Virus record (IMG/VR): IMGVR_UViG_3300028833_000077
Length of the DNA stretch: 64,000 bases
Strand: one strand, 5' to 3'
From: a virus
Lineage: Duplodnaviria; Caudoviricetes
Part shown: positions 1 through 64,000 of the stretch, one piece after another
How the letters are laid out: each line of letters begins with the position of its first letter
Numbering within the stretch: position 1 is the first letter of the stretch
Notes under the pieces: generated by a model
Database searches by the model: none
The model's input: only the letters and a program-made list of their open reading frames with translations
Told to the model about the DNA's origin: nothing
Made by a program: the position numbers and the translations under genes

Positions 1-1
1 G

Positions 2-580
2 GGACTGCTGCCATGTGACCTCATCAGTATCATTCAGGTGAGGGACAAGGATTCCCATATCTGCCTAAGAGCCATGACGGACAGTTTCAACCTAGGATTG
101 AGGGAGCACCATGTTCCTGAGAGGCACTACCATCCTAACACAGGAGACATCCATAATGCCTACATACCTCATCCCCATCATCACCATGGAGAGATGACCT
201 TCAAGACCCAAGGGAGAGTCATATACACCTCTTTCCCTGAAGGTGTTGTAGAGATTGCCTACAAGGGCATACCAGTGGATGAGGATGGCTTCCCACTGTT
301 GATAGACAATGAGACTTATCTTGCTTGTCTGGAAGCCTACATCAAGAAGCAGGTGTTCACAGTGAAGTTTGATACAGGAAAGCTTGCTGCCCCCATACTG
401 CAGAATGCCCAGAGAGACTATGCATTGCTTGCTGCCAATCTACAAACTGAGCTCACAACACCCTCGGTGAATCAAGCCGAGGCATACAGTAGAATGATGA
501 CACACCTGATACCAAGGGTGAGGGAGTTTGATAATTCTTTCCGTGATGTAGGCAGTCGTGAATATTTAAAAAGGCACTAG
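2..580 (+). CDS. crAss-like tail tubular/ring protein, 5'-partial (frame open to window edge)
   Basis: Frame is open from nt 2 (GLLPCDLISIIQV...). Motifs 'IYTSFPEGVVEIAYKGIPVDEDGFPLLIDNE' resemble crAss tail ring proteins; lies just upstream of the tail stabilisation gene. Confidence 0.75.
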   Translation, partial: GLLPCDLISIIQVRDKDSHICLRAMTDSFNLGLREHHVPERHYHPNTGDIHNAYIPHPHHHHGEMTFKTQGRVIYTSFPEGVVEIAYKGIPVDEDGFPLLIDNETYLACLEAYIKKQVFTVKFDTGKLAAPILQNAQRDYALLAANLQTELTTPSVNQAEAYSRMMTHLIPRVREFDNSFRDVGSREYLKRH

Positions 581-581
581 C

Positions 582-1736
582 ATGGATAGATATACAGTAT
601 ATAAGCATACTTCTCCCACCAATAAAGTATATATTGGTATTACAAAGAATAAAAAAGCTAGAAACAGGTGGAAGTATGGTCATGGCTATAAGCATAATGC
701 ATATTTTTACAATGCTATTAAAAAGTACGGATGGAACAATATCAAACACGAAATACTGGCTACTAACCTTACCTTAGAAGAAGCCTCTATTATGGAAAAA
801 GAGCTTATTGCTCTATATAAAAATAAAGGTGTTTGTTATAATATAGCTGAGGGAGGTACTGATGGAAATACTCAAAAGAGGACTGAGGAAGAAAAACAGC
901 ATCTTAGTGACTACTTCAAAGAGTATTGGAAAACTCATGAAAATCCTTTCAAAGGCAAACATCATAAAGAAGACAGTTTAGCTGTAATGAGAGAAAAAAA
1001 CAAAAAGCGTTGGAAGGATAACTATGCTAAGATGTATGCGCAGGTAATTGTAAAAGTGAGAATTGGAGTATTTAATATCCTAACACACGAATATCAAGAG
1101 TTTGCATCAGAAAAGGAAGCAGCAGAAAGCTATGGGATAAGCGAAACTACATTTAGAAGGCATGTTAACAATGGTAGTATCTACAAAAATTTTATTTTTA
1201 TTCCTATAGATACTCTATCTTTTGAGGAAGCTCTTATTAAAGCATATAATAGAGAAAAAATGAATATCCATTGTGGAGGGCAAGAGATTGCAGTAGTGCA
1301 ATTAACTTTGGATGGTCAATATGTAGCGACTTATCCTTCCATTAAACAGGCTGCTATAGAAACAGGTTTGGATGATACTGGAATAGGTGAGTCATGTAGA
1401 GGTAATAGAAAACAATCATCTGGTTATTTTTGGATGTTTGAGTCTAAATACTTACATTATAAGGAAGAAGGAAAGCTTGAGTCAGAAATAAAAAAGATGA
1501 AGGAGGATTTAAATAAGCGCAAAGAAATACATGGTACTTATATTTTACAGTCAACAGTAGAGAATATACCTGTAGAAGTCTATATAAGTGGTAAGAGTAT
1601 TACAAGGAAACATGGATTTGATAGTAGTACTATCAGTAAATGCTGCAGGGGAATATTCCATAAAATGTATGGTTATAAATGGGAATACATAACAAAAGAA
1701 GAGTATGAAAAATTTAAGACTATCTTGGCAGCATAA
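582..1736 (+). CDS. Free-standing GIY-YIG homing endonuclease with NUMOD3/NUMOD1-like DNA-binding repeats
   Basis: 'YTVYKHTSPTNKVYIGIT...R...E...YN' GIY-YIG core; 'NPFKGKHH' and repeated 'S..EAA...G...I..CC.G....G..W' modules; visibly more AT-rich than its neighbours. Confidence 0.9.
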   Translation: MDRYTVYKHTSPTNKVYIGITKNKKARNRWKYGHGYKHNAYFYNAIKKYGWNNIKHEILATNLTLEEASIMEKELIALYKNKGVCYNIAEGGTDGNTQKRTEEEKQHLSDYFKEYWKTHENPFKGKHHKEDSLAVMREKNKKRWKDNYAKMYAQVIVKVRIGVFNILTHEYQEFASEKEAAESYGISETTFRRHVNNGSIYKNFIFIPIDTLSFEEALIKAYNREKMNIHCGGQEIAVVQLTLDGQYVATYPSIKQAAIETGLDDTGIGESCRGNRKQSSGYFWMFESKYLHYKEEGKLESEIKKMKEDLNKRKEIHGTYILQSTVENIPVEVYISGKSITRKHGFDSSTISKCCRGIFHKMYGYKWEYITKEEYEKFKTILAA

Positions 1737-1825
1737 AGTATCTGAGGAAGCATTGATGCTTACCAGAATTACTATAAGTGCCTTAGTAAAAGGCTTAACC
1801 TCCTCAGTCTGAGGAATTAAATGAA

Positions 1826-1833
1826 TAACTTTG
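1826..1833 (+). promoter_or_regulatory. Bacteroidota sigma-A-type -7 promoter element TAACTTTG
   Basis: Matches TAnnTTTG, intergenic, 35 nt before the ATG at 1868. Confidence 0.6.
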
Positions 1834-1867
1834 TTGCTGAAATTGATAACTGATAAAAATAGATAAT

Positions 1868-3547
1868 ATGAGTACGACAACAAGTGACCTCTTGAACAGA
1901 GCCAATATAATCAAGAATGAGACTCTTGAGGGCAAGAACTCTGCTGTACGTGTGGGCAGTCTGTTTTGGGACATTATCTCAAAGATGGAAGGCAACACCA
2001 GCAAGCTCTCAACCCTTGAGGAACTCATCAACTCAGGTGGTTCAAGATACAGCAATGTGAGGGTGACTCCAGTGTATACGAATGGTGTCTTGATTGCTAC
2101 CATCAGGGTAGGTGTTCAGGACTATGCCATCTATGCACCAGGCAAGGGTGGCTCTGGTAGTGATTCTGATTCAGATGGCTATGATGACAGGGAACTCCGC
2201 AGGGAGATTGACTTGATTAAATCCAATCTTGACAATATCCTTGAGAGGGAGAAAGCAGGCATCAAGGATATGGTTGAAGAAATCCTTGCTGGCAAGAACT
2301 TCATCAGTGGCTGGCAGGCAGGATGGTATGAAACACTCAAGAGCTACCTTATCTCTGTAGGCGTCCTTGGAGCTGACGGAGTAAGCAAAGGCTGGGCATA
2401 CCTTGATACCAAATACAACGACCTTGAGGCAGCAGTTAATAGCCTCAGGAGAATCGGTGAGGACAATCAAGGTCTTTATGAGACTCTGCAGTCACAGTTG
2501 AATCTTTTCATCCAGAATGAATTTGGTGAATTGAGTACTGCTGTTGGAGAGCTTAAAACAAGATACGCATTGACTGCTGATGATAAGACTGTATTGAAGT
2601 GGTTGACTGCCCAGCTTAGGGTTCAGGCAGGTGCGAATGGCTCACTTGCACAGCTGTTTGCTACTGCTAGTGACAAGGCTCGTTTGCAGGATGCTTTGGC
2701 ACTTCTTGAGGCCAGAGTGGATGATATAGAAGGAAACTATGTGTCTACAGCTCGTCTTATTGCTCAAGTAAGGAATGAGATAGATGGTCGTATCAGTACT
2801 GGCGGTCTTATTACAACTGCTTCTCTTGATAGGGCAGTCACAACTCTCTTTGCTGAGAGTGGAGACAATACATCCAGTGCAAGGGCTGCAATAGACCTGA
2901 TAGTTGAGAATGGTATTTCCAGCATTGTGGAAAGGGCTGACATTATACAGGCTATAGCTAACAGGATTGTGATTGACGGCTCACAGATAGACATTACAGC
3001 TGACCAGATCAATGCTGCAATGGAAAGTCTTAGGGTTAAAGTATCGGACATCATTATTGGAGATGGTAAAAGACAGGGTTCTGACTATTATGACCGTATG
3101 TTAATACATACCTACAAGGAGCCAGGTAGTGATAAGATTCTTGGCATGGAGCTTCTGTTTGGTAATTTCCAAATAAACAATGCAGGAGATGTTACTATGT
3201 CTAAGCCCGGTCTTAGGTGCAGATTTAACTACTACTACTTGGATGCTCCCAAGATTGTTTCTAGCCAAATCATGCTTCCAACCCAGAACCTAAACGGTCC
3301 TTCCTATCTGGATTTCAATAAAGATAGTGTTATCAGGTGGTTTAATACTGTAGGAAATCCAGAGACAAATCAGACTGGAGACGAGTATGGCATTGATGCA
3401 AATGGCAACATGGGAACCAATGAGACTGATGGTGCTGTATTAACTGATAAGAGTACAGTAGGCAATAGTGCCAATGGTTATATTACCTTTGAGGGAGATA
3501 CCATTGTCATACATGGTAACCTCAAAATAAATGATAGAACCATATAA
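1868..3547 (+). CDS. Putative tail fibre/spike-type virion protein (coiled-coil middle, beta-rich C-terminus)
   Basis: N-terminal 'LLNRANIIKNET.EGKNSAVRVGSLF' resembles Bacteroidota phage structural proteins; helical middle; beta-rich end 'ITFEGDTIVIHGNLKIN'; lies in the tail module. Confidence 0.5.
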   Translation: MSTTTSDLLNRANIIKNETLEGKNSAVRVGSLFWDIISKMEGNTSKLSTLEELINSGGSRYSNVRVTPVYTNGVLIATIRVGVQDYAIYAPGKGGSGSDSDSDGYDDRELRREIDLIKSNLDNILEREKAGIKDMVEEILAGKNFISGWQAGWYETLKSYLISVGVLGADGVSKGWAYLDTKYNDLEAAVNSLRRIGEDNQGLYETLQSQLNLFIQNEFGELSTAVGELKTRYALTADDKTVLKWLTAQLRVQAGANGSLAQLFATASDKARLQDALALLEARVDDIEGNYVSTARLIAQVRNEIDGRISTGGLITTASLDRAVTTLFAESGDNTSSARAAIDLIVENGISSIVERADIIQAIANRIVIDGSQIDITADQINAAMESLRVKVSDIIIGDGKRQGSDYYDRMLIHTYKEPGSDKILGMELLFGNFQINNAGDVTMSKPGLRCRFNYYYLDAPKIVSSQIMLPTQNLNGPSYLDFNKDSVIRWFNTVGNPETNQTGDEYGIDANGNMGTNETDGAVLTDKSTVGNSANGYITFEGDTIVIHGNLKINDRTI

Positions 3548-3575
3548 TCAAAGCTATATAAAGGAAGAGTAGAGT

Positions 3576-4025
3576 ATGAAGAAGAATGTAAGGACAGAAG
3601 TGATTTCAAATGCCTACGAGCTTATAGGCAGTGCAGACTACAAGAGCTTATCAGATAAGGACAAGATTGCCCTCTGGAAGATTTCCAGACTGATGAAGCC
3701 CATAGCAGTCAAGTTCCTTGGGGACAAGAGTGATGCCATCAAGAGCTTCATCACTCCAGAGTTTGCAGAGGCATTCAAGAAGTTCCAAGGATTCAAGACA
3801 TCAGGTGAAAACCTTGAGAGTGAGGAATACAAGGAATGTGCCCAGACAGTGTTGAAGGCCAACCAGCTGATGGAGGCTGCCTTGGGAGAACTGGCAGACA
3901 AGGAGGTTGAGGTTGAGTTTGAGCCACTCAGTGAAGGTGCTGTAAGCTCATTGCTGTTAGGTAATAACTGGCCTCTTGCAAAGGCAGAGTTCCTTGAGTG
4001 GATGATTGAAGATAGTGATCTCTAA
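3576..4025 (+). CDS. Hypothetical protein (possible fibre-associated chaperone)
   Basis: Intact 149-aa helical ORF directly after the putative fibre gene and before a terminator. Confidence 0.6.
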   Translation: MKKNVRTEVISNAYELIGSADYKSLSDKDKIALWKISRLMKPIAVKFLGDKSDAIKSFITPEFAEAFKKFQGFKTSGENLESEEYKECAQTVLKANQLMEAALGELADKEVEVEFEPLSEGAVSSLLLGNNWPLAKAEFLEWMIEDSDL

Positions 4026-4043
4026 TACTTGCGCACAGGATGG

Positions 4044-4088
4044 GAGGGAATCTGCATGACTGACAGGTGATGTAGGTTTCCTCTTTTT
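4044..4088 (+). terminator. Intrinsic terminator
   Basis: GAGGGAATCTGCAT...ATGTAGGTTTCCTC stem (with G-U pairs) followed by a T run. Confidence 0.6.
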
Positions 4089-4112
4089 AATCAGAATCAA
4101 AACATTACGACA

Positions 4113-6173
4113 ATGGAGATAAATGGAAAGACCCTAATACTGGAACCAGGTGAGGAACTGACCATCAAGGTCAGGGCCAATCAGCCTATGCCAGAACCTG
4201 AAGTACCTGAACAGCCTGAAGACCCTTCAGGAGCAATCAGCTTCCCTGACCTCATCGAGGAGTTCAACCTTGTGTTGGAGAAATATGGCTTCAATGCAGT
4301 GTTTGAAGGTACTGAGACTTGGGTATACCTCAAGGAGATGTATGATGCAGCTCTGGATGAATGGAACACCAATGCCCATGACTTCCTCAGTGAAAAGACA
4401 TATCCTGAGGTGTATGACTATCATGGAGACAATGACAGCTATGAGAAGAACTTCCTCACACTGAATGCCATGACCTCATGGCTGATGGCTATGTGCCTTA
4501 CTGAGATTGTACCTCTCTACAGTGAGTCTTACAACTCACAGACAGCATTGTTCCGCGAGGCATTTGACTTGGGCGGAGGAATAACAGTCGCACTCTATGA
4601 TGAGTATACAGTCAAGGGAGACCCCATGATTGCAAGGCTAGCAGCAGGATGTGTGTATGCCACTATCAGGGGTACTAAGACATTCAGCTACATTGACCTC
4701 TTGAGAGAAGAGCTTGGTGGGTTGCCCATCAGTGGTTCCTCATGGGAGGACTTGGGATACACCAATACCATGCTGACAGATGACTTGGGTAGAAGAGGCT
4801 ATATGATGCAGAATCTGGGATACCTTGTCAACACTCAGGTATTCCTTCCCAATGCTCCAGGCCCAAGAATTGAAGGTACTACAGTGTGTGAGCTGGCACA
4901 GCCTTGGGAGGATGGGCAGCCTTCATGGCAGTATCATCTTGCTACTGGCAACTACTTGGCTGATGAAGCCATCAACAGGCATATGGTAGACCATTGGAAC
5001 ATGATGGCACAGACTCCATTGTCAGAGTGGAACAGCTACTCTGATGAGAAGAAGGACAGGCTCATCAATGCGGCAGCCACAGTTACCTGTACCTATAATT
5101 ATATGTTCGGTACACCTAAGCCTGTAATCCTTGTGCTTGAGAACAACAGACTTCCTGTTGTTGATGGCTATCCAAGGTATGTGTTTGAGGAGGATGCTGA
5201 CAGCAACCTTGTCATTGACGGACCATTCTCTGACTTGGCAGGAATATACAGATACAATGCAGATGGGAATGAAACCACTGAGGAGATGTTCCTCAAGACA
5301 GTGCTTGACATAGCAGACAACTGCAGGTTCCCAACCCAGGATCCTAACTACGGAAGATGCAGACCTGGTTGCAGACCTACTAGGGAAGGTGGAGAGCTCG
5401 GCAGTACACATGGTGCTGCGGAGAATGAGATATACAACATCTCCATTGCCTCCATTGTAGCTGACAATGATGCCCAAAGGGATAAGATTGCAGGTGAGGA
5501 TGGATGGGCAGCAGACTCTCCAAGGAGCTATGTGTCTGGCCATTCAGCACAAATCATCACCATGGCACTCATGCTGGGGCAGATGTCACCAGACAAGATG
5601 CAGTACTACATGAGGAGGGCCTATGAGTACTCAGTCAATAGGAGCATTGCAAGGTTCCATTGGAACAGTGACTGTATCCTTGGAAGGCTCTACGGTACCA
5701 TGATATTGCCCATACTCAATGCCATGGAGGGACTTCATGATGGATATGAGGCAACCAAGAGAGCTGTTGTGAATGGTGTCCAAGGAGATGTCAAGTTCAA
5801 GCTTACCATAGAGAATACCACTCCCAATGATATAACCCTTGATGGGGATATGGTGTTTGTGCTTGCCAACCCTGACAAGAAGGGCAACTATTATGGATGG
5901 GAAGGTGCATACAACAGGACAGGACACATCAGATTCTGCTCTTCTGCTGTCACCATTCCTGCTGGAGGCTCCAAGGTGTTCAGTGTGGATGCCACTAACT
6001 CAGAGATTGCCTTGAGAGGCAGGAACTGTCTTGTCCCTGACTTGCTCCCAGTGGCAGACAGGCCAAGGAATATATTGCTGTATGTAGACGGCAACTCAGA
6101 GGCTGTGTTGGCAGACAACATGGATCCAGACATTGTGTTTGAGGATGGAGGTAACTATAAGCTGACCATATAA
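4113..6173 (+). CDS. PAP2-superfamily (class A non-specific acid phosphatase/PhoN-like) protein with C-terminal beta-sandwich
   Basis: Catalytic motifs 'RCRP' (5355-5366), 'SYVSGHS' (from 5526) and 'NRSIARFHWNSD' (5637-5672) match the PAP2 motifs RP / PSGH / SRx5Hx3D. Confidence 0.8.
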   Translation: MEINGKTLILEPGEELTIKVRANQPMPEPEVPEQPEDPSGAISFPDLIEEFNLVLEKYGFNAVFEGTETWVYLKEMYDAALDEWNTNAHDFLSEKTYPEVYDYHGDNDSYEKNFLTLNAMTSWLMAMCLTEIVPLYSESYNSQTALFREAFDLGGGITVALYDEYTVKGDPMIARLAAGCVYATIRGTKTFSYIDLLREELGGLPISGSSWEDLGYTNTMLTDDLGRRGYMMQNLGYLVNTQVFLPNAPGPRIEGTTVCELAQPWEDGQPSWQYHLATGNYLADEAINRHMVDHWNMMAQTPLSEWNSYSDEKKDRLINAAATVTCTYNYMFGTPKPVILVLENNRLPVVDGYPRYVFEEDADSNLVIDGPFSDLAGIYRYNADGNETTEEMFLKTVLDIADNCRFPTQDPNYGRCRPGCRPTREGGELGSTHGAAENEIYNISIASIVADNDAQRDKIAGEDGWAADSPRSYVSGHSAQIITMALMLGQMSPDKMQYYMRRAYEYSVNRSIARFHWNSDCILGRLYGTMILPILNAMEGLHDGYEATKRAVVNGVQGDVKFKLTIENTTPNDITLDGDMVFVLANPDKKGNYYGWEGAYNRTGHIRFCSSAVTIPAGGSKVFSVDATNSEIALRGRNCLVPDLLPVADRPRNILLYVDGNSEAVLADNMDPDIVFEDGGNYKLTI

Positions 6174-6187
6174 TTTTTAAAGACGGT

Positions 6188-9100
6188 ATGAAGAAGCAGG
6201 TTGGATTCAAGACCAAGGGAATGAATAGGGACATGAGTGTCTCTGCATTCAATCAGGAGTTTGCCTTTGAGAACATGAACCTCAGGCTCTCCACCAATGA
6301 AGGCAACACTCTCATGAGCTGGGTGAATGAGAAGGGCACAAGTCCCATCACCATTTCCAGAGGCATAGTGGGAGTGGAGAATTTCATCAATGGGTGTGTG
6401 GTAGGCACTGCTGTACTCAATCATTTCCTTATACTGTTTCTGACGAAGTGTTGGGATGAGGGCACCAAGGACTATTATGACTCCATCGTAAGGCTTAAGT
6501 ATGAGGGGACGGACAAGAACAGCATGGTAGCCAAGGTGTTGTACAGTGGTCTTGAGAAGGGCAATCTGGGTTTCATGGTGGAACATCCTCTTGAGACCCT
6601 TGTGTCCTTTGAGAGTGACCATATCCAGAAGGTGTACTGGACAGACGGCATCAACCAGCCTAGGCTCATCAACATTGCCCCAGAGAATGATGGGCACATA
6701 GGCAGATACACCAACACTTCCTTTGACTTTATACCGACCCTACAGCTGAATGAGGACATCCATGTAAAGAAGATACTTGGCGGAGGGGGAATGTTCGCAC
6801 CTGGTGTCATCCAGTATGCCTTCACCTATTATAATAGATATGGGCAGGAATCCAATATATTCTATACTACACCACTGTACTATATCTCTTATGCTGATAG
6901 GGGAGCCTCTCCTGAGGACAAGGTGGACAATGTGTTCAGGATTACTGTAGACAAGCCAGACAGCAACTTCGACTACCTGAGGATATACTCCATCCAGAGG
7001 ACAAGCATCAACAGCACTCCAATGTGCAAGAGGATTCAGGACATTGAGGTGGCTGAAGAACCTAAGAGCGTCAGCTTCACGGATACTGGAACAGCAGGTG
7101 ATTCCATAGATCCTACAGAACTTCTCTACAAGGGGGGACATGGTATTCTTGTAGGCACTATGGAGCAGAAGGATGGAACACTGTTCATGGGAGACATTGT
7201 CACACCTAGCATCAAACATCCTAAGGCAGGGGTCAGCTTGGAGACATCCACAAGGACATTCTATCCCAATGTAGTGTCTACCGACAGCTATGAGTATGCT
7301 AATCAGCTTACCTCATATAAAGATGCCACCAAAGAGGAGAGTGTTCCATGTGCAGGCTTCAAGAAAGGCAACTTCTATAGATGTGGTGTGCAGTTCCAGG
7401 ATGAGCATGGTAGGTGGAGTGATCCTGTATTCCTTGAGAATGTGGAGATAGACATCTCGCCTGAGGCTGTCACCAATGTCAAGGAGGAACCTGAGGGAAC
7501 CTATGACTTTGAACTACGTGAAGTCATCATAGCCAACAACAGCCAGTATCCTCTTGTAATCTCCAACATAGCCAAGTTCGCATTGGTTGGCAAGGATGGG
7601 AAGTTCGTGTTTACAGTGAAATTGGGAAACTTTGACTCTCGCACTATAGAGTCAGGTATGCAGGATGTGTATAACAAGGCAGTCATACTGGATGCCAAGA
7701 AGTACAGTGGCCTCAAGTTCTGCACAAAGGATGAGTACACCAAACTAGGCATGGAGAGCAATGTGTCACTCAAGGCCTATGGTTCCAAGAGAGGATATGT
7801 CCTTACACCCATTACAGCAGGAACTGCCATCAACAGCAGTTCTACCTACACGATTGAATGTACGGAATCATTTGATCCTGCACCTCAGGAAGTGCCGTTT
7901 GATGAGGACTTGGATGGACTGTTGATGTACTTCAATCCTATACTGAAGGCAGCAGGCACCAAAGAAATCACCAATACAGCCACTCCATTGACTTATGCCT
8001 ATCTTAAGGCGGCCTATGACTTGGCAGACACTGAATGGAGCAGTAATGCCCACTCGTTCTTCAGTGCAACAACATATCCTGAGATATACAACGGCAGTGA
8101 CTATCGTGGGACCAATGACACCTATGAAAAGAATGGTACAAGCCAGTTGGCCATGCAGTCTTGGCTGGTAGCCATGTGCCTGTCTGAATTGGCACCTACT
8201 TCAGGAACCAATACCAACACACAGACGGAATTGTTCAAGAAGGCCTATAATTTGATTGATGGCTCTGGTGATGGGAAGAAAGTTCCCCTCTATGGAGGTT
8301 ACACCTTGAAGGGAGACCCTATGATTGCCAGATATGCTGCAGGAGCCATATATGCCCTCAACAGGGCACCCAAGAGTTTCTCCGACATGCAGCAGATGAG
8401 GACTGAGCTCTGGGGAGACAATGCAGATCATTCCATCAATGCCAGTGACTGGTCAGGACTGGAATATTCACCTGACAACTACAAGTTGTCCATGGAGAAT
8501 CTCGGCTATCTTGTCAACACTGATGCTTTCCTGCCAGGGGCATTCGGGCCTTGGGCATCAGGAGAGTTCTACAGTAGCTTCCCCTATGGACAGTCTTCAG
8601 ACCAGTACTACAACAGTCCTACAGAGGCAGGTAGGTTCTGGGAAGCCAATAACTACAAGGTGGATGTCAATATAGACAATACCATTACAGATACCCTGAA
8701 TGGTTATATAGCATATTCTCCTGATGGCAATGGGGGCTATACCTTTGCAGGAAATAAGGAGAAGCTCCAGAGGCTTTTTGAGTCTGCTGTCATAGGAAGG
8801 GCCACTGACTTTGTGTTCTTCGGTAGGAAAAGACTGAAGTACACTAATACTATAGCAGCTACATTGGTAGGACATAATGTGTCACTGCATCGTTTCAGTG
8901 AAACTGATGATAGTATTGCCGATAGTAATGTCTATGAATATACAGGCCCATTCTATTCTGAGCAGCTTCAGGACTATCTGTTCAGCAACCAGGGAACCTA
9001 TACGGCTACAGCTGAAGGCAGTAGCATCACTCAGGAGCTGACTTTCTATGAGAGGAAATCTCCCATGCTGTTCTTGGATGTTGTCAAGGACATTGCCGAC

Positions 9101-12100
9101 AATGGAAGGTATCCCTCACATTCAGCTTATAAGAGAATCAGGCCTTGCGGCAGTAACCAAGGAGGAGAGACCAGGGCGCAGAACCAGACAGATGCTCTTG
9201 GTGGATTCGAGTGTGGCAGCCTTACTTCCCTCTTTGCAGACACCAGGGACCAGGCAGATGCTTGGGGTGCAGGCCTTGAGCAAGATGACTTCCCCGGTGA
9301 TAGCTATGGAAAGTCCTATCCTTCAGGACACAGCTCCCAGGTATGGGCATTGGCTATGTATCTTGGACAGATGAAGCCCTCCAGCATTACTGAGTACATG
9401 AGGAATGCATACAGGTTCTCGGTGAACAGGACTATAGCAAGGGCGCATTGGAATTCTGATGTCATGTATGGCAGGATGTTTGGTACGATGGTGCTTCCCA
9501 TCATTAATGCCATGAGTGGCCTCCAGTCGGATTATGCATCCTTCAAAAGTGCCATGGGAGAAGGTGGAGGTGATGTGCCGTCAGGTGATGTCAGTGTCAA
9601 TATTGTCATTGACAACCAAACAGGAGCTGATGCCTGTATTACAGGCGAACTCAGGATATATGTGGAAGATGGTACTGGTGGGTATGTCGGAATGAACATG
9701 CATACACCAAAGTTCATCTCAGGTAATGACACTTACTATATTCCCCAAGGAAGGACAGAGTACTCAAGTCTTGCCTGTTCGGTCAATGGTGACTCTGTCT
9801 CTGCCAGCAGTTTTGTTGGAAACAGCATGAGCAGCCTTAGGAGTCCTATAGTGTATGGTTTTGATGGACAGAACCACCACAGTACTTTGTTTGCCGTTGA
9901 CATGCTGTCAGGTACATTCAGCAATGATGGTACCTATATACTTGTACTTAGGCAGGGAGAGGCATATGGCAATATGGTATGTACTACAAGCAGAACACTC
10001 AGTAAAGGTATGCTTAAGGCTCCAACCCCAGCTGCTACCAGGAGTGGGGAAGATGCAGATGCCCCAGTGGAGACCATTGAAGTAATAGAATCTCCAAAGG
10101 CGGATATGACAGTCACTGTTCCAACCATAAAAGGCCTCATTACCAGTGAGGAGGCTAAGAGGCTGTATAGAGAAGAAGGATACAGGAAAGTCAGGGCTGT
10201 AGTGGTCTACCCAGACATGCAGAACAGGAAGGTCATCTGCCAAGGTGTAGCCTGTCCTACACTGTATACTCTCAACAATAGAGGTGAGGGAAGCTCTGAT
10301 GAATTGCAGACCAAAAGCATATATGCACAATCCTCATGGTTCTTCAGGCCTAGATACTCTAATACAAAATACAGTGAGGACACCAATGTTCCTGCCAGTG
10401 CCCCTGGTGACTATATTGGGTACATGAATGCTGGAAGTTCCTCTACTTTGGCAGTAATATCGGGTCCCGTATGGACTATAACTGTCGATGGAGTACAAGG
10501 TTGTAATCCAACCTACATCAAGAGAACTGAGGTTCAAGGTTCATTCAATCCAGGGAACAAGTTCAAAGTGGAGTGGAGGACACTTACCTACCATGTGCCT
10601 GACATTGTGTTTGATGACAGCATGCTTGCCTTTGACTATGGCTCTGGTGGTCTGGATGCCTATCAGGTGGGTAATGTCTCCTTTGTGAGGACCCTCTCCG
10701 ACATAGACATACGGACAGAGACTCCAACCATCAGTAAGAATGCCTCTGGATTCATCAAGAAGTCCTTTGTCAGGGGTGATGCATCAGGCATCATAGCAGG
10801 GTTGTTCTACGAGGACTATGCTGTCAATGACAGTACAGGCGAGAAGGAGGAGAAGTTCAAGCCTTTTGTATCCCAGAGTGTTCCCATGAAGTGGATGGTC
10901 TATCCTTGGAATAGGACAGGTTCCCTCAACAACGATATTTCCAGACCTGCTGGATACGGTGTGCAGACAGCTGTACTCAAGCAGAAGATCATATCCAATC
11001 TCAGGGTGACCAACTCTGTCTTTGAATTCGAAGGGGATAAGTCATCCCTTGGATTCAAGGCACAGCTGTTCTACAGTAATGAGCCTGAGATAATAAAGCT
11101 TGACTTGAAGGACAGCAAGGGCTCCAACATCTATATGGGCAACATAGACACCATGCTTATTCCAGATGAGCCTGATGGCCTGTACTTCTCCATATGCAAA
11201 GACCCTGACGATGAATATGCCCCTACTCCTCAGTTTACTGACAAGGTATATTGGAAGACTTTTGCCAAGAACAATAAGACAGGTGAAACGAGTGACAAGG
11301 GTGCTTGGTATTTTGGAGGGGATTCATGGGAACGGATGGACACTTGTTTTGGTCAGGACCTCGGTGATGAGTATACAGATACTGTATTAAGCAAAGGACA
11401 GGTAAGGATGAAGTATAAGTCCACTCCGCATCTGGTGCTTACTGGAAGCAGCAGTCTTGCCACATACAATACGGAAGGGTGCCTCCCCATATTGGAGCTC
11501 AGAAGAAACATTGAGAGAGCCAAGGCCTTCGGTGGGAACTCCAAGGACATCCTGCATGAACAGCTATGGATTCCTTGCGGAGAGCCTGTCAGGCTTTGGG
11601 AAGGCCCTCAGGACGAACCTGCATTCAAGGATGTGGAGTTTGAATATTCTTGGGGTGATACCTACTATCAGAGGTGGGATTGCCTGAAGACCTATGCCTT
11701 CACTCCTGAGGACATCAATCAGGTGGTGGAGATAGGCTCCTTCATGCTTGAGACCTATGTCAACATTGACGGTAGGTATGATAGGAACAGAGGACAGTTG
11801 AGCAATCTCTATATGTCACCTCAGAACTTCAACCTACTCAACCCAGTGTATTCCCAGTTGAACAACTTCTTCACCTACAGGATACAGGATGATGAGTTCT
11901 ACAAGCTAAAGAAATACCCCAATCAGATAACATGGTCAAAGACGAAGACCTCAGGTGCTGATGTTGACATGTGGACCAATGTGACACTGGCATCAATCCT
12001 TGAGCTTGATGGTGACAAGGGTACTGTCAGGAAGCTCATTAGGTTTAACAACTATCTGTTCTCCTTCCAGGATATGGGTATATCCCAGATTCTCTACAAT

Positions 12101-13150
12101 GACAATGTGCAGATCAATGCAGCCGATGGGGTGCCCATTGAGATAGCCAACTCTGGAAAGGTACAGGGTAAGGATTATAAGAGTGACACCATTGGATGCA
12201 GCAACAAATGGAGTCTGGTCAAGACACCTTCGGGCATCTACTTCATGGATTCCGTCAATAAGGGGATATTCATGTTCAATGGGCAAGTGAATAACCTGTC
12301 AGGCTCTTTAGGCATGAATACATGGTGCAAGGAGAATATCCCAGACAGCTCTGTCGATTGGACTCCCTATGACTACTTGATTAAAAATGATGATACTGAG
12401 ATATTTGTAAATGGGTTCCAGAACTTTGTCGCATACTATGACAAGTTGAATCAGGATATACTGTTCATCAACAAGCAGACAGCTTTGGCATTCTCAGAGA
12501 GACTGGGTACATTCACATCATTCTATGACTATGGAGAGACCTCGTATCTCTGCAACTTGCAGGATACAGGACTGTGGCTCAAGGTTGGTACAGAGGAGAA
12601 GGAGGGTGTGGATACTAAGCCGCATGTGGAATATACTACTGCTCTTTGGAAGCATCAGGGCGGAGAGTACTGCAAGTTCTTTGGAGAAAGTAAGTCTTAC
12701 TGGATGACACTAGTAGGCAATCCTGAGCCTCAGTTTGACAAGATATTCACTAACTTGGAGTTCAGGGCAAGTGTAGATGGTGATGGTGAGTTGAATCGTT
12801 ATACAGGCAAGTTCACCCCTGCACTCCCCTTTGACTCCTTGGAGACATGGAATGAGTACCAGCATGGTATTGCGAATCTTGCAAATATGAGAGGCCATGA
12901 CCAGTTCAGGCATCATACTACTGACAACAATGGTACTCTCAAGAGGAAGTTCAGGATATGGAGGTGTGACATTCCTAGAGACAATGCAGAACTCAATACT
13001 GATGCTGCATTGGGCATCTTCAGGAAGACCAAGCCACGCAGGCTGGACAGGATGAGGAACCCTTGGCTGTACCTCAAGCTTCAGAAGGATGCAGCAGATA
13101 CCATGCCCAGAACTGAAATACACGACATTGTAGTATCATATTTCCTATAG
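6188..13150 (+). CDS. Tail stabilisation/muzzle protein of crAss-like phages with a large PAP2 phosphatase insertion
   Basis: Characteristic termini 'KGMNRDMSVSAF..EFAFENMNLR...NEKG', 'VYWTDGINQPR.INI', 'GDTYYQRWDCLKTY', 'KRKFRIWRCDIPR...RMRNPW'; internal 'SYPSGH...NRTIARAHWNSD'. Confidence 0.85.
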   Translation: MKKQVGFKTKGMNRDMSVSAFNQEFAFENMNLRLSTNEGNTLMSWVNEKGTSPITISRGIVGVENFINGCVVGTAVLNHFLILFLTKCWDEGTKDYYDSIVRLKYEGTDKNSMVAKVLYSGLEKGNLGFMVEHPLETLVSFESDHIQKVYWTDGINQPRLINIAPENDGHIGRYTNTSFDFIPTLQLNEDIHVKKILGGGGMFAPGVIQYAFTYYNRYGQESNIFYTTPLYYISYADRGASPEDKVDNVFRITVDKPDSNFDYLRIYSIQRTSINSTPMCKRIQDIEVAEEPKSVSFTDTGTAGDSIDPTELLYKGGHGILVGTMEQKDGTLFMGDIVTPSIKHPKAGVSLETSTRTFYPNVVSTDSYEYANQLTSYKDATKEESVPCAGFKKGNFYRCGVQFQDEHGRWSDPVFLENVEIDISPEAVTNVKEEPEGTYDFELREVIIANNSQYPLVISNIAKFALVGKDGKFVFTVKLGNFDSRTIESGMQDVYNKAVILDAKKYSGLKFCTKDEYTKLGMESNVSLKAYGSKRGYVLTPITAGTAINSSSTYTIECTESFDPAPQEVPFDEDLDGLLMYFNPILKAAGTKEITNTATPLTYAYLKAAYDLADTEWSSNAHSFFSATTYPEIYNGSDYRGTNDTYEKNGTSQLAMQSWLVAMCLSELAPTSGTNTNTQTELFKKAYNLIDGSGDGKKVPLYGGYTLKGDPMIARYAAGAIYALNRAPKSFSDMQQMRTELWGDNADHSINASDWSGLEYSPDNYKLSMENLGYLVNTDAFLPGAFGPWASGEFYSSFPYGQSSDQYYNSPTEAGRFWEANNYKVDVNIDNTITDTLNGYIAYSPDGNGGYTFAGNKEKLQRLFESAVIGRATDFVFFGRKRLKYTNTIAATLVGHNVSLHRFSETDDSIADSNVYEYTGPFYSEQLQDYLFSNQGTYTATAEGSSITQELTFYERKSPMLFLDVVKDIADNGRYPSHSAYKRIRPCGSNQGGETRAQNQTDALGGFECGSLTSLFADTRDQADAWGAGLEQDDFPGDSYGKSYPSGHSSQVWALAMYLGQMKPSSITEYMRNAYRFSVNRTIARAHWNSDVMYGRMFGTMVLPIINAMSGLQSDYASFKSAMGEGGGDVPSGDVSVNIVIDNQTGADACITGELRIYVEDGTGGYVGMNMHTPKFISGNDTYYIPQGRTEYSSLACSVNGDSVSASSFVGNSMSSLRSPIVYGFDGQNHHSTLFAVDMLSGTFSNDGTYILVLRQGEAYGNMVCTTSRTLSKGMLKAPTPAATRSGEDADAPVETIEVIESPKADMTVTVPTIKGLITSEEAKRLYREEGYRKVRAVVVYPDMQNRKVICQGVACPTLYTLNNRGEGSSDELQTKSIYAQSSWFFRPRYSNTKYSEDTNVPASAPGDYIGYMNAGSSSTLAVISGPVWTITVDGVQGCNPTYIKRTEVQGSFNPGNKFKVEWRTLTYHVPDIVFDDSMLAFDYGSGGLDAYQVGNVSFVRTLSDIDIRTETPTISKNASGFIKKSFVRGDASGIIAGLFYEDYAVNDSTGEKEEKFKPFVSQSVPMKWMVYPWNRTGSLNNDISRPAGYGVQTAVLKQKIISNLRVTNSVFEFEGDKSSLGFKAQLFYSNEPEIIKLDLKDSKGSNIYMGNIDTMLIPDEPDGLYFSICKDPDDEYAPTPQFTDKVYWKTFAKNNKTGETSDKGAWYFGGDSWERMDTCFGQDLGDEYTDTVLSKGQVRMKYKSTPHLVLTGSSSLATYNTEGCLPILELRRNIERAKAFGGNSKDILHEQLWIPCGEPVRLWEGPQDEPAFKDVEFEYSWGDTYYQRWDCLKTYAFTPEDINQVVEIGSFMLETYVNIDGRYDRNRGQLSNLYMSPQNFNLLNPVYSQLNNFFTYRIQDDEFYKLKKYPNQITWSKTKTSGADVDMWTNVTLASILELDGDKGTVRKLIRFNNYLFSFQDMGISQILYNDNVQINAADGVPIEIANSGKVQGKDYKSDTIGCSNKWSLVKTPSGIYFMDSVNKGIFMFNGQVNNLSGSLGMNTWCKENIPDSSVDWTPYDYLIKNDDTEIFVNGFQNFVAYYDKLNQDILFINKQTALAFSERLGTFTSFYDYGETSYLCNLQDTGLWLKVGTEEKEGVDTKPHVEYTTALWKHQGGEYCKFFGESKSYWMTLVGNPEPQFDKIFTNLEFRASVDGDGELNRYTGKFTPALPFDSLETWNEYQHGIANLANMRGHDQFRHHTTDNNGTLKRKFRIWRCDIPRDNAELNTDAALGIFRKTKPRRLDRMRNPWLYLKLQKDAADTMPRTEIHDIVVSYFL
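7470..10100 (+). other. In-frame ~880-aa insertion in the muzzle protein: beta-sandwich + degenerate PAP2 + active PAP2 + beta-sandwich (boundaries approximate)
   Basis: Colinear similarity to the 4113-6173 protein; motifs KRIRP (9131-9145), SYPSGH (9314-9331), NRTIARAHWNSD (9425-9460); flanked by muzzle-type 'GRWSDPVFL' and 'GYRKVRAVVVYP'. Confidence 0.75.
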
Positions 13151-13154
13151 ACCT

Positions 13155-13622
13155 ATGAAGACATTGACTGTAGCAGCAACCTTGATAGCCTTGGCCTCAG
13201 TGCTTGTGTGGAGAATCATCTACAAGAGGATGCCAAAGTCCTTGAGTCAGATGGTGAAGGCATCTCCCAAGTGGGAGTACATCTTTGCAGGTGTTCTTGC
13301 AGTGTATGGCATCACCACATGGCTGTCCTGCATAGACAGGCTCCCTGAGAATCTACAGTGGCTGTTGTGGCTTACTGAGGTGGGACTGGCCATAGTGGCA
13401 GTAACTCCCATCACCAACAAGGACAGTGAGGAAATACATCTTACTGGGGCACTCATGTCTGCCATAAGCATCAATACACTTGCATTGCTGTTATGCCCAT
13501 ATGTACTGCTTACATGGACAGGATACCTCATATACACTTTCCTGACTGATTGCTTGCATAAGAAGCTGGTGGCAGAGATTGTCTGTGGTATCATCCTGAC
13601 CTTGGTAGTGCTGCTTGCGTAG
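13155..13622 (+). CDS. Multi-pass membrane protein
   Basis: About 5-6 hydrophobic segments in 155 aa. Confidence 0.7.
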   Translation: MKTLTVAATLIALASVLVWRIIYKRMPKSLSQMVKASPKWEYIFAGVLAVYGITTWLSCIDRLPENLQWLLWLTEVGLAIVAVTPITNKDSEEIHLTGALMSAISINTLALLLCPYVLLTWTGYLIYTFLTDCLHKKLVAEIVCGIILTLVVLLA

Positions 13623-13661
13623 AAGTTTGGTGATTCTTTTTATATTAGTTGATTTGTTGTG

Positions 13662-13695
13662 GGTAGGGGAATCTTAAGGATTTCCTTACCTTTTT
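13662..13695 (+). terminator. Intrinsic terminator
   Basis: GGTAGGGGAATC-ttaag-GATTTCCTTACC followed by TTTTT. Confidence 0.75.
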
Positions 13696-13738
13696 ATATT
13701 ATGGCCATTAAGCATACAGACTTTCTAAACCATTTACT

Positions 13739-13746
13739 TACCTTTG
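13739..13746 (+). promoter_or_regulatory. Bacteroidota -7 promoter element TACCTTTG for the cargo-protein operon
   Basis: Exact TAnnTTTG match, downstream of a terminator and 21 nt before the ATG at 13767. Confidence 0.7.
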
Positions 13747-13766
13747 CAATAAAATAGTTCTTAGGA

Positions 13767-14813
13767 ATGAAAGACGGTAGAGTACAGGTAGTTACCAAAT
13801 ACAATATGGCAGCCTTCCTCCCCAAGGAGGATGACTATGAGGAAAGTGTGTTCACTTCTCCAGTCAAGGAAGAGAGGCCTTCCCATGAGGGTAAGGTGAG
13901 GACAGTCAACAAGTTCAACAAGGCTGCCTTCATGCCGAAGGATGAGAACCTGTTTAAGTTTGGGGGTGGAGGTGACTTTTTCAAGCATCAGAACGGAGGA
14001 ACTTATGGAGGTACTTCCATGATGACGGCAGATAATACATTTAATGTACCCTTGCCGGGAGGCAGCACTTTTACTTTTAGTAGTGCAAATTATCAAAAGC
14101 CTGTATTGACAGACTCTTCTGGGTATACAAAGCAACTTGGCGGTGCAGGTGAAGTAATAAAGAGTACTCAAAATGCTCCATCATCAGGTTCCAATGGGTT
14201 CTTTGGTAAAGGAGGAGCAGGTACTGCAGCTGCTGGTGCATTATTGGGAGTGGCAAGCAGCATAGGACAGTCAGAGACCAATAAGAGGGGATTGTTTGAT
14301 GTAATGGATCCTGTACATCAGCTTGCAGGTGGAAGGGAATCTGCTGTAGGTAATGCCTTGGGAGATGCAGGTGTAGGAGTATTCCAAGCAGGTGTGTCTA
14401 CTGGTAATCCTTGGATTATGGCAGCAGGTGCTGGACTGAAGGTCATTGGAGGTCTTACTAATGCAGCATTTGGTATTAAAGAAGATAAGGAGAAGAAGGC
14501 TGCTGCTGATGCAAGCATAGCATCCAACCAGAACTTCATGTCCAATGCAGAATCATTTGATGACATCAAGGGACCTGCATCTGCCACTGCTACCGATGTG
14601 TATGAAGGAGGTTGGTTCTCTGGAGGTAAGGCAGACAGGAAGAATGCAGAACTTGCAAGGAGGATGGCCAATGCCTATTCATGGGCAGACAGGAGCATTC
14701 TGAATAATGTGCAGAACCTTCAGGATGACCAAGTTGAAAACTTCTTGAGGAACTACTCTGCATTCGGAGGATACCTCACAAGACCTAAGAGAAAAAGGAA
14801 AGTAAAAAGATAA
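13767..14813 (+). CDS. Putative virion cargo/ejection protein (Gly/Ala-rich hydrophobic segments)
   Basis: Gly/Ala-rich stretches such as 'TGNPWIMAAGAGLKVIGGLTNAAFG'; position after the muzzle gene as in crAss-like phages. Confidence 0.6.
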   Translation: MKDGRVQVVTKYNMAAFLPKEDDYEESVFTSPVKEERPSHEGKVRTVNKFNKAAFMPKDENLFKFGGGGDFFKHQNGGTYGGTSMMTADNTFNVPLPGGSTFTFSSANYQKPVLTDSSGYTKQLGGAGEVIKSTQNAPSSGSNGFFGKGGAGTAAAGALLGVASSIGQSETNKRGLFDVMDPVHQLAGGRESAVGNALGDAGVGVFQAGVSTGNPWIMAAGAGLKVIGGLTNAAFGIKEDKEKKAAADASIASNQNFMSNAESFDDIKGPASATATDVYEGGWFSGGKADRKNAELARRMANAYSWADRSILNNVQNLQDDQVENFLRNYSAFGGYLTRPKRKRKVKR

Positions 14814-14818
14814 GATAT

Positions 14819-17194
14819 ATGAGTGCAATAGACTACGCTAATAGCCAGGACTGGCTTGCCTATCTGAATGGCAAGAAGAAGACCCAGGACAAGATACCTA
14901 CCACCAATGTGTTTGGAGGGTTTCCATTCTCAGCACCTTCCTTTGCTGCTGGTGGCAAGATGAAGAGAAAGAAGAGGGGCAAGATGGCTGAGAACAGACT
15001 CATTGAGGAGCCTGGTATGCCACTGTTTGCCTATGGTGGAAGTCTCAAGACAGCCAGTACTCCTACGGTAGAGCCTGTTGGAGTGTTCGACAATGGCAAG
15101 GATACACTGTTTGCCTTAGGAGGAGTACTCCAGAGTCATGGCTCTGACTGGGGCGATGGTGCCACCCACATTGATGCTGGAGGCTCCCATGAGGAAAATG
15201 TAAATGATGGTGTACAGATGGGTGTTGACCAGAACGGGGTGCCCAACTTGGTCGAGGAAGGCGAGGTGGTTTTTAATGAATATGTCTATTCCAGAAGGAT
15301 ACATCTCGATGAAGAGGCAAAGAAGATGCTCCATATTTCCAAGAATAGGGACATCACCTATGCTGATATGGCCAAGAAGCTTGAGAAGGAGTCTGAGGAA
15401 AGGCCTAACGACCCCATCAGTGCTGCTGCCTTGAAAGCCCAGATGCAGGATTTGGCAGACCAACAGGAGAGACAGAAGCAGGAGATGGAGGCTGAGAGGG
15501 CTGAGGAGGCATTCAATGCCCTTAGTGATGAAGAGAAGGTTGCACTCATGCAGCAGGCAGCAGAACAGGAACAGATGGCTCAGGAGCAGGCTATGGCAGA
15601 AGAGCAGGCAATGCAACAGCCTTCACCTGAGGAGATGGCTGCTATGGAGCAACAGGCTGCTATGGATCAGCAGATGTCTCCTGAGGAAGCAGCTATGATG
15701 CAGCAGCAGATAGCAGCTCAAGGAGGCCCTTCCTTTGAGGAGATGCAGGCAAACGTGTCTGCCTTGGGAGGAGTATTGTCAAGAGCTGGTGAGGATAAGA
15801 ACATTCTTGCCCTTGCAGGTCCGATCAGCAAGAAGACCAACCGCAGACTGCTCCGACATTATGATGAAGATTGGTTCTATCAGCAGGCTAAGGCTCTTGG
15901 TATGGACGATGAGTGGATTGAGGAAAATATGAGGAAGAGCTTTAAGTTCGATCCTGACAATGCTGAGGCAAACATGAATGCCTTTAATAATATCTATAGG
16001 AGGTTCCAGGAGGATAGGGCGCGCAGGACTTATAGGGAAGGACAAAGGAAGTCCAAGGCCAATGAACTCTTTGATGCCAATAAGGGGCTCTATAGGATGT
16101 CGGATGATGGAAAGATTCTTTATAAGGCCAAGATAAACAGTGCCAACAGGAAGGGCTGGATCAACAAGGACTATACTGGAGACATGGTGGATGACCTTAT
16201 TCCTGGATTCCTGACTGATGAAGAGTATAACAAGAAGAGAGCTCTTTGGGAAGCAGAGACAGACAAGGATAAGAAGGCCGCATTGCTTGCAGAACTGGAA
16301 AGCTATAAGCCTATAGACCAGAAGATGGGAGACAGGATGATAGGCTATAACGGGCAAGTCATCTGGGGAGACCCTGAGTTGGATAAGGACGGTAACCCCC
16401 TGACCAAGGAAGGGCTGCTTGATTCCTTTACCTATGATGATGGATTCAAATGGGATGAGAAAGATGTCAATACACTTGATTATCCTGCAGAAATGGAAAC
16501 CAGCAATATCTCAAAGCTTAGGTATGCACCTTTGGCATTCAACGGCTTAGGACTGCTTTATAATGCGTTGACTCCTGCAGACTACAGTAGGGCGGGGGCA
16601 GTGACCAATATAGGTTCTGGAGGTGTCCCATCACTGGTACACCCTGACTATAGAGGCAACTATGCCACATATATTCCTGTAGACCCATGGCTGCAGAAGG
16701 CACCTTTGATTGCACAGGCAAACAGTGTGGCAAGGGGTATCAGGAATAGTGGTGTAAACCAAGGGGCTATGATAGCAGGCCAATTAGGACTTGACTATAA
16801 TACCAATAATGCCTTGGGTCAGGCTGATGCGGCAGCACAACTCCAGAATTTTGACAGGAGGATGAAGGTGCTTGATGTCAACAACAACTTGGACAAGACC
16901 TACATGGCTTTGGATATGGAGGCCCAGAAGGCCAATCAGAATGCTCTGCTACATGCTGGGGATAATGCAAACAGATATAGGTTTGCTGGACTGTCGATGA
17001 TGGAGGATATTGACAGGAACAAGAGTAATGCGATAAGCCTCAATGCTACGAATCTGGCTGAATCTGCAAGGAAGATTGGAGAAGAGGGCTATGATATGGA
17101 TAGGCTTAAGTGGCTTAACAGGGCTGGTGTCTTGAAGGGAAGTTATTGGAGAGGAAAATATGGAGGACAACTCAGTAAGAAAGGAGGTAGATAA
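14819..17194 (+). CDS. Putative virion cargo protein
   Basis: 'IDAGGSHEEN..DGVQMG.D.NG.PNLVEEGEVVFN.YVYS.R' block typical of crAss cargo proteins; Q/A/M-rich linker. Confidence 0.65.
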   Translation: MSAIDYANSQDWLAYLNGKKKTQDKIPTTNVFGGFPFSAPSFAAGGKMKRKKRGKMAENRLIEEPGMPLFAYGGSLKTASTPTVEPVGVFDNGKDTLFALGGVLQSHGSDWGDGATHIDAGGSHEENVNDGVQMGVDQNGVPNLVEEGEVVFNEYVYSRRIHLDEEAKKMLHISKNRDITYADMAKKLEKESEERPNDPISAAALKAQMQDLADQQERQKQEMEAERAEEAFNALSDEEKVALMQQAAEQEQMAQEQAMAEEQAMQQPSPEEMAAMEQQAAMDQQMSPEEAAMMQQQIAAQGGPSFEEMQANVSALGGVLSRAGEDKNILALAGPISKKTNRRLLRHYDEDWFYQQAKALGMDDEWIEENMRKSFKFDPDNAEANMNAFNNIYRRFQEDRARRTYREGQRKSKANELFDANKGLYRMSDDGKILYKAKINSANRKGWINKDYTGDMVDDLIPGFLTDEEYNKKRALWEAETDKDKKAALLAELESYKPIDQKMGDRMIGYNGQVIWGDPELDKDGNPLTKEGLLDSFTYDDGFKWDEKDVNTLDYPAEMETSNISKLRYAPLAFNGLGLLYNALTPADYSRAGAVTNIGSGGVPSLVHPDYRGNYATYIPVDPWLQKAPLIAQANSVARGIRNSGVNQGAMIAGQLGLDYNTNNALGQADAAAQLQNFDRRMKVLDVNNNLDKTYMALDMEAQKANQNALLHAGDNANRYRFAGLSMMEDIDRNKSNAISLNATNLAESARKIGEEGYDMDRLKWLNRAGVLKGSYWRGKYGGQLSKKGGR

Positions 17195-18999
17195 TGCCGA
17201 ACTATAGTTTAGTAGCGAATACCCAGTTTCAGAATAGGAGCTTTGATGATTTGTTGAAGCCCTTGGCAATGTACACCCAAGAGTACAATGCCTTGGAGGA
17301 TGCACTTGGTGAACTTGACACCAAAGCAAGTATATGGGAAGGGATGGCCAATGAAGAGTCAGACCCTATAGCATATGCACAGTATAAGAGGTATGCAGAT
17401 GATCTGAGGAGTCAGGCTGCATCCTTGGCACAAACAGGTCTTAATCCATTGTCAAGGAAGAGTATGCTCAATCTCAAGAGAAGATATGCTGCTGAGATTG
17501 CGCCTATTGAGCAGGCCTATGCCAATAGGAAGATTCAGGCTGATGAGCAGAGAAAGGCCCTTCTTCAGAATCCCACCTTGTTACTCTCAAGGAGGGCGGA
17601 TGTTACATCATTGGATGACTATCTCAAGAATCCTCAGTTAGGGTATGAGTCCTACAGTGGTGCCCTTCTCACCCAGCAGGTAGGGACTGCTGCTGCCCAA
17701 ATAGCCAAGTCACTTAGAGAGTATGGAAATGGGAAGGCTCTTGATGGTTTTACAAAGACATGGCTCCAAGAGCATGGCTACACAGCAGAGGAGGTATGGC
17801 AGGCCATTCATAATCCTGATAGTCCCAAGAGTTCCAGAATACTCAACTCCATGGTGGATAATGTCATGGCCGATTCTGGTATTCCACAGTGGGCAGACAG
17901 AGGGACTCTTAACCAGGCATATAATTATGCAAGACAGGGATTATGGCAGGCAGTAGGACAGACGCAGATACAAACATACACTGATGAGGCTGCCAAGTTG
18001 GAGGCTGATTTTAGAAACAAAAAGGAACTTGCACGTATGGCTGCTGAAGCGGCTGCAAACAGTATGCCTGAAGTAGCTGCAGATTATCAGACCAGACCTG
18101 TAAGAACTTCCACAGAAATGGTTGAGCAAATGAAAGCGAAGGGTGATTGGGATGAATTCAAGAAGTACTTCTACAAGACAGAGAATGGCTTATGGCACAT
18201 GACTTCTGAAGGTAAGAAAAGGTATAAAGCAGCAGCAGATTGGTTCAAGCATTTACCTGAGGATGTTAAGAATGGCAAATTGAAAAATCCCTATGAGACA
18301 CCAGCTGAAGCATTAACTAGGGCTAATCACTTGGATAAGTTTGGTTCTAGGGAAAAACCATTGTATGATGGTAGGGAATTTATGGATTTTGTTGACAAAA
18401 TGGGTATTAGTTCTATGGCTGATAGTAAACCAGGTCCTGAGCAGAGTAGAGTACTTGATACATTTGTGGCAAAAGCCAATGATACATATGACACTAATAC
18501 GGCTACAGAGACTATCCGAAGGATTCATCCTGAAGATTACAAGGATGTAATGGCTGTTGTGAAATCATTGGCAAAAGGAAATGAGCTTACCAATAATGAA
18601 CGAATCAAGGAAGGCAATTCATACAGATTCAGTGAGGCTAAGGATAAGGTCGATATAACCAAACTTAAGGATTCCGACATAGCGTATGCTCAGACAGTGA
18701 CTGGTATACATGGCAACTATCTAGAGGTGAAGATGAATGATGGAACTACTCTCAATATTCCTCAAGCATACATTAATAAGGATCGTTCAGGCCTTATCGA
18801 AGGTTTGAATAACTATGCTGCAGAGCTTGAAAAGGAAAAACAGGCAGGCAAGCAATATGTGGAGGATGCAAACGGGAATATTATTCCGATTAGCCTGGCT
18901 ATTGTAAGGGCTAGAAATAGTGGGCATAAGAACTTCTTATCAAGTTTGGGTGCGGCCAAGATAAAAGAATCAGAGGTAGAAGAGGGATTATATAAGTAA
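17194..18999 (+). CDS. Putative virion cargo protein
   Basis: 601-aa ORF translationally coupled (TAATG) to the previous gene; N-terminus 'MPNYSLVANTQF..RSFDDLLKPL' is crAss-like. Confidence 0.6.
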   Translation: MPNYSLVANTQFQNRSFDDLLKPLAMYTQEYNALEDALGELDTKASIWEGMANEESDPIAYAQYKRYADDLRSQAASLAQTGLNPLSRKSMLNLKRRYAAEIAPIEQAYANRKIQADEQRKALLQNPTLLLSRRADVTSLDDYLKNPQLGYESYSGALLTQQVGTAAAQIAKSLREYGNGKALDGFTKTWLQEHGYTAEEVWQAIHNPDSPKSSRILNSMVDNVMADSGIPQWADRGTLNQAYNYARQGLWQAVGQTQIQTYTDEAAKLEADFRNKKELARMAAEAAANSMPEVAADYQTRPVRTSTEMVEQMKAKGDWDEFKKYFYKTENGLWHMTSEGKKRYKAAADWFKHLPEDVKNGKLKNPYETPAEALTRANHLDKFGSREKPLYDGREFMDFVDKMGISSMADSKPGPEQSRVLDTFVAKANDTYDTNTATETIRRIHPEDYKDVMAVVKSLAKGNELTNNERIKEGNSYRFSEAKDKVDITKLKDSDIAYAQTVTGIHGNYLEVKMNDGTTLNIPQAYINKDRSGLIEGLNNYAAELEKEKQAGKQYVEDANGNIIPISLAIVRARNSGHKNFLSSLGAAKIKESEVEEGLYK

Positions 19000-19005
19000 A
19001 GGAGT

Positions 19006-22000
19006 ATGGCTACAAAAGCAAAGGATATAACAGAGACAGGCAAGTTTACCGCCAGGGATCTTCAGAAGATGAACCAATTCAATTTGGAGGGAATAGATCC
19101 CAGTCTTATTGCCAAGGAGTCTGATATCAATGAACGGTTGGCAAAGGAAAATCGTATTGGTCCTGCTCAAGGCATTGAGGATTATTATAATAGAGTGGGA
19201 ACTGTTGGGGACTATCTTGAGTCTTCTTCCCTTATTTCCCAAAAAACAAGAACTGGAGACCAGGATTATTGGGGTAGAAGTTCCTTCGATGAAGGTATTG
19301 TTGTAGGAGAACAGGATTGGAACAGACTTGGTGATATCAGAGCTGAGAACCAGCCTTGGTACTCTAAGATTGCCAATGGTGTAGGAAAGGCAGGTGTCTT
19401 AGCTGCAACTACTGCCTTGGAGACAGCAGGCCTTCTTTATGGTTTAGGGCAGGGAATTGCAGATGCTTCCGATGCTGAGGAGGGTGAAGGCTGGCACGCT
19501 TTCCTCCATGGCCTATGGGACAATCCCATCACTAATGCCCTTCAGAAAATCAATGATGCCTCTGAGGACTTCATGCCTAACTACTATACTCAAAGAGAGC
19601 AAGAAGGAGCCTTTGATTTCAATGCCAATTTCCTTGGAGACAAACTTATCAAGAATTTGGGTTTTATGGTAGGAGCTTTCTATGGAGGTATTCCTGCATC
19701 TTCTGCCATTGGTAAATTTGGACAAGCAGCTGTAAAAGGTGCTAGGGAGGCCCAGATGGCAACTCGGCAAGGAATGGCTTCCAGACTTTGGGAGTTGCGA
19801 GGACAGGCTGCCAGAACTGGTGATAATCTTGATGACCTGCTTACCAAAGCGAAGCTTACTGAAGCAGAGAGAGGTGCTGTATTAAAAGAAGGGTTGGATA
19901 AGATAAATGATATCACCAAGGCAACTAGGGCCACTACTATGACAGTGGGTGCAGTAGGTTCTGCCATCAATGAGGGTGCTATTGAAGCCTTGAATAACTC
20001 TAAAGACTGGGCAGAAGGCAGGATTAGGAAGGCCAATGATGAGTATACAGACTCCTTAAGAGAGCTTGACCAAAGCTTTGCAGCCCTTAATGATGAAGGT
20101 GTGGATGATTTTACCAGGTCTGTTGCTCAGGCTGAATATGACAGGAAGAAGCAGGAATTGGATCAGAAACATCAAATGGAGTTAGAGGCTATTGAAAAGG
20201 GTCGAGCTACTATGGGTAATATAGACCTCCTGCAAAACCTTCCCATTCTTATTGCTAGTAATGCCTATGAGCTCGGAAGACTCTATACTAGGGGTTTTGA
20301 CTCTACAAGAAGGGAGCTGGGCAGTTTATGGAATGGTCATAAACTTTCAGGAAATCTTGCCGATGGCAGTCTCAAGAGTGATAAGACTTGGAAGGGAGCA
20401 GTAAGGACAAGCCTTCTAAAAAGCAATGCTGAAGGTATGGAAGAACTTACTCAAAGAATGGCATCCGAAGGTTCTGGTCATGCTGTAGATGCGGCTATTG
20501 ACCGTTACCTGCAGTCAGGCAAAAGTGAGGACTCTAAAGTCAATGTGGATGACTTTATGGCTGGAATGAGCAAGTCTATTGCGGAAAATCTCCAAGACTC
20601 ACAAGCATGGGAAGAGTATATGATTGGTGCCGTCAGTAGTATGGTAGGCATGCCTGTATTCGGTAGCCAGACAAAGAATGCCTATTTGGGAAAGGGAAAA
20701 CCTGTAGGATTGGCTGGAGGCCTCATTGGGAACTACCAGGACTATATGGATATGGGGAAGAAAGAGCATGATATTGCCGAATATCTTAATAATAGAGTTA
20801 AGGATCCTAAGTTCAAGGCATTGTATGACTACCTTAGAAAGAATGATGACTATGATAAGGCTCTTAGAGTAGCATTGGAGAATAAGGATAAGGACTTCTA
20901 TAAGGATTTGGATGCCGAAAAGTTATTTGCTGATATCAATGCTGCAGCTTCTGCAGGCCATCTTGAGGAATTTAAACAGCTTGTGGGATACAATAAGGAT
21001 TATTCAGATGATGAGCTGAAAGACATTGTCAAGCTTACCTCAAGGACAGTTACCGCTGATGACCAAAGGAAGCAGGATGGAGCAAGGAAGTCTGAGCTGG
21101 AAGGAATCCTTCAGGACTGGAGAGATACCAATCTGGAAAACCAAGACGAAGTGGAGGACAAGTTGAATCAGGTGACTTCCCAAATTGGGGAGATCCATGA
21201 GAAATTGTCTCAGAATCCAGACCCAGATACTATCTATACCCTTAATGAAGATCTTGCAAGGCTTAGAACAAAGCAGAATGGTCTGCTTAGGGAAAAGCAG
21301 CAGATTATGGATAGGAACCAAAAGGTAGAACAGACTAATCAGCAAAAACAAGCCATACAGAAGGAACTAGATGATGTAAACAAAAGGCTTCAAGATGACG
21401 AGTCTGGTGCTAAAAAATATGAGGACAGACAGGAAGGCCCCTTTATTGACATAAATGGCCAGATGGATGTAACTAATCCAGACAAGATGCGGGAGGTGCT
21501 TAACCGTAATAGGGAGAATATGCTTAGGGGCATTGATGACTATTTGAAGATAAGGAATGATATAGACATAGAAACAGATGGTAAACTGACGGATGACCAG
21601 ATAAACTTCCTCTCCAACCTAAGATTTAAAATACTGGATTGGGAACATAGGAGTGATGATATGGCGGAGGATCTAGTGAATACATTAGTTCCTGTGCAGC
21701 CTCTTATGGATAAAATCAAGGCTGTTACTGAAGCGGAACTTAAAAAGGCAGAGGAGGCTTTGAAGAAGGCTGAGGAGTCTTTAAAGACTGCATCCGACAA
21801 ACCTGGGGCAGAAAAGAAAGTAGCTACTGCAAAGAAAAATCTCCAAGATGCAAAATTGGCATCAAAGATAAACAATAATCTGGTAAGCCTATTTGAATTG
21901 ATTACTGGAGAGCAGGATGCTACTAGGAAAGAGCAAAAAGCCCTTGATAGGGGATATGGTCGGAATGCTGAGGGCAAGACTTACACGGACCAAAGGGAAG

Positions 22001-25000
22001 GTAAAAGAGGTATTAACTCCGAAGAAGCCCAAGGTATCCTTGCAAATCCCTTGAATACTAAGACTCTAAAGGCTGCCATAAGGGCTCTTGGCTTGGAAAG
22101 TGCCATTACAGATAGACTAGTAAGTAATGTAGACGGCTTGCACAGGATTGCAAGCCTAAAGAAGGAATATAACCAGACTGTTCGAGAGTATTTAGGTGAC
22201 CCTACCTTGATCAATAAAGCCTTTGCCCAATCTGAGGACAGGCTAAATCAAAAGGAGCTGGACAATAAAGCCAAGGATTTAGCGTTAAGAATACAAGGGG
22301 TAAACAATATGACAGAATTGAATCAGGTATTGAAAGAAAGTAATGCCATCAGTCAGAGGGTGACACAAGCAGCCTTACAGAAAGCAAAGCAAGAAGGCAG
22401 TGAGGATATCAAAAACCTTATTAGTGACTTTGAAAAAGGCTCTCAATTCTTCCAAGAGTTTCAGGAACAAGCAAGCCAGCTTTCTCCAGACCTAAATGCT
22501 GCAGTATCAAGTTCTGCTGTCACCTCATGGGAGGAGGCTCTTATGGATAACCTGGATGTATATAACAGATTTGTAGAGCACATGAAGGAAAGTGCAGACT
22601 TATTGGAAAACAGTGGCAATAAAAAAGCAGCGGAGGCTTTAAGGAAAATACTTGAGGATCTTGGAAGTGCCCGGAAAGAGTCTGCTACCAATTCCCATGT
22701 TAAAAACCCTTCCAAGAATACAGAAGAACCTGAGGAGAAAAAGAGTAAGAAGTCTGGGAAGAAAGGCCCAGGAGGTTCCTTCATGAATGCCATGAATGAA
22801 GAGAAAGAGGAAGAGAAGAAAGAGAAACAACAGGTTTCTCCAGAGGCACAGCCTTATATTGACAGGATGAACCATAGCAATAATTCCGAGGAGCTTGACA
22901 ACATTTTCAGTGAAGGTCTAAAGGCAGGTGTTCCTGAGAAAGAGCTGTTTCCAATTTATTCAAAAAGGCAGGCAGAAATCCATAGTAAGAACATGCCAGC
23001 AGATTTTGATTCTCTCAAGAGTTCCATTGTAAGGGAGCTTCAAGATAACGGTCTTAAGAAAACCACAATAGCCTCTCTTTCAAAGTCCTTACGAGACCGT
23101 ATAGATGCTTGGCACTCTGACCCTGCTCATGAGAAGGTTACTGATACACTCATTAGAGAATGGGTACAAAAAGTTCAAGATGATTTCTGGGAGGATCGTT
23201 TCTTTGAAAGGACTGTGGACGATGTGGAAGAAGATTATGAGGAGTGGAAGGAAAACCGTGGAGATGAAATGTCCCAAGAAACCCAAGGCAACTTCAAGAG
23301 TGGCTATCAATCCGAATTTTATTTCTATGATGGCAGTAACCATCCTCTTGACTACGCTGTGCCTTATCCTGGAGAGGATGATCAGCATAAAAGAGTCAGG
23401 AAGATTTTGAAAGATTTTCTTGCCTATCAGTTTGTAGATACTAACTGGCTTGGATACGCCATGAAGGCCTACCCTGATGAGAACATCCCAGTACATTTTC
23501 TCAAGACTACTGAACGTGGTGTAAATGTTCCTAATAGGCCCATCACATTTATGGCAATAGAGCTTACCCCTGCAGTCAGAAGGTCAATTCAGAAATGGGC
23601 TTACAATGAAACTAAAGGCAAGGCAAAAGCCGATATCAGTGAGGGAATCCATCCTGTGGAAATAGGAGGCAAGCAGTATCAGATAATAGGAGTCCTCTCC
23701 ATTAACTCTGATGATGCTGTATCTCCTGAGGTAGCAGATGCATTCGATAGTCTGCAGAAACAGTTGCATGACAGCCTACAGCCTAAGATTACTGAGGAGA
23801 GGGAAAAAGCCAAGAAAGAGGGTAGGGAACCTGAGCCTTTTGTGATGGATGAGTCTTTGAGTTCAGAGATAACCAAGGTCTTTACTGGAAGGCTTGAGAA
23901 GTACAATGATGCAGATGATGCAGGTGATAAGGTCAGCCTATTTACCTTTATGACTTCCCAACAGGATGGCAGAGAAGACAGGAAGACATCCCTTGAATGG
24001 AGAAATGGAATTCCCTTCAGGTTTGGTGTGATCGTCAATAAAGAGCTTAAGACTTCTCATATAGAGGCAGATGAGGTTGTAGAGGCTCCTAATGAAGCAT
24101 GGTGTCATAAGAAAGGTAATAATGGAGCTATTCTTCTATTTGTTCCTAGGGCAGATGGGCATCTTTATCCTTTAAGATGTACCAGACGTTCAGTGGAAGC
24201 ATGGTTGGATTCCGATGATATTGATGGTGTCCATACAGGAGAGAGTCTGATAAAGGATTTACTTGACCCAGATAGTCCTACAAAGAATGCCTACTTGGAA
24301 AGAATCATTGAACTTATCAAGATTCTGACAGATGATAGTGATGCTTATAGTTTCAATGAAAGACTGGATGCAAAATACAGGCTTGCCAAGTTCTTCACCT
24401 TTGGTAGAAAGAATCCTATACAGATAGATGTGTCAACTATGGAGGTTATGCTGCAGTTGGAGGAGGAAGAGCCTATTGCCTTAAACAAAGATAACTTGAT
24501 TGACAATGTAATGTTGTTCTTCAATACTATACGCAATAAGGAAAGAATCAGGTTTACACTTCCTACACCTACTTCTGAGACTACAAGCGGCAGTAATCCA
24601 GACAGTAATTTAGATAGTAGAGACGTGATTATGTCTGGAGTCTTTGAGATAGGTCTAAGAGGCTTCTACAACTTCAATGCCAATGTAATAGTCAAGCCTA
24701 TTAATGGTAATGGTGTGGAAGTAAAGATTAAGACAGCTCCTGAAGAGGGTAGGGGGTTTACTCTAAACCAAGATAGGGGGGAAGATAGAAGTTATACAGT
24801 AAACGGTGTCAAGAAGGATTTCCATATAAGTTATGAGGAAGGTGTGGCTAAAATAACCTATAAGGACGGCACCGAGCCTTCAAATGAGGAGCAGAATATG
24901 GTACTGGCCTTGGAAAACCTTGGTGAAGAAAATAATAAGGAGACCATTATGAACTTTGTCAACAGTATTAAGAAAGAGTTGGGTGCTGGTTGGAACACTG

Positions 25001-26094
25001 CCCAGAAGCAGCTGTTGGCAGATCATTTGTCAGATGCCCTAAATGGTTATTACACTGTATACACTTCTGCTGGGCCCCTTATATATGATTCTAAAGGACA
25101 AGAGCTATTCATGCTAGATAGTGCAAAAGGCCAACAACTTAGAGGTGAACTTAAGGGTAGGGTAATGAATTATCTCCAAATGAACCTGAAGAGCATGATG
25201 GCAGCAGCCCAAAAGAAAGATGACGTTGTAGAAAAGTCCCCTGTGGCTGAATACATGGATAAGGTGGCAGAAGTACTAAAAGAGAAGAGGTTTGGCGGCA
25301 GTAAGACCCTGACCAATAAAGTTGTTGACACTATCGTAGAAGGCCTTGAAGCTATTGATCCTAGTCTTCCGACAAAGGATATTGATGCTGCTATTGATAA
25401 GGTATTTACAGAAGCAGGTTTTGGTAAGCTCTGGAACAATTTCGACCTGTATAACAATTCGATTAATAGGGTTGGTTTAAGAACTGCCATATACCAAAAC
25501 AGAAAGCCTGTTCAAAATGTTGCTGCAACTACTATATCTATCCCTGGTATGGAGGGCAACATAGAGGTCAATGCGGTTGAAGTGGAACGAGGCAACATAA
25601 AAGAAGGAGACCGCATTGCATTTACAGGTCCTGAGGGAGGCATTGTAGCTTCAGGCATTGTCTCTACAGTTGTAGGAAATGATATAGTCATAGATTCCAG
25701 CTATGTTTTGCCTGATGGTGTACACTACTATAAAGTACTCGACAATGTTATGCCTGGGGTTACTCCTGATGGGGCTCCTCAACGTAAGCAGGCTACTAAA
25801 TCTGATGGTGACGAGGGTAAAGGAAGGTTCTTTAAAGATGTTTCCTTGGAGAGTCTTAAGGGAATGAAGGAGTCAGATTCCTTGCTTGGGGTTATTGCGA
25901 AAGGATTGAATGATAGAATTTTAAAAGTTCGCACGATATCTATATTTAATGCTCTCAAACAAATAGATGAGAATTTTGGCATTCAAATGTCTGAGACAGA
26001 CTTAAAGAAAAAAGTTAAGGGTCTTTTAGGCATGAAGAAAGGATGGAATGAAAAACTTAACGAGTTGGTTCAGGTACTTAGTAAATGTCCCTAA
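19006..26094 (+). CDS. Giant virion cargo protein (one of the three large RNAP-associated proteins of crAss-like phages)
   Basis: 2362 aa; 'RAENQPWYSKIANG..K..VLA.TT' and 'EGMEELTQ' blocks, hydrophobic N-terminal segments, coiled coils. Confidence 0.7.
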   Translation: MATKAKDITETGKFTARDLQKMNQFNLEGIDPSLIAKESDINERLAKENRIGPAQGIEDYYNRVGTVGDYLESSSLISQKTRTGDQDYWGRSSFDEGIVVGEQDWNRLGDIRAENQPWYSKIANGVGKAGVLAATTALETAGLLYGLGQGIADASDAEEGEGWHAFLHGLWDNPITNALQKINDASEDFMPNYYTQREQEGAFDFNANFLGDKLIKNLGFMVGAFYGGIPASSAIGKFGQAAVKGAREAQMATRQGMASRLWELRGQAARTGDNLDDLLTKAKLTEAERGAVLKEGLDKINDITKATRATTMTVGAVGSAINEGAIEALNNSKDWAEGRIRKANDEYTDSLRELDQSFAALNDEGVDDFTRSVAQAEYDRKKQELDQKHQMELEAIEKGRATMGNIDLLQNLPILIASNAYELGRLYTRGFDSTRRELGSLWNGHKLSGNLADGSLKSDKTWKGAVRTSLLKSNAEGMEELTQRMASEGSGHAVDAAIDRYLQSGKSEDSKVNVDDFMAGMSKSIAENLQDSQAWEEYMIGAVSSMVGMPVFGSQTKNAYLGKGKPVGLAGGLIGNYQDYMDMGKKEHDIAEYLNNRVKDPKFKALYDYLRKNDDYDKALRVALENKDKDFYKDLDAEKLFADINAAASAGHLEEFKQLVGYNKDYSDDELKDIVKLTSRTVTADDQRKQDGARKSELEGILQDWRDTNLENQDEVEDKLNQVTSQIGEIHEKLSQNPDPDTIYTLNEDLARLRTKQNGLLREKQQIMDRNQKVEQTNQQKQAIQKELDDVNKRLQDDESGAKKYEDRQEGPFIDINGQMDVTNPDKMREVLNRNRENMLRGIDDYLKIRNDIDIETDGKLTDDQINFLSNLRFKILDWEHRSDDMAEDLVNTLVPVQPLMDKIKAVTEAELKKAEEALKKAEESLKTASDKPGAEKKVATAKKNLQDAKLASKINNNLVSLFELITGEQDATRKEQKALDRGYGRNAEGKTYTDQREGKRGINSEEAQGILANPLNTKTLKAAIRALGLESAITDRLVSNVDGLHRIASLKKEYNQTVREYLGDPTLINKAFAQSEDRLNQKELDNKAKDLALRIQGVNNMTELNQVLKESNAISQRVTQAALQKAKQEGSEDIKNLISDFEKGSQFFQEFQEQASQLSPDLNAAVSSSAVTSWEEALMDNLDVYNRFVEHMKESADLLENSGNKKAAEALRKILEDLGSARKESATNSHVKNPSKNTEEPEEKKSKKSGKKGPGGSFMNAMNEEKEEEKKEKQQVSPEAQPYIDRMNHSNNSEELDNIFSEGLKAGVPEKELFPIYSKRQAEIHSKNMPADFDSLKSSIVRELQDNGLKKTTIASLSKSLRDRIDAWHSDPAHEKVTDTLIREWVQKVQDDFWEDRFFERTVDDVEEDYEEWKENRGDEMSQETQGNFKSGYQSEFYFYDGSNHPLDYAVPYPGEDDQHKRVRKILKDFLAYQFVDTNWLGYAMKAYPDENIPVHFLKTTERGVNVPNRPITFMAIELTPAVRRSIQKWAYNETKGKAKADISEGIHPVEIGGKQYQIIGVLSINSDDAVSPEVADAFDSLQKQLHDSLQPKITEEREKAKKEGREPEPFVMDESLSSEITKVFTGRLEKYNDADDAGDKVSLFTFMTSQQDGREDRKTSLEWRNGIPFRFGVIVNKELKTSHIEADEVVEAPNEAWCHKKGNNGAILLFVPRADGHLYPLRCTRRSVEAWLDSDDIDGVHTGESLIKDLLDPDSPTKNAYLERIIELIKILTDDSDAYSFNERLDAKYRLAKFFTFGRKNPIQIDVSTMEVMLQLEEEEPIALNKDNLIDNVMLFFNTIRNKERIRFTLPTPTSETTSGSNPDSNLDSRDVIMSGVFEIGLRGFYNFNANVIVKPINGNGVEVKIKTAPEEGRGFTLNQDRGEDRSYTVNGVKKDFHISYEEGVAKITYKDGTEPSNEEQNMVLALENLGEENNKETIMNFVNSIKKELGAGWNTAQKQLLADHLSDALNGYYTVYTSAGPLIYDSKGQELFMLDSAKGQQLRGELKGRVMNYLQMNLKSMMAAAQKKDDVVEKSPVAEYMDKVAEVLKEKRFGGSKTLTNKVVDTIVEGLEAIDPSLPTKDIDAAIDKVFTEAGFGKLWNNFDLYNNSINRVGLRTAIYQNRKPVQNVAATTISIPGMEGNIEVNAVEVERGNIKEGDRIAFTGPEGGIVASGIVSTVVGNDIVIDSSYVLPDGVHYYKVLDNVMPGVTPDGAPQRKQATKSDGDEGKGRFFKDVSLESLKGMKESDSLLGVIAKGLNDRILKVRTISIFNALKQIDENFGIQMSETDLKKKVKGLLGMKKGWNEKLNELVQVLSKCP

Positions 26095-26103
26095 TGTAAA
26101 AAT

Positions 26104-26136
26104 AAAGGGGAGGCCTAAATGACCTCCCTTATTTCT
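26104..26136. terminator. Probable bidirectional terminator at the convergence of the two transcription directions
   Basis: AAGGGGAGG-cctaaatga-CCTCCCTT hairpin with an A-rich 5' flank and T-rich 3' flank; overlaps the P63C stop codon. Confidence 0.55.
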
Positions 26137-26975
26137 TTCTCTCTATGATAGGCATTGTTGAAGAGTTCCTTGAACTGGTCTTTGCTTTTCGATGCTGCCA
26201 TCAAGGCTGTAACTCCTACAATCTGATTCTTCAAGTGCTGTCTTCCTACTTCTGGAGTAAGTGACTGGTGCAGTTTATGCTTCCAATTACCTCCTTCAGT
26301 CTTGCCTGTCTTCTCCTTAAGAGCTTCCAGAACACCTTCAGGCAGGGCCTTGTATACATATAGGTTGGTAAGCATTCCTACCAGCATGGGCTTGGTACTC
26401 TTTGTGGAGTCATAGTCCAGTCCCCATAGCCTGAACATTTCTTGATAGAAATCATTGCTGAAGGTCAACTGCCACTTGGCTACTTCATCAGAGACATAGG
26501 CTGCCAGTATCTTCTGAAGCTCAGTGCTCTCTCGCATTGCCTGATAGCCAGTAGCTTCGTCTACCAGAGCTGTTATGCCCACTCTGGCAAATGACCTCAT
26601 CAGTATTTCACATTGGTCAGCTACAATCATTTGTCTTTTAGTCAATTTGACTTCCCTTCTTGCTTCTAGGAGTAAGTCACATATATCTGCAAGTAAGTCT
26701 GCTTTATAGGCACTTATTCTTTTATCGCCATCATAACAGCTGATTGGAGAAAAATGGGCGCATCCTAAGTTGTTGGCAATGAATGGTTTAAGCCTGTCAT
26801 TAGATAGAAATCTATCAATTTTTGTGCCGGTCCTTTCATTTTCAGTAATTCGGAGTCCCATCTGCATTCCTCTACTAGACAATACTCTGGTACCGTCTTC
26901 AAGAACATAACAAGGAATGGTTGTTCCTGCAAGGTTCAGTTCACCCTTGCATTTTACTTGATTTGATTTACACAT
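26115..26975 (-). CDS. P63C-domain protein (phage antirepressor/Bro-associated family)
   Basis: 'GELNLAGTTIPCYVLEDGTRVLS', 'FARVGITALVDEATGYQ', 'W...F..DFYQEMFRLWG', 'KLHQ.LT.EVG..HL'. Confidence 0.85.
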   Translation of the reverse strand: MCKSNQVKCKGELNLAGTTIPCYVLEDGTRVLSSRGMQMGLRITENERTGTKIDRFLSNDRLKPFIANNLGCAHFSPISCYDGDKRISAYKADLLADICDLLLEARREVKLTKRQMIVADQCEILMRSFARVGITALVDEATGYQAMRESTELQKILAAYVSDEVAKWQLTFSNDFYQEMFRLWGLDYDSTKSTKPMLVGMLTNLYVYKALPEGVLEALKEKTGKTEGGNWKHKLHQSLTPEVGRQHLKNQIVGVTALMAASKSKDQFKELFNNAYHREKEIREVI

Positions 26976-27321
26976 ATTATTAGAATTTATTTATTGATTG
27001 GTATTTAATTATCAACAAGACATAGTACGTCCCTAAGAGAATCCTCTGGCTCATTATCCTGAAACTTCCACTGCCCGGTCAATATTCAGCTAACTCGTAG
27101 CTTTTCAGCGCTTGCCCCTAACCCCCGTTTACCCTGTACCTTTCATTTCAACATAGTTTGGTGGGGAACAGTTTTATATTCAGAAAGTTTGTGACCTATC
27201 GGGGCTTGAGCTTTCTATCTCAGGACTATGTGCTGTCCCTACAACCCGACTTCTGAGCCTCTATATATCCACTGGACCTTACTAGGCTGTTCATGGGACT
27301 ATGTCTCCCAAGGGTCTAAAG

Positions 27322-27464
27322 TAACTGGTATAAAAACCAGTAAACGAAAAAATTGCAGTCCTAATGTGACGAACAGACTGCAATTATTCCCATTTACTGG
27401 TATAGTTGTCAGGATTTCTCCTGTCAATTTCGGTATGTCTTTGCAGTTATCGTCACTTAACTAC
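27322..27464 (-). ncRNA. Putative structured leader RNA, copy 1 (two hairpins with complementary loops)
   Basis: 5' hairpin GUAGUUA-AGUGACGA-UAACUGC (27464-27443); long hairpin CCAGUAAAUGG...UUGCAGUC-UGUUCGUCACAUUAG-GACUGCAA...UUUACUGG + U run (27400-27337); homologous to 50367-50549. Confidence 0.7.
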
Positions 27465-27468
27465 GGTG

Positions 27469-27476
27469 CAAAGGTA
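27469..27476 (-). promoter_or_regulatory. Bacteroidota -7 promoter element TACCTTTG
   Basis: Exact match 4 nt upstream of leader RNA copy 1; context ATGTGTACCTTTG is shared with 50555-50562. Confidence 0.7.
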
Positions 27477-27564
27477 CACATTTATATTGAATTGATAGTC
27501 ATTTCGTTAGTTAATAATCATTAAAGTAATGTTCTAAGTCATATTAATATATAGTGGCTGGTAT

Positions 27565-27598
27565 AAAATAAAGAGGACACACTTAATAGTATGCCCTC
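27565..27598 (-). terminator. Intrinsic terminator after the 1497-aa gene
   Basis: Minus strand GAGGGCATAC-tattaa-GTGTGTCCTC followed by TTTATTTT. Confidence 0.7.
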
Positions 27599-27633
27599 CA
27601 ATTCACATTAACACAACTTAAAGCTGTATGGGT

Positions 27634-30600
27634 TTAGTCATCTTTTTCAAACATTGAGAACATGGAGTCATCAAAGTCGATGGCTTTATATATCTGAGGT
27701 AGATATGGAGTTGCTTGGAATGCATCTCTTGAGTACTCTGACCATCCTTGGTACCGCCCTGTCTGCACCTCATCGAATATATTATATATTTCTACCATTT
27801 TTCTCATCCTATCAAACGTGGATACCGCTGCAGCAGGCTGCTGCATAAGAGTGATCAGATTCTTGAAAAACATTGGGCCTGGTACTGATGCCCCTACCTC
27901 AAGGTACATTCTTCTTATTTGATAAAGAGCCATCTTATTGAGCCAGCTCCTGTCATAGTCCTTAACCTTTCCGCCAAGTCTTACAAGGGTAAGCAACATC
28001 ATAAAGAGGGATACCTCTGCACATGCTCTTCTGATGTTTGCCAGTTCATGGGGTCCTAGCTTTCCTTCAATATAAGCCTTGTTGAATTCTGCCTGTCCCT
28101 TAATAATGTCCTTAGAGAGCTGTTGCATGAACTTGTATACAGTTACATAATATCCTTCCCTCCACTGTTCAAGGTCAGCATCATAGTGGGCTCCTGCAAA
28201 TCTTCTCATATAATGGGCAGGCATCCACTGACGGAACTGCATGATAAGTCTGCCCCAGGCTTTCTTATGTATTGCACCTTTGTCATTAACTCCAAAGGCA
28301 CCATTCAAAGAATCATTGACTTTACGGATAACTTTCTTCTTTTTGAATATGTATCTTTGGGTAGCATTGTCACTAAGATTCTTCAACGCTACTGTCTCCT
28401 TCTTAATCCTGCCATTTTCATCTCTTACAGGCTTGCCGTAGTTTGGGTTCTTGCTGAATACCCGCCCTTTATCGTCCTTGTAAGTACCTCCTGAAAGGTC
28501 TATCACATCCTTTTCATAGGCAAGATTCTCCTCTAACTCCAATTTATATATGCCTCTATCATCTTTTACCACCTTAAGAGCATCGTAAAGACTGATTTTT
28601 TCTCCTGCCTTATGCCCATTGGTGTCTTTCGTATACACAAGTTTGGTTGCATTCAGGATGGCCAGCATGGTCTGGCAATGGAGGATATGCTCTCCTGCAT
28701 TCATTCCAATGAACCCTAGAGCATTGTTACCTAGTATTCTTGATAATATATGCTGACTGTGGTGGGTATCCCTCAGACTGTCATAGTAGTCTCCCATAGG
28801 ATCGAACATTTGTATAAGCAGGCTGAGTTTGTTTTTCTTGACGGGTTCTGCTATTTCAGCCATACATCCTGGAAGCAAAGCACCGTATTGCCTTACAGCC
28901 TTTGCATAATCTTGAGCACCGAAGTACTCCCCGCCTGCCGCTTCTATCCACTGTTGTATCTTACCTACAGCTACATTGGATAGAGTAGAGAATAGGTTGA
29001 GGCCAAGCCCAAGAAGGCCTGTATAGTCTTTAATGGCATCAAGGGTCTTGGCATAGTCAATATTGACACCGAAGGCCTCCAGTCCTCCCATATCCTCCTT
29101 CCTTTCTTCATAGATGACTGAATCCACGTAGTCATCTAGTCTGTCTATGGTATTTGTTCCATTGCCTGCTCTTTCCACAAATCCCTTATATATTCTGTCA
29201 AATGCTTGGAATCTAGAATATAGTGGGCCATTTCCCTTATTTTCCCAGAAAGTTCTCTGATCCCTTACATAATCCCTTCCTACTTCAATAATGTCTACTA
29301 CCTCATTCATCTTCTCATAGTTGACAGCCATGGCACTATATGCAGTCATGCATCCTGAGAAGTCGGTTGACAGCATCTTCATATCCTTAAGTCTACGAGT
29401 GTAATAGATGGGCAGTTTCTGTATCCTATGATGGGCGAAGTCTGTATCCACTAAATAGAAGTTCTCCGAAGAGATTCTGCTCAATATTTCTTTGGCACAG
29501 TCTGATGCTACACTACTGAATTTCTCATTACTACTCTTGGCATTCCTCTTGAACAGCTTAATAACCCTTCTGATGTCTCTTGGGTTGATGACAGAATGTA
29601 TATCTTCATCAGTGGCATCTGCCAATGTATTGATAATCTCAACTGCGGCCTTCTGCTCGTTTTCCTCCCTAAGTATAATCTCTTCTATAGTCTTTTGGAA
29701 GTCTTCATTTGTTCCGAATCCTATATCATCAGGCCTTCTACTGAATTTACGAACAAACTGTTCCTTGGTGGCCTTTGCTATGTTCCCAGTGGAATTATCC
29801 AATATACCCTCCACAAAATCCTTGCTGATGTAGATGGCCCTGTATATAGCCTGCCCTCTATGGGGAATCTTACACATCATTTCCTTTTTCAGCTCTATCA
29901 TGGCATTATAGTAGTCCCTTTGTGCAGGAGCAAGCCTTTCTATACGATCAGCATATTTGGAGTATACTGCAGGGTTTGGAACCATTTCATATACAGCCTC
30001 TGGGTATTTCCTCATTGTCTTGCTTAAGTCATTCTTATGGGAGTTGTAATAATCCTCTACTTCCTTATTGATAAAGATTGGTATAAGTCTCTTGTTCCCT
30101 TCCTTATCTATTTTATTCTTCCACTTTTGCAGAGCGGCCCTGTACTTCTCTCCTGTTATTCCTGCATCTCTCAGTTCCTGCTGTTTTGCATACAGTTCTT
30201 GGTTATATGTCTCCCAGTCATAGATACTGATGATTCTTCCTGTGGGAACTTCCTCACTGTCTTTTTCCAACATAAAGTCTGAAGAGAATCCTGCCCTTCT
30301 CAGCTTGTCGTCCTCCATAGAAATCCTTGCATTGATGTCAATCATCTCCATATCCCTGTGATACTGTTGGTTTTTGACAATGGCATCAAACAATGTCAAT
30401 AGTGAGTCGTCTGCATCACTGAGAGCAGACAGCCATCTGTCAACAAGGTTGATATCCTTTTCAGCATGCTCTAGAATCTCTTTAAGAGACATGACTTCAT
30501 TTCTCCTTGAGCCTATTCCACGAACAGTATCCTCTGCATAGACAGTCCTTGATACAGCATAAAGAATATTAAAAGCAGAATCATGGGCGAATTTATTTAG

Positions 30601-32127
30601 CTTGTTTGCCAAGTCTCTGCTTATTTTTGCTTCATCTGCAAGATCTTTTGCAAATTCAGGATCCATGCCAGCAGGCAGATTCTCAGGATCATCGAATGTT
30701 GCAATCTCATCCAACAGTTCTGCATATCCTTCTGTTGCCTCAGTGATGCTTCTGCAGCATTTGGCAATTTCCCTAGCTGTTCTTATCTGGTCAAGACCAT
30801 TCACTTTATCCACCTCTTCTAACTCCTGGGTTCTAGTAGCCAGTTTAACGAACCTTACCTGACAATCCTTTATGAACATCATGATGCTGCTTGCTTGGTC
30901 AGCAATGCTCTCACTCTCTGCAGCATTCCTAATGTCTATATGGCTTTTCGCAGAGTCTGTGGATACTCTGCCTGTCATGGAAGACTGCCTCTCTGACTTG
31001 ATCATTCCTGCATTGAGTGTCAAGGCAGCATTGGCCAGTTTTTCTACGGTGTTGAACTCCTCCTTTATCTTGTAAAGGGTCTTTGCATTGATAATGCTGT
31101 TCTTGTCTACAAGCCTGACTACCTCTCCTGATACTATCATATTATAGATTCCTGCAATGGAATCGTGGGCACGTTCTTGAGCATCCCTATACTTCTTGTT
31201 TGTAATCTGAGAGAAGAATTCCTTAGCCCAATTCCACAGCCTCTGTAGTAGGGTCTGCCCTTTCTGCATAGTTTCAGGCTTTATGGTGCCCTTATTGGTA
31301 ATAAACTGTGCAAGCATTTGTCCTGCGGCTTCCTTCTTAAGCCTCATGGTGTCCCCATTATACTCATTGTAGTAATCTTCATACTTGCCCCCAAGTACTT
31401 CGTGCAGAACATCTTCATCAATAGTTCTAAGGAGTCTCTGTACTAATGGGTTTGTTATTAGCCCCTCTATAATGAGGTGACTGAACTCTTCAGGAAGGGC
31501 CTCTTCGCCAAGCTCTCCTTTTGCGATTTGTATAATCTGCAGCAGACCGTCTGAGAATGTTGCTTCTTCTGGGGCAAACATGCCAGCAAACTTAGGATCA
31601 TTGATGAAGCTTATGTCGAACCCCATAGACCTCAGTAGATTGAGCAGCTGATTATTTAGGGCATTATTAAATGATTGTTGCCTTGCAGCTTCAATGTTTG
31701 GGGCCGTCCTGTTCAACACTTTGATGGTATGCCCGTCTCCTGCCCTTTCCATGATTGCAACATAGTTTTCCTCTTTGGAGTTGAAATCATTGATTTTCTG
31801 GACAGCCTCTTGTTTAGAGAAAGTCTGTCCTTTGAAACCATAGTCTCTTGCTGCCTCTTCAGCACCCTTCTGGTGTTCATATGCATCCTCCAATCCAAGA
31901 GCCTTGATGAGAGAGGGGAAAGTCACTTCCCCTAACTCATCATACTCTACAGTACCTCCGTAGTCCCTCTTGAACTCGGAGGTCTTTGTATAGGCCCACA
32001 TTCTCCAGGCACCGTCATTGTCCTGCACGGCAGCCTTTATGTCCTTGAATAACTTGCTTGGCACTTCCTCTATTTGAGTACCTTTCCTCCTGAACACCAC
32101 AGGAGTCAGCTTACATGAATCACCCAT
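27634..32127 (-). CDS. Giant virion protein with degenerate zincin-like motif (crAss RNAP-associated cargo protein)
   Basis: 1497 aa, directly downstream of the RNAP gene; 'ALPEEFSHLIIE' (HExxH-like but His to Glu); C-terminal 'GRLIMQFRQW.P....RRF' block. Confidence 0.7.
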   Translation of the reverse strand: MGDSCKLTPVVFRRKGTQIEEVPSKLFKDIKAAVQDNDGAWRMWAYTKTSEFKRDYGGTVEYDELGEVTFPSLIKALGLEDAYEHQKGAEEAARDYGFKGQTFSKQEAVQKINDFNSKEENYVAIMERAGDGHTIKVLNRTAPNIEAARQQSFNNALNNQLLNLLRSMGFDISFINDPKFAGMFAPEEATFSDGLLQIIQIAKGELGEEALPEEFSHLIIEGLITNPLVQRLLRTIDEDVLHEVLGGKYEDYYNEYNGDTMRLKKEAAGQMLAQFITNKGTIKPETMQKGQTLLQRLWNWAKEFFSQITNKKYRDAQERAHDSIAGIYNMIVSGEVVRLVDKNSIINAKTLYKIKEEFNTVEKLANAALTLNAGMIKSERQSSMTGRVSTDSAKSHIDIRNAAESESIADQASSIMMFIKDCQVRFVKLATRTQELEEVDKVNGLDQIRTAREIAKCCRSITEATEGYAELLDEIATFDDPENLPAGMDPEFAKDLADEAKISRDLANKLNKFAHDSAFNILYAVSRTVYAEDTVRGIGSRRNEVMSLKEILEHAEKDINLVDRWLSALSDADDSLLTLFDAIVKNQQYHRDMEMIDINARISMEDDKLRRAGFSSDFMLEKDSEEVPTGRIISIYDWETYNQELYAKQQELRDAGITGEKYRAALQKWKNKIDKEGNKRLIPIFINKEVEDYYNSHKNDLSKTMRKYPEAVYEMVPNPAVYSKYADRIERLAPAQRDYYNAMIELKKEMMCKIPHRGQAIYRAIYISKDFVEGILDNSTGNIAKATKEQFVRKFSRRPDDIGFGTNEDFQKTIEEIILREENEQKAAVEIINTLADATDEDIHSVINPRDIRRVIKLFKRNAKSSNEKFSSVASDCAKEILSRISSENFYLVDTDFAHHRIQKLPIYYTRRLKDMKMLSTDFSGCMTAYSAMAVNYEKMNEVVDIIEVGRDYVRDQRTFWENKGNGPLYSRFQAFDRIYKGFVERAGNGTNTIDRLDDYVDSVIYEERKEDMGGLEAFGVNIDYAKTLDAIKDYTGLLGLGLNLFSTLSNVAVGKIQQWIEAAGGEYFGAQDYAKAVRQYGALLPGCMAEIAEPVKKNKLSLLIQMFDPMGDYYDSLRDTHHSQHILSRILGNNALGFIGMNAGEHILHCQTMLAILNATKLVYTKDTNGHKAGEKISLYDALKVVKDDRGIYKLELEENLAYEKDVIDLSGGTYKDDKGRVFSKNPNYGKPVRDENGRIKKETVALKNLSDNATQRYIFKKKKVIRKVNDSLNGAFGVNDKGAIHKKAWGRLIMQFRQWMPAHYMRRFAGAHYDADLEQWREGYYVTVYKFMQQLSKDIIKGQAEFNKAYIEGKLGPHELANIRRACAEVSLFMMLLTLVRLGGKVKDYDRSWLNKMALYQIRRMYLEVGASVPGPMFFKNLITLMQQPAAAVSTFDRMRKMVEIYNIFDEVQTGRYQGWSEYSRDAFQATPYLPQIYKAIDFDDSMFSMFEKDD

Positions 32128-32130
32128 TGT

Positions 32131-35100
32131 CTATCCTTTCTTACATTTATTCTGTTCCTCAAAGATTCTTTCTATCTCTTGTTCAATTTTAGAAATGTCC
32201 ATGTCCATGGCTTTTGCCAGCTGTTCCTTGAACTTTGCATTAACCTTTCTTGCAGCCATTGCCCTCTCAGAGCCTTCTTTGCTTGAAAGCAGGTCATTGA
32301 ACAATCCCAGCACTTCATTGTCCTTATTCCTCTTTGCCTCCTTATAGGACTCTTGTAGAAGCTTTCTATAGGCCTTCTCTTGAGGAGAGTTTCCAGACAA
32401 GAAGGGGAGGTCCAAATGCTTCAATTTGCTTCTCATGCTTTCCTGCTGTTCTTGCTGGGGCTCATAGACCTCATCTCCTGCCTGTCTTTGGGTATCATCC
32501 GATTCCTCTTGGGACTCATCCTCAATGCCTGATACGCCCCTTAAGGCTTCAAAGTAGGATTCCATGATAGTACCGTCAGTTCCAAGATTGGCATTATATT
32601 CAATGAAGTTTTTTACAAGACCCAACTCACTTGTCTTTGTGTATTTGATGACAAGGCCTGTGCCTGTCTGCTGCACTTTTCCTCCTGTATCGTCAAGCCT
32701 GTATAGGTCTGAGAACAATTTGGTGCCTATCTTGGTGATTACTGTAATATATTGTTGTGGCGTATCTTCGCTGACCATCACATCATGCAAAGCGGACTTC
32801 TTTCCTTTTTCAGGTATGCTGACAGTTACAGTATCACCCATCACAGAGATTCTTTTGTCATTGTACTGCAGGGTAGGAATGAGTGACCGATTGTTTGGAT
32901 GGTTCCTGATAAACTGGTCGAGGAAGTTTCTAATGTGCTTCATGCCATCAATACTGCTTCCCATAAGGGCTTCATCAACAGCCTTGATGTTGCGTAATCC
33001 CTCAATATACCCCAGATATTCCTTTGAGCCTGTTCTGGCGGAGTCATACTTGGCTCCCATCTTGACAATCATAGATGCCAGGTGCATAAGTGTTCTGGGG
33101 TTGAATCCGAAACCATTCCTCATAAGAGTATAGAAGAACAGGTCTACCCCAAATCGCCGTATCTGGTCATTCTGCTCATCATAAAGATTGGGGTCACTGT
33201 AGGTGATCAAGTCAGACCATGCCCTTTTTATCTTCTCTTGCATATCGGTCCCCATTTGTCCACCTTCAAATACTAGAATATCAGTGCCTATGTAATCATC
33301 CTTCTTCCTGACCCTAAGGCAGCTGCCTGCCAACGTCTGGTCAAGAATAAGATTAGGTCTTCTTCCTCTAATGGAGGCTACTTGGTTGAAGCTGTCAATC
33401 AATTCCACGACCAGCCTGTCCTTCGACCTATTGTCTGTTGGTATCGTAGGAAGGAACTCCCTCTCGCCTACTTTGCCTTCAAAAGTCAACAGATAGTAGA
33501 GATAGTCATCTAACAGTTGGTTATACAGCTTGCTGCTTACTTTTCCCTTCTTGGTGAAATTCTCCTTAAAGTATTTCAACATATTGCCAAATCCCTTGAA
33601 ATAATGTGGGAAGAAATTCCTGAATATCCTCTGGGAGGCACCATCCTCATCAATGGTTGTCTTGTAGAACGCATGAAGGATGGGATCGTTGAGGATTACA
33701 TCTGCAGGGTTTGTGAAGCCATTGGCATCTTTACCTACTATAACTTCTCCCGTATCCTCATCTACCTCACTGCTGACATTCTCAGGAACGTAGAATACAC
33801 TCTTGGTGTTTGCTTGGAACCTTTCCACCCTTGACTGATCCTCTAAAGTATCTGCTATGGTTGGACCCACGGCATTTGTAACAGAATTGAACTTGGTGCA
33901 GAAAGTCAGCTCCTGAAGGTCTGTTGCTATTGAGAATAAGCTGTTGAATGCAACTAGAATCTGTTTTTGGAATTCAAGTTTGCTTTCATCAGCACCTTCT
34001 TCCATAAAATCACTGTCTGCAAGATGCTTGAGAAGGTTCTCCCTAGTAAGGGTTCTCCTGTCTTGAATGCCTGCTTCATAGGGATTCCTCAGTATTCCCT
34101 CGCTGCTGGTGTCCATATTGAGTTGTTCAGCAAGGGCATTGATTGCTGTAGTACCACTGTAATAACCATCGGTCTTCTCCCTAAAGTACAAATCTGAGAG
34201 TTCCATGATGATGGGCTGGGAAAGGAACAGTCCTATTACTTCAGTATCAAAGCCAAGCCTTGCAAGAGCCATGGCAATGCCTCCAGTGAAGGTGTTGACA
34301 TTCATATCGGCCAATGTCGGGTCTTTTGCAGTATCCACTGAAGCTGCCAAGAAAGATGCTATGGTCTTGCTGATAAGCTGGCCATTGAAACCTTTTTGCC
34401 TATCCAGAACAGCAATGATGCTTGGAGTGGAGGTATCACCTATCGCTATGCCATCGAATACAAAAGACTTGTCTTCGTCTTTCATAAGGTCTATGCCTAC
34501 TTTTTGGAATGTCATGAAGGCATGTGACACATTGTTATTGGCAAAGATACCTACCATCTGGGTGCCTTGCATATTCTGCCTTTGAAAGTATATCTTGCTC
34601 ATCGGCAAGGTTACACTATGGGGATCTGCACCTTCAAGCAGGGCATCTAAGGCTCCAATGGCTGCATCTACACCATCCCTGCTTACAGTACGTTCATAGA
34701 GCGACTGTAATTCATTTCTGGTCCACATCTTCCCAGTGTCAGGATTGATGACCTTGCTTTTAATGATCTTGATGATTCTTCCGACCCTCTTCTGTTCATT
34801 GAAGTTACCTGGGTTCAGCATCTTGGATACCGTGTCCTCATGGGTAAGTACGGCCCACTGCAAGTCAAGGAGCCTATTATTTCTTGCCTCCCTTGCCTTT
34901 CTCGGACTGGTACTCTTCCTATCAGTATACTCGGTAAAGGAGGTACTAAGAATCCTGTCTCTATACCACTCGACAAAGTTACCAAAGCCATCGCTGGTCT
35001 TCACATTGTAGTCCAATGTGATGGACTTGTCCCCTTTGAGTATCTTCTCTGCGTTTGAGAGCAGCTGCCTTACTCTGTCTTGGAAATCCTCCATACTCTT

Positions 35101-38100
35101 ATCACCATGGTATTCACCCATCAACTTGTTTACAGTACCCTTGCCGGTATCCTTCAACTCTACTCCGAAAGACTTTAGCATAATATACATCTTGTCTATA
35201 TCGAAGTCAGAACCTGTAAGATAGGTAATTTCCTGTGGCATCATGATTGCCTGACCTGCAGCCTTAGGAAGGAATCCCATTATCTTCAGAGGCAACATAG
35301 AATATTTGTCCTCAGTTGGGATACGATAACCTATTACTTCTGTAAGGGACTTCCATACTTCGGGGTCAAGCTTCTCTTTTGCCTCCTCATAAGACATTAT
35401 GGTACCATCTGGCTTGACAAGGAGCCTTTCAAGCTCTGCATTTGGTATGGATAGATAGCATTCAAAGTAGGCTATTCCAGCCTGATTGTCTTTAAGGAAT
35501 TTCTCATACTCTTCTATAGACTTGCCATACTCTGAGAAAGTTGGAAGGATTCTTCCATCCTTGCCCTTGAATTTAATGTGCAGATTCTTGTCATAGGCAG
35601 TGGTCTGTACTACAGGACCTCCCTTGATTTTTTGCTTATTGATGGTTTTCTTAATGACAGAGTTGATAAGCATTTGGATTCTCTTGGACTGTATCGGGTC
35701 CATGAGTGGGACATTGAAGTCAATAACAGTGTCCATATTGTACTCAAGACTACAGGAGCGCATCATATCAATGCCATATTTGGCATCTTTGGCCAGTTCT
35801 TTCTGGAGCATAAATGCTACCTTCTTGAATACACTGTCACGGTCAGCAGGTGACATCTTATCCATATCAGGCAAAGAAACCCTTACCTTCTTGCCGTCAT
35901 CCATCTTGACAATCTGATCAAGTCCAAGCTCTATCATTAAGTCATTGAAGGATGCTTCTATGTTTTCAGCATGAAGACTCTTGTATTCATCTATAAGCTC
36001 TTCTGCAGTCATCTTCTCCCCACGTACTTCAAAGATGGTCTCATGCCCCTTGGTGCTCGGAGTGATGTCAGATATACCTAGAATCCTGATTTGCGAACCA
36101 TACAGCTGCTCATGATCAAGTAGGTGGGCAGGTACTTCCTGCTGTATAATGTAGTCATCTACAGGAATTGTATCGACATACTGCATGTTATAGACAGTCT
36201 CTCCTGCCGACAGCAGACCCTCGCTCTTAAGGCGGGCTTCCTCCAAAAGGTCTTGCCCTTTCATATGTGGCTTTGCAGAATCTCCCTTTCTAATATGTTT
36301 CATAAGGAATTCCTTCAACAGACTGTTGTAATCTGCTTCAGTCACTTTTCCTCCTTTTGTCCCAAACACATCCTTACAGTCCCCATCATAGGCAGACTGA
36401 TCATCAAGTGCTAGAATCTTGTTGAACTCCTCATCAAAATGATTGATGTCTATAACACCTGAAACACCTACCTTACCCACTGATTGGAAATGGACGGTAT
36501 CAATACCTTGGCGGCCATCACCGAACTTATGAGTTGCCTCCATAAAGTCAGAGATGGCAGCTAGCTTATTTCTGTTGCCTGAGCTTCTTGAAAGGGCTTC
36601 TGCAAGAATAATGAGGTACTCTGAGTTTTTATCCTGTAATGGGGTCTTACGTAAGGTCATTGTAGGAGATCCAGAATACTTTGCCATCTCAGAGGCTACA
36701 AGTGGTTTGGTAGGTTGCATCAGTACTCCAAGATGATAGGCATTGAATTTACCACTCGCAACAGCGTTATAGGCCTCTTCACGCTCATCACTCCATTCTC
36801 CCATAAGCTGAAGCTTCTTCTTCATGGAGGAAATACTGCTGAAGGATTGTCCGTCAGTTGCATTAATCTCCTTGAAGCCTTTGGTAATGAACTTGACCAT
36901 CACCTCAAAGTCCTTTCTTTCTTGTGGGTTGGTGAGGGTGGCAAGCTGTCTACCGAGAGCAACCTCTGCATTGGTCATTATCTCAGACATGATATTATGG
37001 TCTGAGATGTGTACACTACGCAGGTATCCGTCATCTATCTCCTCATCATGCATCATATGAAGACCTGGAGAGTGAATCATGGCAATACGCTTCTGGTAAT
37101 TGACAGAGTTACCATAGTATGCCAAGTCTCCACCAGTAATCTGTATGATGTTGATATTAGCGGCTATATCTTGCCAGATAAACTCACGGAGGTCCTTCTC
37201 CATGGACTTACGTGTCATCTCCTTGCCTATCTTGCCATCAAACTCTTCCCAGTATCTTAGGATTGTCCTGGTATCGTCACCCTTACCTGTTTTGATTTCT
37301 TTTGTTGCAAAGAGACCGATTCTTTCCATCTCCCTGATTTCAGCGTCCTCTATCCTCTGCATGTTCTCACGTATGAGTTGTTCTACAGTATTGTTGAGGT
37401 TGATTTGGTCAGACAGATTGGTTAGTTGTCTTCTTCTTTCTTCATGCTTACTGTCATTAGGTGTCAGAAGAATGTTGACCCTAGTGGCAATCGAGTCAGC
37501 CATACTTTTGTCCGATTCCAAACTTTGGGCAATCTCATTGTTAAGATACCATAGGAAATGGAACTTGGCTCCTGATGTCACTTTCCCAAGTCTTACCAAA
37601 TCTTCCGCTGTAATGGCAGAATTTCTAATTCTTTCCTTCAAGGACGCAATCTCTTCAGGGCTATAGCCAGCTTTCTTAAGCTTTTTGATTGTCAAGTCCA
37701 TCTGGTCTGTAGCGACGGTGTCTGTCACAAAATGATAGAGTACATCTGCTATTCTATTCATCTCCTGCTTGAACGTAGGAAGAAGAACTCTCTTGACAAT
37801 CTCATCCTTATATGACATACTGTCTCCATATTTCAGCATCCTGACAAATTCATTGACAGGTTTATTTGACATGGTAGGCATTGCAAACCATCTTGTATTT
37901 GATGGATCATCTTTAGTGCCAAAATAGTTGTGTAGGATAGAGAGCATGAATCCAAGTGACCCTAGATCCCTATATTGGTTTCCCAGATAAGTAAGTTCCA
38001 CTTTGTGATCGAGTGCCTGTCGTGCTGCAGGATTATCACTGTCTAATTGGGCAAGCAGGTCATTCATCCAATTCTCTCCCTCAATATCCTTAAACCAACC

Positions 38101-41100
38101 ACGGTATCTTCCAAAGCTCCTTTCAAGATATCTACCGAATTTTGTCTCAGTATTCTCATAATCAAGAGGGCTATATGTATCCATTGCATCCTTTAGGTTA
38201 CGAATGATATGCCCAAGCCTGGATGGGTTGGTATAGGAATAATAGGTCTTTCCATCTTGATAGACAGATGCTTCTACTACAGACTGTACACTGCCAGATA
38301 GTTTGTTGATAAGGTCTTTGTAAGGGCCAAAGGCATCCAAACCTTTGAGTCCCATAGGAATGCTGCCGTTCTTGCTAAGTCCTTCATTTTGAGCCGACAG
38401 TCTTGAGAGTATGTCATACCCATTGTTATCGTTCCTCTTTATGAATTGAAGGAGGATATTAAGGTTGCTCTTGGTATAGCTTCTTGAAGGTTTTGACAGA
38501 AGGCAGTTCAAGACAACATCCTCGGAGACCATAATACCTACTCCGTGGAGTATGGCAGTTAGGTCCTTTACCATACTATGTCCCTTGATATCCTCTGCAA
38601 TTAGCTGTCCGGCAATATAGTCTTGGAACTCATCTGACTTCTTGTCACCATTGAATCCAGGATGCTTCTTATACAAGTCCTTGCCTTTTTCCCTTAAAGC
38701 ACTGACAGCCTTTTCTATCCTTCCGGCCACAGAACCTCCCTTACTGCTTTTGGTAAGGATATTCTTACCGTCTTTATTGGAGATAAGGGATTCCCCCTCC
38801 CATGTACCGACACTACCTGCAGTAAAGTCAGCTCTTAGTGAGTCAAGCATGGTCTGAGTGGCAGACTTCATGTTAATGACTTCAGTAACCACTACTTTCT
38901 GACCAGTCTTCTTGTCTAACACTACCTTTGATATACTATAGGTAAGGGCGTCTTTTCTGAAATTGCGGAAGAATTTCCTTCTAAGATTGTCATTACTCTC
39001 AAGTCTCTGGATAAGCTCATTTATCCATCTGTTCTTTGGGTTATTGGCCAAACTCCTCATAGCCTCAAGCATCTCCTCAAAGTCCTCACAGTCCTTACAT
39101 GCCTCCAAGATGGTTTGAGTGGCAGTAGTTCCATCCATGAACATTGGTAATTCCCAACCATACGGGTCATAGACAATCTCACCATTCTCATCTAGTAGGA
39201 CAATATCCTCAAACAGTCTTTTGATTTCCTTTGCCAAGGAAGACCTTGGGGAATGGTGCCTCTGGTCAAACATCCATGCTTCCGTATCTGTTAGTCCTTC
39301 TGCAAACTTGTCTAAGAAGTCGTCTACAGCCTCATTATCACCTTCGTCTTCTTTAGCATACTCGCTATCTATCTGAATCTCTGCAGCAGAGGCGGCATTT
39401 AGCAGTTGGGAATCTTTTTCTTTCATGACAGGCATCAGAAAGTCCTCCAATGCCAGTAACCTTGCACTTCCCAAACGGATGAATTGACTCCTATGGTCTA
39501 TAAGCCACTTTGCTTTTTTGTTTTGAAGCTGAGCATCCTTAAAGTCTTGTTCATAAAACTCGACTCCTGCTTCTTCACATTCTTCCCTAAACCACTCTTC
39601 ACTGAAGTCAGGGTCATACCTATCAGCTATCCTGTCATTGAATACAAAATCAATAACCTTCATAATGCCCTCACCTGGCTTCCCATTTCCCAATATCCTG
39701 CAGATTTCCAAGTGGCTTTTTCCATGCAAAGGGGAAGACTTCCCCTCTTCAGCTATACTGAGAGGTATCTCCTCAAATTCGGAACCAGCAGACAGATAGT
39801 CCAGAGTCTTGGAAACCATATGCATCATCCAGTCCGCCACTTCTTGTATCTCCTGCTCTCCCATGAGTTCTGGATTGCTTCCTATGTCACTGTCTGCAAG
39901 TCTTACAGTACCTTGTGCAGTATGCATTGCCTTTATTTTACCTGCAAACCATTCCATAGCATTACGATCTTCCTTTGATGCAAGTACCAGCTGCTTCTCG
40001 TATGTGACTGCTTCCATATCCTTAAGTACACCTTGTTTTGGTCCTCTAAGTGCAGCAAGCTCTTCAGACATGACGAAGTGCTCGTTATCATTGGTTGCCT
40101 TAACATGCAATCTGGGCTCAATGTATAATAGCTCTTTGTCAGAAAAGGCTTCTGAAACGGCTGGATTATTCTGCTCTTCGGCATACTCACCTAAAGTCTG
40201 TTCTGTTCCTGCAATATACAAACCATGGGTTTCTATTGTATCTTTGTCTTTATAGTCCAGCTCGACAATGTCATATATTTTATCTTCAGGATTTTCATTT
40301 TTGTCTCCCTTGTCCGTTGAATCATACCAAGTATCTACAAGCACTACATAAGGAGTATCATCTACTTGGAGACCATATGATTGCAGCATCCTGTTGTACC
40401 TAGTAATCTGCTTACCATACTCTACACCACTTTTGAACTGGTCATTCAGTACAGTAAAGTAGCCTTCTGCATTGGTCATCTTGGCAGTCTTCAAGTCAAG
40501 TGTGTGCACTATTCCTTCACTGTCTACTACTAGGAAGTCAGGTTTTCCTACAACCCACTCACCTTCATTCTTGCCAAACAGCCTTATGTCTCCTGCAAAT
40601 ACTTTGCATCCCGGCCACTCCTCTTCAAGCTGTTCTTGCAAAGCCTTGAAATCTTGTATAAGATTTTTGAGACCTTGAACAGAGAACATCTTTTCCAGAT
40701 AGCTGTTGATTATTTCTTGAAGAAATTCATCTTCTTTTAAATTTCCGTCCTTGTCCCAAATGGTCACATTCTTACCATAGATCTTTATGCCTTCCTTACT
40801 AAAGAAAAGCCTTCCAACCCTATCTACCTGAGTACCTATTGGAGCCGCCATTACAGGAAAAGCAACGTCAGACTGGTCTCCATGTACATCGTAGCTGACA
40901 GTAGTAGCCAGAATTTCCTTACCGTTGTAGCTGTATTTATGTCTCCCTGTAGGTTTCCATTTTTCATTAGGCCTCTCTCCTTTATGTACATATTTCAAGT
41001 CACCATATTGATCTGTATATTCGGTGGCTATCCAGGTACTCTCAAGGTTTTGGATATTCTCTATAGCCTTTAGTGTTCTGTCTTGCCTAGAAGGTTTTTC

Positions 41101-41559
41101 TGTTTTAATGGGCTTCTTAATTGCAATCTTAAAGTATTGTCCTTTAGGGTCTCTGTCATAGAAAATAAGAGAACTTGCCTGTGCATCAGCTTCCATATCA
41201 TCTATTTCTTTCTTTGTCATTTTGGAAGTGTCAAACATCCTTAATGAAGATTTGGCCATCTCCATCCAAAAGTTGTACTCTTCCATTACGGAATCATACT
41301 CGTCCTCAGAAACCTCTACTTGCATAAAGTGCTCTAAGAATTTCCCGAACCCTTCAGGGTCTTCAAGCATGTTGTCCCTTTTGTTAGGCTCTGCTGCTTG
41401 AAGGCTGGCTCCTATAATTGAGTATATCACAGAGACAGCATGTTCTTCTGTGCCCTCAGAAATACCAAGGGATTGCTTCTGTTCTTTACTTAGCCTATTG
41501 ATAGTCTTATTGGCAAGACGTTCTTTGGCTGATGGTATGATGCAAGAATCTTGTGCCAT
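32131..41559 (-). CDS. Virion-packaged DNA-dependent RNA polymerase of crAss-like phages, with N-terminal PD-(D/E)xK-like domain
   Basis: 3142 aa; catalytic 'GSDFDIDK' (35191-35214) preceded by 'GYRIPTEDKYS'; 'INATDGQ', 'ASVDTAKDP'. Confidence 0.9.
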   Translation of the reverse strand: MAQDSCIIPSAKERLANKTINRLSKEQKQSLGISEGTEEHAVSVIYSIIGASLQAAEPNKRDNMLEDPEGFGKFLEHFMQVEVSEDEYDSVMEEYNFWMEMAKSSLRMFDTSKMTKKEIDDMEADAQASSLIFYDRDPKGQYFKIAIKKPIKTEKPSRQDRTLKAIENIQNLESTWIATEYTDQYGDLKYVHKGERPNEKWKPTGRHKYSYNGKEILATTVSYDVHGDQSDVAFPVMAAPIGTQVDRVGRLFFSKEGIKIYGKNVTIWDKDGNLKEDEFLQEIINSYLEKMFSVQGLKNLIQDFKALQEQLEEEWPGCKVFAGDIRLFGKNEGEWVVGKPDFLVVDSEGIVHTLDLKTAKMTNAEGYFTVLNDQFKSGVEYGKQITRYNRMLQSYGLQVDDTPYVVLVDTWYDSTDKGDKNENPEDKIYDIVELDYKDKDTIETHGLYIAGTEQTLGEYAEEQNNPAVSEAFSDKELLYIEPRLHVKATNDNEHFVMSEELAALRGPKQGVLKDMEAVTYEKQLVLASKEDRNAMEWFAGKIKAMHTAQGTVRLADSDIGSNPELMGEQEIQEVADWMMHMVSKTLDYLSAGSEFEEIPLSIAEEGKSSPLHGKSHLEICRILGNGKPGEGIMKVIDFVFNDRIADRYDPDFSEEWFREECEEAGVEFYEQDFKDAQLQNKKAKWLIDHRSQFIRLGSARLLALEDFLMPVMKEKDSQLLNAASAAEIQIDSEYAKEDEGDNEAVDDFLDKFAEGLTDTEAWMFDQRHHSPRSSLAKEIKRLFEDIVLLDENGEIVYDPYGWELPMFMDGTTATQTILEACKDCEDFEEMLEAMRSLANNPKNRWINELIQRLESNDNLRRKFFRNFRKDALTYSISKVVLDKKTGQKVVVTEVINMKSATQTMLDSLRADFTAGSVGTWEGESLISNKDGKNILTKSSKGGSVAGRIEKAVSALREKGKDLYKKHPGFNGDKKSDEFQDYIAGQLIAEDIKGHSMVKDLTAILHGVGIMVSEDVVLNCLLSKPSRSYTKSNLNILLQFIKRNDNNGYDILSRLSAQNEGLSKNGSIPMGLKGLDAFGPYKDLINKLSGSVQSVVEASVYQDGKTYYSYTNPSRLGHIIRNLKDAMDTYSPLDYENTETKFGRYLERSFGRYRGWFKDIEGENWMNDLLAQLDSDNPAARQALDHKVELTYLGNQYRDLGSLGFMLSILHNYFGTKDDPSNTRWFAMPTMSNKPVNEFVRMLKYGDSMSYKDEIVKRVLLPTFKQEMNRIADVLYHFVTDTVATDQMDLTIKKLKKAGYSPEEIASLKERIRNSAITAEDLVRLGKVTSGAKFHFLWYLNNEIAQSLESDKSMADSIATRVNILLTPNDSKHEERRRQLTNLSDQINLNNTVEQLIRENMQRIEDAEIREMERIGLFATKEIKTGKGDDTRTILRYWEEFDGKIGKEMTRKSMEKDLREFIWQDIAANINIIQITGGDLAYYGNSVNYQKRIAMIHSPGLHMMHDEEIDDGYLRSVHISDHNIMSEIMTNAEVALGRQLATLTNPQERKDFEVMVKFITKGFKEINATDGQSFSSISSMKKKLQLMGEWSDEREEAYNAVASGKFNAYHLGVLMQPTKPLVASEMAKYSGSPTMTLRKTPLQDKNSEYLIILAEALSRSSGNRNKLAAISDFMEATHKFGDGRQGIDTVHFQSVGKVGVSGVIDINHFDEEFNKILALDDQSAYDGDCKDVFGTKGGKVTEADYNSLLKEFLMKHIRKGDSAKPHMKGQDLLEEARLKSEGLLSAGETVYNMQYVDTIPVDDYIIQQEVPAHLLDHEQLYGSQIRILGISDITPSTKGHETIFEVRGEKMTAEELIDEYKSLHAENIEASFNDLMIELGLDQIVKMDDGKKVRVSLPDMDKMSPADRDSVFKKVAFMLQKELAKDAKYGIDMMRSCSLEYNMDTVIDFNVPLMDPIQSKRIQMLINSVIKKTINKQKIKGGPVVQTTAYDKNLHIKFKGKDGRILPTFSEYGKSIEEYEKFLKDNQAGIAYFECYLSIPNAELERLLVKPDGTIMSYEEAKEKLDPEVWKSLTEVIGYRIPTEDKYSMLPLKIMGFLPKAAGQAIMMPQEITYLTGSDFDIDKMYIMLKSFGVELKDTGKGTVNKLMGEYHGDKSMEDFQDRVRQLLSNAEKILKGDKSITLDYNVKTSDGFGNFVEWYRDRILSTSFTEYTDRKSTSPRKAREARNNRLLDLQWAVLTHEDTVSKMLNPGNFNEQKRVGRIIKIIKSKVINPDTGKMWTRNELQSLYERTVSRDGVDAAIGALDALLEGADPHSVTLPMSKIYFQRQNMQGTQMVGIFANNNVSHAFMTFQKVGIDLMKDEDKSFVFDGIAIGDTSTPSIIAVLDRQKGFNGQLISKTIASFLAASVDTAKDPTLADMNVNTFTGGIAMALARLGFDTEVIGLFLSQPIIMELSDLYFREKTDGYYSGTTAINALAEQLNMDTSSEGILRNPYEAGIQDRRTLTRENLLKHLADSDFMEEGADESKLEFQKQILVAFNSLFSIATDLQELTFCTKFNSVTNAVGPTIADTLEDQSRVERFQANTKSVFYVPENVSSEVDEDTGEVIVGKDANGFTNPADVILNDPILHAFYKTTIDEDGASQRIFRNFFPHYFKGFGNMLKYFKENFTKKGKVSSKLYNQLLDDYLYYLLTFEGKVGEREFLPTIPTDNRSKDRLVVELIDSFNQVASIRGRRPNLILDQTLAGSCLRVRKKDDYIGTDILVFEGGQMGTDMQEKIKRAWSDLITYSDPNLYDEQNDQIRRFGVDLFFYTLMRNGFGFNPRTLMHLASMIVKMGAKYDSARTGSKEYLGYIEGLRNIKAVDEALMGSSIDGMKHIRNFLDQFIRNHPNNRSLIPTLQYNDKRISVMGDTVTVSIPEKGKKSALHDVMVSEDTPQQYITVITKIGTKLFSDLYRLDDTGGKVQQTGTGLVIKYTKTSELGLVKNFIEYNANLGTDGTIMESYFEALRGVSGIEDESQEESDDTQRQAGDEVYEPQQEQQESMRSKLKHLDLPFLSGNSPQEKAYRKLLQESYKEAKRNKDNEVLGLFNDLLSSKEGSERAMAARKVNAKFKEQLAKAMDMDISKIEQEIERIFEEQNKCKKG

Positions 41560-41578
41560 TATTATAATGTTTATTAGG

Positions 41579-41586
41579 CAAAGGTA
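41579..41586 (-). promoter_or_regulatory. Bacteroidota -7 promoter element TACCTTTG for the RNAP gene
   Basis: Exact match 20 nt upstream of the RNAP ATG, downstream of a terminator. Confidence 0.7.
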
Positions 41587-41658
41587 ATGCTTTTAGGCCA
41601 TATATATGGAGCTTTAGGCAAAATCTTAACCTTATTTAAAGGGTTTGTTAGAATATAT

Positions 41659-41688
41659 AAGGGGAACGGCTATAGGCCATTCCCCTCT
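41659..41688 (-). terminator. Probable intrinsic terminator ending the small-gene cluster
   Basis: Minus strand AGGGGAATGGC-ctata-GCCGTTCCCCTT followed by an AT-rich tail. Confidence 0.6.
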
Positions 41689-41716
41689 TAGCCAGAGATG
41701 GTCATGTAAGACCTTG

Positions 41717-42283
41717 TCATTCCATCACAGTGAACTCATGAATGATGATGAAGTTCTCATCCTCGGTAGCAGAGTCTTCATAATCAGCATTCCAAGCCTC
41801 TACCTCTTCCTCAGATTTGACTCCATACTTCTCATAGAGCCACTTATACATAGCTTCTTCTGTCTTAAAGTATTCAGACTGATAGATGTCATCCTGTGCA
41901 GTGTCCACCCAATACCTCTCAGGGAAGTATTTTCCTTCCTTATCATTAGTGCAATACACCTCACAGCCTGACTCCTCTACTACCCAATAGGCCTTGATGT
42001 CAGGGAACTTCTGTCTAAGCAGCTCTTCAAAGTCCTGCAAGCCCCACCTTTCCTCAGCGTGGAACCTTAGAACTCCATTTTCAAGAGTAGGTTCATCAGA
42101 GATTTCTCCTCCAAGCCTTTTATCTTCTAGCCCTTCTTCTGTAAAGCCTAGGTTTATACAAGTCTGATACTCTTCCCAATGCTGACTGTCACTGTGAATA
42201 GCTAAACAAACAGCTCCAAGAATCTCTGTAAGACTCTTTTCACTTCCTTCAATGGCATAAGCCACACTTGCCATGTTTGCCAT
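41717..42283 (-). CDS. Hypothetical acidic protein
   Basis: Intact 188-aa ORF in a tightly packed minus-strand cluster. Confidence 0.7.
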   Translation of the reverse strand: MANMASVAYAIEGSEKSLTEILGAVCLAIHSDSQHWEEYQTCINLGFTEEGLEDKRLGGEISDEPTLENGVLRFHAEERWGLQDFEELLRQKFPDIKAYWVVEESGCEVYCTNDKEGKYFPERYWVDTAQDDIYQSEYFKTEEAMYKWLYEKYGVKSEEEVEAWNADYEDSATEDENFIIIHEFTVME

Positions 42284-42284
42284 A

Positions 42285-42479
42285 TTATATCTTTTTTACA
42301 TCTTGATACCCTATAGACCAGAACAGCCAACTTAAAGACACTTCAAACCTGTCTTTGTCAAAATCTATACAGATAGCTGGAAATACAAAACTTACCCAGT
42401 CCTCTTTACTCTTCCAATAATTATAGAAGCGCAAGGTTTTCAGCCTTTCTCTTTCTTCTTTTTTCCAAAGTACTTTCAT
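42285..42479 (-). CDS. Hypothetical protein
   Basis: 64 aa, Trp-rich, tightly packed. Confidence 0.55.
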   Translation of the reverse strand: MKVLWKKEERERLKTLRFYNYWKSKEDWVSFVFPAICIDFDKDRFEVSLSWLFWSIGYQDVKKI

Positions 42480-42598
42480 AGTTCTCCTTTTTTAATTTTT
42501 TGAGTATTAATTCTCAGCATTTCTTCCAAGAATTGAGAAAGAGTAATCTTCCCTTCTGTCAGTTGCCTATATATTACTTCCTCCTCTATACCTAACAT
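42476..42598 (-). CDS. Small hypothetical protein (40 aa, not in ORF track)
   Basis: MLGIEEEVIYRQLTEGKITLSQFLEEMLRINTQKIKKGEL; ATGA overlap with the next gene. Confidence 0.55.
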   Translation of the reverse strand: MLGIEEEVIYRQLTEGKITLSQFLEEMLRINTQKIKKGEL

Positions 42599-42600
42599 GG

Positions 42601-42765
42601 TTATTCTTTATTTAAAGATTCCAACCATTCCTTGTCCACAAGATAGGTACTGCTACCTATACCCATGTTATCGTTAGGTTCTATTAAGGCAGTATTCTCA
42701 TGAAAGCCTTCCAGTTCCATGAATGCCTGAATGTCAGGCCATCCTATAACCTCATAGTCCTTCAT
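42601..42765 (-). CDS. Small hypothetical protein (54 aa, not in ORF track)
   Basis: MKDYEVIGWPDIQAFMELEGF...; TAATG overlap with the upstream gene. Confidence 0.6.
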   Translation of the reverse strand: MKDYEVIGWPDIQAFMELEGFHENTALIEPNDNMGIGSSTYLVDKEWLESLNKE

Positions 42766-42989
42766 TATCCATCAATATTAACTATATTATACTTATCTCC
42801 ATAGTACTCCTCTAAGTAGGATGCGATCATTGCACCTACTGAATCATCAGTGAAGGTCATGCCTACCATAATTGTACGGAAGGCTTGGCACATATCACCT
42901 ATTGAGACATCTGGGTAAGGGAACTCAATAGTTATCTTCTTCTGGCCACTTGTCTCGGCAGTAATCCTTGTAAATTCTATTGTCTCCAT
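42765..42989 (-). CDS. Hypothetical protein
   Basis: 74-aa ORF, translationally coupled. Confidence 0.6.
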   Translation of the reverse strand: METIEFTRITAETSGQKKITIEFPYPDVSIGDMCQAFRTIMVGMTFTDDSVGAMIASYLEEYYGDKYNIVNIDG

Positions 42990-42991
42990 AG

Positions 42992-43420
42992 TTATAACTT
43001 AAAATCTTTAGTAATATGACACATTCGGAGAACATGTTGGAACTCATGCACATGCTTGAACCTTATCCAACAATGATCTGAAATCCAATATACATTATCT
43101 TCCGTATCATGCTCTATATAGAATCCCTGTCCACGGGGAAAGTCAAAGAATTCTGTATAGTGTACATATACATCTTGGATACTTCCTTCCGTCTCTTCCT
43201 TGTTGAAAGGAAAACCATTCTGTTCCAGTATGCCTCTAGTGAGAAGTATAGGAGACACTTCTGATGCCCTAAGCCAATCCTCTCCACATTGAAGGGTCTT
43301 TATACCTATTTCATTCCACTGTGGTATATAATCAATACTACATACTTGGTCTGCAATAAAGGTATTCGTGTCAGTCTCTACTAAGACATAATCACCTAAC
43401 ATCAATTCCGATAATTCCAT
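42992..43420 (-). CDS. Hypothetical protein (start taken at MELSEL)
   Basis: 'ELMLGDYV...PI.LT..ILE.NGF...HVHEFQH.L' pattern common in Bacteroidota phage small proteins. Confidence 0.65.
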   Translation of the reverse strand: MELSELMLGDYVLVETDTNTFIADQVCSIDYIPQWNEIGIKTLQCGEDWLRASEVSPILLTRGILEQNGFPFNKEETEGSIQDVYVHYTEFFDFPRGQGFYIEHDTEDNVYWISDHCWIRFKHVHEFQHVLRMCHITKDFKL

Positions 43421-43436
43421 TATTTCTTTCTTTTTA

Positions 43437-43889
43437 TTACCAGTGACTATCTGCAAAATGGAATAAAGTATCATCAGGAAGCTTTTTCAAGATTTCAATA
43501 GTTCTTGCTTTATTCCTTTTTTCCTTCTCTTCCCAGTCTTTATACAAGTCTTGTTTACCTAAATTATTATTAGTTCCATCATAGTGCTCAAAGTCAAGAC
43601 AGTTCAGACAATCGAAGCTGCCATAGTGATTTGGATCTCTGACATCATAACAGTCATACCAGTAGCCTTTAATGACTTCCTGGTATAACTCAGGGTTGCT
43701 TTTCTTAGTAAAGTCATCTGTAGTCCAACCCATTTTCTTTTTCTTTTCACTTGTCCAGTCATAGTCATCTACCCAATCAGCACCGATAGTCATCTCTGCT
43801 GCTGATTCTGAGGAACTGCCAGGAGCATCATCAAATATTTTTTGAAGGTTAGCCCTTCCTCCTACAAACAATAGTCTACAATGTGACAT
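43437..43889 (-). CDS. Hypothetical protein
   Basis: 150 aa, ends 'LPDDTLFHFADSHW'. Confidence 0.65.
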   Translation of the reverse strand: MSHCRLLFVGGRANLQKIFDDAPGSSSESAAEMTIGADWVDDYDWTSEKKKKMGWTTDDFTKKSNPELYQEVIKGYWYDCYDVRDPNHYGSFDCLNCLDFEHYDGTNNNLGKQDLYKDWEEKEKRNKARTIEILKKLPDDTLFHFADSHW

Positions 43890-43900
43890 ATTACTTTCTT

Positions 43901-44317
43901 TTAGGTATTGCCATTCTCCAAATTATTGATAACAAGTAATTCCTTTGAAAACACCTCCGCCTCACTACCATATTGACTTGTTATGAGGATAATGGTGTCA
44001 TCTTCTTTTAAGTCACCCTTTATCTCATTGACAGTCCAAACAATATCAAGGTCACGGGCTTCTTCTTCAGGATCATACCATACTACTGTGTCTCTAACAT
44101 GAATAGGCTTTCCTTCCCTGTCTATCATCCCCCTTTTGGGAATGCCCATATACTCTGCTATGATATCCAGACTGGTCCAGAAGAGCTGTTCACAGTAGTC
44201 ATTTCCTAGCTTACTTGCCAGTCTCTCCATAGTGTCATCAGACACCTCTGAGGTGTCATATCCAATTTCCTCCAAGTCCTCTCTAGAGACCTGAGTAACT
44301 ATAAACGATTCTTTCAT
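43901..44317 (-). CDS. Hypothetical protein (start taken at MKESFI)
   Basis: Intact ORF; C-terminal 'IDREGKPIHVRDTV' is YopX-like in style. Confidence 0.6.
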   Translation of the reverse strand: MKESFIVTQVSREDLEEIGYDTSEVSDDTMERLASKLGNDYCEQLFWTSLDIIAEYMGIPKRGMIDREGKPIHVRDTVVWYDPEEEARDLDIVWTVNEIKGDLKEDDTIILITSQYGSEAEVFSKELLVINNLENGNT

Positions 44318-44321
44318 ATTT

Positions 44322-44540
44322 CTAGTCGTCAACACCCCACTCAAAACTGCTTATTCCTGCACGAAGGTAGTCTATATTTATACCATCTTCATAGCATTTA
44401 TTAGCTATATCATCATCCAATGTGATGAGAAACACATCAGTACATTCTCCTTGAAGGGGCAAATTCTCTATCTTAGCTTCAGGTATACTGCTAAATACCG
44501 AGGGATAGCCTGCTTTTAAATGTAGTTCCTTTATTTTCAT
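44322..44540 (-). CDS. Hypothetical protein
   Basis: 72-aa ORF in the packed cluster. Confidence 0.55.
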   Translation of the reverse strand: MKIKELHLKAGYPSVFSSIPEAKIENLPLQGECTDVFLITLDDDIANKCYEDGINIDYLRAGISSFEWGVDD

Positions 44541-44547
44541 ATACTTC

Positions 44548-45324
44548 TTATTTTATCAGTTCCTTTACAAGTTTCTTTGTCTTCTGTACATAACCTTTGG
44601 TCATCTCAATCATGTTGACCTCCTTGTTCTTGGAGAGAGAGCAGATAAGCAGTGGATTGTGCACCACTGCTATAATCTGCGTCTGCTCCTTGTGGAAGGA
44701 CAACACTTCCTTGATGCTGCCAATATTGTCAAGGGAGAGGTTCCTGTCAGGCTCATCCATCAGGATGGTCCATTCATCAGTACCCTCTTGATGATGCTTC
44801 TGGATATATTCCCAATAGAGAGGGTCACTCTCCTTGAATTGACTGTAGTCAAAGAAGGGGTTGGCCCTTCTTCTGCCATACATATGGTTCCAAAGGGAAT
44901 TCAAGGCAACCACCACTCCCTCTCCTGTAGAGGCATTCTTCTGCTCAAACATGGCACCGAAGTCCTCAAAGGTATTAATGGCCTTATGCTGCTCCTTCTC
45001 TCCTGCATGGGACAGACGGAAGGTATTCCTCTGATAGTCTGCATAGACATCCACACCATCAAGAAAACCCTCCTGCTCTAAAGTCCTTTTATACAAACTG
45101 TTGATGTTGCCTCTGTACATTCCAACATCACAGCTCATATAGTCCACCATGAGGTACTTCTTAATGAGGTTGAGCAGGGTGGTCTTGCCACAACCATTCT
45201 CTCCCACAATAATATTCACTCCAGGCTTGAACTCATATTCAGTACCATTCTTGAAGTTCTTGAGTTCAGGAAGGTACCTCAATGGGGAGTTGGTGTTGTC
45301 CTTGATTACTACTTTGTATACCAT
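44548..45324 (-). CDS. ABC/SMC-type ATPase (AAA_21/AAA_23-like)
   Basis: Walker A GENGCGKT, signature-like 'STGE', Walker B 'ILMDEPD', H-loop 'AVVHN'. Confidence 0.85.
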   Translation of the reverse strand: MVYKVVIKDNTNSPLRYLPELKNFKNGTEYEFKPGVNIIVGENGCGKTTLLNLIKKYLMVDYMSCDVGMYRGNINSLYKRTLEQEGFLDGVDVYADYQRNTFRLSHAGEKEQHKAINTFEDFGAMFEQKNASTGEGVVVALNSLWNHMYGRRRANPFFDYSQFKESDPLYWEYIQKHHQEGTDEWTILMDEPDRNLSLDNIGSIKEVLSFHKEQTQIIAVVHNPLLICSLSKNKEVNMIEMTKGYVQKTKKLVKELIK

Positions 45325-45611
45325 TACCTAAGTTTGGCCTTCTCCAATTTATACACATAGTACTCCTCCATCATCTCACCAGAGTTCTCATGCTGCCACT
45401 TGACTCCAGTGTAGATGTAGCAGTAGGAGGGTTTGTCTCCTTTGTGCCAATCCATGTACACTTTTCCGTGCTTTCTGGCAAGGCAGCCTTCAATATAGTC
45501 CTTGGCAGCCTTTCTTGTCTTGAACCACTCCTGAGCAATCAGCTCAATCTTATCTTCCAAATCACCTCTGACTATATCCTTGTCATGGTGATGTACTGTC
45601 ACTTGATACAT
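45324..45611 (-). CDS. Hypothetical protein
   Basis: 95 aa, TAATG-coupled to the ATPase gene. Confidence 0.65.
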   Translation of the reverse strand: MYQVTVHHHDKDIVRGDLEDKIELIAQEWFKTRKAAKDYIEGCLARKHGKVYMDWHKGDKPSYCYIYTGVKWQHENSGEMMEEYYVYKLEKAKLR

Positions 45612-45656
45612 AATCTTTTCTTTTAAATTAATGATTTAACAACCTCCCATACAGGT

Positions 45657-45920
45657 TTACTTGGGTTTGTTTTTCCTGTGTCTGAAGACCTTGACGTGCT
45701 CACCAGTGAAGCCTCCAGACCTGGTGTTGTACTGCTCAAGGTCTATCTGATGCAAGAACTCTTGAGCTTCATAGATAGAGTCAGCAGCCTTTTTAATAAG
45801 AGAGTCAACTTCTGGAGTTCTAGCCTCTGCTTTGATATTATCTAGGGTAATAGTGGCCAGCTCTAAGTAATTCAAGGCATCACTGATTCTCTGAGGTACT
45901 TTTGCTTCCTGACAGTTCAT
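45657..45920 (-). CDS. Hypothetical helical protein
   Basis: 87-aa ORF. Confidence 0.6.
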   Translation of the reverse strand: MNCQEAKVPQRISDALNYLELATITLDNIKAEARTPEVDSLIKKAADSIYEAQEFLHQIDLEQYNTRSGGFTGEHVKVFRHRKNKPK

Positions 45921-45922
45921 AA

Positions 45923-46051
45923 TTAACTATTATAGTTTTCTTCTGAGCAGATTGGTGCATCATAGGGATCCACCTCACAATCCAGGTCATTACAATAGTA
46001 ACTCCCGTCCTTCATTTTCTGGCAATAGCCACAACTTGAACATCTGTGCAT
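45923..46051 (-). CDS. Small Cys-rich protein (42 aa, not in ORF track)
   Basis: MHRCSSCGYCQKMKDGSYYCNDLDCEVDPYDAPICSEENYNS; fills the gap between neighbours. Confidence 0.55.
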   Translation of the reverse strand: MHRCSSCGYCQKMKDGSYYCNDLDCEVDPYDAPICSEENYNS

Positions 46052-46073
46052 ACGCTAAAATACTTTTAATTGT

Positions 46074-46277
46074 CTACCATGCTTCATAGTCTGTAATGTC
46101 GAGTTCCTCACCACATATGGCACACTTGACTGTTATGCTATCTCCTACTGCTGTTGGGGTGAACAGGAAGCTTATATGCCCTCCTATGGTACCCTTATAG
46201 ACATCAGGATGCCTATGCTTGTCCATGAACTCCCTTGCCTGGGTTTCCTCCTTCTCACTCAGACTGAACTGTATCAT
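46074..46277 (-). CDS. Small zinc-ribbon-like protein
   Basis: 'FTPTAVG..ITVKCAICGEELDITDY..W'. Confidence 0.65.
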   Translation of the reverse strand: MIQFSLSEKEETQAREFMDKHRHPDVYKGTIGGHISFLFTPTAVGDSITVKCAICGEELDITDYEAW

Positions 46278-46722
46278 CCTTTTCCTCTCCTATGTTGTTC
46301 AGCCTCTCAAGGACAGTCTCTCTGGCATCAATGATGTATATGTTGTCCTCACAGTCTGTACCTACAAAGAGAATACCATCAGTCTTGTATGCCTTCAGTA
46401 TCTTAGCATATGACTTGTCCCTGAAGTCACTATTGTCATCCTGAAGTAACCATGTATTGTCAAGCAGGTATAACTGCATAACAGTATCCACATCCTCTGT
46501 ACTTGCTATCTTGACAGCAAAGACCCTAGAGTCCTCACATCCTACTCCGAAGATGGTATACTCATTACCCTTCTCTACAATCAGCTTCTCGAATCTTGTA
46601 TAGACAGTGCATCTTGCAGTCTTCTCATAGAGTTCACACTGTTCCTTGTCAGGGAATTGGGTCCCATCAACTGCCTCATATACAATGTCATAGACAGTTC
46701 TCTCATTCTTGATTTCCTTCAT
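46255..46722 (-). CDS. Hypothetical protein
   Basis: 155 aa; 'YEAVDGTQF.DKEQC..YE' N-terminal pattern. Confidence 0.65.
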   Translation of the reverse strand: MKEIKNERTVYDIVYEAVDGTQFPDKEQCELYEKTARCTVYTRFEKLIVEKGNEYTIFGVGCEDSRVFAVKIASTEDVDTVMQLYLLDNTWLLQDDNSDFRDKSYAKILKAYKTDGILFVGTDCEDNIYIIDARETVLERLNNIGEEKDDTVQSE

Positions 46723-47119
46723 AATCTGGTTTTTCTTCTCTTGGTTCTACAAATAAACTACACATGGACTGATAGAAATGCTCAGCCCACTTCTCTACAT
46801 TTTCAATAGTGTCTCCATCATGCCATGCCAAGACAAAGTCAAGTCTCTCACCAATGGTTCTTGACATGTCCACATGAATCTCAATGCCCACATGGTTCTG
46901 CATACTCTTTGGGAGCCTGTCCCAAAGTTCATGCATCTCTGAGTAATCATAGACAGACAGGCCTATCTGATAAGCATACCTCTCATCATCCCACTTGTTG
47001 TCTTCCTTATGGAATCCCTTGCCTATGACATAGTTCTCATGATGCCAATGCTGGCCATACTTCTTATAGCCTTTAGAGTACAGTTCCTCAGCAAGATTTT
47101 CAAACTTTATCTTGTCCAT
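46703..47119 (-). CDS. Hypothetical protein (start taken at MDKIKF)
   Basis: Intact ORF in the overlapping cluster. Confidence 0.6.
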   Translation of the reverse strand: MDKIKFENLAEELYSKGYKKYGQHWHHENYVIGKGFHKEDNKWDDERYAYQIGLSVYDYSEMHELWDRLPKSMQNHVGIEIHVDMSRTIGERLDFVLAWHDGDTIENVEKWAEHFYQSMCSLFVEPREEKPDYEGNQE

Positions 47120-47393
47120 CCTTGAAGTTCTTTTCAACCTCATCCATGTGCTCTACTACCTTCCTCAATTTGTCTACATCGGAGGGCCTGAGTATCATCT
47201 CATCAAAGTCTCCATACCTGCTAGTGTAACCAAAGATATACTTGATACCATGTATGAGTCTTTTCCAAAAGGGTAGTCTACAGAGGTGGAAGGTGACAAA
47301 CACCTCACCATCCTCAGTGACAGTCCTGAACATCATCTGATGCTCCATGTTCTCGCACTGGCACAAAACCAGTTCTTCTAACTGCTTCTTCAT
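47100..47393 (-). CDS. Hypothetical protein (start taken at MKKQLE)
   Basis: 'LCQCENMEHQ...FWKRL.HGIKYIFGY.SRYG.FDE' pattern. Confidence 0.6.
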   Translation of the reverse strand: MKKQLEELVLCQCENMEHQMMFRTVTEDGEVFVTFHLCRLPFWKRLIHGIKYIFGYTSRYGDFDEMILRPSDVDKLRKVVEHMDEVEKNFKDGQDKV

Positions 47394-47532
47394 ATTGCTT
47401 TGCCTTTTTAATCTCATAGTTCCTGGGAGCAGTGACCTTTCTCCATTTCTGGACTTTGTCCCTTCCTCCCTTATTCCAATACCAGTACTTCCAGTAACCT
47501 GGTTTGGCATAACTCTTCTTGCTTACACTCAT
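47314..47532 (-). CDS. Hypothetical basic protein
   Basis: ATGA-coupled to the upstream gene but overlaps the next ORF. Confidence 0.4.
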   Translation of the reverse strand: MSVSKKSYAKPGYWKYWYWNKGGRDKVQKWRKVTAPRNYEIKKAKQYEEAVRRTGFVPVREHGASDDVQDCH

Positions 47533-47717
47533 TCAGGTTCTTTCAACACCTCTTTATGAAAAGTTATATTGCCTGAGCTGAACATCCACTGACAGTCATT
47601 GGCATTATGGCCTAGAGAGTCCAGCAAATCATCCATATCAGGCTCCTGAATGTACTCTGTGGGATAGATGTCCACATCTCCTGAGTTGAAATCAAGTATT
47701 ACCAAGTGTTCCATCAT
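47529..47717 (-). CDS. Hypothetical protein
   Basis: 62 aa, coupled. Confidence 0.6.
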   Translation of the reverse strand: MMEHLVILDFNSGDVDIYPTEYIQEPDMDDLLDSLGHNANDCQWMFSSGNITFHKEVLKEPE

Positions 47718-48018
47718 CCTGTTCCTCCTTTTCCTTTACTGGTATAATCAAATAAGACATGAATCTTGAGCCTCCAAAGGCTGTGACTTTTTGAATTCTC
47801 ATGTCAAGCAGTTTCTTTGGTATAGAGTCTTTCAGCTTCCCATTCTCATACTCATACTTAGGACAGTCCATGTCCTGACCTATCCTGAAATATCCGAAGT
47901 CATAAGGGCTGCCTTCCAACACTTCATCGATGAACCCCCTTGCAAGAAGGGCATTGTATCCTGATACATCAAAGACAAATCCGTCTTTGAATCCTCCTTT
48001 GACAATGGCCAGTTTCAT
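47692..48018 (-). CDS. Hypothetical protein
   Basis: 108 aa, coupled. Confidence 0.6.
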   Translation of the reverse strand: MKLAIVKGGFKDGFVFDVSGYNALLARGFIDEVLEGSPYDFGYFRIGQDMDCPKYEYENGKLKDSIPKKLLDMRIQKVTAFGGSRFMSYLIIPVKEKEEQDDGTLGNT

Positions 48019-48236
48019 ACTCCATAGGTTTTAGGCAGTTTATTCCTGACAGATTTGATGGTGTCCTTCTCATCAATCTCAATCTTATATCTTCCAGAGT
48101 AGGGGACAAACCATCTCAACTCTACAATGATGGAGATGTCCTCCTTTTCAGCCTGATGCACTATGTCAAGTGCCTCCACAATATCCCTATCCTGTGGGAT
48201 ACCGTCACATTTGTAAATCTTTACTTCTCTTAGCAT
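48015..48236 (-). CDS. Hypothetical protein
   Basis: 73 aa, coupled. Confidence 0.6.
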   Translation of the reverse strand: MLREVKIYKCDGIPQDRDIVEALDIVHQAEKEDISIIVELRWFVPYSGRYKIEIDEKDTIKSVRNKLPKTYGV

Positions 48237-48237
48237 A

Positions 48238-48651
48238 TCATTTCTTGTTTTTCATTAACTCACACGCTGTAGATACCATTATCCTTGCTACTGAACCCAA
48301 TAGGTAGCAGAAAGGCTCCTGGTTGTCAAAGTGCACTTTGGAGTCTGTAAAGAAGAATATCTCCAGTGCCACATGTCCTGCCTCATGTGCCATGGTCTCA
48401 GTGCAGACGTTCTCTTCATCAGGAAACCATACAAGCAGGCACCTCTCATCAGTCTTCTTGTCCTTGACTACATAGGTTGAAGCTCCTGTACTACATGGTT
48501 CTCCAATGATGTCGAACTCATCATCAGCAGGCTTGAAGGAATCATTTATCTCCTTCTTCTTGTCACCAATGGCAACAATGAGATTGACCGGCCATGTGAC
48601 CAAGTCATACCTCTTTAGTATGCTCTTGCTCTTCTGTTCCTTCTTTTTCAT
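48238..48651 (-). CDS. HExxH zincin-like small protein
   Basis: 'TMAHEAGHVA...DNQEPFCYL'. Confidence 0.7.
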   Translation of the reverse strand: MKKKEQKSKSILKRYDLVTWPVNLIVAIGDKKKEINDSFKPADDEFDIIGEPCSTGASTYVVKDKKTDERCLLVWFPDEENVCTETMAHEAGHVALEIFFFTDSKVHFDNQEPFCYLLGSVARIMVSTACELMKNKK

Positions 48652-48874
48652 TCTTCTTCACTTCTGTCTCCTGAATCTCATAGCCCTTGATGTACCTCTT
48701 GAGGAACACCAATGCATCGTCCTTGTACTTTTTGATGAGGGCATCCACTTCAGAGAGGATAGATGATGCACCATCCACATAGCCATTCTTCCATTCCTTC
48801 TCCTCAAATGAAGTTCCCCTTCTCCTGTCATTGGCACGCACAGTCAGTGCCTCTGTAAATCTGTCTATCTCCAT
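48605..48874 (-). CDS. Hypothetical protein
   Basis: 89-aa ORF. Confidence 0.55.
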   Translation of the reverse strand: MEIDRFTEALTVRANDRRRGTSFEEKEWKNGYVDGASSILSEVDALIKKYKDDALVFLKRYIKGYEIQETEVKKNEKEGTEEQEHTKEV

Positions 48875-48875
48875 G

Positions 48876-49010
48876 TCACTTCTGTTTATGCTTCAACATC
48901 TCACTGATCAGACCATCATTGTTGTCATCTACAGTTGCATCATCAGGAATGAACAATCTGTCGAATGCTTCCTGAATCTCTTCGAAAATCTGAGGTATTG
49001 ACTTATTCAT
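48876..49010 (-). CDS. Small hypothetical protein (44 aa, not in ORF track)
   Basis: MNKSIPQIFEEIQEAFDRLFIPDD...; fills the gap exactly. Confidence 0.5.
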   Translation of the reverse strand: MNKSIPQIFEEIQEAFDRLFIPDDATVDDNNDGLISEMLKHKQK

Positions 49011-49206
49011 CTGTTTCAATTGTTAGTTTGATTTTAATAGGACTGTGGTCCTTGGCCAGCTCAACCAGCCTTGAATCACTGTTTATCATCTCTCTCAAGG
49101 AAGCCAACTGCATAATCCAGTCAGGGTTGTGCAATTCAGGCTCCTCCTTCCAGACATCAAGTGAATGATGCCCATAGTCATAGGTCACATAAACTGTGTG
49201 TTCCAT
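49003..49206 (-). CDS. Hypothetical protein
   Basis: 67-aa ORF following RNase H. Confidence 0.55.
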   Translation of the reverse strand: MEHTVYVTYDYGHHSLDVWKEEPELHNPDWIMQLASLREMINSDSRLVELAKDHSPIKIKLTIETDE

Positions 49207-49207
49207 A

Positions 49208-50023
49208 TCAAGTCTTCTTGGTCTTCCTTCTAGTCTTCCTCTTAGGTGGAGCTGTTTCTTCCTGAGAAGCCTCTTCTACAGGAGGGGCAATCATCTTGGC
49301 ATACTCAGTCCTTGCCATCCTGTCACACTCTTCATTGTACCTATCTCCTGCATGGCCTCTTACCCATTTCAGTGTAGCTTTGATACCTTTGGCTCTGCAT
49401 ATTGACCTATATCTGTCAACTATGTCAAGGTTCTCAGATGCTTCCCATTTCCCACTGAGCACATTGATGCTGTACTGTGAGTCTGAATGAATAACCACTT
49501 CAGCCCCATTGGGAAGGGAGTTCACTACACTGACGATGGCAAGCAGTTCCATCCTGTTTGTTGTGGTGTGGAGGAATCCCTTTGATGTCCTCTTGTACTC
49601 ATTGCCATCCTCACCTATTATTATATAGGCAGAACCCCCAGGCTTGTCAGGATGGAACCAGTTGCCACTGCCATCAGTCCATGCAATGAACTTCTTCTGA
49701 GTGCTCTTGTTGGATGCAATCAGATTGTTCTGCATCACCTTGAAGGCATTTATATCCAGCTTGTCCAAGTACCCTGAAGTGCTTGCATTCTTGTGTGGCT
49801 CATACCACCATCTTACCATGACGGTGTAGTAATCCACAAAGACCTCCATCTTAGAAGGCACACCTTTCGCCTTGCCCCAAACCTTAGTGAAGATGTCTCT
49901 ATTGTAATCATCATCCCTGTAATACTTGAAGCCTTCTGAAGTCAGATAGTCTCTAAGTTCTCCATTTGTCATGTTTGTTATTGCTGTTTTCAATATTGTC
50001 AGTTTACTACTGCTCTCTTCCAT
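49208..50023 (-). CDS. rnhA: Ribonuclease HI with ~110-aa N-terminal extension
   Basis: 'WTDGS', 'TTNRMELLA', 'SDSQY', 'WVRGHAGDRYNEECD' give the complete DEDD catalytic set. Confidence 0.9.
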   Translation of the reverse strand: MEESSSKLTILKTAITNMTNGELRDYLTSEGFKYYRDDDYNRDIFTKVWGKAKGVPSKMEVFVDYYTVMVRWWYEPHKNASTSGYLDKLDINAFKVMQNNLIASNKSTQKKFIAWTDGSGNWFHPDKPGGSAYIIIGEDGNEYKRTSKGFLHTTTNRMELLAIVSVVNSLPNGAEVVIHSDSQYSINVLSGKWEASENLDIVDRYRSICRAKGIKATLKWVRGHAGDRYNEECDRMARTEYAKMIAPPVEEASQEETAPPKRKTRRKTKKT

Positions 50024-50366
50024 CAGCCGTGCAGACCAGGTAATCAGGCTTCTTAGCTGATATCAGAGAGCTTCTTCCTGGTGTGTAAAGAAATTTCACT
50101 CACCAGTTTAACAGAACCTCTCTGTCTCTCTCAGATTGATGGATTTCCAACCAGTATAAACGAGTATCCCCCCTTCAACCAGACTGACTATCTAACAGGT
50201 TAAGCCAGCTTCAGATGTGTGTAGAGTTGCCTGTCTCTGGTGCTGTAGTCATCTTCCAAGCCCCACTATCTCGGTGTGCACCTCCTTGCTGCGAGTGTTC
50301 AGCTCCAACAGCCTAGTACCGATTTATCCCATGCTCCCTAGCGAACCCAGCAGGAACTTCCTCTCT

Positions 50367-50549
50367 TAACTGGTAATGCGAAGCATGTTTAGTAATCGAG
50401 GGTGGTTATCTGAATAAAGGAAAAATCCAGTAAACAGAAAAATTGCAACCCTATAGTAGCTCACAGGTTGCAATTCTCTCCATTTACTGGTATATGAGAA
50501 AAAATCCTTCTACCCAATTATGTCGAAGCAATCAGAGCTACTTGATTAC
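50367..50549 (-). ncRNA. Putative structured leader RNA, copy 2 (two hairpins with complementary loops)
   Basis: 5' hairpin GUAAUCA-AGUAGCUC-UGAUUGC (50549-50528); long hairpin CCAGUAAAUGG...UUGCAACC-UGUGAGCUACUAUAG-GGUUGCAA...UUUACUGG + U-rich tail (50490-50427). Confidence 0.7.
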
Positions 50550-50554
50550 GTGGA

Positions 50555-50562
50555 CAAAGGTA
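50555..50562 (-). promoter_or_regulatory. Bacteroidota -7 promoter element TACCTTTG
   Basis: Exact match just upstream of leader RNA copy 2. Confidence 0.7.
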
Positions 50563-50630
50563 CACATTATAGGTTATATAGTCAAGGACCTAAGAACGAT
50601 ACTAAGGTCAGAGTAGGATTACCCTTAGAT

Positions 50631-51005
50631 TCAGCTACCACAGTGCTCCCCAAACATGGGTTGGAACATGGACTGCTCCATATAGCATATCGGGGAACTG
50701 ATGTTCTTGAACATCCTCTCCTTAGCATCCTTGGAGATACCCACCAACCTTCCTGTGCGGTAGGGGTTATTTCCTGACTCCCCATCCTTGACCTCAATGA
50801 TGAGCAGGCCCTTCTGGTCTACCACATTCTGACAGTCGTCACACAGTCCCATGTAGACATCCTTTGGGGCCTCTTGGTCTCCCTTGAGCTTTCCCATCAA
50901 AGCTACTCCTATCTCCTTGCCACAACACTCACAATGGGTAATGCTTGGATTGAGCCCATGCTTTGGTGACAGCTGTATTGAACCTTTCTTTCTTGCCATA
51001 ATCAA
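50631..51005 (-). CDS. Hypothetical zinc-binding protein
   Basis: 'LSPKHGLNPSI..CECCG....CDDC'. Confidence 0.7.
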   Translation of the reverse strand: MIMARKKGSIQLSPKHGLNPSITHCECCGKEIGVALMGKLKGDQEAPKDVYMGLCDDCQNVVDQKGLLIIEVKDGESGNNPYRTGRLVGISKDAKERMFKNISSPICYMEQSMFQPMFGEHCGS

Positions 51006-51247
51006 TTCTGATGTTGTTCCCTAATCATTTCCATGGGAGTAACCTTCTCCCAAGCCCCGCAGTGAGGGCAGTGGAAGTTGTACTCCTCCACATGCCCCTT
51101 CTGGTCATAGTTGTCCCTCATGTGCTTCATCCTCTTGCCACAGTAGGGACATTTTCTGTTGTAGAATGCCAAGGCTATGCCGATGAATATGTTGAGGAAC
51201 ACCAGCATCACCATGCACAGCAGTACAAGAATTATCGTACCTAACAT
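51002..51247 (-). CDS. Membrane-anchored zinc-ribbon protein (start taken at MLGTII)
   Basis: N-terminal hydrophobic helix followed by CPYCG...CPHCG. Confidence 0.65.
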   Translation of the reverse strand: MLGTIILVLLCMVMLVFLNIFIGIALAFYNRKCPYCGKRMKHMRDNYDQKGHVEEYNFHCPHCGAWEKVTPMEMIREQHQN

Positions 51248-51248
51248 A

Positions 51249-51695
51249 TCAATCCTGTTCAAAGTCAGTTTCATCCTCAGTCCAGCACTCACACTCTTCG
51301 ATGAGTCCCTTGAGCCTTCTTACCTTAGTAGCCTTGAAGCTTCTGTCACCAGGAAGCATGTCCTTCTGGATTTCCCTGAGGTCCTTCTCAAGGTATTCCT
51401 GCAGCATTTGTATAAGCTGCAAAGGAGTCTTGTAGCCATTGCTTTCATACTCCTTAGACCAATCAGTATCAGAGGTATCATCAGGATCCTGCCAGCCAGA
51501 TGCACAGCAGCTCTCACCATCATAGTCATAGTCAACACCTGATGCACCAGGGATATAGTCGTTTGTCCATACAGAGGCAGTTCTGCTCAGTGACTGGCTG
51601 CATGTTACTTCAAACTCCTTCTCAGGGATATCACAATCGGCCCATGGAGCCCCCGGAGTTGAGTCACTCAAACCGTCTGGATAATTTGATAACAT
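51249..51695 (-). CDS. Hypothetical acidic protein
   Basis: 148 aa; 'NYPDG....PGAPW' N-terminus. Confidence 0.65.
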   Translation of the reverse strand: MLSNYPDGLSDSTPGAPWADCDIPEKEFEVTCSQSLSRTASVWTNDYIPGASGVDYDYDGESCCASGWQDPDDTSDTDWSKEYESNGYKTPLQLIQMLQEYLEKDLREIQKDMLPGDRSFKATKVRRLKGLIEECECWTEDETDFEQD

Positions 51696-51701
51696 ATTCG
51701 T

Positions 51702-52013
51702 CTATTCCTTCTTTAAAATGTTGATTCTGTCTTGGATATAGAACATGGCCTTCTCCAAGTCCTCTATCTCCTTCTCCTTGCTTGACATGCCTTCCTCAGA
51801 CTTCAGTCCTGCCCTCCATAGATACTTGACGGCATTGCCTTTCCATGTAGGCATGTCCCTTATCACATCAATGCACTCTAGGTTCACATCGAAGTCTGCA
51901 TCACATACTGCACAACGCAGTTTCAGTACAGGGCCGCCATGTGTGTAGTGGTAGGGATGGTTTACTCTGTCATACTCTTCTTCCTTCCCTACATTTCCTA
52001 TTATCTGTTCCAT
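51702..52013 (-). CDS. DUF3310-family protein (T7 gp1.7 nucleotide-kinase-like; start taken at MEQIIG)
   Basis: 'DRVNHPYHY...ECIDVI...GNAVKYLWRAG.K...EDLEKA.FYI'. Confidence 0.8.
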   Translation of the reverse strand: MEQIIGNVGKEEEYDRVNHPYHYTHGGPVLKLRCAVCDADFDVNLECIDVIRDMPTWKGNAVKYLWRAGLKSEEGMSSKEKEIEDLEKAMFYIQDRINILKKE

Positions 52014-52023
52014 GATAAATTCT

Positions 52024-52134
52024 TTAAATCGGTTCATACTCATCTGGCGTGCAGGGAGTCCTGCCCAGTTCATATATGAATAGGGCAATGACTCCTACCA
52101 AATATATACCCATGATAATGGCTATAGTCTTCAT
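52024..52134 (-). CDS. Small membrane protein (36 aa, not in ORF track)
   Basis: MKTIAIIMGIYLVGVIALFIYELGRTPCTPDEYEPI; single hydrophobic helix. Confidence 0.5.
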   Translation of the reverse strand: MKTIAIIMGIYLVGVIALFIYELGRTPCTPDEYEPI

Positions 52135-52147
52135 AGATGTCTGGTCT

Positions 52148-52576
52148 TTAGGGTTGTACTACATCATCGAGGTACTCATAGTCCACTTGGATGATTCCCT
52201 CAATGGTCATGTCATAGCCCTGACGGGCAAGCTTCTGAGTGTTTATATGGGCCTCTGAGAGGTCATTGGCCCAGATGAGCACCTTGTACTTTAGTGACTT
52301 CTCAGTACCGTCATCAGCCAGCCATACATCCTTTAAGGTGGCAATGAAGGTACTGTCACCAGTGAACTGGTTGGCGACCTCCTTCAATGGAGACATCCTC
52401 AGTGACTGTATGGAGAAGTCCTCCACAGAGCCATCCGTCTGTTCCTGTGCCAGCTTGGCCATTACATCATACTCTGCCTCTGCAAACAGTTCCCTGTTCA
52501 GCAGGAGCGTCTCAGTTCTCTTCCTTGTCTTGCCATCAATGACTCTGGCAACCTTCACTTTCACTTCAATCAGCAT
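52148..52576 (-). CDS. DUF4494-like protein
   Basis: 'EVKVKV....DGK.RKRTE..L....FAEAE...D.GTEK.....LI.A.DL.EA' pattern of the Bacteroidota DUF4494 family. Confidence 0.65.
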   Translation of the reverse strand: MLIEVKVKVARVIDGKTRKRTETLLLNRELFAEAEYDVMAKLAQEQTDGSVEDFSIQSLRMSPLKEVANQFTGDSTFIATLKDVWLADDGTEKSLKYKVLIWANDLSEAHINTQKLARQGYDMTIEGIIQVDYEYLDDVVQP

Positions 52577-52594
52577 ATTCTTTCTTTTTATACA

Positions 52595-52864
52595 TTAAAT
52601 TGCATTTCCCCTCGGATAAATCTCATTCACATAGCACCATCCATCCACTTTCGGACTGAAGAGGCTTATGGGCCCTGAATGGTTCTCAGCCCAGCACTCA
52701 TTGGTATCCTTGTCATAGCTGTAAGCTGTGTATATGCTGCCTTCCATAGCTATGAGGATACCTCCCATCTCATGGAAGTCCAGTATGGGCTTCACATGAT
52801 ACGAATACCAGTTGACTCTCATAAGGCTGATACATCTAGACCATTCTCCTCCATCCTTGCACAT
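52595..52864 (-). CDS. Hypothetical protein
   Basis: 89-aa ORF; true start uncertain. Confidence 0.5.
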   Translation of the reverse strand: MCKDGGEWSRCISLMRVNWYSYHVKPILDFHEMGGILIAMEGSIYTAYSYDKDTNECWAENHSGPISLFSPKVDGWCYVNEIYPRGNAI

Positions 52865-53085
52865 ATATAGTCATTCCTGACCCTTGCCAGTTCGTTGACT
52901 ATCTCCTTGGGAGACCACTCGTCCTTTACAGGAACAAGTGGGATTCCTTGATGAGCAAAGTATACAGTGCCCTTGAAGTCAGTCAGAGTGATGACATCCT
53001 CTGCCATCCTCTCAATGTCTCTCTTACGGGAGGACTGGTGTCTCTCCCTCAGTGTGCTGAAGAATCCCATGTTCAATTCCCCCAA
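52819..53085 (-). CDS. Hypothetical protein
   Basis: 88-aa ORF (likely start MGFFST). Confidence 0.6.
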   Translation of the reverse strand: MGELNMGFFSTLRERHQSSRKRDIERMAEDVITLTDFKGTVYFAHQGIPLVPVKDEWSPKEIVNELARVRNDYICARMEENGLDVSAL

Positions 53086-53801
53086 TTTAGACCTATTGCC
53101 TTGAAGAGGCTCTTCAGGAATAGTACCTTCCTCTTCCCTATACCCCTCTCCTTGCGTATCAACTCCTCTGGATCGGACACATAGACCTTTCCAAGAGTAC
53201 CATACTTGTTGATGGTGTTCTTGATGCCTCCATCCAATTGGATGTTGATGTCCTCCAACTCAGTGCCACTGAGCTCAAGCACATCTTTGACTGATGCTCC
53301 TAAGGAATCAAACACCTTCTTGTTGCTCTCATAGGGAGGAATATCTTCCTTCTTCTCCTTCTTCACTTCCTTCCTCTCCTGCTTCTTTGAGGAGTCTATT
53401 GTCATGGCAACAGTTCCTGAAGGCTGGCTAATCCTATAGGTTGCATAATCCCCACTATTGGCCATGTTGTCCGATATGTCCAGCTCAGTATCCTTCTTCA
53501 GATTGAAGTGGTTCTGGATGAAGTCAATCAAGAGCTTTCCCCTGAGAGAGAATGTCTGGTCTGCCGTAGGAGCAGTGATGCCGAATCCTTTTGACTTGTT
53601 GAAGATAAAGTAGAGGCTCTTGGAGTCATCACCCACACCTACATTGCAATAGGTAGGACGAAGCTTGGCAAGCTCCTTGGTGATGCTCTTGTTGAAGACA
53701 ATCCTCTTGTCCTTGTTTTCAATCCTGACACGCACAGTATTCTTGCCTATACCCATTCGGCATGTAGCAGAATTCAAGTCAATAAATGTAATGTGTTCCA
53801 T
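53073..53801 (-). CDS. Hypothetical protein with C-terminal RNA polymerase alpha-CTD-like helix-hairpin-helix
   Basis: 'LEDINIQL...IKNTINKYGTLGKVYVSDPEELIRKERGIGKRKVLFLKSLFKAIGL' resembles the alpha-CTD consensus. Confidence 0.55.
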   Translation of the reverse strand: MEHITFIDLNSATCRMGIGKNTVRVRIENKDKRIVFNKSITKELAKLRPTYCNVGVGDDSKSLYFIFNKSKGFGITAPTADQTFSLRGKLLIDFIQNHFNLKKDTELDISDNMANSGDYATYRISQPSGTVAMTIDSSKKQERKEVKKEKKEDIPPYESNKKVFDSLGASVKDVLELSGTELEDINIQLDGGIKNTINKYGTLGKVYVSDPEELIRKERGIGKRKVLFLKSLFKAIGLNWGN

Positions 53802-53812
53802 TCTTAGTCGTT

Positions 53813-53938
53813 TTAATATTCATGATACATTTCATATAAATCGAGAAGCTCCTCAACAGGAGTGTGGTCCACCACCTCACTTGTCCATCCTTGAACATTG
53901 GTGAAGTAATCTCTCAGTTCTTTTTCAGTTATTGGCAT
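53813..53938 (-). CDS. Small hypothetical protein (41 aa, not in ORF track)
   Basis: MPITEKELRDYFTNVQGWTSEVVDHTPVEELLDLYEMYHEY between polA and the next gene. Confidence 0.55.
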   Translation of the reverse strand: MPITEKELRDYFTNVQGWTSEVVDHTPVEELLDLYEMYHEY

Positions 53939-53948
53939 AGCGTTAGTG

Positions 53949-54752
53949 TTAATGAATCCAATGTGTCCCGATTTCTGCTTCTGCGGGGATGGGTAGCTTT
54001 GTGCATACTAGAGCAGCAGCAGATTCCATGCATTCCTTTAGTTTAACAGGCACAATGTTATGTAGTGCTTCAGGGTAAATGATGTCACTTTCATCATGGA
54101 CCAGTGCAGCAAACTCCACTTTTCCAAAATACCCACTGTCTACAACCCAATTGAAGAAGTTTGTCATAGCTATCTTCAGGATGACACAGCCAGAGCCTTG
54201 TGTTGGAGCATTAAGTGCCATACGGTCCCACTTTGATGCTGCCCTGAAGTGCATGGACACCTCTTGTGCTATAGCATCACCAGTTCCTTTATGTCTTAGT
54301 CTATACTCTTCCCAAAATTCTTGAGTGAAGGACTTCTGCCTTTCAAGCCATTCCTTGTGATCCCACCAGTACATCTTATGACCACTGTACTTGCACATCA
54401 GGATATATCCATTCTGTCTGACAAATTCAGAGCCTTTCTTCTTGAAGTCTGCAATTCCCTTAAATCTGTTATAATAGGCATCCACATAATGTTGGGCTTC
54501 TTCCTCGGATATTGCAAGCTGTGTTGCAAGTCCAAAGGCAGATCCACCGAACTGAATCAAAAACTCAGGACTCTTGGAACGCTTCCTCAGCTCAGGATAC
54601 TTCTTCTTGATTTCCTTGGTAGTAATACCCGGCTCCATCTGATCTGCAAAGAATGTCTGTGCCATCAAAGAATGAATGTCCCCACTGCCATGCAGGAACT
54701 CTTCTATCATATGGGGCTCATTGTAAATGTCAGCTCCTAGGCGACTTTCTAG
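53949..54752 (-). CDS. polA: DNA polymerase family A, exon 2
   Basis: Begins LESRLGA (second half of motif A); 'GDIHS', motif B 'RKRSKSPEF..QFG', 'RMALNAPTQGSG', motif C 'LVHDE'. Confidence 0.9.
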   Translation of the reverse strand, partial: LESRLGADIYNEPHMIEEFLHGSGDIHSLMAQTFFADQMEPGITTKEIKKKYPELRKRSKSPEFLIQFGGSAFGLATQLAISEEEAQHYVDAYYNRFKGIADFKKKGSEFVRQNGYILMCKYSGHKMYWWDHKEWLERQKSFTQEFWEEYRLRHKGTGDAIAQEVSMHFRAASKWDRMALNAPTQGSGCVILKIAMTNFFNWVVDSGYFGKVEFAALVHDESDIIYPEALHNIVPVKLKECMESAAALVCTKLPIPAEAEIGTHWIH

Positions 54753-54780
54753 CACCCCGATTCAGGGGTGGACTATCCCT

Positions 54781-55779
54781 TTACCATGCACACATAGGTG
54801 TGTTTAGGTAGCGCATTATAGTCTCTGCACCTTCCATAATATACTGACCGTTCTTTTTGTTTATAAGATGACCAGCACTATTATAGCTTGGCTCAGGGTT
54901 AGGGGAAGCAACCCCTTCCTTGAATTTCGCGCATTTTTCTCTAAGCATTTCTGCAAAGAGGTGCCCTCTTTCATATTTACGCATCAAGTAAATATGAGCT
55001 TCATTGTACATTAAATTGGCAACTCTAACAACATCTACTGTTTTTTGTACTTCTAAATAGTACAAGTAGTTATTGTTTGGTTTCTTTCTTTTACTAAGAG
55101 TGCTTTCTATGCCTAAGGAATGCAGGTAATCCTTTATCTTTTGTAAAAAGATCAAGGACTTTCCACATATTCCCCACTGCATGGTATTACCCTTATTAGT
55201 AGAGTGCCAATACCCATCTCCATCGAATATCCCTCGCAGGATGTGCGGTGTTAATGGGGTATAAATATCACATTCATAAGATTTATTATGGAAATTCCCA
55301 TGTTCTTCAAGCCAGGCAGCAATTAAATCACTCCTGACAGAAGTACTGAACATGTAAGTGTTACACTTCTTTTGAAGCACTTTTGAAACCTTATTTCTAG
55401 GACAAGCGAAGTCCCTGAATTTCTCTACCATCTCCTTATCCTTTAACGACAGTGAGATTGCCACAGAATTAGTTTCTTTTCTGTGACATACACAACCATC
55501 AGTCAAAAGGAGCCCAAGAAAGTATTCAGACTTCTCATCTCCAATTTTAAAAGGGTTCTCTTTAACTCTTGTATTAACTTCTTTAGGAGTTCTTGGAGCT
55601 ATCCCATAACGTAACAACACTCTTCTGATGCTAGTGTTGTAAGTGTTCCATTTCTTAGCAATCTCTACAGTGTTTAATCCTGCTTGATAATCACTAATAA
55701 TACTTTGTTCCTTTTCAATACTAAATCTCATATTATCCTGATTTTTGTATTGCAAATTTAAGCAGAGTAATCGGAACAT
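54781..55779 (-). CDS. Intron-encoded LAGLIDADG homing endonuclease with N-terminal HTH (likely start MRFSIE, 55731)
   Basis: 'YFLGLLLTDGCV' and 'ILRGIFDGDG' double motifs. Confidence 0.9.
   Translation of the reverse strand: MFRLLCLNLQYKNQDNMRFSIEKEQSIISDYQAGLNTVEIAKKWNTYNTSIRRVLLRYGIAPRTPKEVNTRVKENPFKIGDEKSEYFLGLLLTDGCVCHRKETNSVAISLSLKDKEMVEKFRDFACPRNKVSKVLQKKCNTYMFSTSVRSDLIAAWLEEHGNFHNKSYECDIYTPLTPHILRGIFDGDGYWHSTNKGNTMQWGICGKSLIFLQKIKDYLHSLGIESTLSKRKKPNNNYLYYLEVQKTVDVVRVANLMYNEAHIYLMRKYERGHLFAEMLREKCAKFKEGVASPNPEPSYNSAGHLINKKNGQYIMEGAETIMRYLNTPMCAW
55753..55760 (-). promoter_or_regulatory. Intron-internal TAAATTTG promoter element for the endonuclease
   Basis: TAnnTTTG match about 22 nt upstream of the MRFSIE start. 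Confidence 0.5.
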
Positions 55780-55825
55780 ACTATCTTATAAATATTACAC
55801 TTATACTAATTAATCATTTTACTTA

Positions 55826-57076
55826 AGCACTGAAGTCGCAGCTGCACCATTCATAGCCTTTAGGAGCTGTAAAGCATCCTCTGGTCTGCTCATCTGCAGG
55901 AAGCTGCTGACAATTCGGATAGGTACAGTCCTTAGGCTTTACCTTATTTACCTTGGCAAGGTCCTCATTAGGCTGCTGTGAGCCACAGGACATGCGGCCA
56001 CTCGCTGCACCCAGCTGCTTGTATACAGTATGTATCCTATCTGTCTTTGGATTGATGGCATTCAGATGGCCTTGTCCAAAGGATGAGCACACCTTAAAGT
56101 GTTCTTGATAGTCAAAGTACAGTTTGAGGAACTCATCACATATTCCCTTCTGTGCCTTCAGTAGCTTCTCAAGTACAGAATCCTTGTCCTCACCAGTCTT
56201 CTTGTCCTTTGTGGCAGTATTGAATCCTAGTATCTTCGCTATCTTAACTACTTGCATGGAACTAGACCAGTTTACCTTCACCTTTGGAGTCAAGTCAAAC
56301 CCACTGAACAAATCTCCCTGAGTGTCTATGTAGACAAATTGCTTCAGGTCATTACGTGTGACCACAAAGTCATTGAGAAGCTTTTCTGCTTGAGCAAGCT
56401 TTTCCTGATCAGACTTCATCTTATCCATCCACTTGGCTCTGTCCAGATGGATACCGCACCATTCAAGGTAGGATATAGCAGGGATGAAGTCACACTCTAT
56501 CTTGGCTGCCTTCATAAGGTCCTGTTTCTTGAGGTCTTCTACTTGAGACCACATGATTCTTTCAAGATAGGTGACATCTCCAGCTGCATACATGATGACT
56601 TGGGTGTCAAGTCCTCTCCACTGAATTTCCCCTCGGACAGTCTTGTCAATGTTGATATGTAATCTTCTGTCAGCAATGGCATTCAATGCATAAGAGATTT
56701 GCCCTGCAGGCCACCCAAGATGGAGCAGCTGCTCCACAATCATAGTATCATATACTCTTCTGATGATGATACCATAGTTGAAGAAGAACTGCAAGTCAAA
56801 CTTTGCATTCTGTAGTACACATAGTGCATTCTCTAGTATGTGCTTGTACTTCTTGATGTCTACAGTAGTACAGTCCACTACTATCCTGGCATCTGCCTTG
56901 TCATTTCCAAATTGTACACAGAGAAAGTCACATAAATGTGCATCACGGCCTGTAGTCTCACTGTCCAGCTGGATAATCTTCCAATTCTCCATTATCTTGA
57001 GGGACTCCTCAACAGAGATAATTTTGTAATCATCCCTGTCAAAGAGTTCCTGTTGATGTGTTACCAGATAGACCAT
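55826..57076 (-). CDS. polA: DNA polymerase family A, exon 1 (3'-5' exonuclease and start of polymerase domain)
   Basis: Exo motifs 'LDSETTG', 'QNAKFDL', 'YAAGD'; 'SGRMSC...PNCQQLP....RGCF...CSCDFSA'. Spliced product is 684 aa. Confidence 0.9.
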
Positions 57077-57519
57077 TACATCTTGGTATATGCGATCAGT
57101 GCGTCAAAATCCAATACATATTTGAACTTGTTGAAGAACCTTGACCCTATGACTCCATGGAGATTCACCCCATAGTCGTTCTTCATCAGGTCAAAAGGTG
57201 CTCTCATGTCCTTGATGAGATAGTCAAATGGATACACCTCATTCTTGTATGAGAATGTGATGTTGCATTTATCCACTTTATGAACCTTGCCATCCAAACC
57301 TGACAGTGTGCCTTCATAGTCCACTTTCTCATAGTCCACCTCATCAAGCACACTAGCATCTATGATGTTGTCATTGCTGCCTGTATCGAAGAGGAAGTTA
57401 TACTTTCGGTCTCCCTGATAGAATGTAACCATAGGAAGACCAGTCAGGTCCATTGATTCCCTGAAGCTGATTGCCTTGGGATGGATGTCAAATATCTTAT
57501 TAAATAGTTTCTTTAGCAT
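57076..57519 (-). CDS. Retropepsin-like aspartyl protease
   Basis: 'NFLFDTGS' catalytic motif and 'GVIGSRFF....VLDF'. Confidence 0.85.
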   Translation of the reverse strand: MLKKLFNKIFDIHPKAISFRESMDLTGLPMVTFYQGDRKYNFLFDTGSNDNIIDASVLDEVDYEKVDYEGTLSGLDGKVHKVDKCNITFSYKNEVYPFDYLIKDMRAPFDLMKNDYGVNLHGVIGSRFFNKFKYVLDFDALIAYTKM

Positions 57520-57571
57520 AATATTGTTTTGTTATTGTTAGTCTGCCCCTCACTAGAGGCTGACATGAGTT

Positions 57572-57661
57572 TTAGCATGCTTGTGGGCCACCATGACGAT
57601 TGTCCCACCATAACCACAGTACCACCAGTACCATGGTTACTATGAATGATTCCATCAGCAT
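57572..57661 (-). CDS. Very small membrane peptide (29 aa, not in ORF track)
   Basis: MLMESFIVTMVLVVLWLWWDNRHGGPQAC, starting 1 nt after the dUTPase stop. Confidence 0.4.
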   Translation of the reverse strand: MLMESFIVTMVLVVLWLWWDNRHGGPQAC

Positions 57662-57662
57662 A

Positions 57663-58172
57663 CTAGACACCTGTTGAGCCGAACCCACCCCTCTCAGGAT
57701 TGTCCAATGAATCCACTTGCTCTATCTCTATTCCTGAGGAGAACAGCCATTTCAGCTTCTGCCACATGGTTGCCTTCTGGTTTGGCTGTATTCTGAACTG
57801 GCACAGCCGTGTGCCTTTTGGGATGGTGATGTCCTGGGTGGCCACTACAGGCATCTTCCACTCATCCTTGTCTGACTTGTATGACTGGTCTATGATGCCC
57901 AATGAGTTGCTCTCCATCAGGCCGTACTTCCTGAATGTGGAACTCCTTGGAGCCACAATGGACTCAAAGCCCTCAGGAACCTCTATACACACCCCAAGAG
58001 GGATAATATCAGAGTCGAATGTCACATTCCTGTAGCCATCAGACTTCTTGTTGAGGTCCACCTTAGGAGCAACCAGATTGACGGTTTCTGCTGTATGGAG
58101 GTCTATCCAGTCACCTTTGTCAGAGACTTCAGGAAGGCATCCTTCAGTCTTTACCAATACTTTTATCTTCAT
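57663..58172 (-). CDS. dut: dUTPase (trimeric)
   Basis: 'GDWIDL', 'APRSST', 'GIIDQSY', 'RLCQFRI', 'RGGFGSTG'. Confidence 0.92.
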   Translation of the reverse strand: MKIKVLVKTEGCLPEVSDKGDWIDLHTAETVNLVAPKVDLNKKSDGYRNVTFDSDIIPLGVCIEVPEGFESIVAPRSSTFRKYGLMESNSLGIIDQSYKSDKDEWKMPVVATQDITIPKGTRLCQFRIQPNQKATMWQKLKWLFSSGIEIEQVDSLDNPERGGFGSTGV

Positions 58173-58303
58173 TTTTCCAATTCCTTTATTTGTGTTTTGA
58201 AACTGTTGATGGCAGTACCTATGGATGTACTGCTGCCAGGGAACTCCTTGTCAATGTCCTCAAGACACTGAACCCATCCCTTAAGTGTTTCAAGTCTATT
58301 CAT
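58169..58303 (-). CDS. Small hypothetical protein (44 aa, not in ORF track)
   Basis: MNRLETLKGWVQCLEDIDKEFPG...; ATGA overlap with dut. Confidence 0.5.
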   Translation of the reverse strand: MNRLETLKGWVQCLEDIDKEFPGSSTSIGTAINSFKTQIKELEK

Positions 58304-58580
58304 TATGTTCAGCTATTACATTCAACAATGTCCTCCTTGCCACCTTGTCTATGAGTGCATCAATGGCATCAGGATTCTTCTGCTTGTCCTCAAACAGCAC
58401 AATCATCTTGCATGTCAGGGCATGGGGAAACACCCTCACAGAAGTCTTGAGAGGCTTCTTGGGGATGTATCCCTTGAGGATGTCCTCAAACACCCTCCTC
58501 ATATGCTCTGACTGATGGTATAGGATCTTCCAGGGTACCTTCAGCTTTGTGGAGAACTGTCTTAAGTCTGGAGTGTACAC
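58296..58580 (-). CDS. Hypothetical protein
   Basis: 94 aa, coupled to the exonuclease gene. Confidence 0.55.
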   Translation of the reverse strand: MYTPDLRQFSTKLKVPWKILYHQSEHMRRVFEDILKGYIPKKPLKTSVRVFPHALTCKMIVLFEDKQKNPDAIDALIDKVARRTLLNVIAEHNE

Positions 58581-59623
58581 TACTGCTTGACCTTTAGACG
58601 TGTGATTATGTTGACTCCATCCTTCTCAATGCCATTGGGGACAAGTGGCCTATTGTCAAGATAGCCCTTGAGCTCTTTTCCAAGGTCATAGGGGTCACGA
58701 ATCTCATTGCCCTTGTCATCCACCAGTGTTCCCATGGTCTTGGTCAATGGGAACTCCCATACTAGAGGTGTGAGGGTCTTTGGGTTGATGATGACAAATT
58801 TGTAGTCAGCCAGCTCAAAGTCCTTGAAGTAGTCATCCCTGTCCATGTTATCCCTGATGTTGCGCCAGTAGAGTCTTGCCTGCTGGTAGTAGTGGTACCT
58901 CATGAAGTTGTCAGGAAAATCCCATTCAGTGCATCCCAGTGAAGTCTTGAGGTCTATCGGATAGACAATCTTGCTTTCATAATCGGATATTAAGATGTCG
59001 GCCATACTTCTGTAATCCACACCATCATGACTGAACTTGAACTTCAACTGATAGTACCTCTTTATGGGGGAGAATGGGTCATCCTGTGCGAAGAACCCAC
59101 TTGTTGCAGGGGACTCCCTGAGAGCCCTTACACAGTTGAGGACATTGGTGTAGGTCTCATTGCTGATGACTGTCTTATCCGAGCAGTTGCGTAGGGCATG
59201 GTAGTATTCTGCCACAGTACCTGTCTTGAGTACCTCATCATACCTTCTCTTGTCCCACTTGGGATCTTTCCAGAATCCAACAGACTTAGCAATATCTGAC
59301 ACTGTCTGAGGAGGGATGTCTGCAAAGGAGTCATAGGGCAGGTTCCTGTTTGCCAGTTCCTTGACGATGGTATAGCCATTGTCTGTCAGTTCAATGTTGG
59401 CTACATAGAACTGGCTGTTGAACTCAGCCTCACCTCCAGTGAGAAGGGCATCACAGCATGAGCCAAACACCAATGAGGGGGACTCCTTCTTATCGAACAA
59501 ATGGTCAAGCCCATTGAATCCTACTGACTCAAATGTGGATATGGTTGAATAGCTCAGTGCCTCATCTGCCCTATACACACTTTCAGGTACCTGCCAACTG
59601 ATGTCTTTTAGTTCCTTTTCCAT
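58580..59623 (-). CDS. PD-(D/E)xK exonuclease (RecE/exonuclease VIII-like)
   Basis: 'YRADEALSYS', 'FGS..DALL', 'RSMAD......PIDLKT', 'Y.YYQQARLY'. Confidence 0.8.
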   Translation of the reverse strand: MEKELKDISWQVPESVYRADEALSYSTISTFESVGFNGLDHLFDKKESPSLVFGSCCDALLTGGEAEFNSQFYVANIELTDNGYTIVKELANRNLPYDSFADIPPQTVSDIAKSVGFWKDPKWDKRRYDEVLKTGTVAEYYHALRNCSDKTVISNETYTNVLNCVRALRESPATSGFFAQDDPFSPIKRYYQLKFKFSHDGVDYRSMADILISDYESKIVYPIDLKTSLGCTEWDFPDNFMRYHYYQQARLYWRNIRDNMDRDDYFKDFELADYKFVIINPKTLTPLVWEFPLTKTMGTLVDDKGNEIRDPYDLGKELKGYLDNRPLVPNGIEKDGVNIITRLKVKQ

Positions 59624-59644
59624 TGGTACTTCTTGCTATCGTCA

Positions 59645-59914
59645 TTACACCTTCTTCTTCTCTACATACCACTCATAGAGAGGACCTGCAGCCTTATAGA
59701 TATCGGACAGTGCCTGCATTTTGATGGGAAATATCTCGTTGGTGAACTTCTCACTGAGTTTCTCCAAGTCATCGAATTCCTGTGTCAGAACGGGGAGGAA
59801 GTCATGCAGGTATTTTGCAAAACTCTCCACCTTCTCTGTGTTGCTACTGAATTTTACATAGCTGGTAGGATTGACTGTCTTGCCAGCGTTTGAATAGTTT
59901 CCAATGTTGCTCAT
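59645..59914 (-). CDS. Hypothetical protein
   Basis: 89-aa ORF. Confidence 0.6.
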   Translation of the reverse strand: MSNIGNYSNAGKTVNPTSYVKFSSNTEKVESFAKYLHDFLPVLTQEFDDLEKLSEKFTNEIFPIKMQALSDIYKAAGPLYEWYVEKKKV

Positions 59915-59919
59915 GTCTT

Positions 59920-60489
59920 TTACAATTGAATTTTAATTAATTTAAAGTTATAACCGTTTGTATATTCCTTCTCTCCAGTGAGCACCCTGAGGATGCTTCC
60001 CATAGGTGCATGGATGTTGAGGTCATCTACAGCCTCTGCCACTGAGTCATATAGCTTGGGCTCAAAGGACTTCTTCTTGGTAGGCTTCTTGGTCACCTGT
60101 ATGGCATACCCAAGATACACAAGATGCCTGTCCAGCATCTCAAGCAGGGACTTCCTCGCATCATGTATCTGATGGAATATGGTGTCAGGCTCATTCTCTT
60201 GAAGCCACTTGAAGACAAGCTTCTTCTTTATCTTCCACTCAGGAGTCTCAAAGCCCTTGCACTCAAGCATGATGGGGCCTATGGTGAAGTCAGGGGTGTA
60301 GGTGACCGAGCGTACCTTATCCTTTTGGAAGGGAGACCTGAACCCTTCTATGAGCTCTATCTTCCTGTCTTCGTACCGATAGGGTATGCCCAGTGCATCC
60401 AAGACCTTTGCAGTCTCAGCTTCCAAGGTGCTTCTGAAGTGCCTGCCTCCATAGTCAGCCTCGTGGACGTTGACTATCCTTTCCTTCAT
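59920..60489 (-). CDS. DUF1064-like PD-(D/E)xK endonuclease with C-terminal NUMOD1-like segment (start taken at MKERIV)
   Basis: 'FRSTLEA', 'YTPDF....LECKG...PEWKIK.KL'; C-terminal 'YDSVAEA......GSI.RVL.G.....NGYNF'. Confidence 0.75.
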   Translation of the reverse strand: MKERIVNVHEADYGGRHFRSTLEAETAKVLDALGIPYRYEDRKIELIEGFRSPFQKDKVRSVTYTPDFTIGPIMLECKGFETPEWKIKKKLVFKWLQENEPDTIFHQIHDARKSLLEMLDRHLVYLGYAIQVTKKPTKKKSFEPKLYDSVAEAVDDLNIHAPMGSILRVLTGEKEYTNGYNFKLIKIQL

Positions 60490-60829
60490 TTTTCTTGAGA
60501 GTCTTGTATAATTTCTCCAGTGCCTCCACTTCAGCCAGGATTTTCTTGTTCTGCTTCTGGAGTTCCTCAATGACACAGTCTGTCTTCTCCAGTTTATCCC
60601 AGATTTCCTCAAGGTCATCACTGAAGTCAATCAGTTCATCGTCCTCTTCATCAGACTCCCTTTCCTCAATGACTTCCTGTTCAAGCAGTTCGTCCACCAG
60701 TTCAGGCAGGAACTCCACCTCAAGGTGTGTGTGTTTGACTTTGCCTTTCTCCTTGCCTACCATGTCCAATTCGATGACCTCACCAAATTGGAGCTCATCG
60801 TCAGTTCCCTTCATAAAATACTTCTTCAT
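60455..60829 (-). CDS. Hypothetical acidic protein
   Basis: 124-aa ORF. Confidence 0.6.
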   Translation of the reverse strand: MKKYFMKGTDDELQFGEVIELDMVGKEKGKVKHTHLEVEFLPELVDELLEQEVIEERESDEEDDELIDFSDDLEEIWDKLEKTDCVIEELQKQNKKILAEVEALEKLYKTLKKNEGKDSQRPRG

Positions 60830-60855
60830 ATAAATCCTTTCCTAATTTTAATTGG

Positions 60856-61539
60856 TTAAACTTCTTCGTACCACTCTATACCATAGCCGTTCTGGCCTAT
60901 GAGTATCCTGTTGACCTCCTGCCATACATCCGATGGCATTCTGGTCTTCTGCCTTGCATACCATGAGGGATGCCTGATCCTAATGATGTGGTTTGACCTC
61001 TGGTCTATGTAGGGCTCAAACGACTGGGCTTGTGAGCCCATCAGGACATACACAATGCCTGTGGTATGCTTGGACATGTTGGAAAGCAGAGACTTCATGA
61101 ATGGTCTCCATAACAAGGAATGGATGTTTACTCTTCCAACCTCACAGGAGAGTGCTGAATTGAGCATCAGCACCCCCTGTGTCTCCCACTTCTCCAAACT
61201 CGGGTCAAATTTAATGATTCTATGGGGAACTGTATAGTCTATTACACTCTCCTTTAGAACATCTAAGGACGGAGAGTAGTCTTTCTCAAGTGTGTCTGTT
61301 GTGTTGGCGAGGGCTATTCCAGTGGCAACTGGCTTCCCATTCCTTACAGTAGGGTAGGGATCCTGGGCAACCACTACCACCCTTAGGTTGCTCATAGGAC
61401 ACATCCTAAATGCCTTGAATACATCATTTATGTCAGGACATATTCTTGCCTTAGAGGATATAAGCCTTCTCATTACTTTATCAGCTTCAGGAAGGTCTAT
61501 CACCTTTGACCAATCTCCAAAGAAATCCTCTATGGTCAT
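60856..61539 (-). CDS. ung: Uracil-DNA glycosylase (family 1)
   Basis: 'VVVVAQDPYP', 'ATGIA', 'W..QGVLMLN..L', 'HPS'. Confidence 0.9.
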   Translation of the reverse strand: MTIEDFFGDWSKVIDLPEADKVMRRLISSKARICPDINDVFKAFRMCPMSNLRVVVVAQDPYPTVRNGKPVATGIALANTTDTLEKDYSPSLDVLKESVIDYTVPHRIIKFDPSLEKWETQGVLMLNSALSCEVGRVNIHSLLWRPFMKSLLSNMSKHTTGIVYVLMGSQAQSFEPYIDQRSNHIIRIRHPSWYARQKTRMPSDVWQEVNRILIGQNGYGIEWYEEV

Positions 61540-61909
61540 GTCCTCTTCTTCATATACTGCCTTGCAATGTCAAGTATCTTGTCCGACACTGACCTATAGT
61601 TACCACTCATGTTTCTTTCCTCTACAGTAGGTATGGTATAGGTAGGACTGGTCTCAGGATTCATGGCTCCATCATAGAGGATGGTGGTCACATAGGGCTC
61701 CTCAAATCCTGAGTCTGTCCTGAATGGGATAACATGGCCAGTATCATCATACTCTGCAATGCCAATGGGTAGATAGGCACAGCACCTGAGCTTACCGTAC
61801 TCTGCAGATTTCCAAGGCACTGCGCAAATATCTACTGGATTGACCAAGCAGACAAGGCCTATGTCCCCATAGTAGTGTTGACTCAACCAACTTGTGCCGC
61901 CGATGTGTA
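61536..61909 (-). CDS. rIIB-like protein, exon 2
   Basis: After splicing reads ...CSRGLHIGGTSWLSQHYYG..GLVCLVNP.DI.AVP....GKLRCCAY, a T4 rIIB-like C-terminal signature. Confidence 0.8.
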
Positions 61910-63058
61910 CAATTTTTGTTATCCATGAGGCTTTTTATCCTCATGTTCTGCAGGTACTTTAACTCTCCCTGCAGTTCAGCATATATTTTGCTCCTATTGA
62001 TAGGAGACGGATACTCTTGGGTGGATTATATTTATTCACCACCTATGCGTTACACTACTCAGCAGCCTTACGCAATCTGCTGAGTTAGCTCGGTATTACT
62101 ACTATCATAGAATCTCATCACCTGTTTTACTTTATTCATTTTTCTAGTTAAGAAGAAGGTTGCATCCTTATACAACATTTCCATTATGACATAAGCTTGA
62201 AATTGGCTATAGTATCCCAAGACAAAATGCCCTCCATTATCATAGAGGTGACTTGTAAATTTTGGAAGCCATGTCCTTATGTCTTTAAGGATTTGAGCAG
62301 TCCCATTTGCCCAGCATATGGAAATCTTCCTATAAGTGCCATTGTCTAGTCTGTAAGCCTGTATACTTCCATCTCCGTCAGTATACCCTCTTAAAAAGTG
62401 GGCTTTCATGTTTTCAGGAATTAATTGGAAAATGTTTGACTCTGCATGCGTCTTGTCAATACAGAACCCAAGTTCCTGAAGCCTTTTATACATGATCGGG
62501 GATTTCCACCTAATCGAATGCTGTGGTTTTCTTTTGAAATTCTGGTTGTTGGAAGATTCAATGGGGTTATTTGGGCAGATGTATTTCTGTACCATCTCCA
62601 AAATCTCCACATCATCTTCTTGCAGCCTCATTCCAATTCTACCATCAGAGGCCAGATAGCCATCTGCATACAGGTAGCCTAGCAAATATGCCTTTATCTC
62701 AGAATCTATGGAATCAAAAAAGTGATCATTGGGTCTGTGCTTTCTCAAGTCAGCCCTATTGCCCATCTTTTTCCTAATCCAATAGTCCCAAGTACCTCTT
62801 GGAATGTCGTACTTCTTTTTAACTTCGGAATACCTCATTTTGTTTTCAAGGCACTCTTTTTCATAAATCTCTTTCAACTGTTCGCTTGTGTATTTCATCT
62901 TGCAACAAATTAACTTGTTGCGAAGGTATGAATTCTACTCCAAGTGAACAGCTTAGTAATAAAGGTGTTAAGGGTTTCTAAATAGGTTGTTAAATAGCTT
63001 CACCGATTTTACCCGTTATTTTCCAAGGGGATTACTCCCCAAGTGGGCTACACTGCTA
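61910..63058 (-). mobile_element. Group I intron (1149 nt) in the rIIB-like gene with LAGLIDADG ORF
   Basis: 5' splice site GGGU|UAGCAGUGUAGCCC forms P1 with the U.G pair; IGS GUGUA pairs with exon 2 UACAC (P10); terminal G at 61910. Core: AAAUCGGUGAA / AAUACCGAGC (P4), GUAACGCAUA / UAUAUGCUG (P7). Splicing restores the frame (993 nt, 330 aa). Confidence 0.9.
62068..62898 (-). CDS. Intron-encoded LAGLIDADG homing endonuclease
   Basis: 'AYLLGYLYADG' and 'HFLRGYTDGDGS'. Confidence 0.9.
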   Translation of the reverse strand: MKYTSEQLKEIYEKECLENKMRYSEVKKKYDIPRGTWDYWIRKKMGNRADLRKHRPNDHFFDSIDSEIKAYLLGYLYADGYLASDGRIGMRLQEDDVEILEMVQKYICPNNPIESSNNQNFKRKPQHSIRWKSPIMYKRLQELGFCIDKTHAESNIFQLIPENMKAHFLRGYTDGDGSIQAYRLDNGTYRKISICWANGTAQILKDIRTWLPKFTSHLYDNGGHFVLGYYSQFQAYVIMEMLYKDATFFLTRKMNKVKQVMRFYDSSNTELTQQIA

Positions 63059-63677
63059 ACCCCCTTGAGCACTCCACAGAACTGTCAAAGTCAATTTTGC
63101 TCCTACTAAGAGATACTGTATGGCCTATCATGATTCTGGTAGTACCTGAATGGTGGTCTGTATAGATGGTTGTCTCTGGGGTGTCACCTTTCTGATAAAT
63201 GTCTGCATTCCTGTATCCAACTACCAGTCCTGACTTGGTGATGACCATGCCCCACTTCTCAAGGAACTTGAATAGGTTCTCCCTGACTACAGCATCAGGA
63301 TTGAGGGACAGCAGTGTCCAGAAGTTCTTATAAGCACTCAGCTCATCCTCCTTCCCTTTCTTCTCTGCATCAAGTATCTTCTCTGCAAAGCTCATAGGAA
63401 GAGATAGTGGGGATACATCCTTCCAATAGACACTCTTGTCCTCAAAGACAAGGATGTCGGACTTCTCCATCTTCTCCCTGAAGATGATGACCCTTGCAGG
63501 ATCAACTCCATCCTCAGTCTCTTCAGGCACAAGGAAGTTGATGAGCTCAAACTCATTGTCTTCTGCCTGATACTCCTTGACTTTCTCAAACATCTCGTCA
63601 GTGCAGTTGTTGGTCTGGATGATTCTTCCTCCAGAGAGCACTGCCGTAAGGCTGTTGTTACATCTTATTATCTTCAT
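63059..63677 (-). CDS. rIIB-like protein, exon 1
   Basis: 'NFW.LL.LNP....RE.LF.FL......IT..G..VGYR...YTD.HSG.....IG..V...R...D......CSRG'. Confidence 0.8.
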
Positions 63678-63999
63678 CTAATACTCTGTTAATATAGTTT
63701 CTTAATTCCGAATAGGCTGCCTGGTCCAATCTCAGCTTCTTGTTCTTCATAAGGACGTAGAGGTCAAACCGAGGCAATGAGGGATGATCATGATTGAACT
63801 TGAGTGCATCCTTCAATTCATTCCATAATGCCATTATCTCCAAGTCCAAGTTCTTCTCATCCACAAGGCTCACAAAGCTCATGCCATTTCCATAATCAGA
63901 TATATAAGGAAGCTCGTCCAGTATGTTCTTAAGCTTCCATGATTTTTCTCTGAGAGGATCTGGGAAATATGGGGGAAGGATACATACTAGAGACGTGTT
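63658..63999 (-). CDS. 3' end of a larger gene (frame open to window edge), probably rIIA-like by synteny
   Basis: No stop codon between 63999 and 63883; overlaps the rIIB-like start; no diagnostic motif visible. Confidence 0.45.
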   Translation of the reverse strand, partial: NTSLVCILPPYFPDPLREKSWKLKNILDELPYISDYGNGMSFVSLVDEKNLDLEIMALWNELKDALKFNHDHPSLPRFDLYVLMKNKKLRLDQAAYSELRNYINRVLDEDNKM

Positions 64000-64000
64000 G

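Follow-up and report, generated by a model that had tools for sequence, protein, structure and literature searches.

Why should a phage encode an acid-phosphatase-like module twice in its structural operon, once as a free protein and once inside the muzzle of its tail? The question is raised by the window analysed here, a 64,000-nucleotide stretch of DNA from a crAss-like phage of the gut or rumen whose host is probably a member of the Prevotellaceae. The steps by which crAss-like phages infect their hosts are still poorly understood, and the muzzle is thought to contact the membrane and gate ejection. The two genes (all features described below lie on the plus strand) sit in a conserved structural setting, with a Ring 1 homologue upstream (positions 2-580) and cargo 1 (14819-17194) and cargo 2 (17194-18999) downstream of the muzzle gene. 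The free protein (P0001, 686 aa, 4113-6173; an ORF with a PAP2 Pfam match) is encoded by the last gene before that of the muzzle protein (P0002, 2320 aa, 6188-13150; PF25731 and PF25729), and between Ring 1 and the free phosphatase gene stand two further genes (together 1868-4025), one for a coiled-coil, fibre-like protein of 559 aa whose C-terminal part is swapped and one for a helical protein of 149 aa.

The two copies are homologous, as an earlier note on this DNA had claimed from the letters: BLASTP aligns residues 25-595 of P0001 with residues 564-1168 of P0002 (37% identity, E = 5e-92), and tblastn of the window returned no copies of the module beyond these two. The same note had described colinear paralogues over ~880 aa; the homology stands, but the colinear part of the muzzle cassette comprises ~600 aa plus a beta-sandwich. 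Both predicted models (AF2 pLDDT 90 for P0001 and >90 for the muzzle module) form a complete, soluble, all-helical class A acid-phosphatase fold, far above other folds. In VIA-align comparisons, P0001 superposes on PhoN (2a96_B) with Z = 17.4 and rmsd 2.9 over 214 of 219 residues (model range 208-558), and the muzzle model on 2a96_A with Z = 16.6 over 209 of 217 residues, that is, over ~96% of PhoN, whereas membrane PAP2 enzymes and vanadium haloperoxidases reach at most Z = 9.2. A profile search of PDB sequences likewise retrieved class A acid phosphatases (E = 2e-14), which agrees with the assignment to the class A non-specific acid phosphatases made earlier. Both copies narrowly pass the PAP2 Pfam profile (PF01569; 27.8 bits for P0001 and 34.9 bits for the muzzle copy, gathering score 27.2). 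The likeness to PhoC drawn at the same time fails at the level of the NCBIfam equivalog (29.9 and 42.2 bits, cut-off 430), and judged by these scores the module is a distant relative of PhoC and not an orthologue. Nor is it a secreted, ~25-kDa periplasmic enzyme: it lacks a signal peptide and spans ~515 aa within proteins of 686 and 2320 aa. The evidence supports the conclusion that the module in either protein is an enlarged, soluble member of the class A (PhoN/PhoC-type) acid phosphatases within the PAP2 superfamily.

In P0001, the class A fold (aa 208-558, 4734-5786, delimited by VIA-align to PhoN) contains ~130 inserted residues and is preceded by a helical domain (aa 41-205, 4233-4727, AF2 helices) that is conserved along with the phosphatase module. 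Structural comparison of the model found no clear PDB match for this helical domain; hhalign relates it to the catalytic half (E = 2e-4, probability 40-50%), and it may represent the catalytic helices in a second, degenerate copy. Such a repeat would recall the vanadate-dependent haloperoxidases, which have active-site residues in common with phosphatases and occur among the structural matches. It is nevertheless very improbable that the module generates oxidants in the manner of these enzymes and is no phosphatase, given that they score Z = 7-8.4 against 17 for PhoN, that sequence matches point to class A phosphatases only, and that an anaerobic gut or rumen has little peroxide on offer.

The active site can be traced in both copies. 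Motif 1 is GRCRP in P0001 (414-418, with R415, R417 and P418; 5352-5366) and KRIRP in the muzzle (982-986, with R983, R985 and P986; 9131-9145); motif 2 is SYVSGH (472-477, with H477; 5526-5543) and SYPSGH (1043-1048, with H1048; 9314-9331); and motif 3 is NRSIARFHWNSD (509-520, with R510, R514, H516 and D520; 5637-5672) and NRTIARAHWNSD (1080-1091, with R1081, R1085, H1087 and D1091; 9425-9460). The canonical P-S-G-H of motif 2 is thus present as VSGH in the free copy and PSGH in the muzzle copy, and the S-R-x5-H-x3-D of motif 3 as N-R-x5-H-x3-D, with Ser replaced by Asn. The motifs quoted in the earlier note are therefore in place in both proteins, but the lysine of canonical motif 1 (K-x6-R-P) is not: RP is invariant, while position -7 is D410 in the free copy and H978 in the muzzle copy, and a lysine occurs there in just 1 of ~190 family contexts. 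A nearly invariant arginine, R405 (nt 5325-5327; R974 in the muzzle), may replace this lysine.

Across 169 family modules, down to ~30% identity, R415, R417, S475, R514 and D520 are kept in every one and G476, H477, R510 and H516 in 168, a pattern that suggests purifying selection on the active site. This conservation bears on whether the module might be an adhesin that only binds, holding a phosphorylated host-surface ligand in the old active site without turnover. The loss of the motif-1 lysine, the adhesin-like beta-sandwiches that flank the module and a modularity resembling that of receptor-binding proteins would all suit such a role. However, the catalytic residues (nucleophile and acid His, and the Asp) persist in 168-169 of 169 modules over ~70% divergence, and because binding alone would not need all of them, we regard a binding-only module as unlikely.

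That the larger protein is the crAss muzzle, as was first proposed from the sequence, is borne out by matches to crAss_MUZ (PF25731, E = 7e-264) and crAss_MUZ_C (PF25729, E ~2e-12), which lie on both sides of the insert within one uninterrupted 2320-aa ORF. A MAFFT alignment with crAss001 gp44, cr116_1 and 12 other muzzles places the inserted cassette (P0002 aa ~428-1310, ~880 aa; 7469-10117) at gp44 ~404-411, within an IG2-domain loop and outside the most distal crass domain. The module had been assigned to the tail tip; it does lie in the muzzle, but it emerges from the IG2 loop, so that "tip" is approximate (PMC10172136). Within the cassette, the phosphatase module (aa 564-1130, 7877-9577; BLASTP and AF2) consists of a helical domain and the class A fold (aa 753-1127) and is followed by a beta-sandwich (aa ~1133-1259, 9584-9964, AF2 strands; Z = 5.1 against BF1858 in structural comparison), from which an Ala/Pro-rich linker leads back into IG2.

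The cassette is missing from all 120 of the closest muzzle homologues, and one other fragment carries it. P0002 is the sole full-length muzzle-phosphatase fusion among the muzzles retrieved from a collection of 5.8 billion proteins, and such a single example might raise the suspicion of chimeric assembly or of a broken gene. We consider this scarcely credible: the ORF is unbroken, with muzzle matches on either side; the identical protein occurs on three contigs from different sources; GC content shows no discontinuity at the insert; and the alignment to another, diverged muzzle fragment runs colinearly through the same cassette junction. A lineage-specific insertion, neither an artefact nor a universal muzzle domain, is therefore supported, in line with what the earlier note had expected. 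GC content also gives no support to a recent foreign origin of the insert. In P0249 this muzzle site is occupied by an unrelated insert of ~390 aa that has no similarity to the phosphatase cassette. Since the module forms one polypeptide with the muzzle, presence of this copy in the virion would follow. In a sister phage, the DNA is 94% identical to the window as far as nt 6172 and once more from ~12735, but the muzzle body and the C-terminal part of the 559-aa ORF differ; the muzzle body and adjoining genes are probably recombination cassettes that set host range.

The proximity of the two genes invites the idea of a local duplication, which was rejected by a phylogenetic tree and an AU test (p = 9e-9). 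The family is a large one among phages, and the two copies belong to separate clades of it; the neighbouring gene was therefore not the source of the muzzle copy, contrary to what had been proposed.

This family comprises ~290 clusters at 50% identity and is found in phages of the crAss-like and jumbo types and in phages with DGRs, some of its loci adjoining DGRs. The occurrence of a phosphatase in the crAss muzzle is upheld, but a restriction to crAss-like phages is not, as the spread of the module appears from these homologues to be far wider. At least six unrelated N-terminal types stand before the same module, which is also fused to collagen-like repeats, Big_2, LRR_5, and the phage tail collar and T4 gp10 C-terminal domains; one protein of 3370 aa contains three modules. 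Homologues of P0001 itself form more than 100 clusters of ~690 aa. No PHROGs family matches the free protein, and a Foldseek search of BFVD found no viral structure of significant similarity. Megablast of the region against deposited phage genomes returned no match and tblastn of the insert bacterial-type PhoN fragments alone, and the module is therefore in no deposited phage genome.

Whether the free protein also belongs to the tail is less direct. As noted earlier and confirmed by sequence and AF2, it has no signal peptide and begins with a short beta segment (aa 1-22, strands at 2-4 and 7-9) and a Pro/Glu-rich linker (aa 23-40, pLDDT <50; together 4113-4232), a candidate anchor that is swapped among family members. 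It ends in a beta-sandwich (aa 559-686, 5787-6170), Fn3-like or adhesin-like (Pfam fn3_5 below cut-off; Z = 5.7 against BF1858 in structural comparison); residues 555-685 alone match many phage proteins, so the beta-sandwich is also a separate mobile domain. Within 10 kb on either side of the gene, phages with the N-terminal segment of type A have no further protein detectably in common with the window, and hence no common docking partner is evident. This lack of a docking partner, the missing signal peptide and the nearby cargo gene block would fit virion display by the muzzle copy only, the free protein being ejected or packaged cargo or an intracellular enzyme acting, for example, on nucleotides or signalling molecules. 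We judge this rather unlikely but worth keeping in view, for the same module lies physically within tail proteins elsewhere, exchangeable N-terminal segments combined with a C-terminal beta-sandwich are typical of appendages, and at least three crAss-like phages have the free gene placed between those for Ring 1 and the muzzle. P0001 is probably a tail appendage as well.

On balance, we lean towards the reading that the module is an enzymatic tail-appendage domain, here present in the muzzle and as a free copy, that strips phosphate from the host surface. Phosphatase activity, its substrate and timing, and attachment of the free copy to the virion are what we infer from the features above. The muzzle copy would be held in the IG2 loop between beta-sandwich domains and flexible linkers, and if the muzzle is hexameric like that of crAss001, six phosphatase copies would decorate the tail end; the free copy would present the enzyme behind a short N-terminal segment and linker and before its C-terminal beta-sandwich. 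By analogy with PAP2 enzymes, His516/His1087 would attack the phosphate ester to form a phospho-histidine, His477/His1048 would serve as the acid together with Asp520/Asp1091, and the arginines of the active site would hold the phosphate. The likeliest role would be removal of phosphate from, or cleavage of a pyrophosphate or phospho-linkage in, a surface glycoconjugate or an envelope lipid of the host as the phage adsorbs or penetrates, in parallel with tailspikes that cleave or deacetylate glycans.

Phage-tail enzymes are known to cut or deacetylate sugars, and we found no report in the literature of one that removes phosphate; nor, as the earlier note had supposed, did we find a published description of a phosphatase on a crAss muzzle in the searchable literature. 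That the module recurs among tail-fibre proteins from many unrelated phages suggests that surface attack includes a step of phosphate removal not yet described. More tentatively, and with somewhat less than even confidence, we hypothesize that phosphatase-armed appendages are a distinct and widespread class of host attack in the Prevotella-rich gut and rumen, stripping phosphates from LPS or lipid A, capsule or other surface phospho-glycoconjugates and thereby unmasking a receptor or locally loosening the outer membrane, and in this phage built into the muzzle, the part presumed to touch the membrane and gate ejection. If the module is active, it would add a new chemical step to phage adsorption to Bacteroidota; the cassette offers a concrete handle on muzzle function at the cell surface, and the module family could be annotated in viromes.

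Among known systems, the class A phosphatases (Salmonella PhoN 2A96/2AKC, Escherichia blattae NSAP 1D2T, Morganella and Klebsiella PhoC) are closest in fold, their ~220 residues superposing on the module with Z = 15-17 over ~96% of the chain, and they share the SGH of motif 2, the R-x5-H-x3-D of motif 3 and the RP of motif 1. Unlike them, the phage module lacks a signal peptide, is broken by ~130 inserted residues, follows a ~165-aa helical domain, has D or H in place of the motif-1 Lys with a conserved Arg 11-12 residues before the RP arginine, and is embedded in phage structural proteins. Vanadium-dependent haloperoxidases (3W35, 4USZ, 1VNC) share the superfamily core, active-site residues and two-domain helical build, but match much less well in structure and not at all in sequence. 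Lipoproteins of the "phosphatase PAP2 family" in Bacteroidota (~510-560 aa) contain the same enlarged module, complete with the helical domain at its N-terminus and a motif 1 of the YGRxRPG variant. One of these, the predicted lipoprotein P0384 of Prevotella sp. khp7 (32% identity), differs in being cellular and chromosomal, in its lipoprotein signal peptide and in its place beside GH97 and SusC/D genes.

Enzymatic tailspikes and fibres include the P22 endorhamnosidase, the K1F endosialidase, the G7C gp63.1 O-antigen deacetylase and the teichoic-acid-degrading appendage phi29 gp12. In general terms the module resembles them in having the enzyme set between an N-terminal anchor that can be exchanged and a distal beta domain, in being shuffled horizontally between unrelated phages, and in lying in hypervariable host-range regions. 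It differs in belonging to the PAP2-superfamily histidine phosphatases, for which we found no literature report as virion enzymes, and in being inserted in a central tail-end protein and not a fibre. A close counterpart of P0002 is the muzzle protein crAss001 gp44, which matches it at full length on both sides of the insert and shares the order Ring 1 ... muzzle, cargo 1, cargo 2. Insertions in IG2 and in the crass domain have already been noted as a cause of length variation among muzzles (Bayfield et al. 2023, PMC10172136); unlike gp44 (1371 aa) and cr116_1 (1355 aa), P0002 carries in its IG2 loop an enzyme cassette of ~880 aa.

The window comes from a crAss-like phage, and its 2320-aa protein (6188–13150, + strand) is the muzzle that the earlier note had taken it to be, given its matches to PF25731 (E 7e-264) and PF25729 (E 1.7e-12). 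A Ring 1 homologue lies upstream of the muzzle gene and cargo 1 and cargo 2 homologues downstream; the closest deposited phage, cr116_1 (Steigviridae), shares just 39% identity over the C-terminal 1000 residues of the muzzle. The gene for the free 686-aa phosphatase protein (4113–6173, + strand) stops 14 bases ahead of the muzzle start. The proposed colinear homology between this free protein (residues 25–595) and an internal muzzle segment (residues 564–1168) is borne out by BLASTP (37% identity, E 5e-92), the catalytic motifs quoted for the two proteins are present in both at the expected places, and there is no third copy of the module within the 64,000-nt window.

Both copies exceed the Pfam PAP2 (PF01569) threshold of 27.2 bits, albeit narrowly (27.8 and 34.9 bits). 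By sequence, the module finds matches among solved structures only in class A non-specific acid phosphatases, with E improving from ~2e-7 for a single sequence to 2e-14 with a 55-sequence family profile. An AlphaFold2 model of the free protein built from the same family alignment is confident (pLDDT 90), and in a second model, of the ~880-aa muzzle cassette, the module exceeds pLDDT 90 with poorly modeled flanks. When these predicted models were compared with known structures by VIA-align, Salmonella PhoN ranked first for both the free copy (Z 17.4, 214/219 residues, rmsd 2.9) and the muzzle copy (Z 16.6, 209/217 residues), and sequence and predicted fold hence agree with the class A assignment made in the earlier note. 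Membrane PAP2 enzymes reach Z ≤9.2 and vanadium haloperoxidases Z 7–8.4 against both copies; haloperoxidase chemistry, to which that residual likeness might point, is very improbable.

In the model of the free protein, the class A fold spans residues 208–558 with about 130 inserted residues (VIA-align), preceded by a helical domain of ~165 residues and followed by a beta-sandwich with weak likeness to Bacteroides adhesin-like proteins (Z 5.1–5.7 over the two copies). The helical domain gives a weak internal-repeat signal against the catalytic half (hhalign E 2e-4, probability 40–50%) and may be a degenerate repeat, a dead-plus-live tandem being compatible with this signal but not proven by it. 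The weak profile match of this domain (window 4233–4727 and 7877–8440) is with the three helices that follow motif 2.

Among 169 modules covering at least 80% of the domain, with identity down to about 30%, the motif-1 arginines and proline, the motif-2 SGH and the motif-3 R-x5-H-x3-D are kept in 166–169, which is strong evidence that selection acts on catalysis in this family. That the module is instead a non-catalytic, phosphate-binding adhesin we consider improbable, given how uniformly the catalytic residues are kept. The canonical motif-1 lysine, expected seven residues ahead of the RP arginine, is absent family-wide: most members, the free copy among them, have Asp there, and the muzzle copy has His. 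An arginine 11–12 residues before the RP arginine (R405 in the free copy, R974 in the muzzle copy) is present in 168/169 modules, as conserved as the catalytic residues, and is the obvious candidate to take over the role of the lysine.

Alignment of the muzzle with crAss001 gp44, cr116_1 and twelve metagenomic muzzles places residues ~428–1310 as a single insertion between gp44 residues ~404 and ~411. In the crAss001 muzzle, IG2 comprises residues 318–1021 and the crass domain arises from later IG2 loops (453–904 and 940–1012), and insertions in both account for variation in muzzle length (PMC10172136); on these ranges, the cassette maps to an IG2 loop ahead of the crass domain. A metagenomic muzzle of 1858 aa carries an unrelated, beta-rich insert of ~390 aa (residues ~435–830) in the same loop, which is therefore a hot spot for insertions. 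Judged by simple sandwich topology, this loop would face the distal side, as does the crass domain, and an 880-residue insert in six copies would be too large for the channel and so should lie on the muzzle outside.

As the earlier note had anticipated, the insertion is lineage-specific: the 120 best of 4269 muzzle homologues (44–54% identity) contain neither PF01569 nor, by BLAST, the module. Among module-bearing proteins of 1276–4060 aa in a collection of 5.8 billion proteins, the 2320-aa protein is the sole muzzle. P0147, a 424-aa fragment found in another sample, aligns colinearly with residues 1032–1479 at 37% identity and spans the cassette–muzzle junction; a second, diverged lineage therefore has this arrangement too. 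The identical 2320-aa protein occurs on three contigs (one a 74.6-kb JGI metagenome contig) and there is no GC break across the insert; together with the P0147 junction, this rules out for practical purposes the assembly artefact that a lone muzzle of this kind might bring to mind, and we give it a negligible chance. At the locus of the second phosphatase-bearing muzzle fragment (L010 1–1531), the 424-aa ORF is bounded by stop codons at both ends and similarity to module and muzzle extends past both, so that the gene is either decaying or affected by sequencing error.

A 112-module tree groups the free copy with other ~690-aa proteins in a well-supported clade and puts the muzzle copy in another supported clade, nearest to a free 758-aa protein (53% identity over aligned columns) from a different crAss-like phage, where its gene lies between Ring 1 and the presumed muzzle. 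Constraining the window copies as sisters lowers the log-likelihood by 262 units (AU p 9e-9), and local duplication is rejected on both grounds; the copies are old paralogues joined by gene flow. A sister phage, L002, shares 94% DNA identity with the window as far as nt 6172, where the free phosphatase gene ends, and once more from about nt 12735 onward; between these points it encodes a 457-aa ORF and a muzzle of 1576 aa lacking the cassette (48–53% protein identity). DNA identity to L002 is undetectable or very low over window 6173–12734 (the muzzle body) and 2613–3552 (the C-terminal part of the 559-aa fibre-like ORF). These exchanges mark the Ring 1-to-muzzle stretch as a recombination hot spot; such regions usually bear host-range determinants, and the two segments are probably recombination cassettes setting host range.

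The extra 457-aa ORF (L002 6787–8160), between phosphatase gene and muzzle, has no Pfam match, and over its N-terminal 140 residues it is similar to the beta-sandwich that ends the free phosphatase (44% identity). The 155-aa hydrophobic, apparently multi-pass membrane protein immediately 3′ of the muzzle gene (13155–13622) is 98% identical to its sister-phage counterpart despite the exchanged muzzle. Between Ring 1 and the 559-aa ORF lies a 384-aa NUMOD/I-HmuI-type homing endonuclease gene (582–1736) of very low GC (0.33 vs ~0.46), and a related gene (55% identity over 94 aa) separates two cargo-1 gene pieces in L002 (14599–15838).

An exhaustive HMMER search recovered 291 module clusters at 50% identity. 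Only five loci are in IMG/VR, and the module is absent from the deposited phage genomes, PHROGs and BFVD that we searched; some sample names may point to rumen studies. Free ~690-aa homologues occur on 80-kb, 320-kb (with a T4-type portal) and 382-kb contigs, in DGR-bearing phages with a tape-measure gene, and in one element on a 197-kb Prevotellaceae MAG contig; these phages have nothing else detectably in common with the window within 10 kb on each side of the gene. The same module follows at least six unrelated N-terminal segments, and in longer members it is joined by collagen-like repeats, Big_2, BspA-type LRRs, or a phage tail collar with the T4 gp10 C-terminal domain. Such N-terminal swaps and fusions across unrelated phages are the pattern of enzymatic receptor-binding proteins. 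One 3370-aa protein has three phosphatase modules per chain; its gene (L024 10001–20113) lies on a 61-kb contig, close to that of a T4-type portal.

A 510-aa homologue in Prevotella sp. khp7 (L020 7854–9386) is encoded in ordinary chromosomal surroundings, with GH97 and SusC/SusD genes as neighbors, and at its N-terminus a predicted lipoprotein signal peptide precedes acidic residues. Its helical N-domain and motif-1 variant match those of the phage module, which probably descends from envelope phosphatases of Bacteroidota or has a common origin with them; this protein is a candidate cellular ancestor, and we found no characterized member among these relatives.

We hypothesize, with somewhat better than even confidence, that the module is a virion-displayed histidine phosphatase acting on a phosphorylated host-envelope component during adsorption or penetration. 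The muzzle copy would be present six times per muzzle, if hexameric as in crAss001, and the free copy is probably a separate appendage too; that the free copy instead serves as cargo or acts inside the cell is unlikely but worth weighing, and concerns that copy alone. Lipid A or LPS-core phosphates, phosphorylated capsule and pyrophosphate lipids would be candidate substrates of equal standing. The catalytic fold, the muzzle protein and enzymatic tail appendages as a kind are already known, whereas the enzyme class (PAP2 phosphatase), the enlarged lysine-less variant and its insertion into a crAss muzzle are new.

Follow-up and report, generated by a model that had tools for sequence, protein, structure and literature searches.

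What is encoded in the gap that separates a 1497-aa gene from the P63C gene of a rumen-type crAss-like phage? The question was raised by a 64,000-nt stretch of this virus (Duplodnaviria; Caudoviricetes; IMG/VR record IMGVR_UViG_3300028833_000077), called the window below. At 658 nt, the gap ranks among the two longest stretches without genes in a densely packed window. Gene regulation in crAss-like phages is, to our knowledge, poorly understood, and none of their RNA regulators has been catalogued.

On the 5' side of the P63C gene lies an RNA leader of ~140 bases with two hairpins, A and B, whose mutual pairing is kept by matched mutations in 14 phage sequences, which argues for a real, uncatalogued RNA switch. 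Our favoured interpretation, to which we assign a probability of roughly 0.55, is that the leader is a cis-acting two-state terminator/antiterminator attenuator of a unit transcribed by the host RNA polymerase, nucleated by kissing between two loops. On this sequence evidence, it probably decides whether transcription continues into P63C.

Organization of the Leader

The elements of the leader follow one another on the minus strand: a -7 promoter box of the Bacteroidota type, hairpin A, the motif GACAUA, a hairpin with a GAAA loop (hairpin M), the 25-bp hairpin B with its U run, and the segment ACCAGU (Table 1). The stem of hairpin A has 7 bp, one of them a conserved U.G pair, and closes on a loop of 8 nt. 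Every coordinate and sequence that an earlier, sequence-only reading had given for the minus-strand promoter, hairpins A and B, GACAUA, the UCGUCAC of loop B, the U run and the downstream segment proved correct. The same reading had pointed to a second copy of like architecture some 23 kb away, and copy 2 does lie 23,090 nt from copy 1 with the same layout.

The 137-nt RNA core folds with a predicted energy of -46.6 kcal/mol (z = -6.4 relative to shuffled sequences). Hairpin B and its U run resemble an intrinsic terminator, and the tail is like those of the two terminators called by the scanner in this unit. A simple terminator scanner makes no call at hairpin B because its loop exceeds the scanner's limit of 8 nt. 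G.U pairs occur throughout, which shows that the structure belongs to the minus-strand RNA. A protein-coding reading of the plus-strand ORF at 27228-27524 was rejected: the ORF is not conserved, the open stretches range from 33 to 84 codons, and the indels do not come in threes.

Table 1. Features of the P63C transcription unit and position of the second leader copy in the window
Feature	Position	Strand	Basis or detail
Terminator-like hairpin with U-rich tail, closing the upstream 1497-aa gene	27572..27599	-	Terminator scan, sequence
-7 promoter box TACCTTTG (TAnnTTTG), Bacteroidota type	27469..27476	-	Sequence
Hairpin A	27443..27464	-	Fold; GUAGUUA 27464-27458, loop AGUGACGA 27457-27450, UAACUGC 27449-27443
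Kissing segment GUGACGA in loop A	27456-27450	-	
GACAUA, conserved single-stranded motif 3' of hairpin A	27434..27439	-	Present in 8 of 13 aligned sequences
Hairpin M, CAGGA-GAAA-UCCUG	27410..27423	-	Fold and alignments
Hairpin B	27337..27400	-	14-bp lower stem, 1-nt bulge, 11-bp apex stem, 13-nt loop
Apex stem of hairpin B	27385-27375 with 27361-27351	-	
Loop B, 13 nt	27374-27362	-	UCGUCAC at 27372-27366, complement of loop A
U run directly 3' of hairpin B	27332..27336	-	Sequence
Small alternative hairpin	27324..27341	-	ACUGGU (3' foot of B, 27341-27336) with ACCAGU (27329-27324), the U run forming its loop
UACCAGUUA downstream of hairpin B	27330-27322	-	Sequence
Rest of the 5' UTR, G-rich, ~330 nt, apparently structured	26976..27323	-	Comparison with L097
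P63C-domain gene, 286 aa, sole gene of its unit	26115..26975	-	Pfam PF10546, E = 3e-27
Terminator-like hairpin overlapping the 3' end of the P63C gene	26128-26108	-	Terminator scan
Paralogous copy 2, heading the RNase H operon	50418..50566	-	Layout as in copy 1; loops GUAGCUC/GAGCUAC

Relatives of the Leader

Covariance models were built, and relatives were gathered with DNA patterns, through homologues of the 1497-aa gene, and from contigs encoding P63C or HTH homologues. The outcome is a set of 14 distinct sequences, 12 of them retrieved in addition to the window pair: the two copies in the window, L097, L245, L284, L286, L296, L297, L298, L309, L322, L324, L325 and the diverged L323. Thirteen well-aligning sequences make up the main alignment.

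Loose patterns (ACCAGTAAA...TTTACTGG and a 15-mer) gave about 240 loci, of which L097 alone was real; a 20-base pattern found L097 only, and a metagenome scan added L245. A scan of genome contigs returned chance matches only, and blastn in distant mode with the whole intergenic region found no match among 50,697 phage records. In G002, a complete relative of 116 kb whose version of the 1497-aa protein is 54% identical, there is no copy of the leader and the homologous gene ends in a plain terminator. The sequence-only reading had been unable to assign the element to a known family, and this still holds: no Rfam family was found anywhere in the window at the gathering score, and with E values up to 10 the two intergenic regions gave only chance matches of the microRNA type. 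Literature searches did not turn up a comparable leader or small RNA described for a crAss-like phage. Genes for tRNA or tmRNA are absent from the window.

Covariation in the Hairpins and between the Loops

Between copy 1 and copy 2 all 39 pairs are kept and eight are changed on both sides, four of these falling among the seven loop-loop pairs. The loops of the second copy are thus different and again complementary, as had been claimed, with 7-nt pairing in either copy. Across the 13 sequences, 95.4% of cells are paired in the fold with hairpins A and B (state T), and 28 of the 39 pairs are changed on both sides. None of 500 shuffles matched the observed value on four of five measures, and two of the 500 did so on the remaining one, the number of further pair types. 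When the partner columns were slid, T-state pairing fell to 27-42%.

Each hairpin contributes to this signal. Cells are paired at 96.7% in hairpin A, where three pairs have double-sided changes among the 13 sequences, bearing out the compensatory changes that had been noted in its stem, and at 96.4% and 97.2% in the lower stem and the apex of hairpin B. The stem of hairpin M covaries (CAGGA/UCCUG, CGGAG/CUCCG, GGAA/UUCC, GGAGG/CCUCC, GGGA/UCCC and AAAGA/UCUUU in the alignments) around a loop that is GAAA in most members. Directly after the B stem, UUUU(U) is found in 14 of 14 sequences.

Homologues had been named as the place to look for loop-loop covariation, and in the 13 sequences the loop-loop helix has double-sided changes at six of its seven pairs. 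Loops A and B are complementary over 7 nt in both window copies and in the 12 other sequences, in ~10 distinct loop pairs. The loop A segments are GUGACGA, GUGACGC, GUAGCUC, UUGAGCC, AUAGCCC, GUGGAGU, GUGGCUC, GUGAGAC(C), GUGAGAGC and GUGGCGG, each with an exact partner in loop B; L323 forms 7 bp that include one G.U pair. Cognate loops share 7-8 contiguous Watson-Crick pairs, against 2-6 for non-cognate ones. The loops are the most diverse of the paired positions, with 3-4 pair types per loop pair compared with 1-2 in the stems. Copies 1 and 2 are orthogonal: their loops cross-pair over 2-3 nt, at -9 to -11 kcal/mol compared with -20 to -25 kcal/mol for the cognate combinations.

Promoter and Transcription Unit

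The box TACCTTTG occurs nine times in the window, where 2.3 occurrences are expected, and, as several copies lie just ahead of long ORFs, probably marks the strong host-type promoters of the phage. TAYYTTTG is kept in 13 of the 14 leader sequences, the diverged L323 having TAACTTCG. From 26100 to 27640 on the minus strand, the leader box is the only TANNTTTG, with no further such box between leader and P63C. The plus strand has no TANNTTTG from 27300 to 27500, so that no promoter box for a countertranscript was found there, and sigma-70-like matches are no commoner than in shuffled sequences. The start of the leader transcript was placed ~5 nt 3' of the -7 box, at the foot of hairpin A, a position that we assume from Bacteroides promoters.

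Since a terminator-like hairpin closes the upstream gene, the leader promoter starts a new transcription unit, in which terminator, promoter box, leader, gene and terminator follow one another. Here, as at 13 other loci, the leader lies between the promoter and the first gene, on the same strand. The distance to that gene varies: 350-400 nt separate the leader from the next ORF in the window, and in L297, L298, L309, L322 and L323 the first start codon comes 0-45 nt past the U run, leaving no room for another promoter. Given these short distances and the lack of another TANNTTTG box, the downstream genes appear to be reachable only by reading through hairpin B; this is our main reason for preferring a leader to a free-standing small-RNA gene. 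The sequence-only reading had offered a cis-acting attenuator as one explanation. The promoter-proximal architecture supports it, as does the fact that the box is the sole one of the Bacteroidota type found for the P63C unit; the attenuator function itself is a prediction from sequence.

The exact TACCTTTG sites are at 3484, 8740, 13739, 38923 and 49384 on the plus strand and at 27469, 41579, 44967 and 50555 on the minus strand. Several copies lie just upstream of long ORFs, among them those at 13739, before the ORF at 13767, and at 41586, before the gene for a 3142-aa protein. Some 40-60 nt before the -7 box there is a direct repeat, ACTTTAAC-N4-ACTTTAAC, in L286 (2320-2360), L296, L298, L284, L097 and L297; the repeat, which may be a transcription-factor binding site, is degenerate in the window (27510-27532).

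An Alternative Helix between Hairpin A and the Apex of Hairpin B

The complementarity goes beyond the loops. In sequence, hairpin A is antisense to the B apex over its whole length, through the loop and both stem arms. The 5' arm of A with the 3' arm of the B apex has 98.7% of cells paired; between the 3' arm of A and the 5' arm of the apex, the core pairing is present in nearly all cells. Over the whole A-B apex helix pairing amounts to 92.6%, and sliding the partner columns lowers it to 25-48%. Where the fourth pair of stem A is G-C (copy 1, L097 and L284 in a 10-row alignment, and also L324), a matching change is found in the B apex. The stems of L323 are very different (ACAAG/CUUGU) yet match its own B apex (UAAG/CUUG), and L325 has a single A.C mismatch in the cross helix.

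Two mutually exclusive folds result: hairpins A and B (state T), or a long-range A-B apex helix of ~20 bp (state AT). From topology we argue that the lower stem of B cannot close while the AT helix exists, since that helix abuts the lower B strands without a linker on the 3' side. Folds of the growing transcript were calculated with ViennaRNA, ignoring the energy of a true kissing complex. For copy 1, AT is the lowest-energy fold at transcript lengths of about 90 to 120 nt. In these calculations, again without kissing energy, AT is lowest in 12 of 13 sequences until the B apex has been completed, and with the polymerase on the U run and 12 nt hidden it is still lowest in nine of 13; once hairpin B is complete, T wins in 12 of 13. 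The energies thus cross over inside the termination window, which fits a switch that is decided kinetically.

The stem A/B apex cross-complementarity, which is likely to represent the antiterminator helix according to this modelling, was not part of the sequence-only reading, and neither were the AT folding path, the cassette exchange and the split module with its orthogonal copies that the sequences suggest (see below). Some points could weaken the AT model. The energy of the kissing loops, ignored by the nearest-neighbour model, could stabilize T instead of leading to AT, and the 14-bp lower stem might terminate transcription despite an engaged apex. The cross-complementarity of the stems also follows in part from the likeness of stem A to the apex stem of B, and could be the relic of a duplication.

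Sequences Downstream of Hairpin B

An alternative pairing of the downstream segment with the 3' ACUGG strand of hairpin B had been suggested earlier, and it covaries. The closing pair of ACUGG-N/N'-CCAGU is U-A in the window, C-G in L097, L296, L297 and L309, and G-C in L286; RNAalifold run on the window with L097 gave the same U-A to C-G change. L322 and L323, in which the start codon comes immediately afterwards, lack the small hairpin. Judged from the sequence, this pairing would make sense only in a read-through RNA, where the foot of B would stay open.

The ~330-nt domain that follows in the window (26976-27323; L097, 6348-6757) is 78% identical between the two, compared with 67-70% in the flanking gene. 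It has blocks of 100% identity, invariant over up to 37 nt, and RNAalifold predicts nine compensatory pairs and a long-range closing helix. The domain has no match in Rfam, and a scan for its invariant block found L097 only. It is absent in L297, L298, L309 and L322-L325; being missing from most members, it is an optional insert outside the core element. The notion that it is a decayed HTH gene was rejected, as tblastn finds nothing.

Runs of five or six G (G5-G6) occur downstream of the core in both window copies. Between leader and first start codon, a conserved motif (A)CAGGATAAC is found in L309 (10458-10492, minus strand, as a tandem pair), L297 (1048-1062) and L298 (733-745); the window reads CAGGATAAT at ~27046-27058.

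Gene Context and Exchange of the Element

The sequence-only reading had tied the element to the P63C gene. P63C does lie downstream of copy 1, but the link is really to a module, HTH - RNase H - P63C. An operon of just this order follows the element in L309 and L325; in L323 the element heads HTH - RNase H - helicase, and in L097 it lies upstream of RNase H; in L284, L286, L296 and L298 P63C is directly downstream. The phage of the window has a split module, copy 1 leading into P63C and copy 2 into RNase H and the genes behind it, and it is this division into two units that accounts for the two paralogues.

Sequence comparisons indicate that the element is swapped as a cassette, bounded on its left by the transcription start. 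L286 and L296 are 98-100% identical on both sides and 50-70% identical across the ~200 nt that cover the element. Upstream and element identities are, respectively, 100 and 62% for L286/L296, 83 and 55% for L097/L297, and 46 and 83% for copy 1/L097. The same loop pair also occurs on different stem backgrounds, in L097 and L322 and again in L286 and L325.

The P63C gene has a hypervariable mosaic segment of three types (window 26630-26880, codons about 33-115; L286, 3098-3350), in which L286 and L296 have 54-66% nucleotide identity, compared with about 95% in the rest of the gene. A proposal that RNA type tracks this hypervariable region (aa 33-115) was rejected: the three protein types do not follow the RNA types.

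The RNase H ORF behind copy 2 (49208-50023, minus strand) encodes 271 aa with the domain starting at residue 110, against lengths of 166-191 aa among its relatives. No family matches the first ~100 residues, and the start may have been called too far upstream. The window also carries a family A DNA polymerase (53949-57076, minus strand) in two ORFs, one with the exonuclease and N-terminal part (55823-57076) and one with the C-terminal part (53949-54755). A LAGLIDADG endonuclease ORF (54781-55779) lies between them, suggesting an insertion of the intron or intein type; a second LAGLIDADG ORF is at 62068-62898.

A Model for the Switch

In the model that we favour, state T would form with hairpins A and M and the full 25-bp hairpin B, and B with its U run would terminate transcription and free an RNA of ~130 nt. 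In state AT, hairpin A would open and pair along its entire length with the B apex: its 5' arm with the 3' arm of the apex, loop A with loop B, and its 3' arm with the 5' arm of the apex. The kissing contact of 7-8 bp would nucleate this helix, which would block closure of the lower stem, so that the polymerase would continue into P63C or, in the relatives, into HTH - RNase H - P63C. In the read-through RNA, the downstream ACCAGU would capture the freed 3' foot of B. We infer termination at B, its prevention by the AT helix and a choice between the two states that would be set by kinetics or by a factor. A pure cis switch does not by itself explain the extreme variability of the loops.

Other Explanations Considered

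Loop diversity, orthogonality and cassette exchange resemble the behaviour of a specificity determinant, and for this reason a trans-acting, immunity- or incompatibility-like role is a possibility to be weighed, although we consider it unlikely. The released short RNA would bind hairpin A or the B apex of nascent leaders of the same specificity and would thereby block or force the AT helix, setting the level of HTH - RNase H - P63C, in the manner of the P4 CI RNA or of plasmid copy-control RNAs, except that the sense transcript would carry both partners. Such a role would fit the ~10 specificities among 14 sequences at what are the most diverse positions, the orthogonality of the two copies in one genome, the swapping of the element as a cassette with the same loop pair on different stems, and the classification of a relative, G003, as a provirus by IMG/VR. 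In pT181 attenuators, moreover, orthogonality is set jointly by changes in the loop and the upper stem (PMC3753616). Against a trans RNA, loops that kiss within one molecule would be masked from a partner in trans, there is no third target site, and the diversity could be explained by recombination together with a need for orthogonal paralogues. That the element is instead a stand-alone RNA of ~130 nt, with a kissing loop, a GAAA tetraloop and a job of its own such as protein binding, appears to us distinctly unlikely. It does form a complete unit of promoter, 5' hairpin, strong 3' hairpin and U run, three covarying hairpins and a tertiary contact give it a well-defined fold, and in the window the next ORF is 350-400 nt away. 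The downstream gene would then have to be expressed through leakage or from an unrecognized promoter, for which the 0-45 nt between U run and ORF in L322, L323, L297, L298 and L309 leave no room, and both the cross-complementarity of the stems and the covarying downstream hairpin are sensible only for a read-through RNA.

We give less weight still to a processing, stability or translation element, in which hairpin B would be a site of the RNase III type or a 5'-UTR stabilizer and the folds would set mRNA half-life or access to the start codon. A perfect 25-bp duplex has the length that RNase III needs, and in L323 and L322 the AUG lies 0-20 nt past the foot of B, which would cover the region where ribosomes land; but the U run that follows the stem in every sequence points to termination, and the AUG in the window is 350 nt away. 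Least credible, and very improbable in our estimate, is an element acting at the level of DNA, with A and the B apex as inverted repeats, serving for instance a recombinase, a DNA-binding protein or an origin, and gene conversion as the source of the matched changes. The two are indeed imperfect inverted repeats with a matched asymmetric centre, as in recombinase sites, the unit adjoins RNase H and replication genes, and G runs are present in the downstream domains. The G.U pairs in the stems, the cross helix and the kissing helix of L323 would, however, be A-C mismatches on the other strand; the loops differ in size (8 compared with 13 nt) and the extra bases of loop B are conserved, so the repeats have not been homogenized; and the lower stem of B and hairpin M, neither of which has an inverted partner, covary as well.

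Comparison with Known Systems

The two-state attenuator proposed here shares parts with several characterized systems. P4 is controlled by premature termination, and complementary segments within one leader covary between heteroimmune relatives (PMC4825925). Like the P4 CI and P1/P7 C4 RNAs (RF01695), the present leader is a phage leader RNA on the transcript of the genes that it would control, with short complementary segments that covary and a context of antirepressor-like or replication genes. It differs in having no match to the RF01695 model, in possessing only two complementary sites, both of them hairpin loops, in a complementarity that extends into both stems, and in its Bacteroidota host. 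No loop-like 7-mer (with at most one mismatch) recurs consistently within 900 nt downstream at 10 loci, in the way of P4 seqA/seqC or P1 a2/b2. The C4/CI affinity put forward in the sequence-only reading was therefore abandoned as a matter of membership, there being neither a model match in Rfam nor a further copy of a loop sequence near the downstream gene to serve as target site; the analogy is functional only.

In attenuators of the pT181 type, the terminator is selected, and specificity determined, by a loop-loop contact together with the upper stem (PMC3753616). In the pT181, pIP501 and pAMbeta1 attenuators a 5' hairpin loop is met by a complementary loop, the kiss spreads to the upper stem, and a terminator fold competes with a non-terminator fold; the leader has the sequence potential for a similar course. 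Their partner is a countertranscript from the opposite strand, whereas that of the leader is the terminator apex on the same sense RNA. Membership in this type was rejected, as the TANNTTTG and sigma-70-like scans gave no visible countertranscript promoter.

The cobalamin riboswitch (RF00174) likewise has an intramolecular kissing loop, L5-L13, that joins an upstream domain to a loop of the expression platform and decides expression. The leader differs in having no RF00174 match and no evident conserved ligand pocket, and the free variation of its loop sequences argues against a shared small-molecule site. In the lambdoid PR' - 6S RNA - tR' arrangement and in IsrK, as we propose for the leader, a promoter-proximal terminator gives a short RNA by default, with the genes behind it expressed by read-through (PMC4825925); in Gifsy-1, the short form of IsrK acts in trans on the read-through form (PMC4825925). 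Those systems depend on translational activation or on an antiterminator protein (Q, AntQ), whereas here the alternative fold lies inside the leader. The leader is set apart by carrying both partners on one sense transcript, with the tip of the putative terminator as one of the two.

Implications for Crass-like Phages

The leader is a concrete, testable switch placed before a conserved regulator/RNase H/P63C module. Its design, a putative antiterminator hairpin that is antisense to the terminator tip and would be nucleated by a kissing loop, is unusual. With ~10 mutually non-complementary loop pairs on one scaffold, the family offers a natural means to ask how RNA-RNA specificity depends on the identity of loops and stems, and the series is a possible source of orthogonal transcription regulators for Bacteroidota.

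A bolder reading, which we regard as rather unlikely, is that of a specificity system made of RNA only. The terminated leader would serve as a 'self-antisense' immunity RNA that recognizes nascent leaders of its own type by the code in loop and upper stem and switches the HTH - RNase H - P63C module, with its role in replication or anti-repression, off or on, and the swapping of cassettes would insulate related crAss-like phages, and the paralogues in the window, from one another. If the short RNA does act in trans, the finding would bear on phage persistence, the exclusion of relatives and the maintenance of lysogeny. Were the immunity reading true, no RNA-based determinant of immunity or incompatibility would have been described in Crassvirales before this leader, and its relatives would form a natural set of ~10 orthogonal kissing-loop attenuators.

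Follow-up and report, generated by a model that had tools for sequence, protein, structure and literature searches.

A promoter-linked RNA module with covarying kissing loops in crAss-like phages, a candidate transcription gate

In cobalamin riboswitches, the L5-L13 kissing loop joins, inside a single leader, an upstream hairpin loop to that of a regulatory hairpin further downstream, in some cases a terminator, and this contact covaries. The lambdoid PR'-6S RNA-tR' unit, which is released by Q, consists of a host-type promoter followed 140-190 nt later by a terminator located ahead of a whole operon, and produces a short RNA by default. In the ColE1 RNA II/RNA I/Rom system, a structured non-coding transcript of ~550 nt has kissing hairpins within its first ~150 nt, with a link to RNase H and a family-A polymerase. 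In P4 (CI with seqA/seqC) and P1/P7 (c4), RNA-RNA complementarity involving the leader controls premature termination or expression, and matched mutations shift its specificity. Finally, put of phage HK022 is a two-hairpin cis-acting RNA located directly downstream of promoters, which is present in two copies per genome and acts on elongation.

We describe here an RNA module sharing features with each of these systems, found in a 64,000-nt stretch of viral DNA (IMG/VR record IMGVR_UViG_3300028833_000077), referred to below as the window. In contrast to the cobalamin riboswitch, the module contains no ligand aptamer and matches no Rfam riboswitch, its spacer is short and variable, and the upstream partner of the loop contact is the 5'-terminal hairpin. 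The lambda leader has no covarying loop contact, and no Q-like protein or site was identified in our phage. Unlike ColE1, the pairing is intramolecular, no antisense promoter is present, two DNA segments must mutate together, and the RNase H gene is the cargo; priming would be predicted at most. A shape-specific protein comparable to Rom could also read the kissing complex in this case. The P4 and P1/P7 RNAs are processed and act in trans on a nascent leader, whereas both loops of the module belong to the same RNA, ~80 nt apart. The put RNA has neither loop complementarity nor a terminator of its own, and its sequence is conserved whereas that of the module is variable. Thus, none of these systems is a family match for the module, which has no Rfam counterpart, no aptamer, and no countertranscript promoter, and whose loop sequences are free to vary.

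The window originates from a crAss-like phage. The C-terminal part of the product of a 1497-aa gene shares ~31% identity with the protein called 'RNA polymerase subunit' in crAss001-like Bacteroides phages, and the gene order fits this assignment: the plus strand carries the structural genes, and the minus strand the replication genes and the giant polymerase genes. In gut and rumen microbiomes, few viruses are more abundant than crAss-like phages and, to our knowledge, almost nothing is known about the control of their gene expression after the host RNA polymerase takes over.

The window contains two copies of the module, both on the minus strand. Copy 2 (50562-50421) starts with a TA-nn-TTTG box (50562-50555), and hairpin A (50549-50528) begins five bases after this box. 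Hairpin A consists of a 7-bp stem (50549-50543 paired with 50534-50528) and of an 8-nt loop (50542-50535) that provides one of the kissing partners. A single-stranded 6-nt word located just 3' of hairpin A (50524-50519) recurs among the instances of the module identified in related phages: it is exactly conserved in window copy 1, L012, L014, and L035, differs by one change in L032, and is present in a near form in L001. Hairpin B (50490-50427) contains ~25 bp, one bulge (5' strand, 50490-50466; 3' strand, 50450-50427), and a 15-nt loop (50465-50451). It is followed, one base past the stem, by a run of five U resembling a terminator tail (50425-50421). The 8 nt of loop A (50542-50535) are perfectly complementary to positions 50462-50455 within loop B. 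The promoter, the two hairpins, and the perfect loop complementarity had been proposed for copy 2 in a first-pass annotation of the window, and all of them are confirmed. The same annotation had drawn attention to a recurring 9-nt word further downstream (50375-50367). The word is present, and it lies outside the conserved module, belonging to a hairpin of the downstream leader in the related phages. Since it is unchanged in L014 although the base of hairpin B differs there, this word is not a conserved part of the module.

Folding of the copy 2 region with RNAfold yielded a z-score of -5.35 relative to dinucleotide shuffles, with both hairpins formed, and shuffling of loop B generated an 8-nt match in only 31 of 200000 trials. 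The window was scanned for hairpins located at most 14 nt from a TA-nn-TTTG box and possessing a loop complement of at least 7 nt downstream. Two of the 40 TA-nn-TTTG sites of the window displayed this architecture, and these were copies 1 and 2. A promoter-independent scan gave additional matches about as numerous as those in shuffled or reversed controls, and only promoter-coupled matches were therefore counted as instances.

The TA-nn-TTTG motif is the -7 element of Bacteroidota sigma-A promoters, in which a -33 TTTG element is located ~19-21 nt upstream. Copy 2 matches the -7 element in sequence and additionally possesses a weak -33-like element (50585-50582; three of the four letters of TTTG) 20 nt upstream of the -7 box, a spacing that agrees with the Bacteroidota promoter consensus. 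A full TTTG is present 19-20 nt upstream of the -7 box in L001, L002, and L021, and none is found in window copy 1. The TA-nn-TTTG box was found 2-9 nt before the start of the module in all 12 instances identified in this study, and also precedes other intergenic gene starts of the phage, at 41586 (minus strand) and 13739 (plus strand). The 13-nt promoter context that had been reported as shared between the two copies does occur exactly twice in the window (50567-50555 and 27481-27469, minus strand); what the copies share is simply a host-type -7 box. Since the motif is a Bacteroidota box that also precedes other genes of the phage, the module starts with what is, by its sequence, a host-type promoter, and hairpin A is predicted to lie at the 5' end of the transcript or within a few nucleotides of it.

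Copy 1 (27476-27332, minus strand) has the same build as copy 2 and scores 165 bits with our covariance model R1. Its loops pair over 7 nt (27456-27450 with 27372-27366). Thus, as first annotated, one RNA scaffold is present twice in the genome. It had also been claimed that the loops of copy 1 cannot pair with those of copy 2, and the longest cross-pairing runs are indeed only 2-3 nt. The "insulated specificity" deduced from this observation holds for the non-complementarity of the sequences; because two 8-mers that have diverged will be non-complementary simply by chance, orthogonality of the two copies is no proof that it has been selected.

Ten further instances of the module were obtained from related uncultured crAss-like phages, by using DNA patterns, relatives of the RNase H encoded downstream from copy 2, and the contigs harboring these relatives. 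Loops A and B are located, respectively, at 6219-6225 and 6303-6309 in L001, 2080-2087 and 2160-2167 in L012, 2429-2436 and 2513-2520 in L013, 2029-2035 and 2105-2111 in L014, 1410-1418 and 1487-1495 in L002, 2061-2066 and 2137-2142 in L021, 369-375 and 451-457 in L035, 470-475 and 543-548 in L038, and, on the minus strand, at 674-668 and 609-603 in L032 and at 3142-3136 and 3067-3061 in L036. Model R1 only detects close relatives and misses L014, L002, and L021; searches of loci with single proteins yielded few relatives, and no module was found in L023, a 116-kb relative.

The 12 instances (two in the window and ten in the relatives) display 10 different loop pairs. Watson-Crick runs between cognate loops extend over 6-9 nt, as compared to a mean of 3.2 nt for non-cognate combinations of the 12 instances, and none of 100000 random re-pairings of the loops reached the observed summed run length. 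Shuffling of loop B in individual instances gave p values of 1e-4 to 6e-2. Single compensated changes in the loops distinguish close relatives, namely window copy 1 from L001 and L035 from L036. A run of at least 4 U follows hairpin B in each of the 12 instances, while the length of B varies from 11 to 28 bp.

Five sequences could be aligned (alignment A5), and pair counts were compared with those obtained after shuffling of columns or sliding of the partners. Base pairs were found in 97.8% of the cells, as compared to 88% in column shuffles and 31-46% with slid partners. Thirteen pairs changed on both sides, including four within the kissing helix. In this helix, 95% of the cells were paired and four of the eight pairs changed on both sides. 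The same was true of three of the seven pairs of the hairpin A stem and of six pairs in the two helices of hairpin B (helices 3 and 4), in which 98.6% and 100% of the cells were paired. The proposed covariation of the loops is thus borne out by the double changes in the kissing helix and by the diversity of the loop pairs. Judged by this pattern of substitutions, the kissing pairing is a real RNA element maintained by matched mutations, far beyond chance.

Both stems, and in particular hairpin B, which has several, contain G-U pairs that would be mismatches on the opposite strand, indicating that the RNA is transcribed from the module in the minus-strand orientation. The stem of hairpin A covaries and its sequences in L014, L002, and L032 are unrelated. 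Therefore, A is a true hairpin, which makes the contact a kissing complex and not simply a long-range helix. The possibility that A forms a longer, conserved duplex with the top of B was considered and rejected: such a duplex can form in copy 1 and L001 only, and not in copy 2, L013, or L014, indicating that the loops alone are the conserved partners.

The module was not found in catalogued sequences. In Rfam, no match reached the gathering score in the window, only chance-level matches were found at E values up to 5 around both copies, and none was obtained at E values up to 0.5 in five related loci. Among GenBank phages, blastn with both copies gave no match and tblastn with the RNase H gave distant matches only. 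A word of the leader following copy 2 had no match in scans of IMG/VR, JGI metagenomes, and GTDB genomes, and the hairpin B pattern retrieved only L001 in IMG/VR and nothing in genomes. In the cultured crAss-like phages crAss001 and phi14:2 (first 50 kb), matches were at chance level only and the module was absent. Literature searches returned no description of the element. Thus, the RNA element is uncatalogued, having no match in Rfam, GenBank phages, or the literature searched.

Comparison of the window with L012 revealed that the module is associated with different cargoes. The two phages are 92-93% identical over several kilobases, and their homology spans the module, stops at 50421, which is the last U of the run, and resumes at 49695 inside the RNase H gene. 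Between these positions, the window harbors the non-coding leader (400 nt) and the part of the RNase H gene encoding the N-terminal domain. At the same place, L012 contains an open reading frame of 254 aa starting at the U run and a different N-terminal part. The breakpoints of this cassette swap (50421 and 49695 in the window; 2201 and 3278 in L012) coincide with the end of the U run and with the point where the RNase H catalytic domain begins. The L013 module, which has the L001 loop pair, is located behind the giant gene, i.e. at the position of copy 1, and is followed by a leader of the copy 2 family and by RNase H. Together, the L013 arrangement and the L012 cargo indicate that loops, scaffold, and cargo assort independently. 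The scaffold is therefore modular, as the annotation had suggested, since the same module precedes different cargoes with a recombination breakpoint immediately after the U run.

The leaders located behind the modules are long (300-500 nt). Copy 2 is separated from the start codon of the RNase H gene by a conserved structured RNA of ~400 nt (50420-50024, minus strand), in which a long-range helix closes a ~300-nt domain. This region is non-coding, with all three stop codons in all three frames. The possibility that the long leaders are recoded genes was ruled out on the same basis. The leader of copy 2 is strongly conserved in L013 (2560-3000) and L014 (2150-2571), phages whose RNase H proteins are only 52-54% identical. 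This leader is thus more conserved than the protein encoded behind it and has no Rfam match, making it a candidate new large structured RNA. The first gene behind it (50023-49208, minus strand) encodes an RNase H of 271 aa (Pfam PF00075, E = 8e-20; PHROG 531) comprising an uncharacterized N-terminal region of 108 aa followed by a type-1 RNase H domain.

A second conserved structured non-coding RNA, unrelated to the copy 2 leader, is located behind copy 1 (27331-26990, minus strand). It is 75% identical to a segment of L001 (6338-6720), is also found in L032 (215-585, minus strand), and displays compensatory changes in its hairpins together with variable inserted hairpins. This RNA precedes an RNase H gene in L001 and a gene encoding a P63C-domain protein in the window. 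A third family of leaders is represented in L002 (1520-2003), L021 (2175-2500), L035, L036, and L038, which share conserved blocks including, close to the 3' end, a G-rich word with a C-rich partner. Comparison of the three families by nhmmer detected no sequence similarity, and none of them matches Rfam; by eye, short blocks of the third family resemble blocks of the other two. Members of all three families lead into RNase H genes, as observed for window copy 2, L013, and L014, for L001, and for L002, L021, and L038, the exception being window copy 1 with its P63C-domain gene. L001 and L038 were found via the RNA sequence and not via RNase H.

We propose, with about even confidence, that the module is a promoter-proximal transcription gate, or attenuator, built on an intramolecular kissing complex. 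According to this model, copy 2 would form the first ~140 nt of a transcript of the host RNA polymerase, as a self-contained promoter and leader. Hairpin A would fold at the 5' end immediately after being transcribed. Loop B would emerge ~75-85 nt later and pair with loop A over 6-9 bp, and hairpin B would then close as a long stem which, together with the U run, has the shape of an intrinsic terminator. The polymerase would either stop at the U run, releasing a short capped-off RNA as the default product, or continue into the leader and transcribe the RNase H operon, generating the operon mRNA. The kissing contact would set the choice between stopping and reading on, or let a factor set it, whether by raising or by lowering termination. 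A phage or host factor recognizing the shape of the complex may take part, as Rom does for the ColE1 kissing complexes. Termination at hairpin B and modulation of its efficiency by the contact are both features that we infer.

The order of events in this model is supported by nascent-RNA folds computed up to the end of loop B, in which the helix between the two loops was part of the minimum-energy structure in all nine instances tested, indicating that the kissing contact can form before the 3' strand of B exists. No further TA-nn-TTTG box is present between hairpin B and the RNase H start. Together with the L012 open reading frame that starts at the U run, this suggests that expression of the downstream genes needs read-through. 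The gating of two transcription units proposed in the first-pass annotation is suggested by the terminator-like hairpin B and by the lack of a promoter box before the gene. Hairpin B combines a stable 25-bp stem with an immediate run of five U, as expected for an intrinsic terminator; its apical loop (12-17 nt across the instances) is longer than the 3-8 nt of such structures, and a terminator consensus scan of positions 49900-50800 called none. A helix between the 3' base of B and the segment just past the U run appeared by eye to be recurrent in several instances, and an automated test, which mislocated B in several cases, gave no significance; no conserved alternative antiterminator pairing was found. 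Further considerations weigh against the gate. Given the stability of hairpin B (~25 bp), a contact at the tip of its stem, far from the polymerase, may have no influence on termination, and a large structured RNA usually follows, so that the module could be the 5' domain of this RNA.

Several other functions may be envisioned for the module. It might be a gene for a stable small RNA of ~135 nt, in which the kissing contact would provide a compact nuclease-resistant fold displaying the spacer of 40-55 nt, with its conserved 6-nt word, to act in trans on RNA or protein, read-through being incidental. Each of the 12 instances combines a promoter box with a terminator-like end, the single-stranded word at 50524-50519 is conserved, and a 5'-terminal hairpin combined with a 3' hairpin is a classic RNA-stabilizing arrangement. 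We nevertheless consider this function unlikely, since no other part of the module is as poorly conserved between close relatives as the spacer, no separate promoter box precedes the downstream genes, and the L012 open reading frame begins at the U run. The L012 arrangement, in which the module directly precedes a protein gene, also argues against a role in replication. In that proposal, the module would be the 5' control domain of an RNA-primed origin similar to ColE1 RNA II, producing a structured pre-primer or R-loop RNA of ~540 nt to be processed by RNase H for the family-A polymerase, and the kissing complex, by itself or through a Rom-like factor recognizing it, would set the frequency or folding of the pre-primer. 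The finding of three dissimilar leader families that are each flanked by a kissing module and an RNase H gene is in agreement with such a role, the more so because L001 and L038 were retrieved by their RNA; L001 and L013 even carry different leader families before RNase H at the same locus behind the giant gene, and the phage encodes a family-A DNA polymerase. A pre-primer is nonetheless quite improbable in view of the P63C gene located behind the copy 1 RNA, the absence of plus-strand TA-nn-TTTG boxes from positions 49384-53994, i.e. of an antisense promoter box nearby, and the predicted pairing of the leader G runs inside the RNA. In addition, ribonuclease genes, such as rne, rnc, and pnp, are often autoregulated through long leaders, which offers another explanation for the link with RNase H.

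The position of hairpin A within a few nucleotides of the expected start site, and the near-perfect 25-bp duplex formed by B in the window copies, would also suit a 5' stabilizer or processing site of the mRNA, in which A and the B duplex, a plausible RNase III substrate, would protect or mature the operon mRNA, the kissing contact serving only for compaction and the U run being unused. This function appears very improbable because the U run is kept in 12 of 12 instances although B varies between 11 and 28 bp, and because such a role would not in itself require a compensated loop-loop contact. Inverted repeats acting at the DNA level, as sites for a protein or a recombinase, would account for the recombination breakpoint at the 3' edge of the module. 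They are hardly credible, as is a chance match: the repeats retain their complementarity although their sequence differs in nearly every instance, a pattern incompatible with a protein site, the G-U pairs of both stems function only in the minus-strand RNA, and chance is excluded by the loop shuffles and the random re-pairings.

If the module does act as a transcription gate, its always-matched and freely changing loops would define a new design for such gates and provide naturally orthogonal parts. Since it is consistently located ahead of RNase H genes and of large structured RNAs that are uncatalogued, the module suggests a connection with the RNA biology of phage replication or with nuclease control.

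Additional features were observed in the vicinity of some modules and elsewhere in these genomes. In L021 (~1925-1985) and L036 (minus strand, upstream of 3160), three to four direct repeats of a 9-11-nt unit are present 60-100 nt upstream of the module promoter and could be putative binding sites for a regulator or an initiator. In L002 (~1171-1330; G002 1736), a second promoter box, ~220 nt ahead of the module, precedes a small hairpin with a 9-nt complement ~85 nt downstream, which is beside another hairpin and not in its loop; this could represent a distinct small leader or have arisen by chance. The family-A DNA polymerase of the window (57076-53949, minus strand) looks split, since the 3'-5' exonuclease is encoded in an open reading frame of 417 aa together with no more than the initial part of the polymerase domain, ahead of additional open reading frames; the interruption may be due to an intron or a homing endonuclease. 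A free-standing homing endonuclease with GIY-YIG-type and NUMOD/I-HmuI-like domains is encoded at 582-1736 (plus strand) of the window. Finally, a gene-free gap of ~900 nt in crAss001 (95964-96870, corresponding to L031 45964-46870) adjoins a TROVE (Ro60-like) gene and could encode a Y-RNA-like partner RNA.
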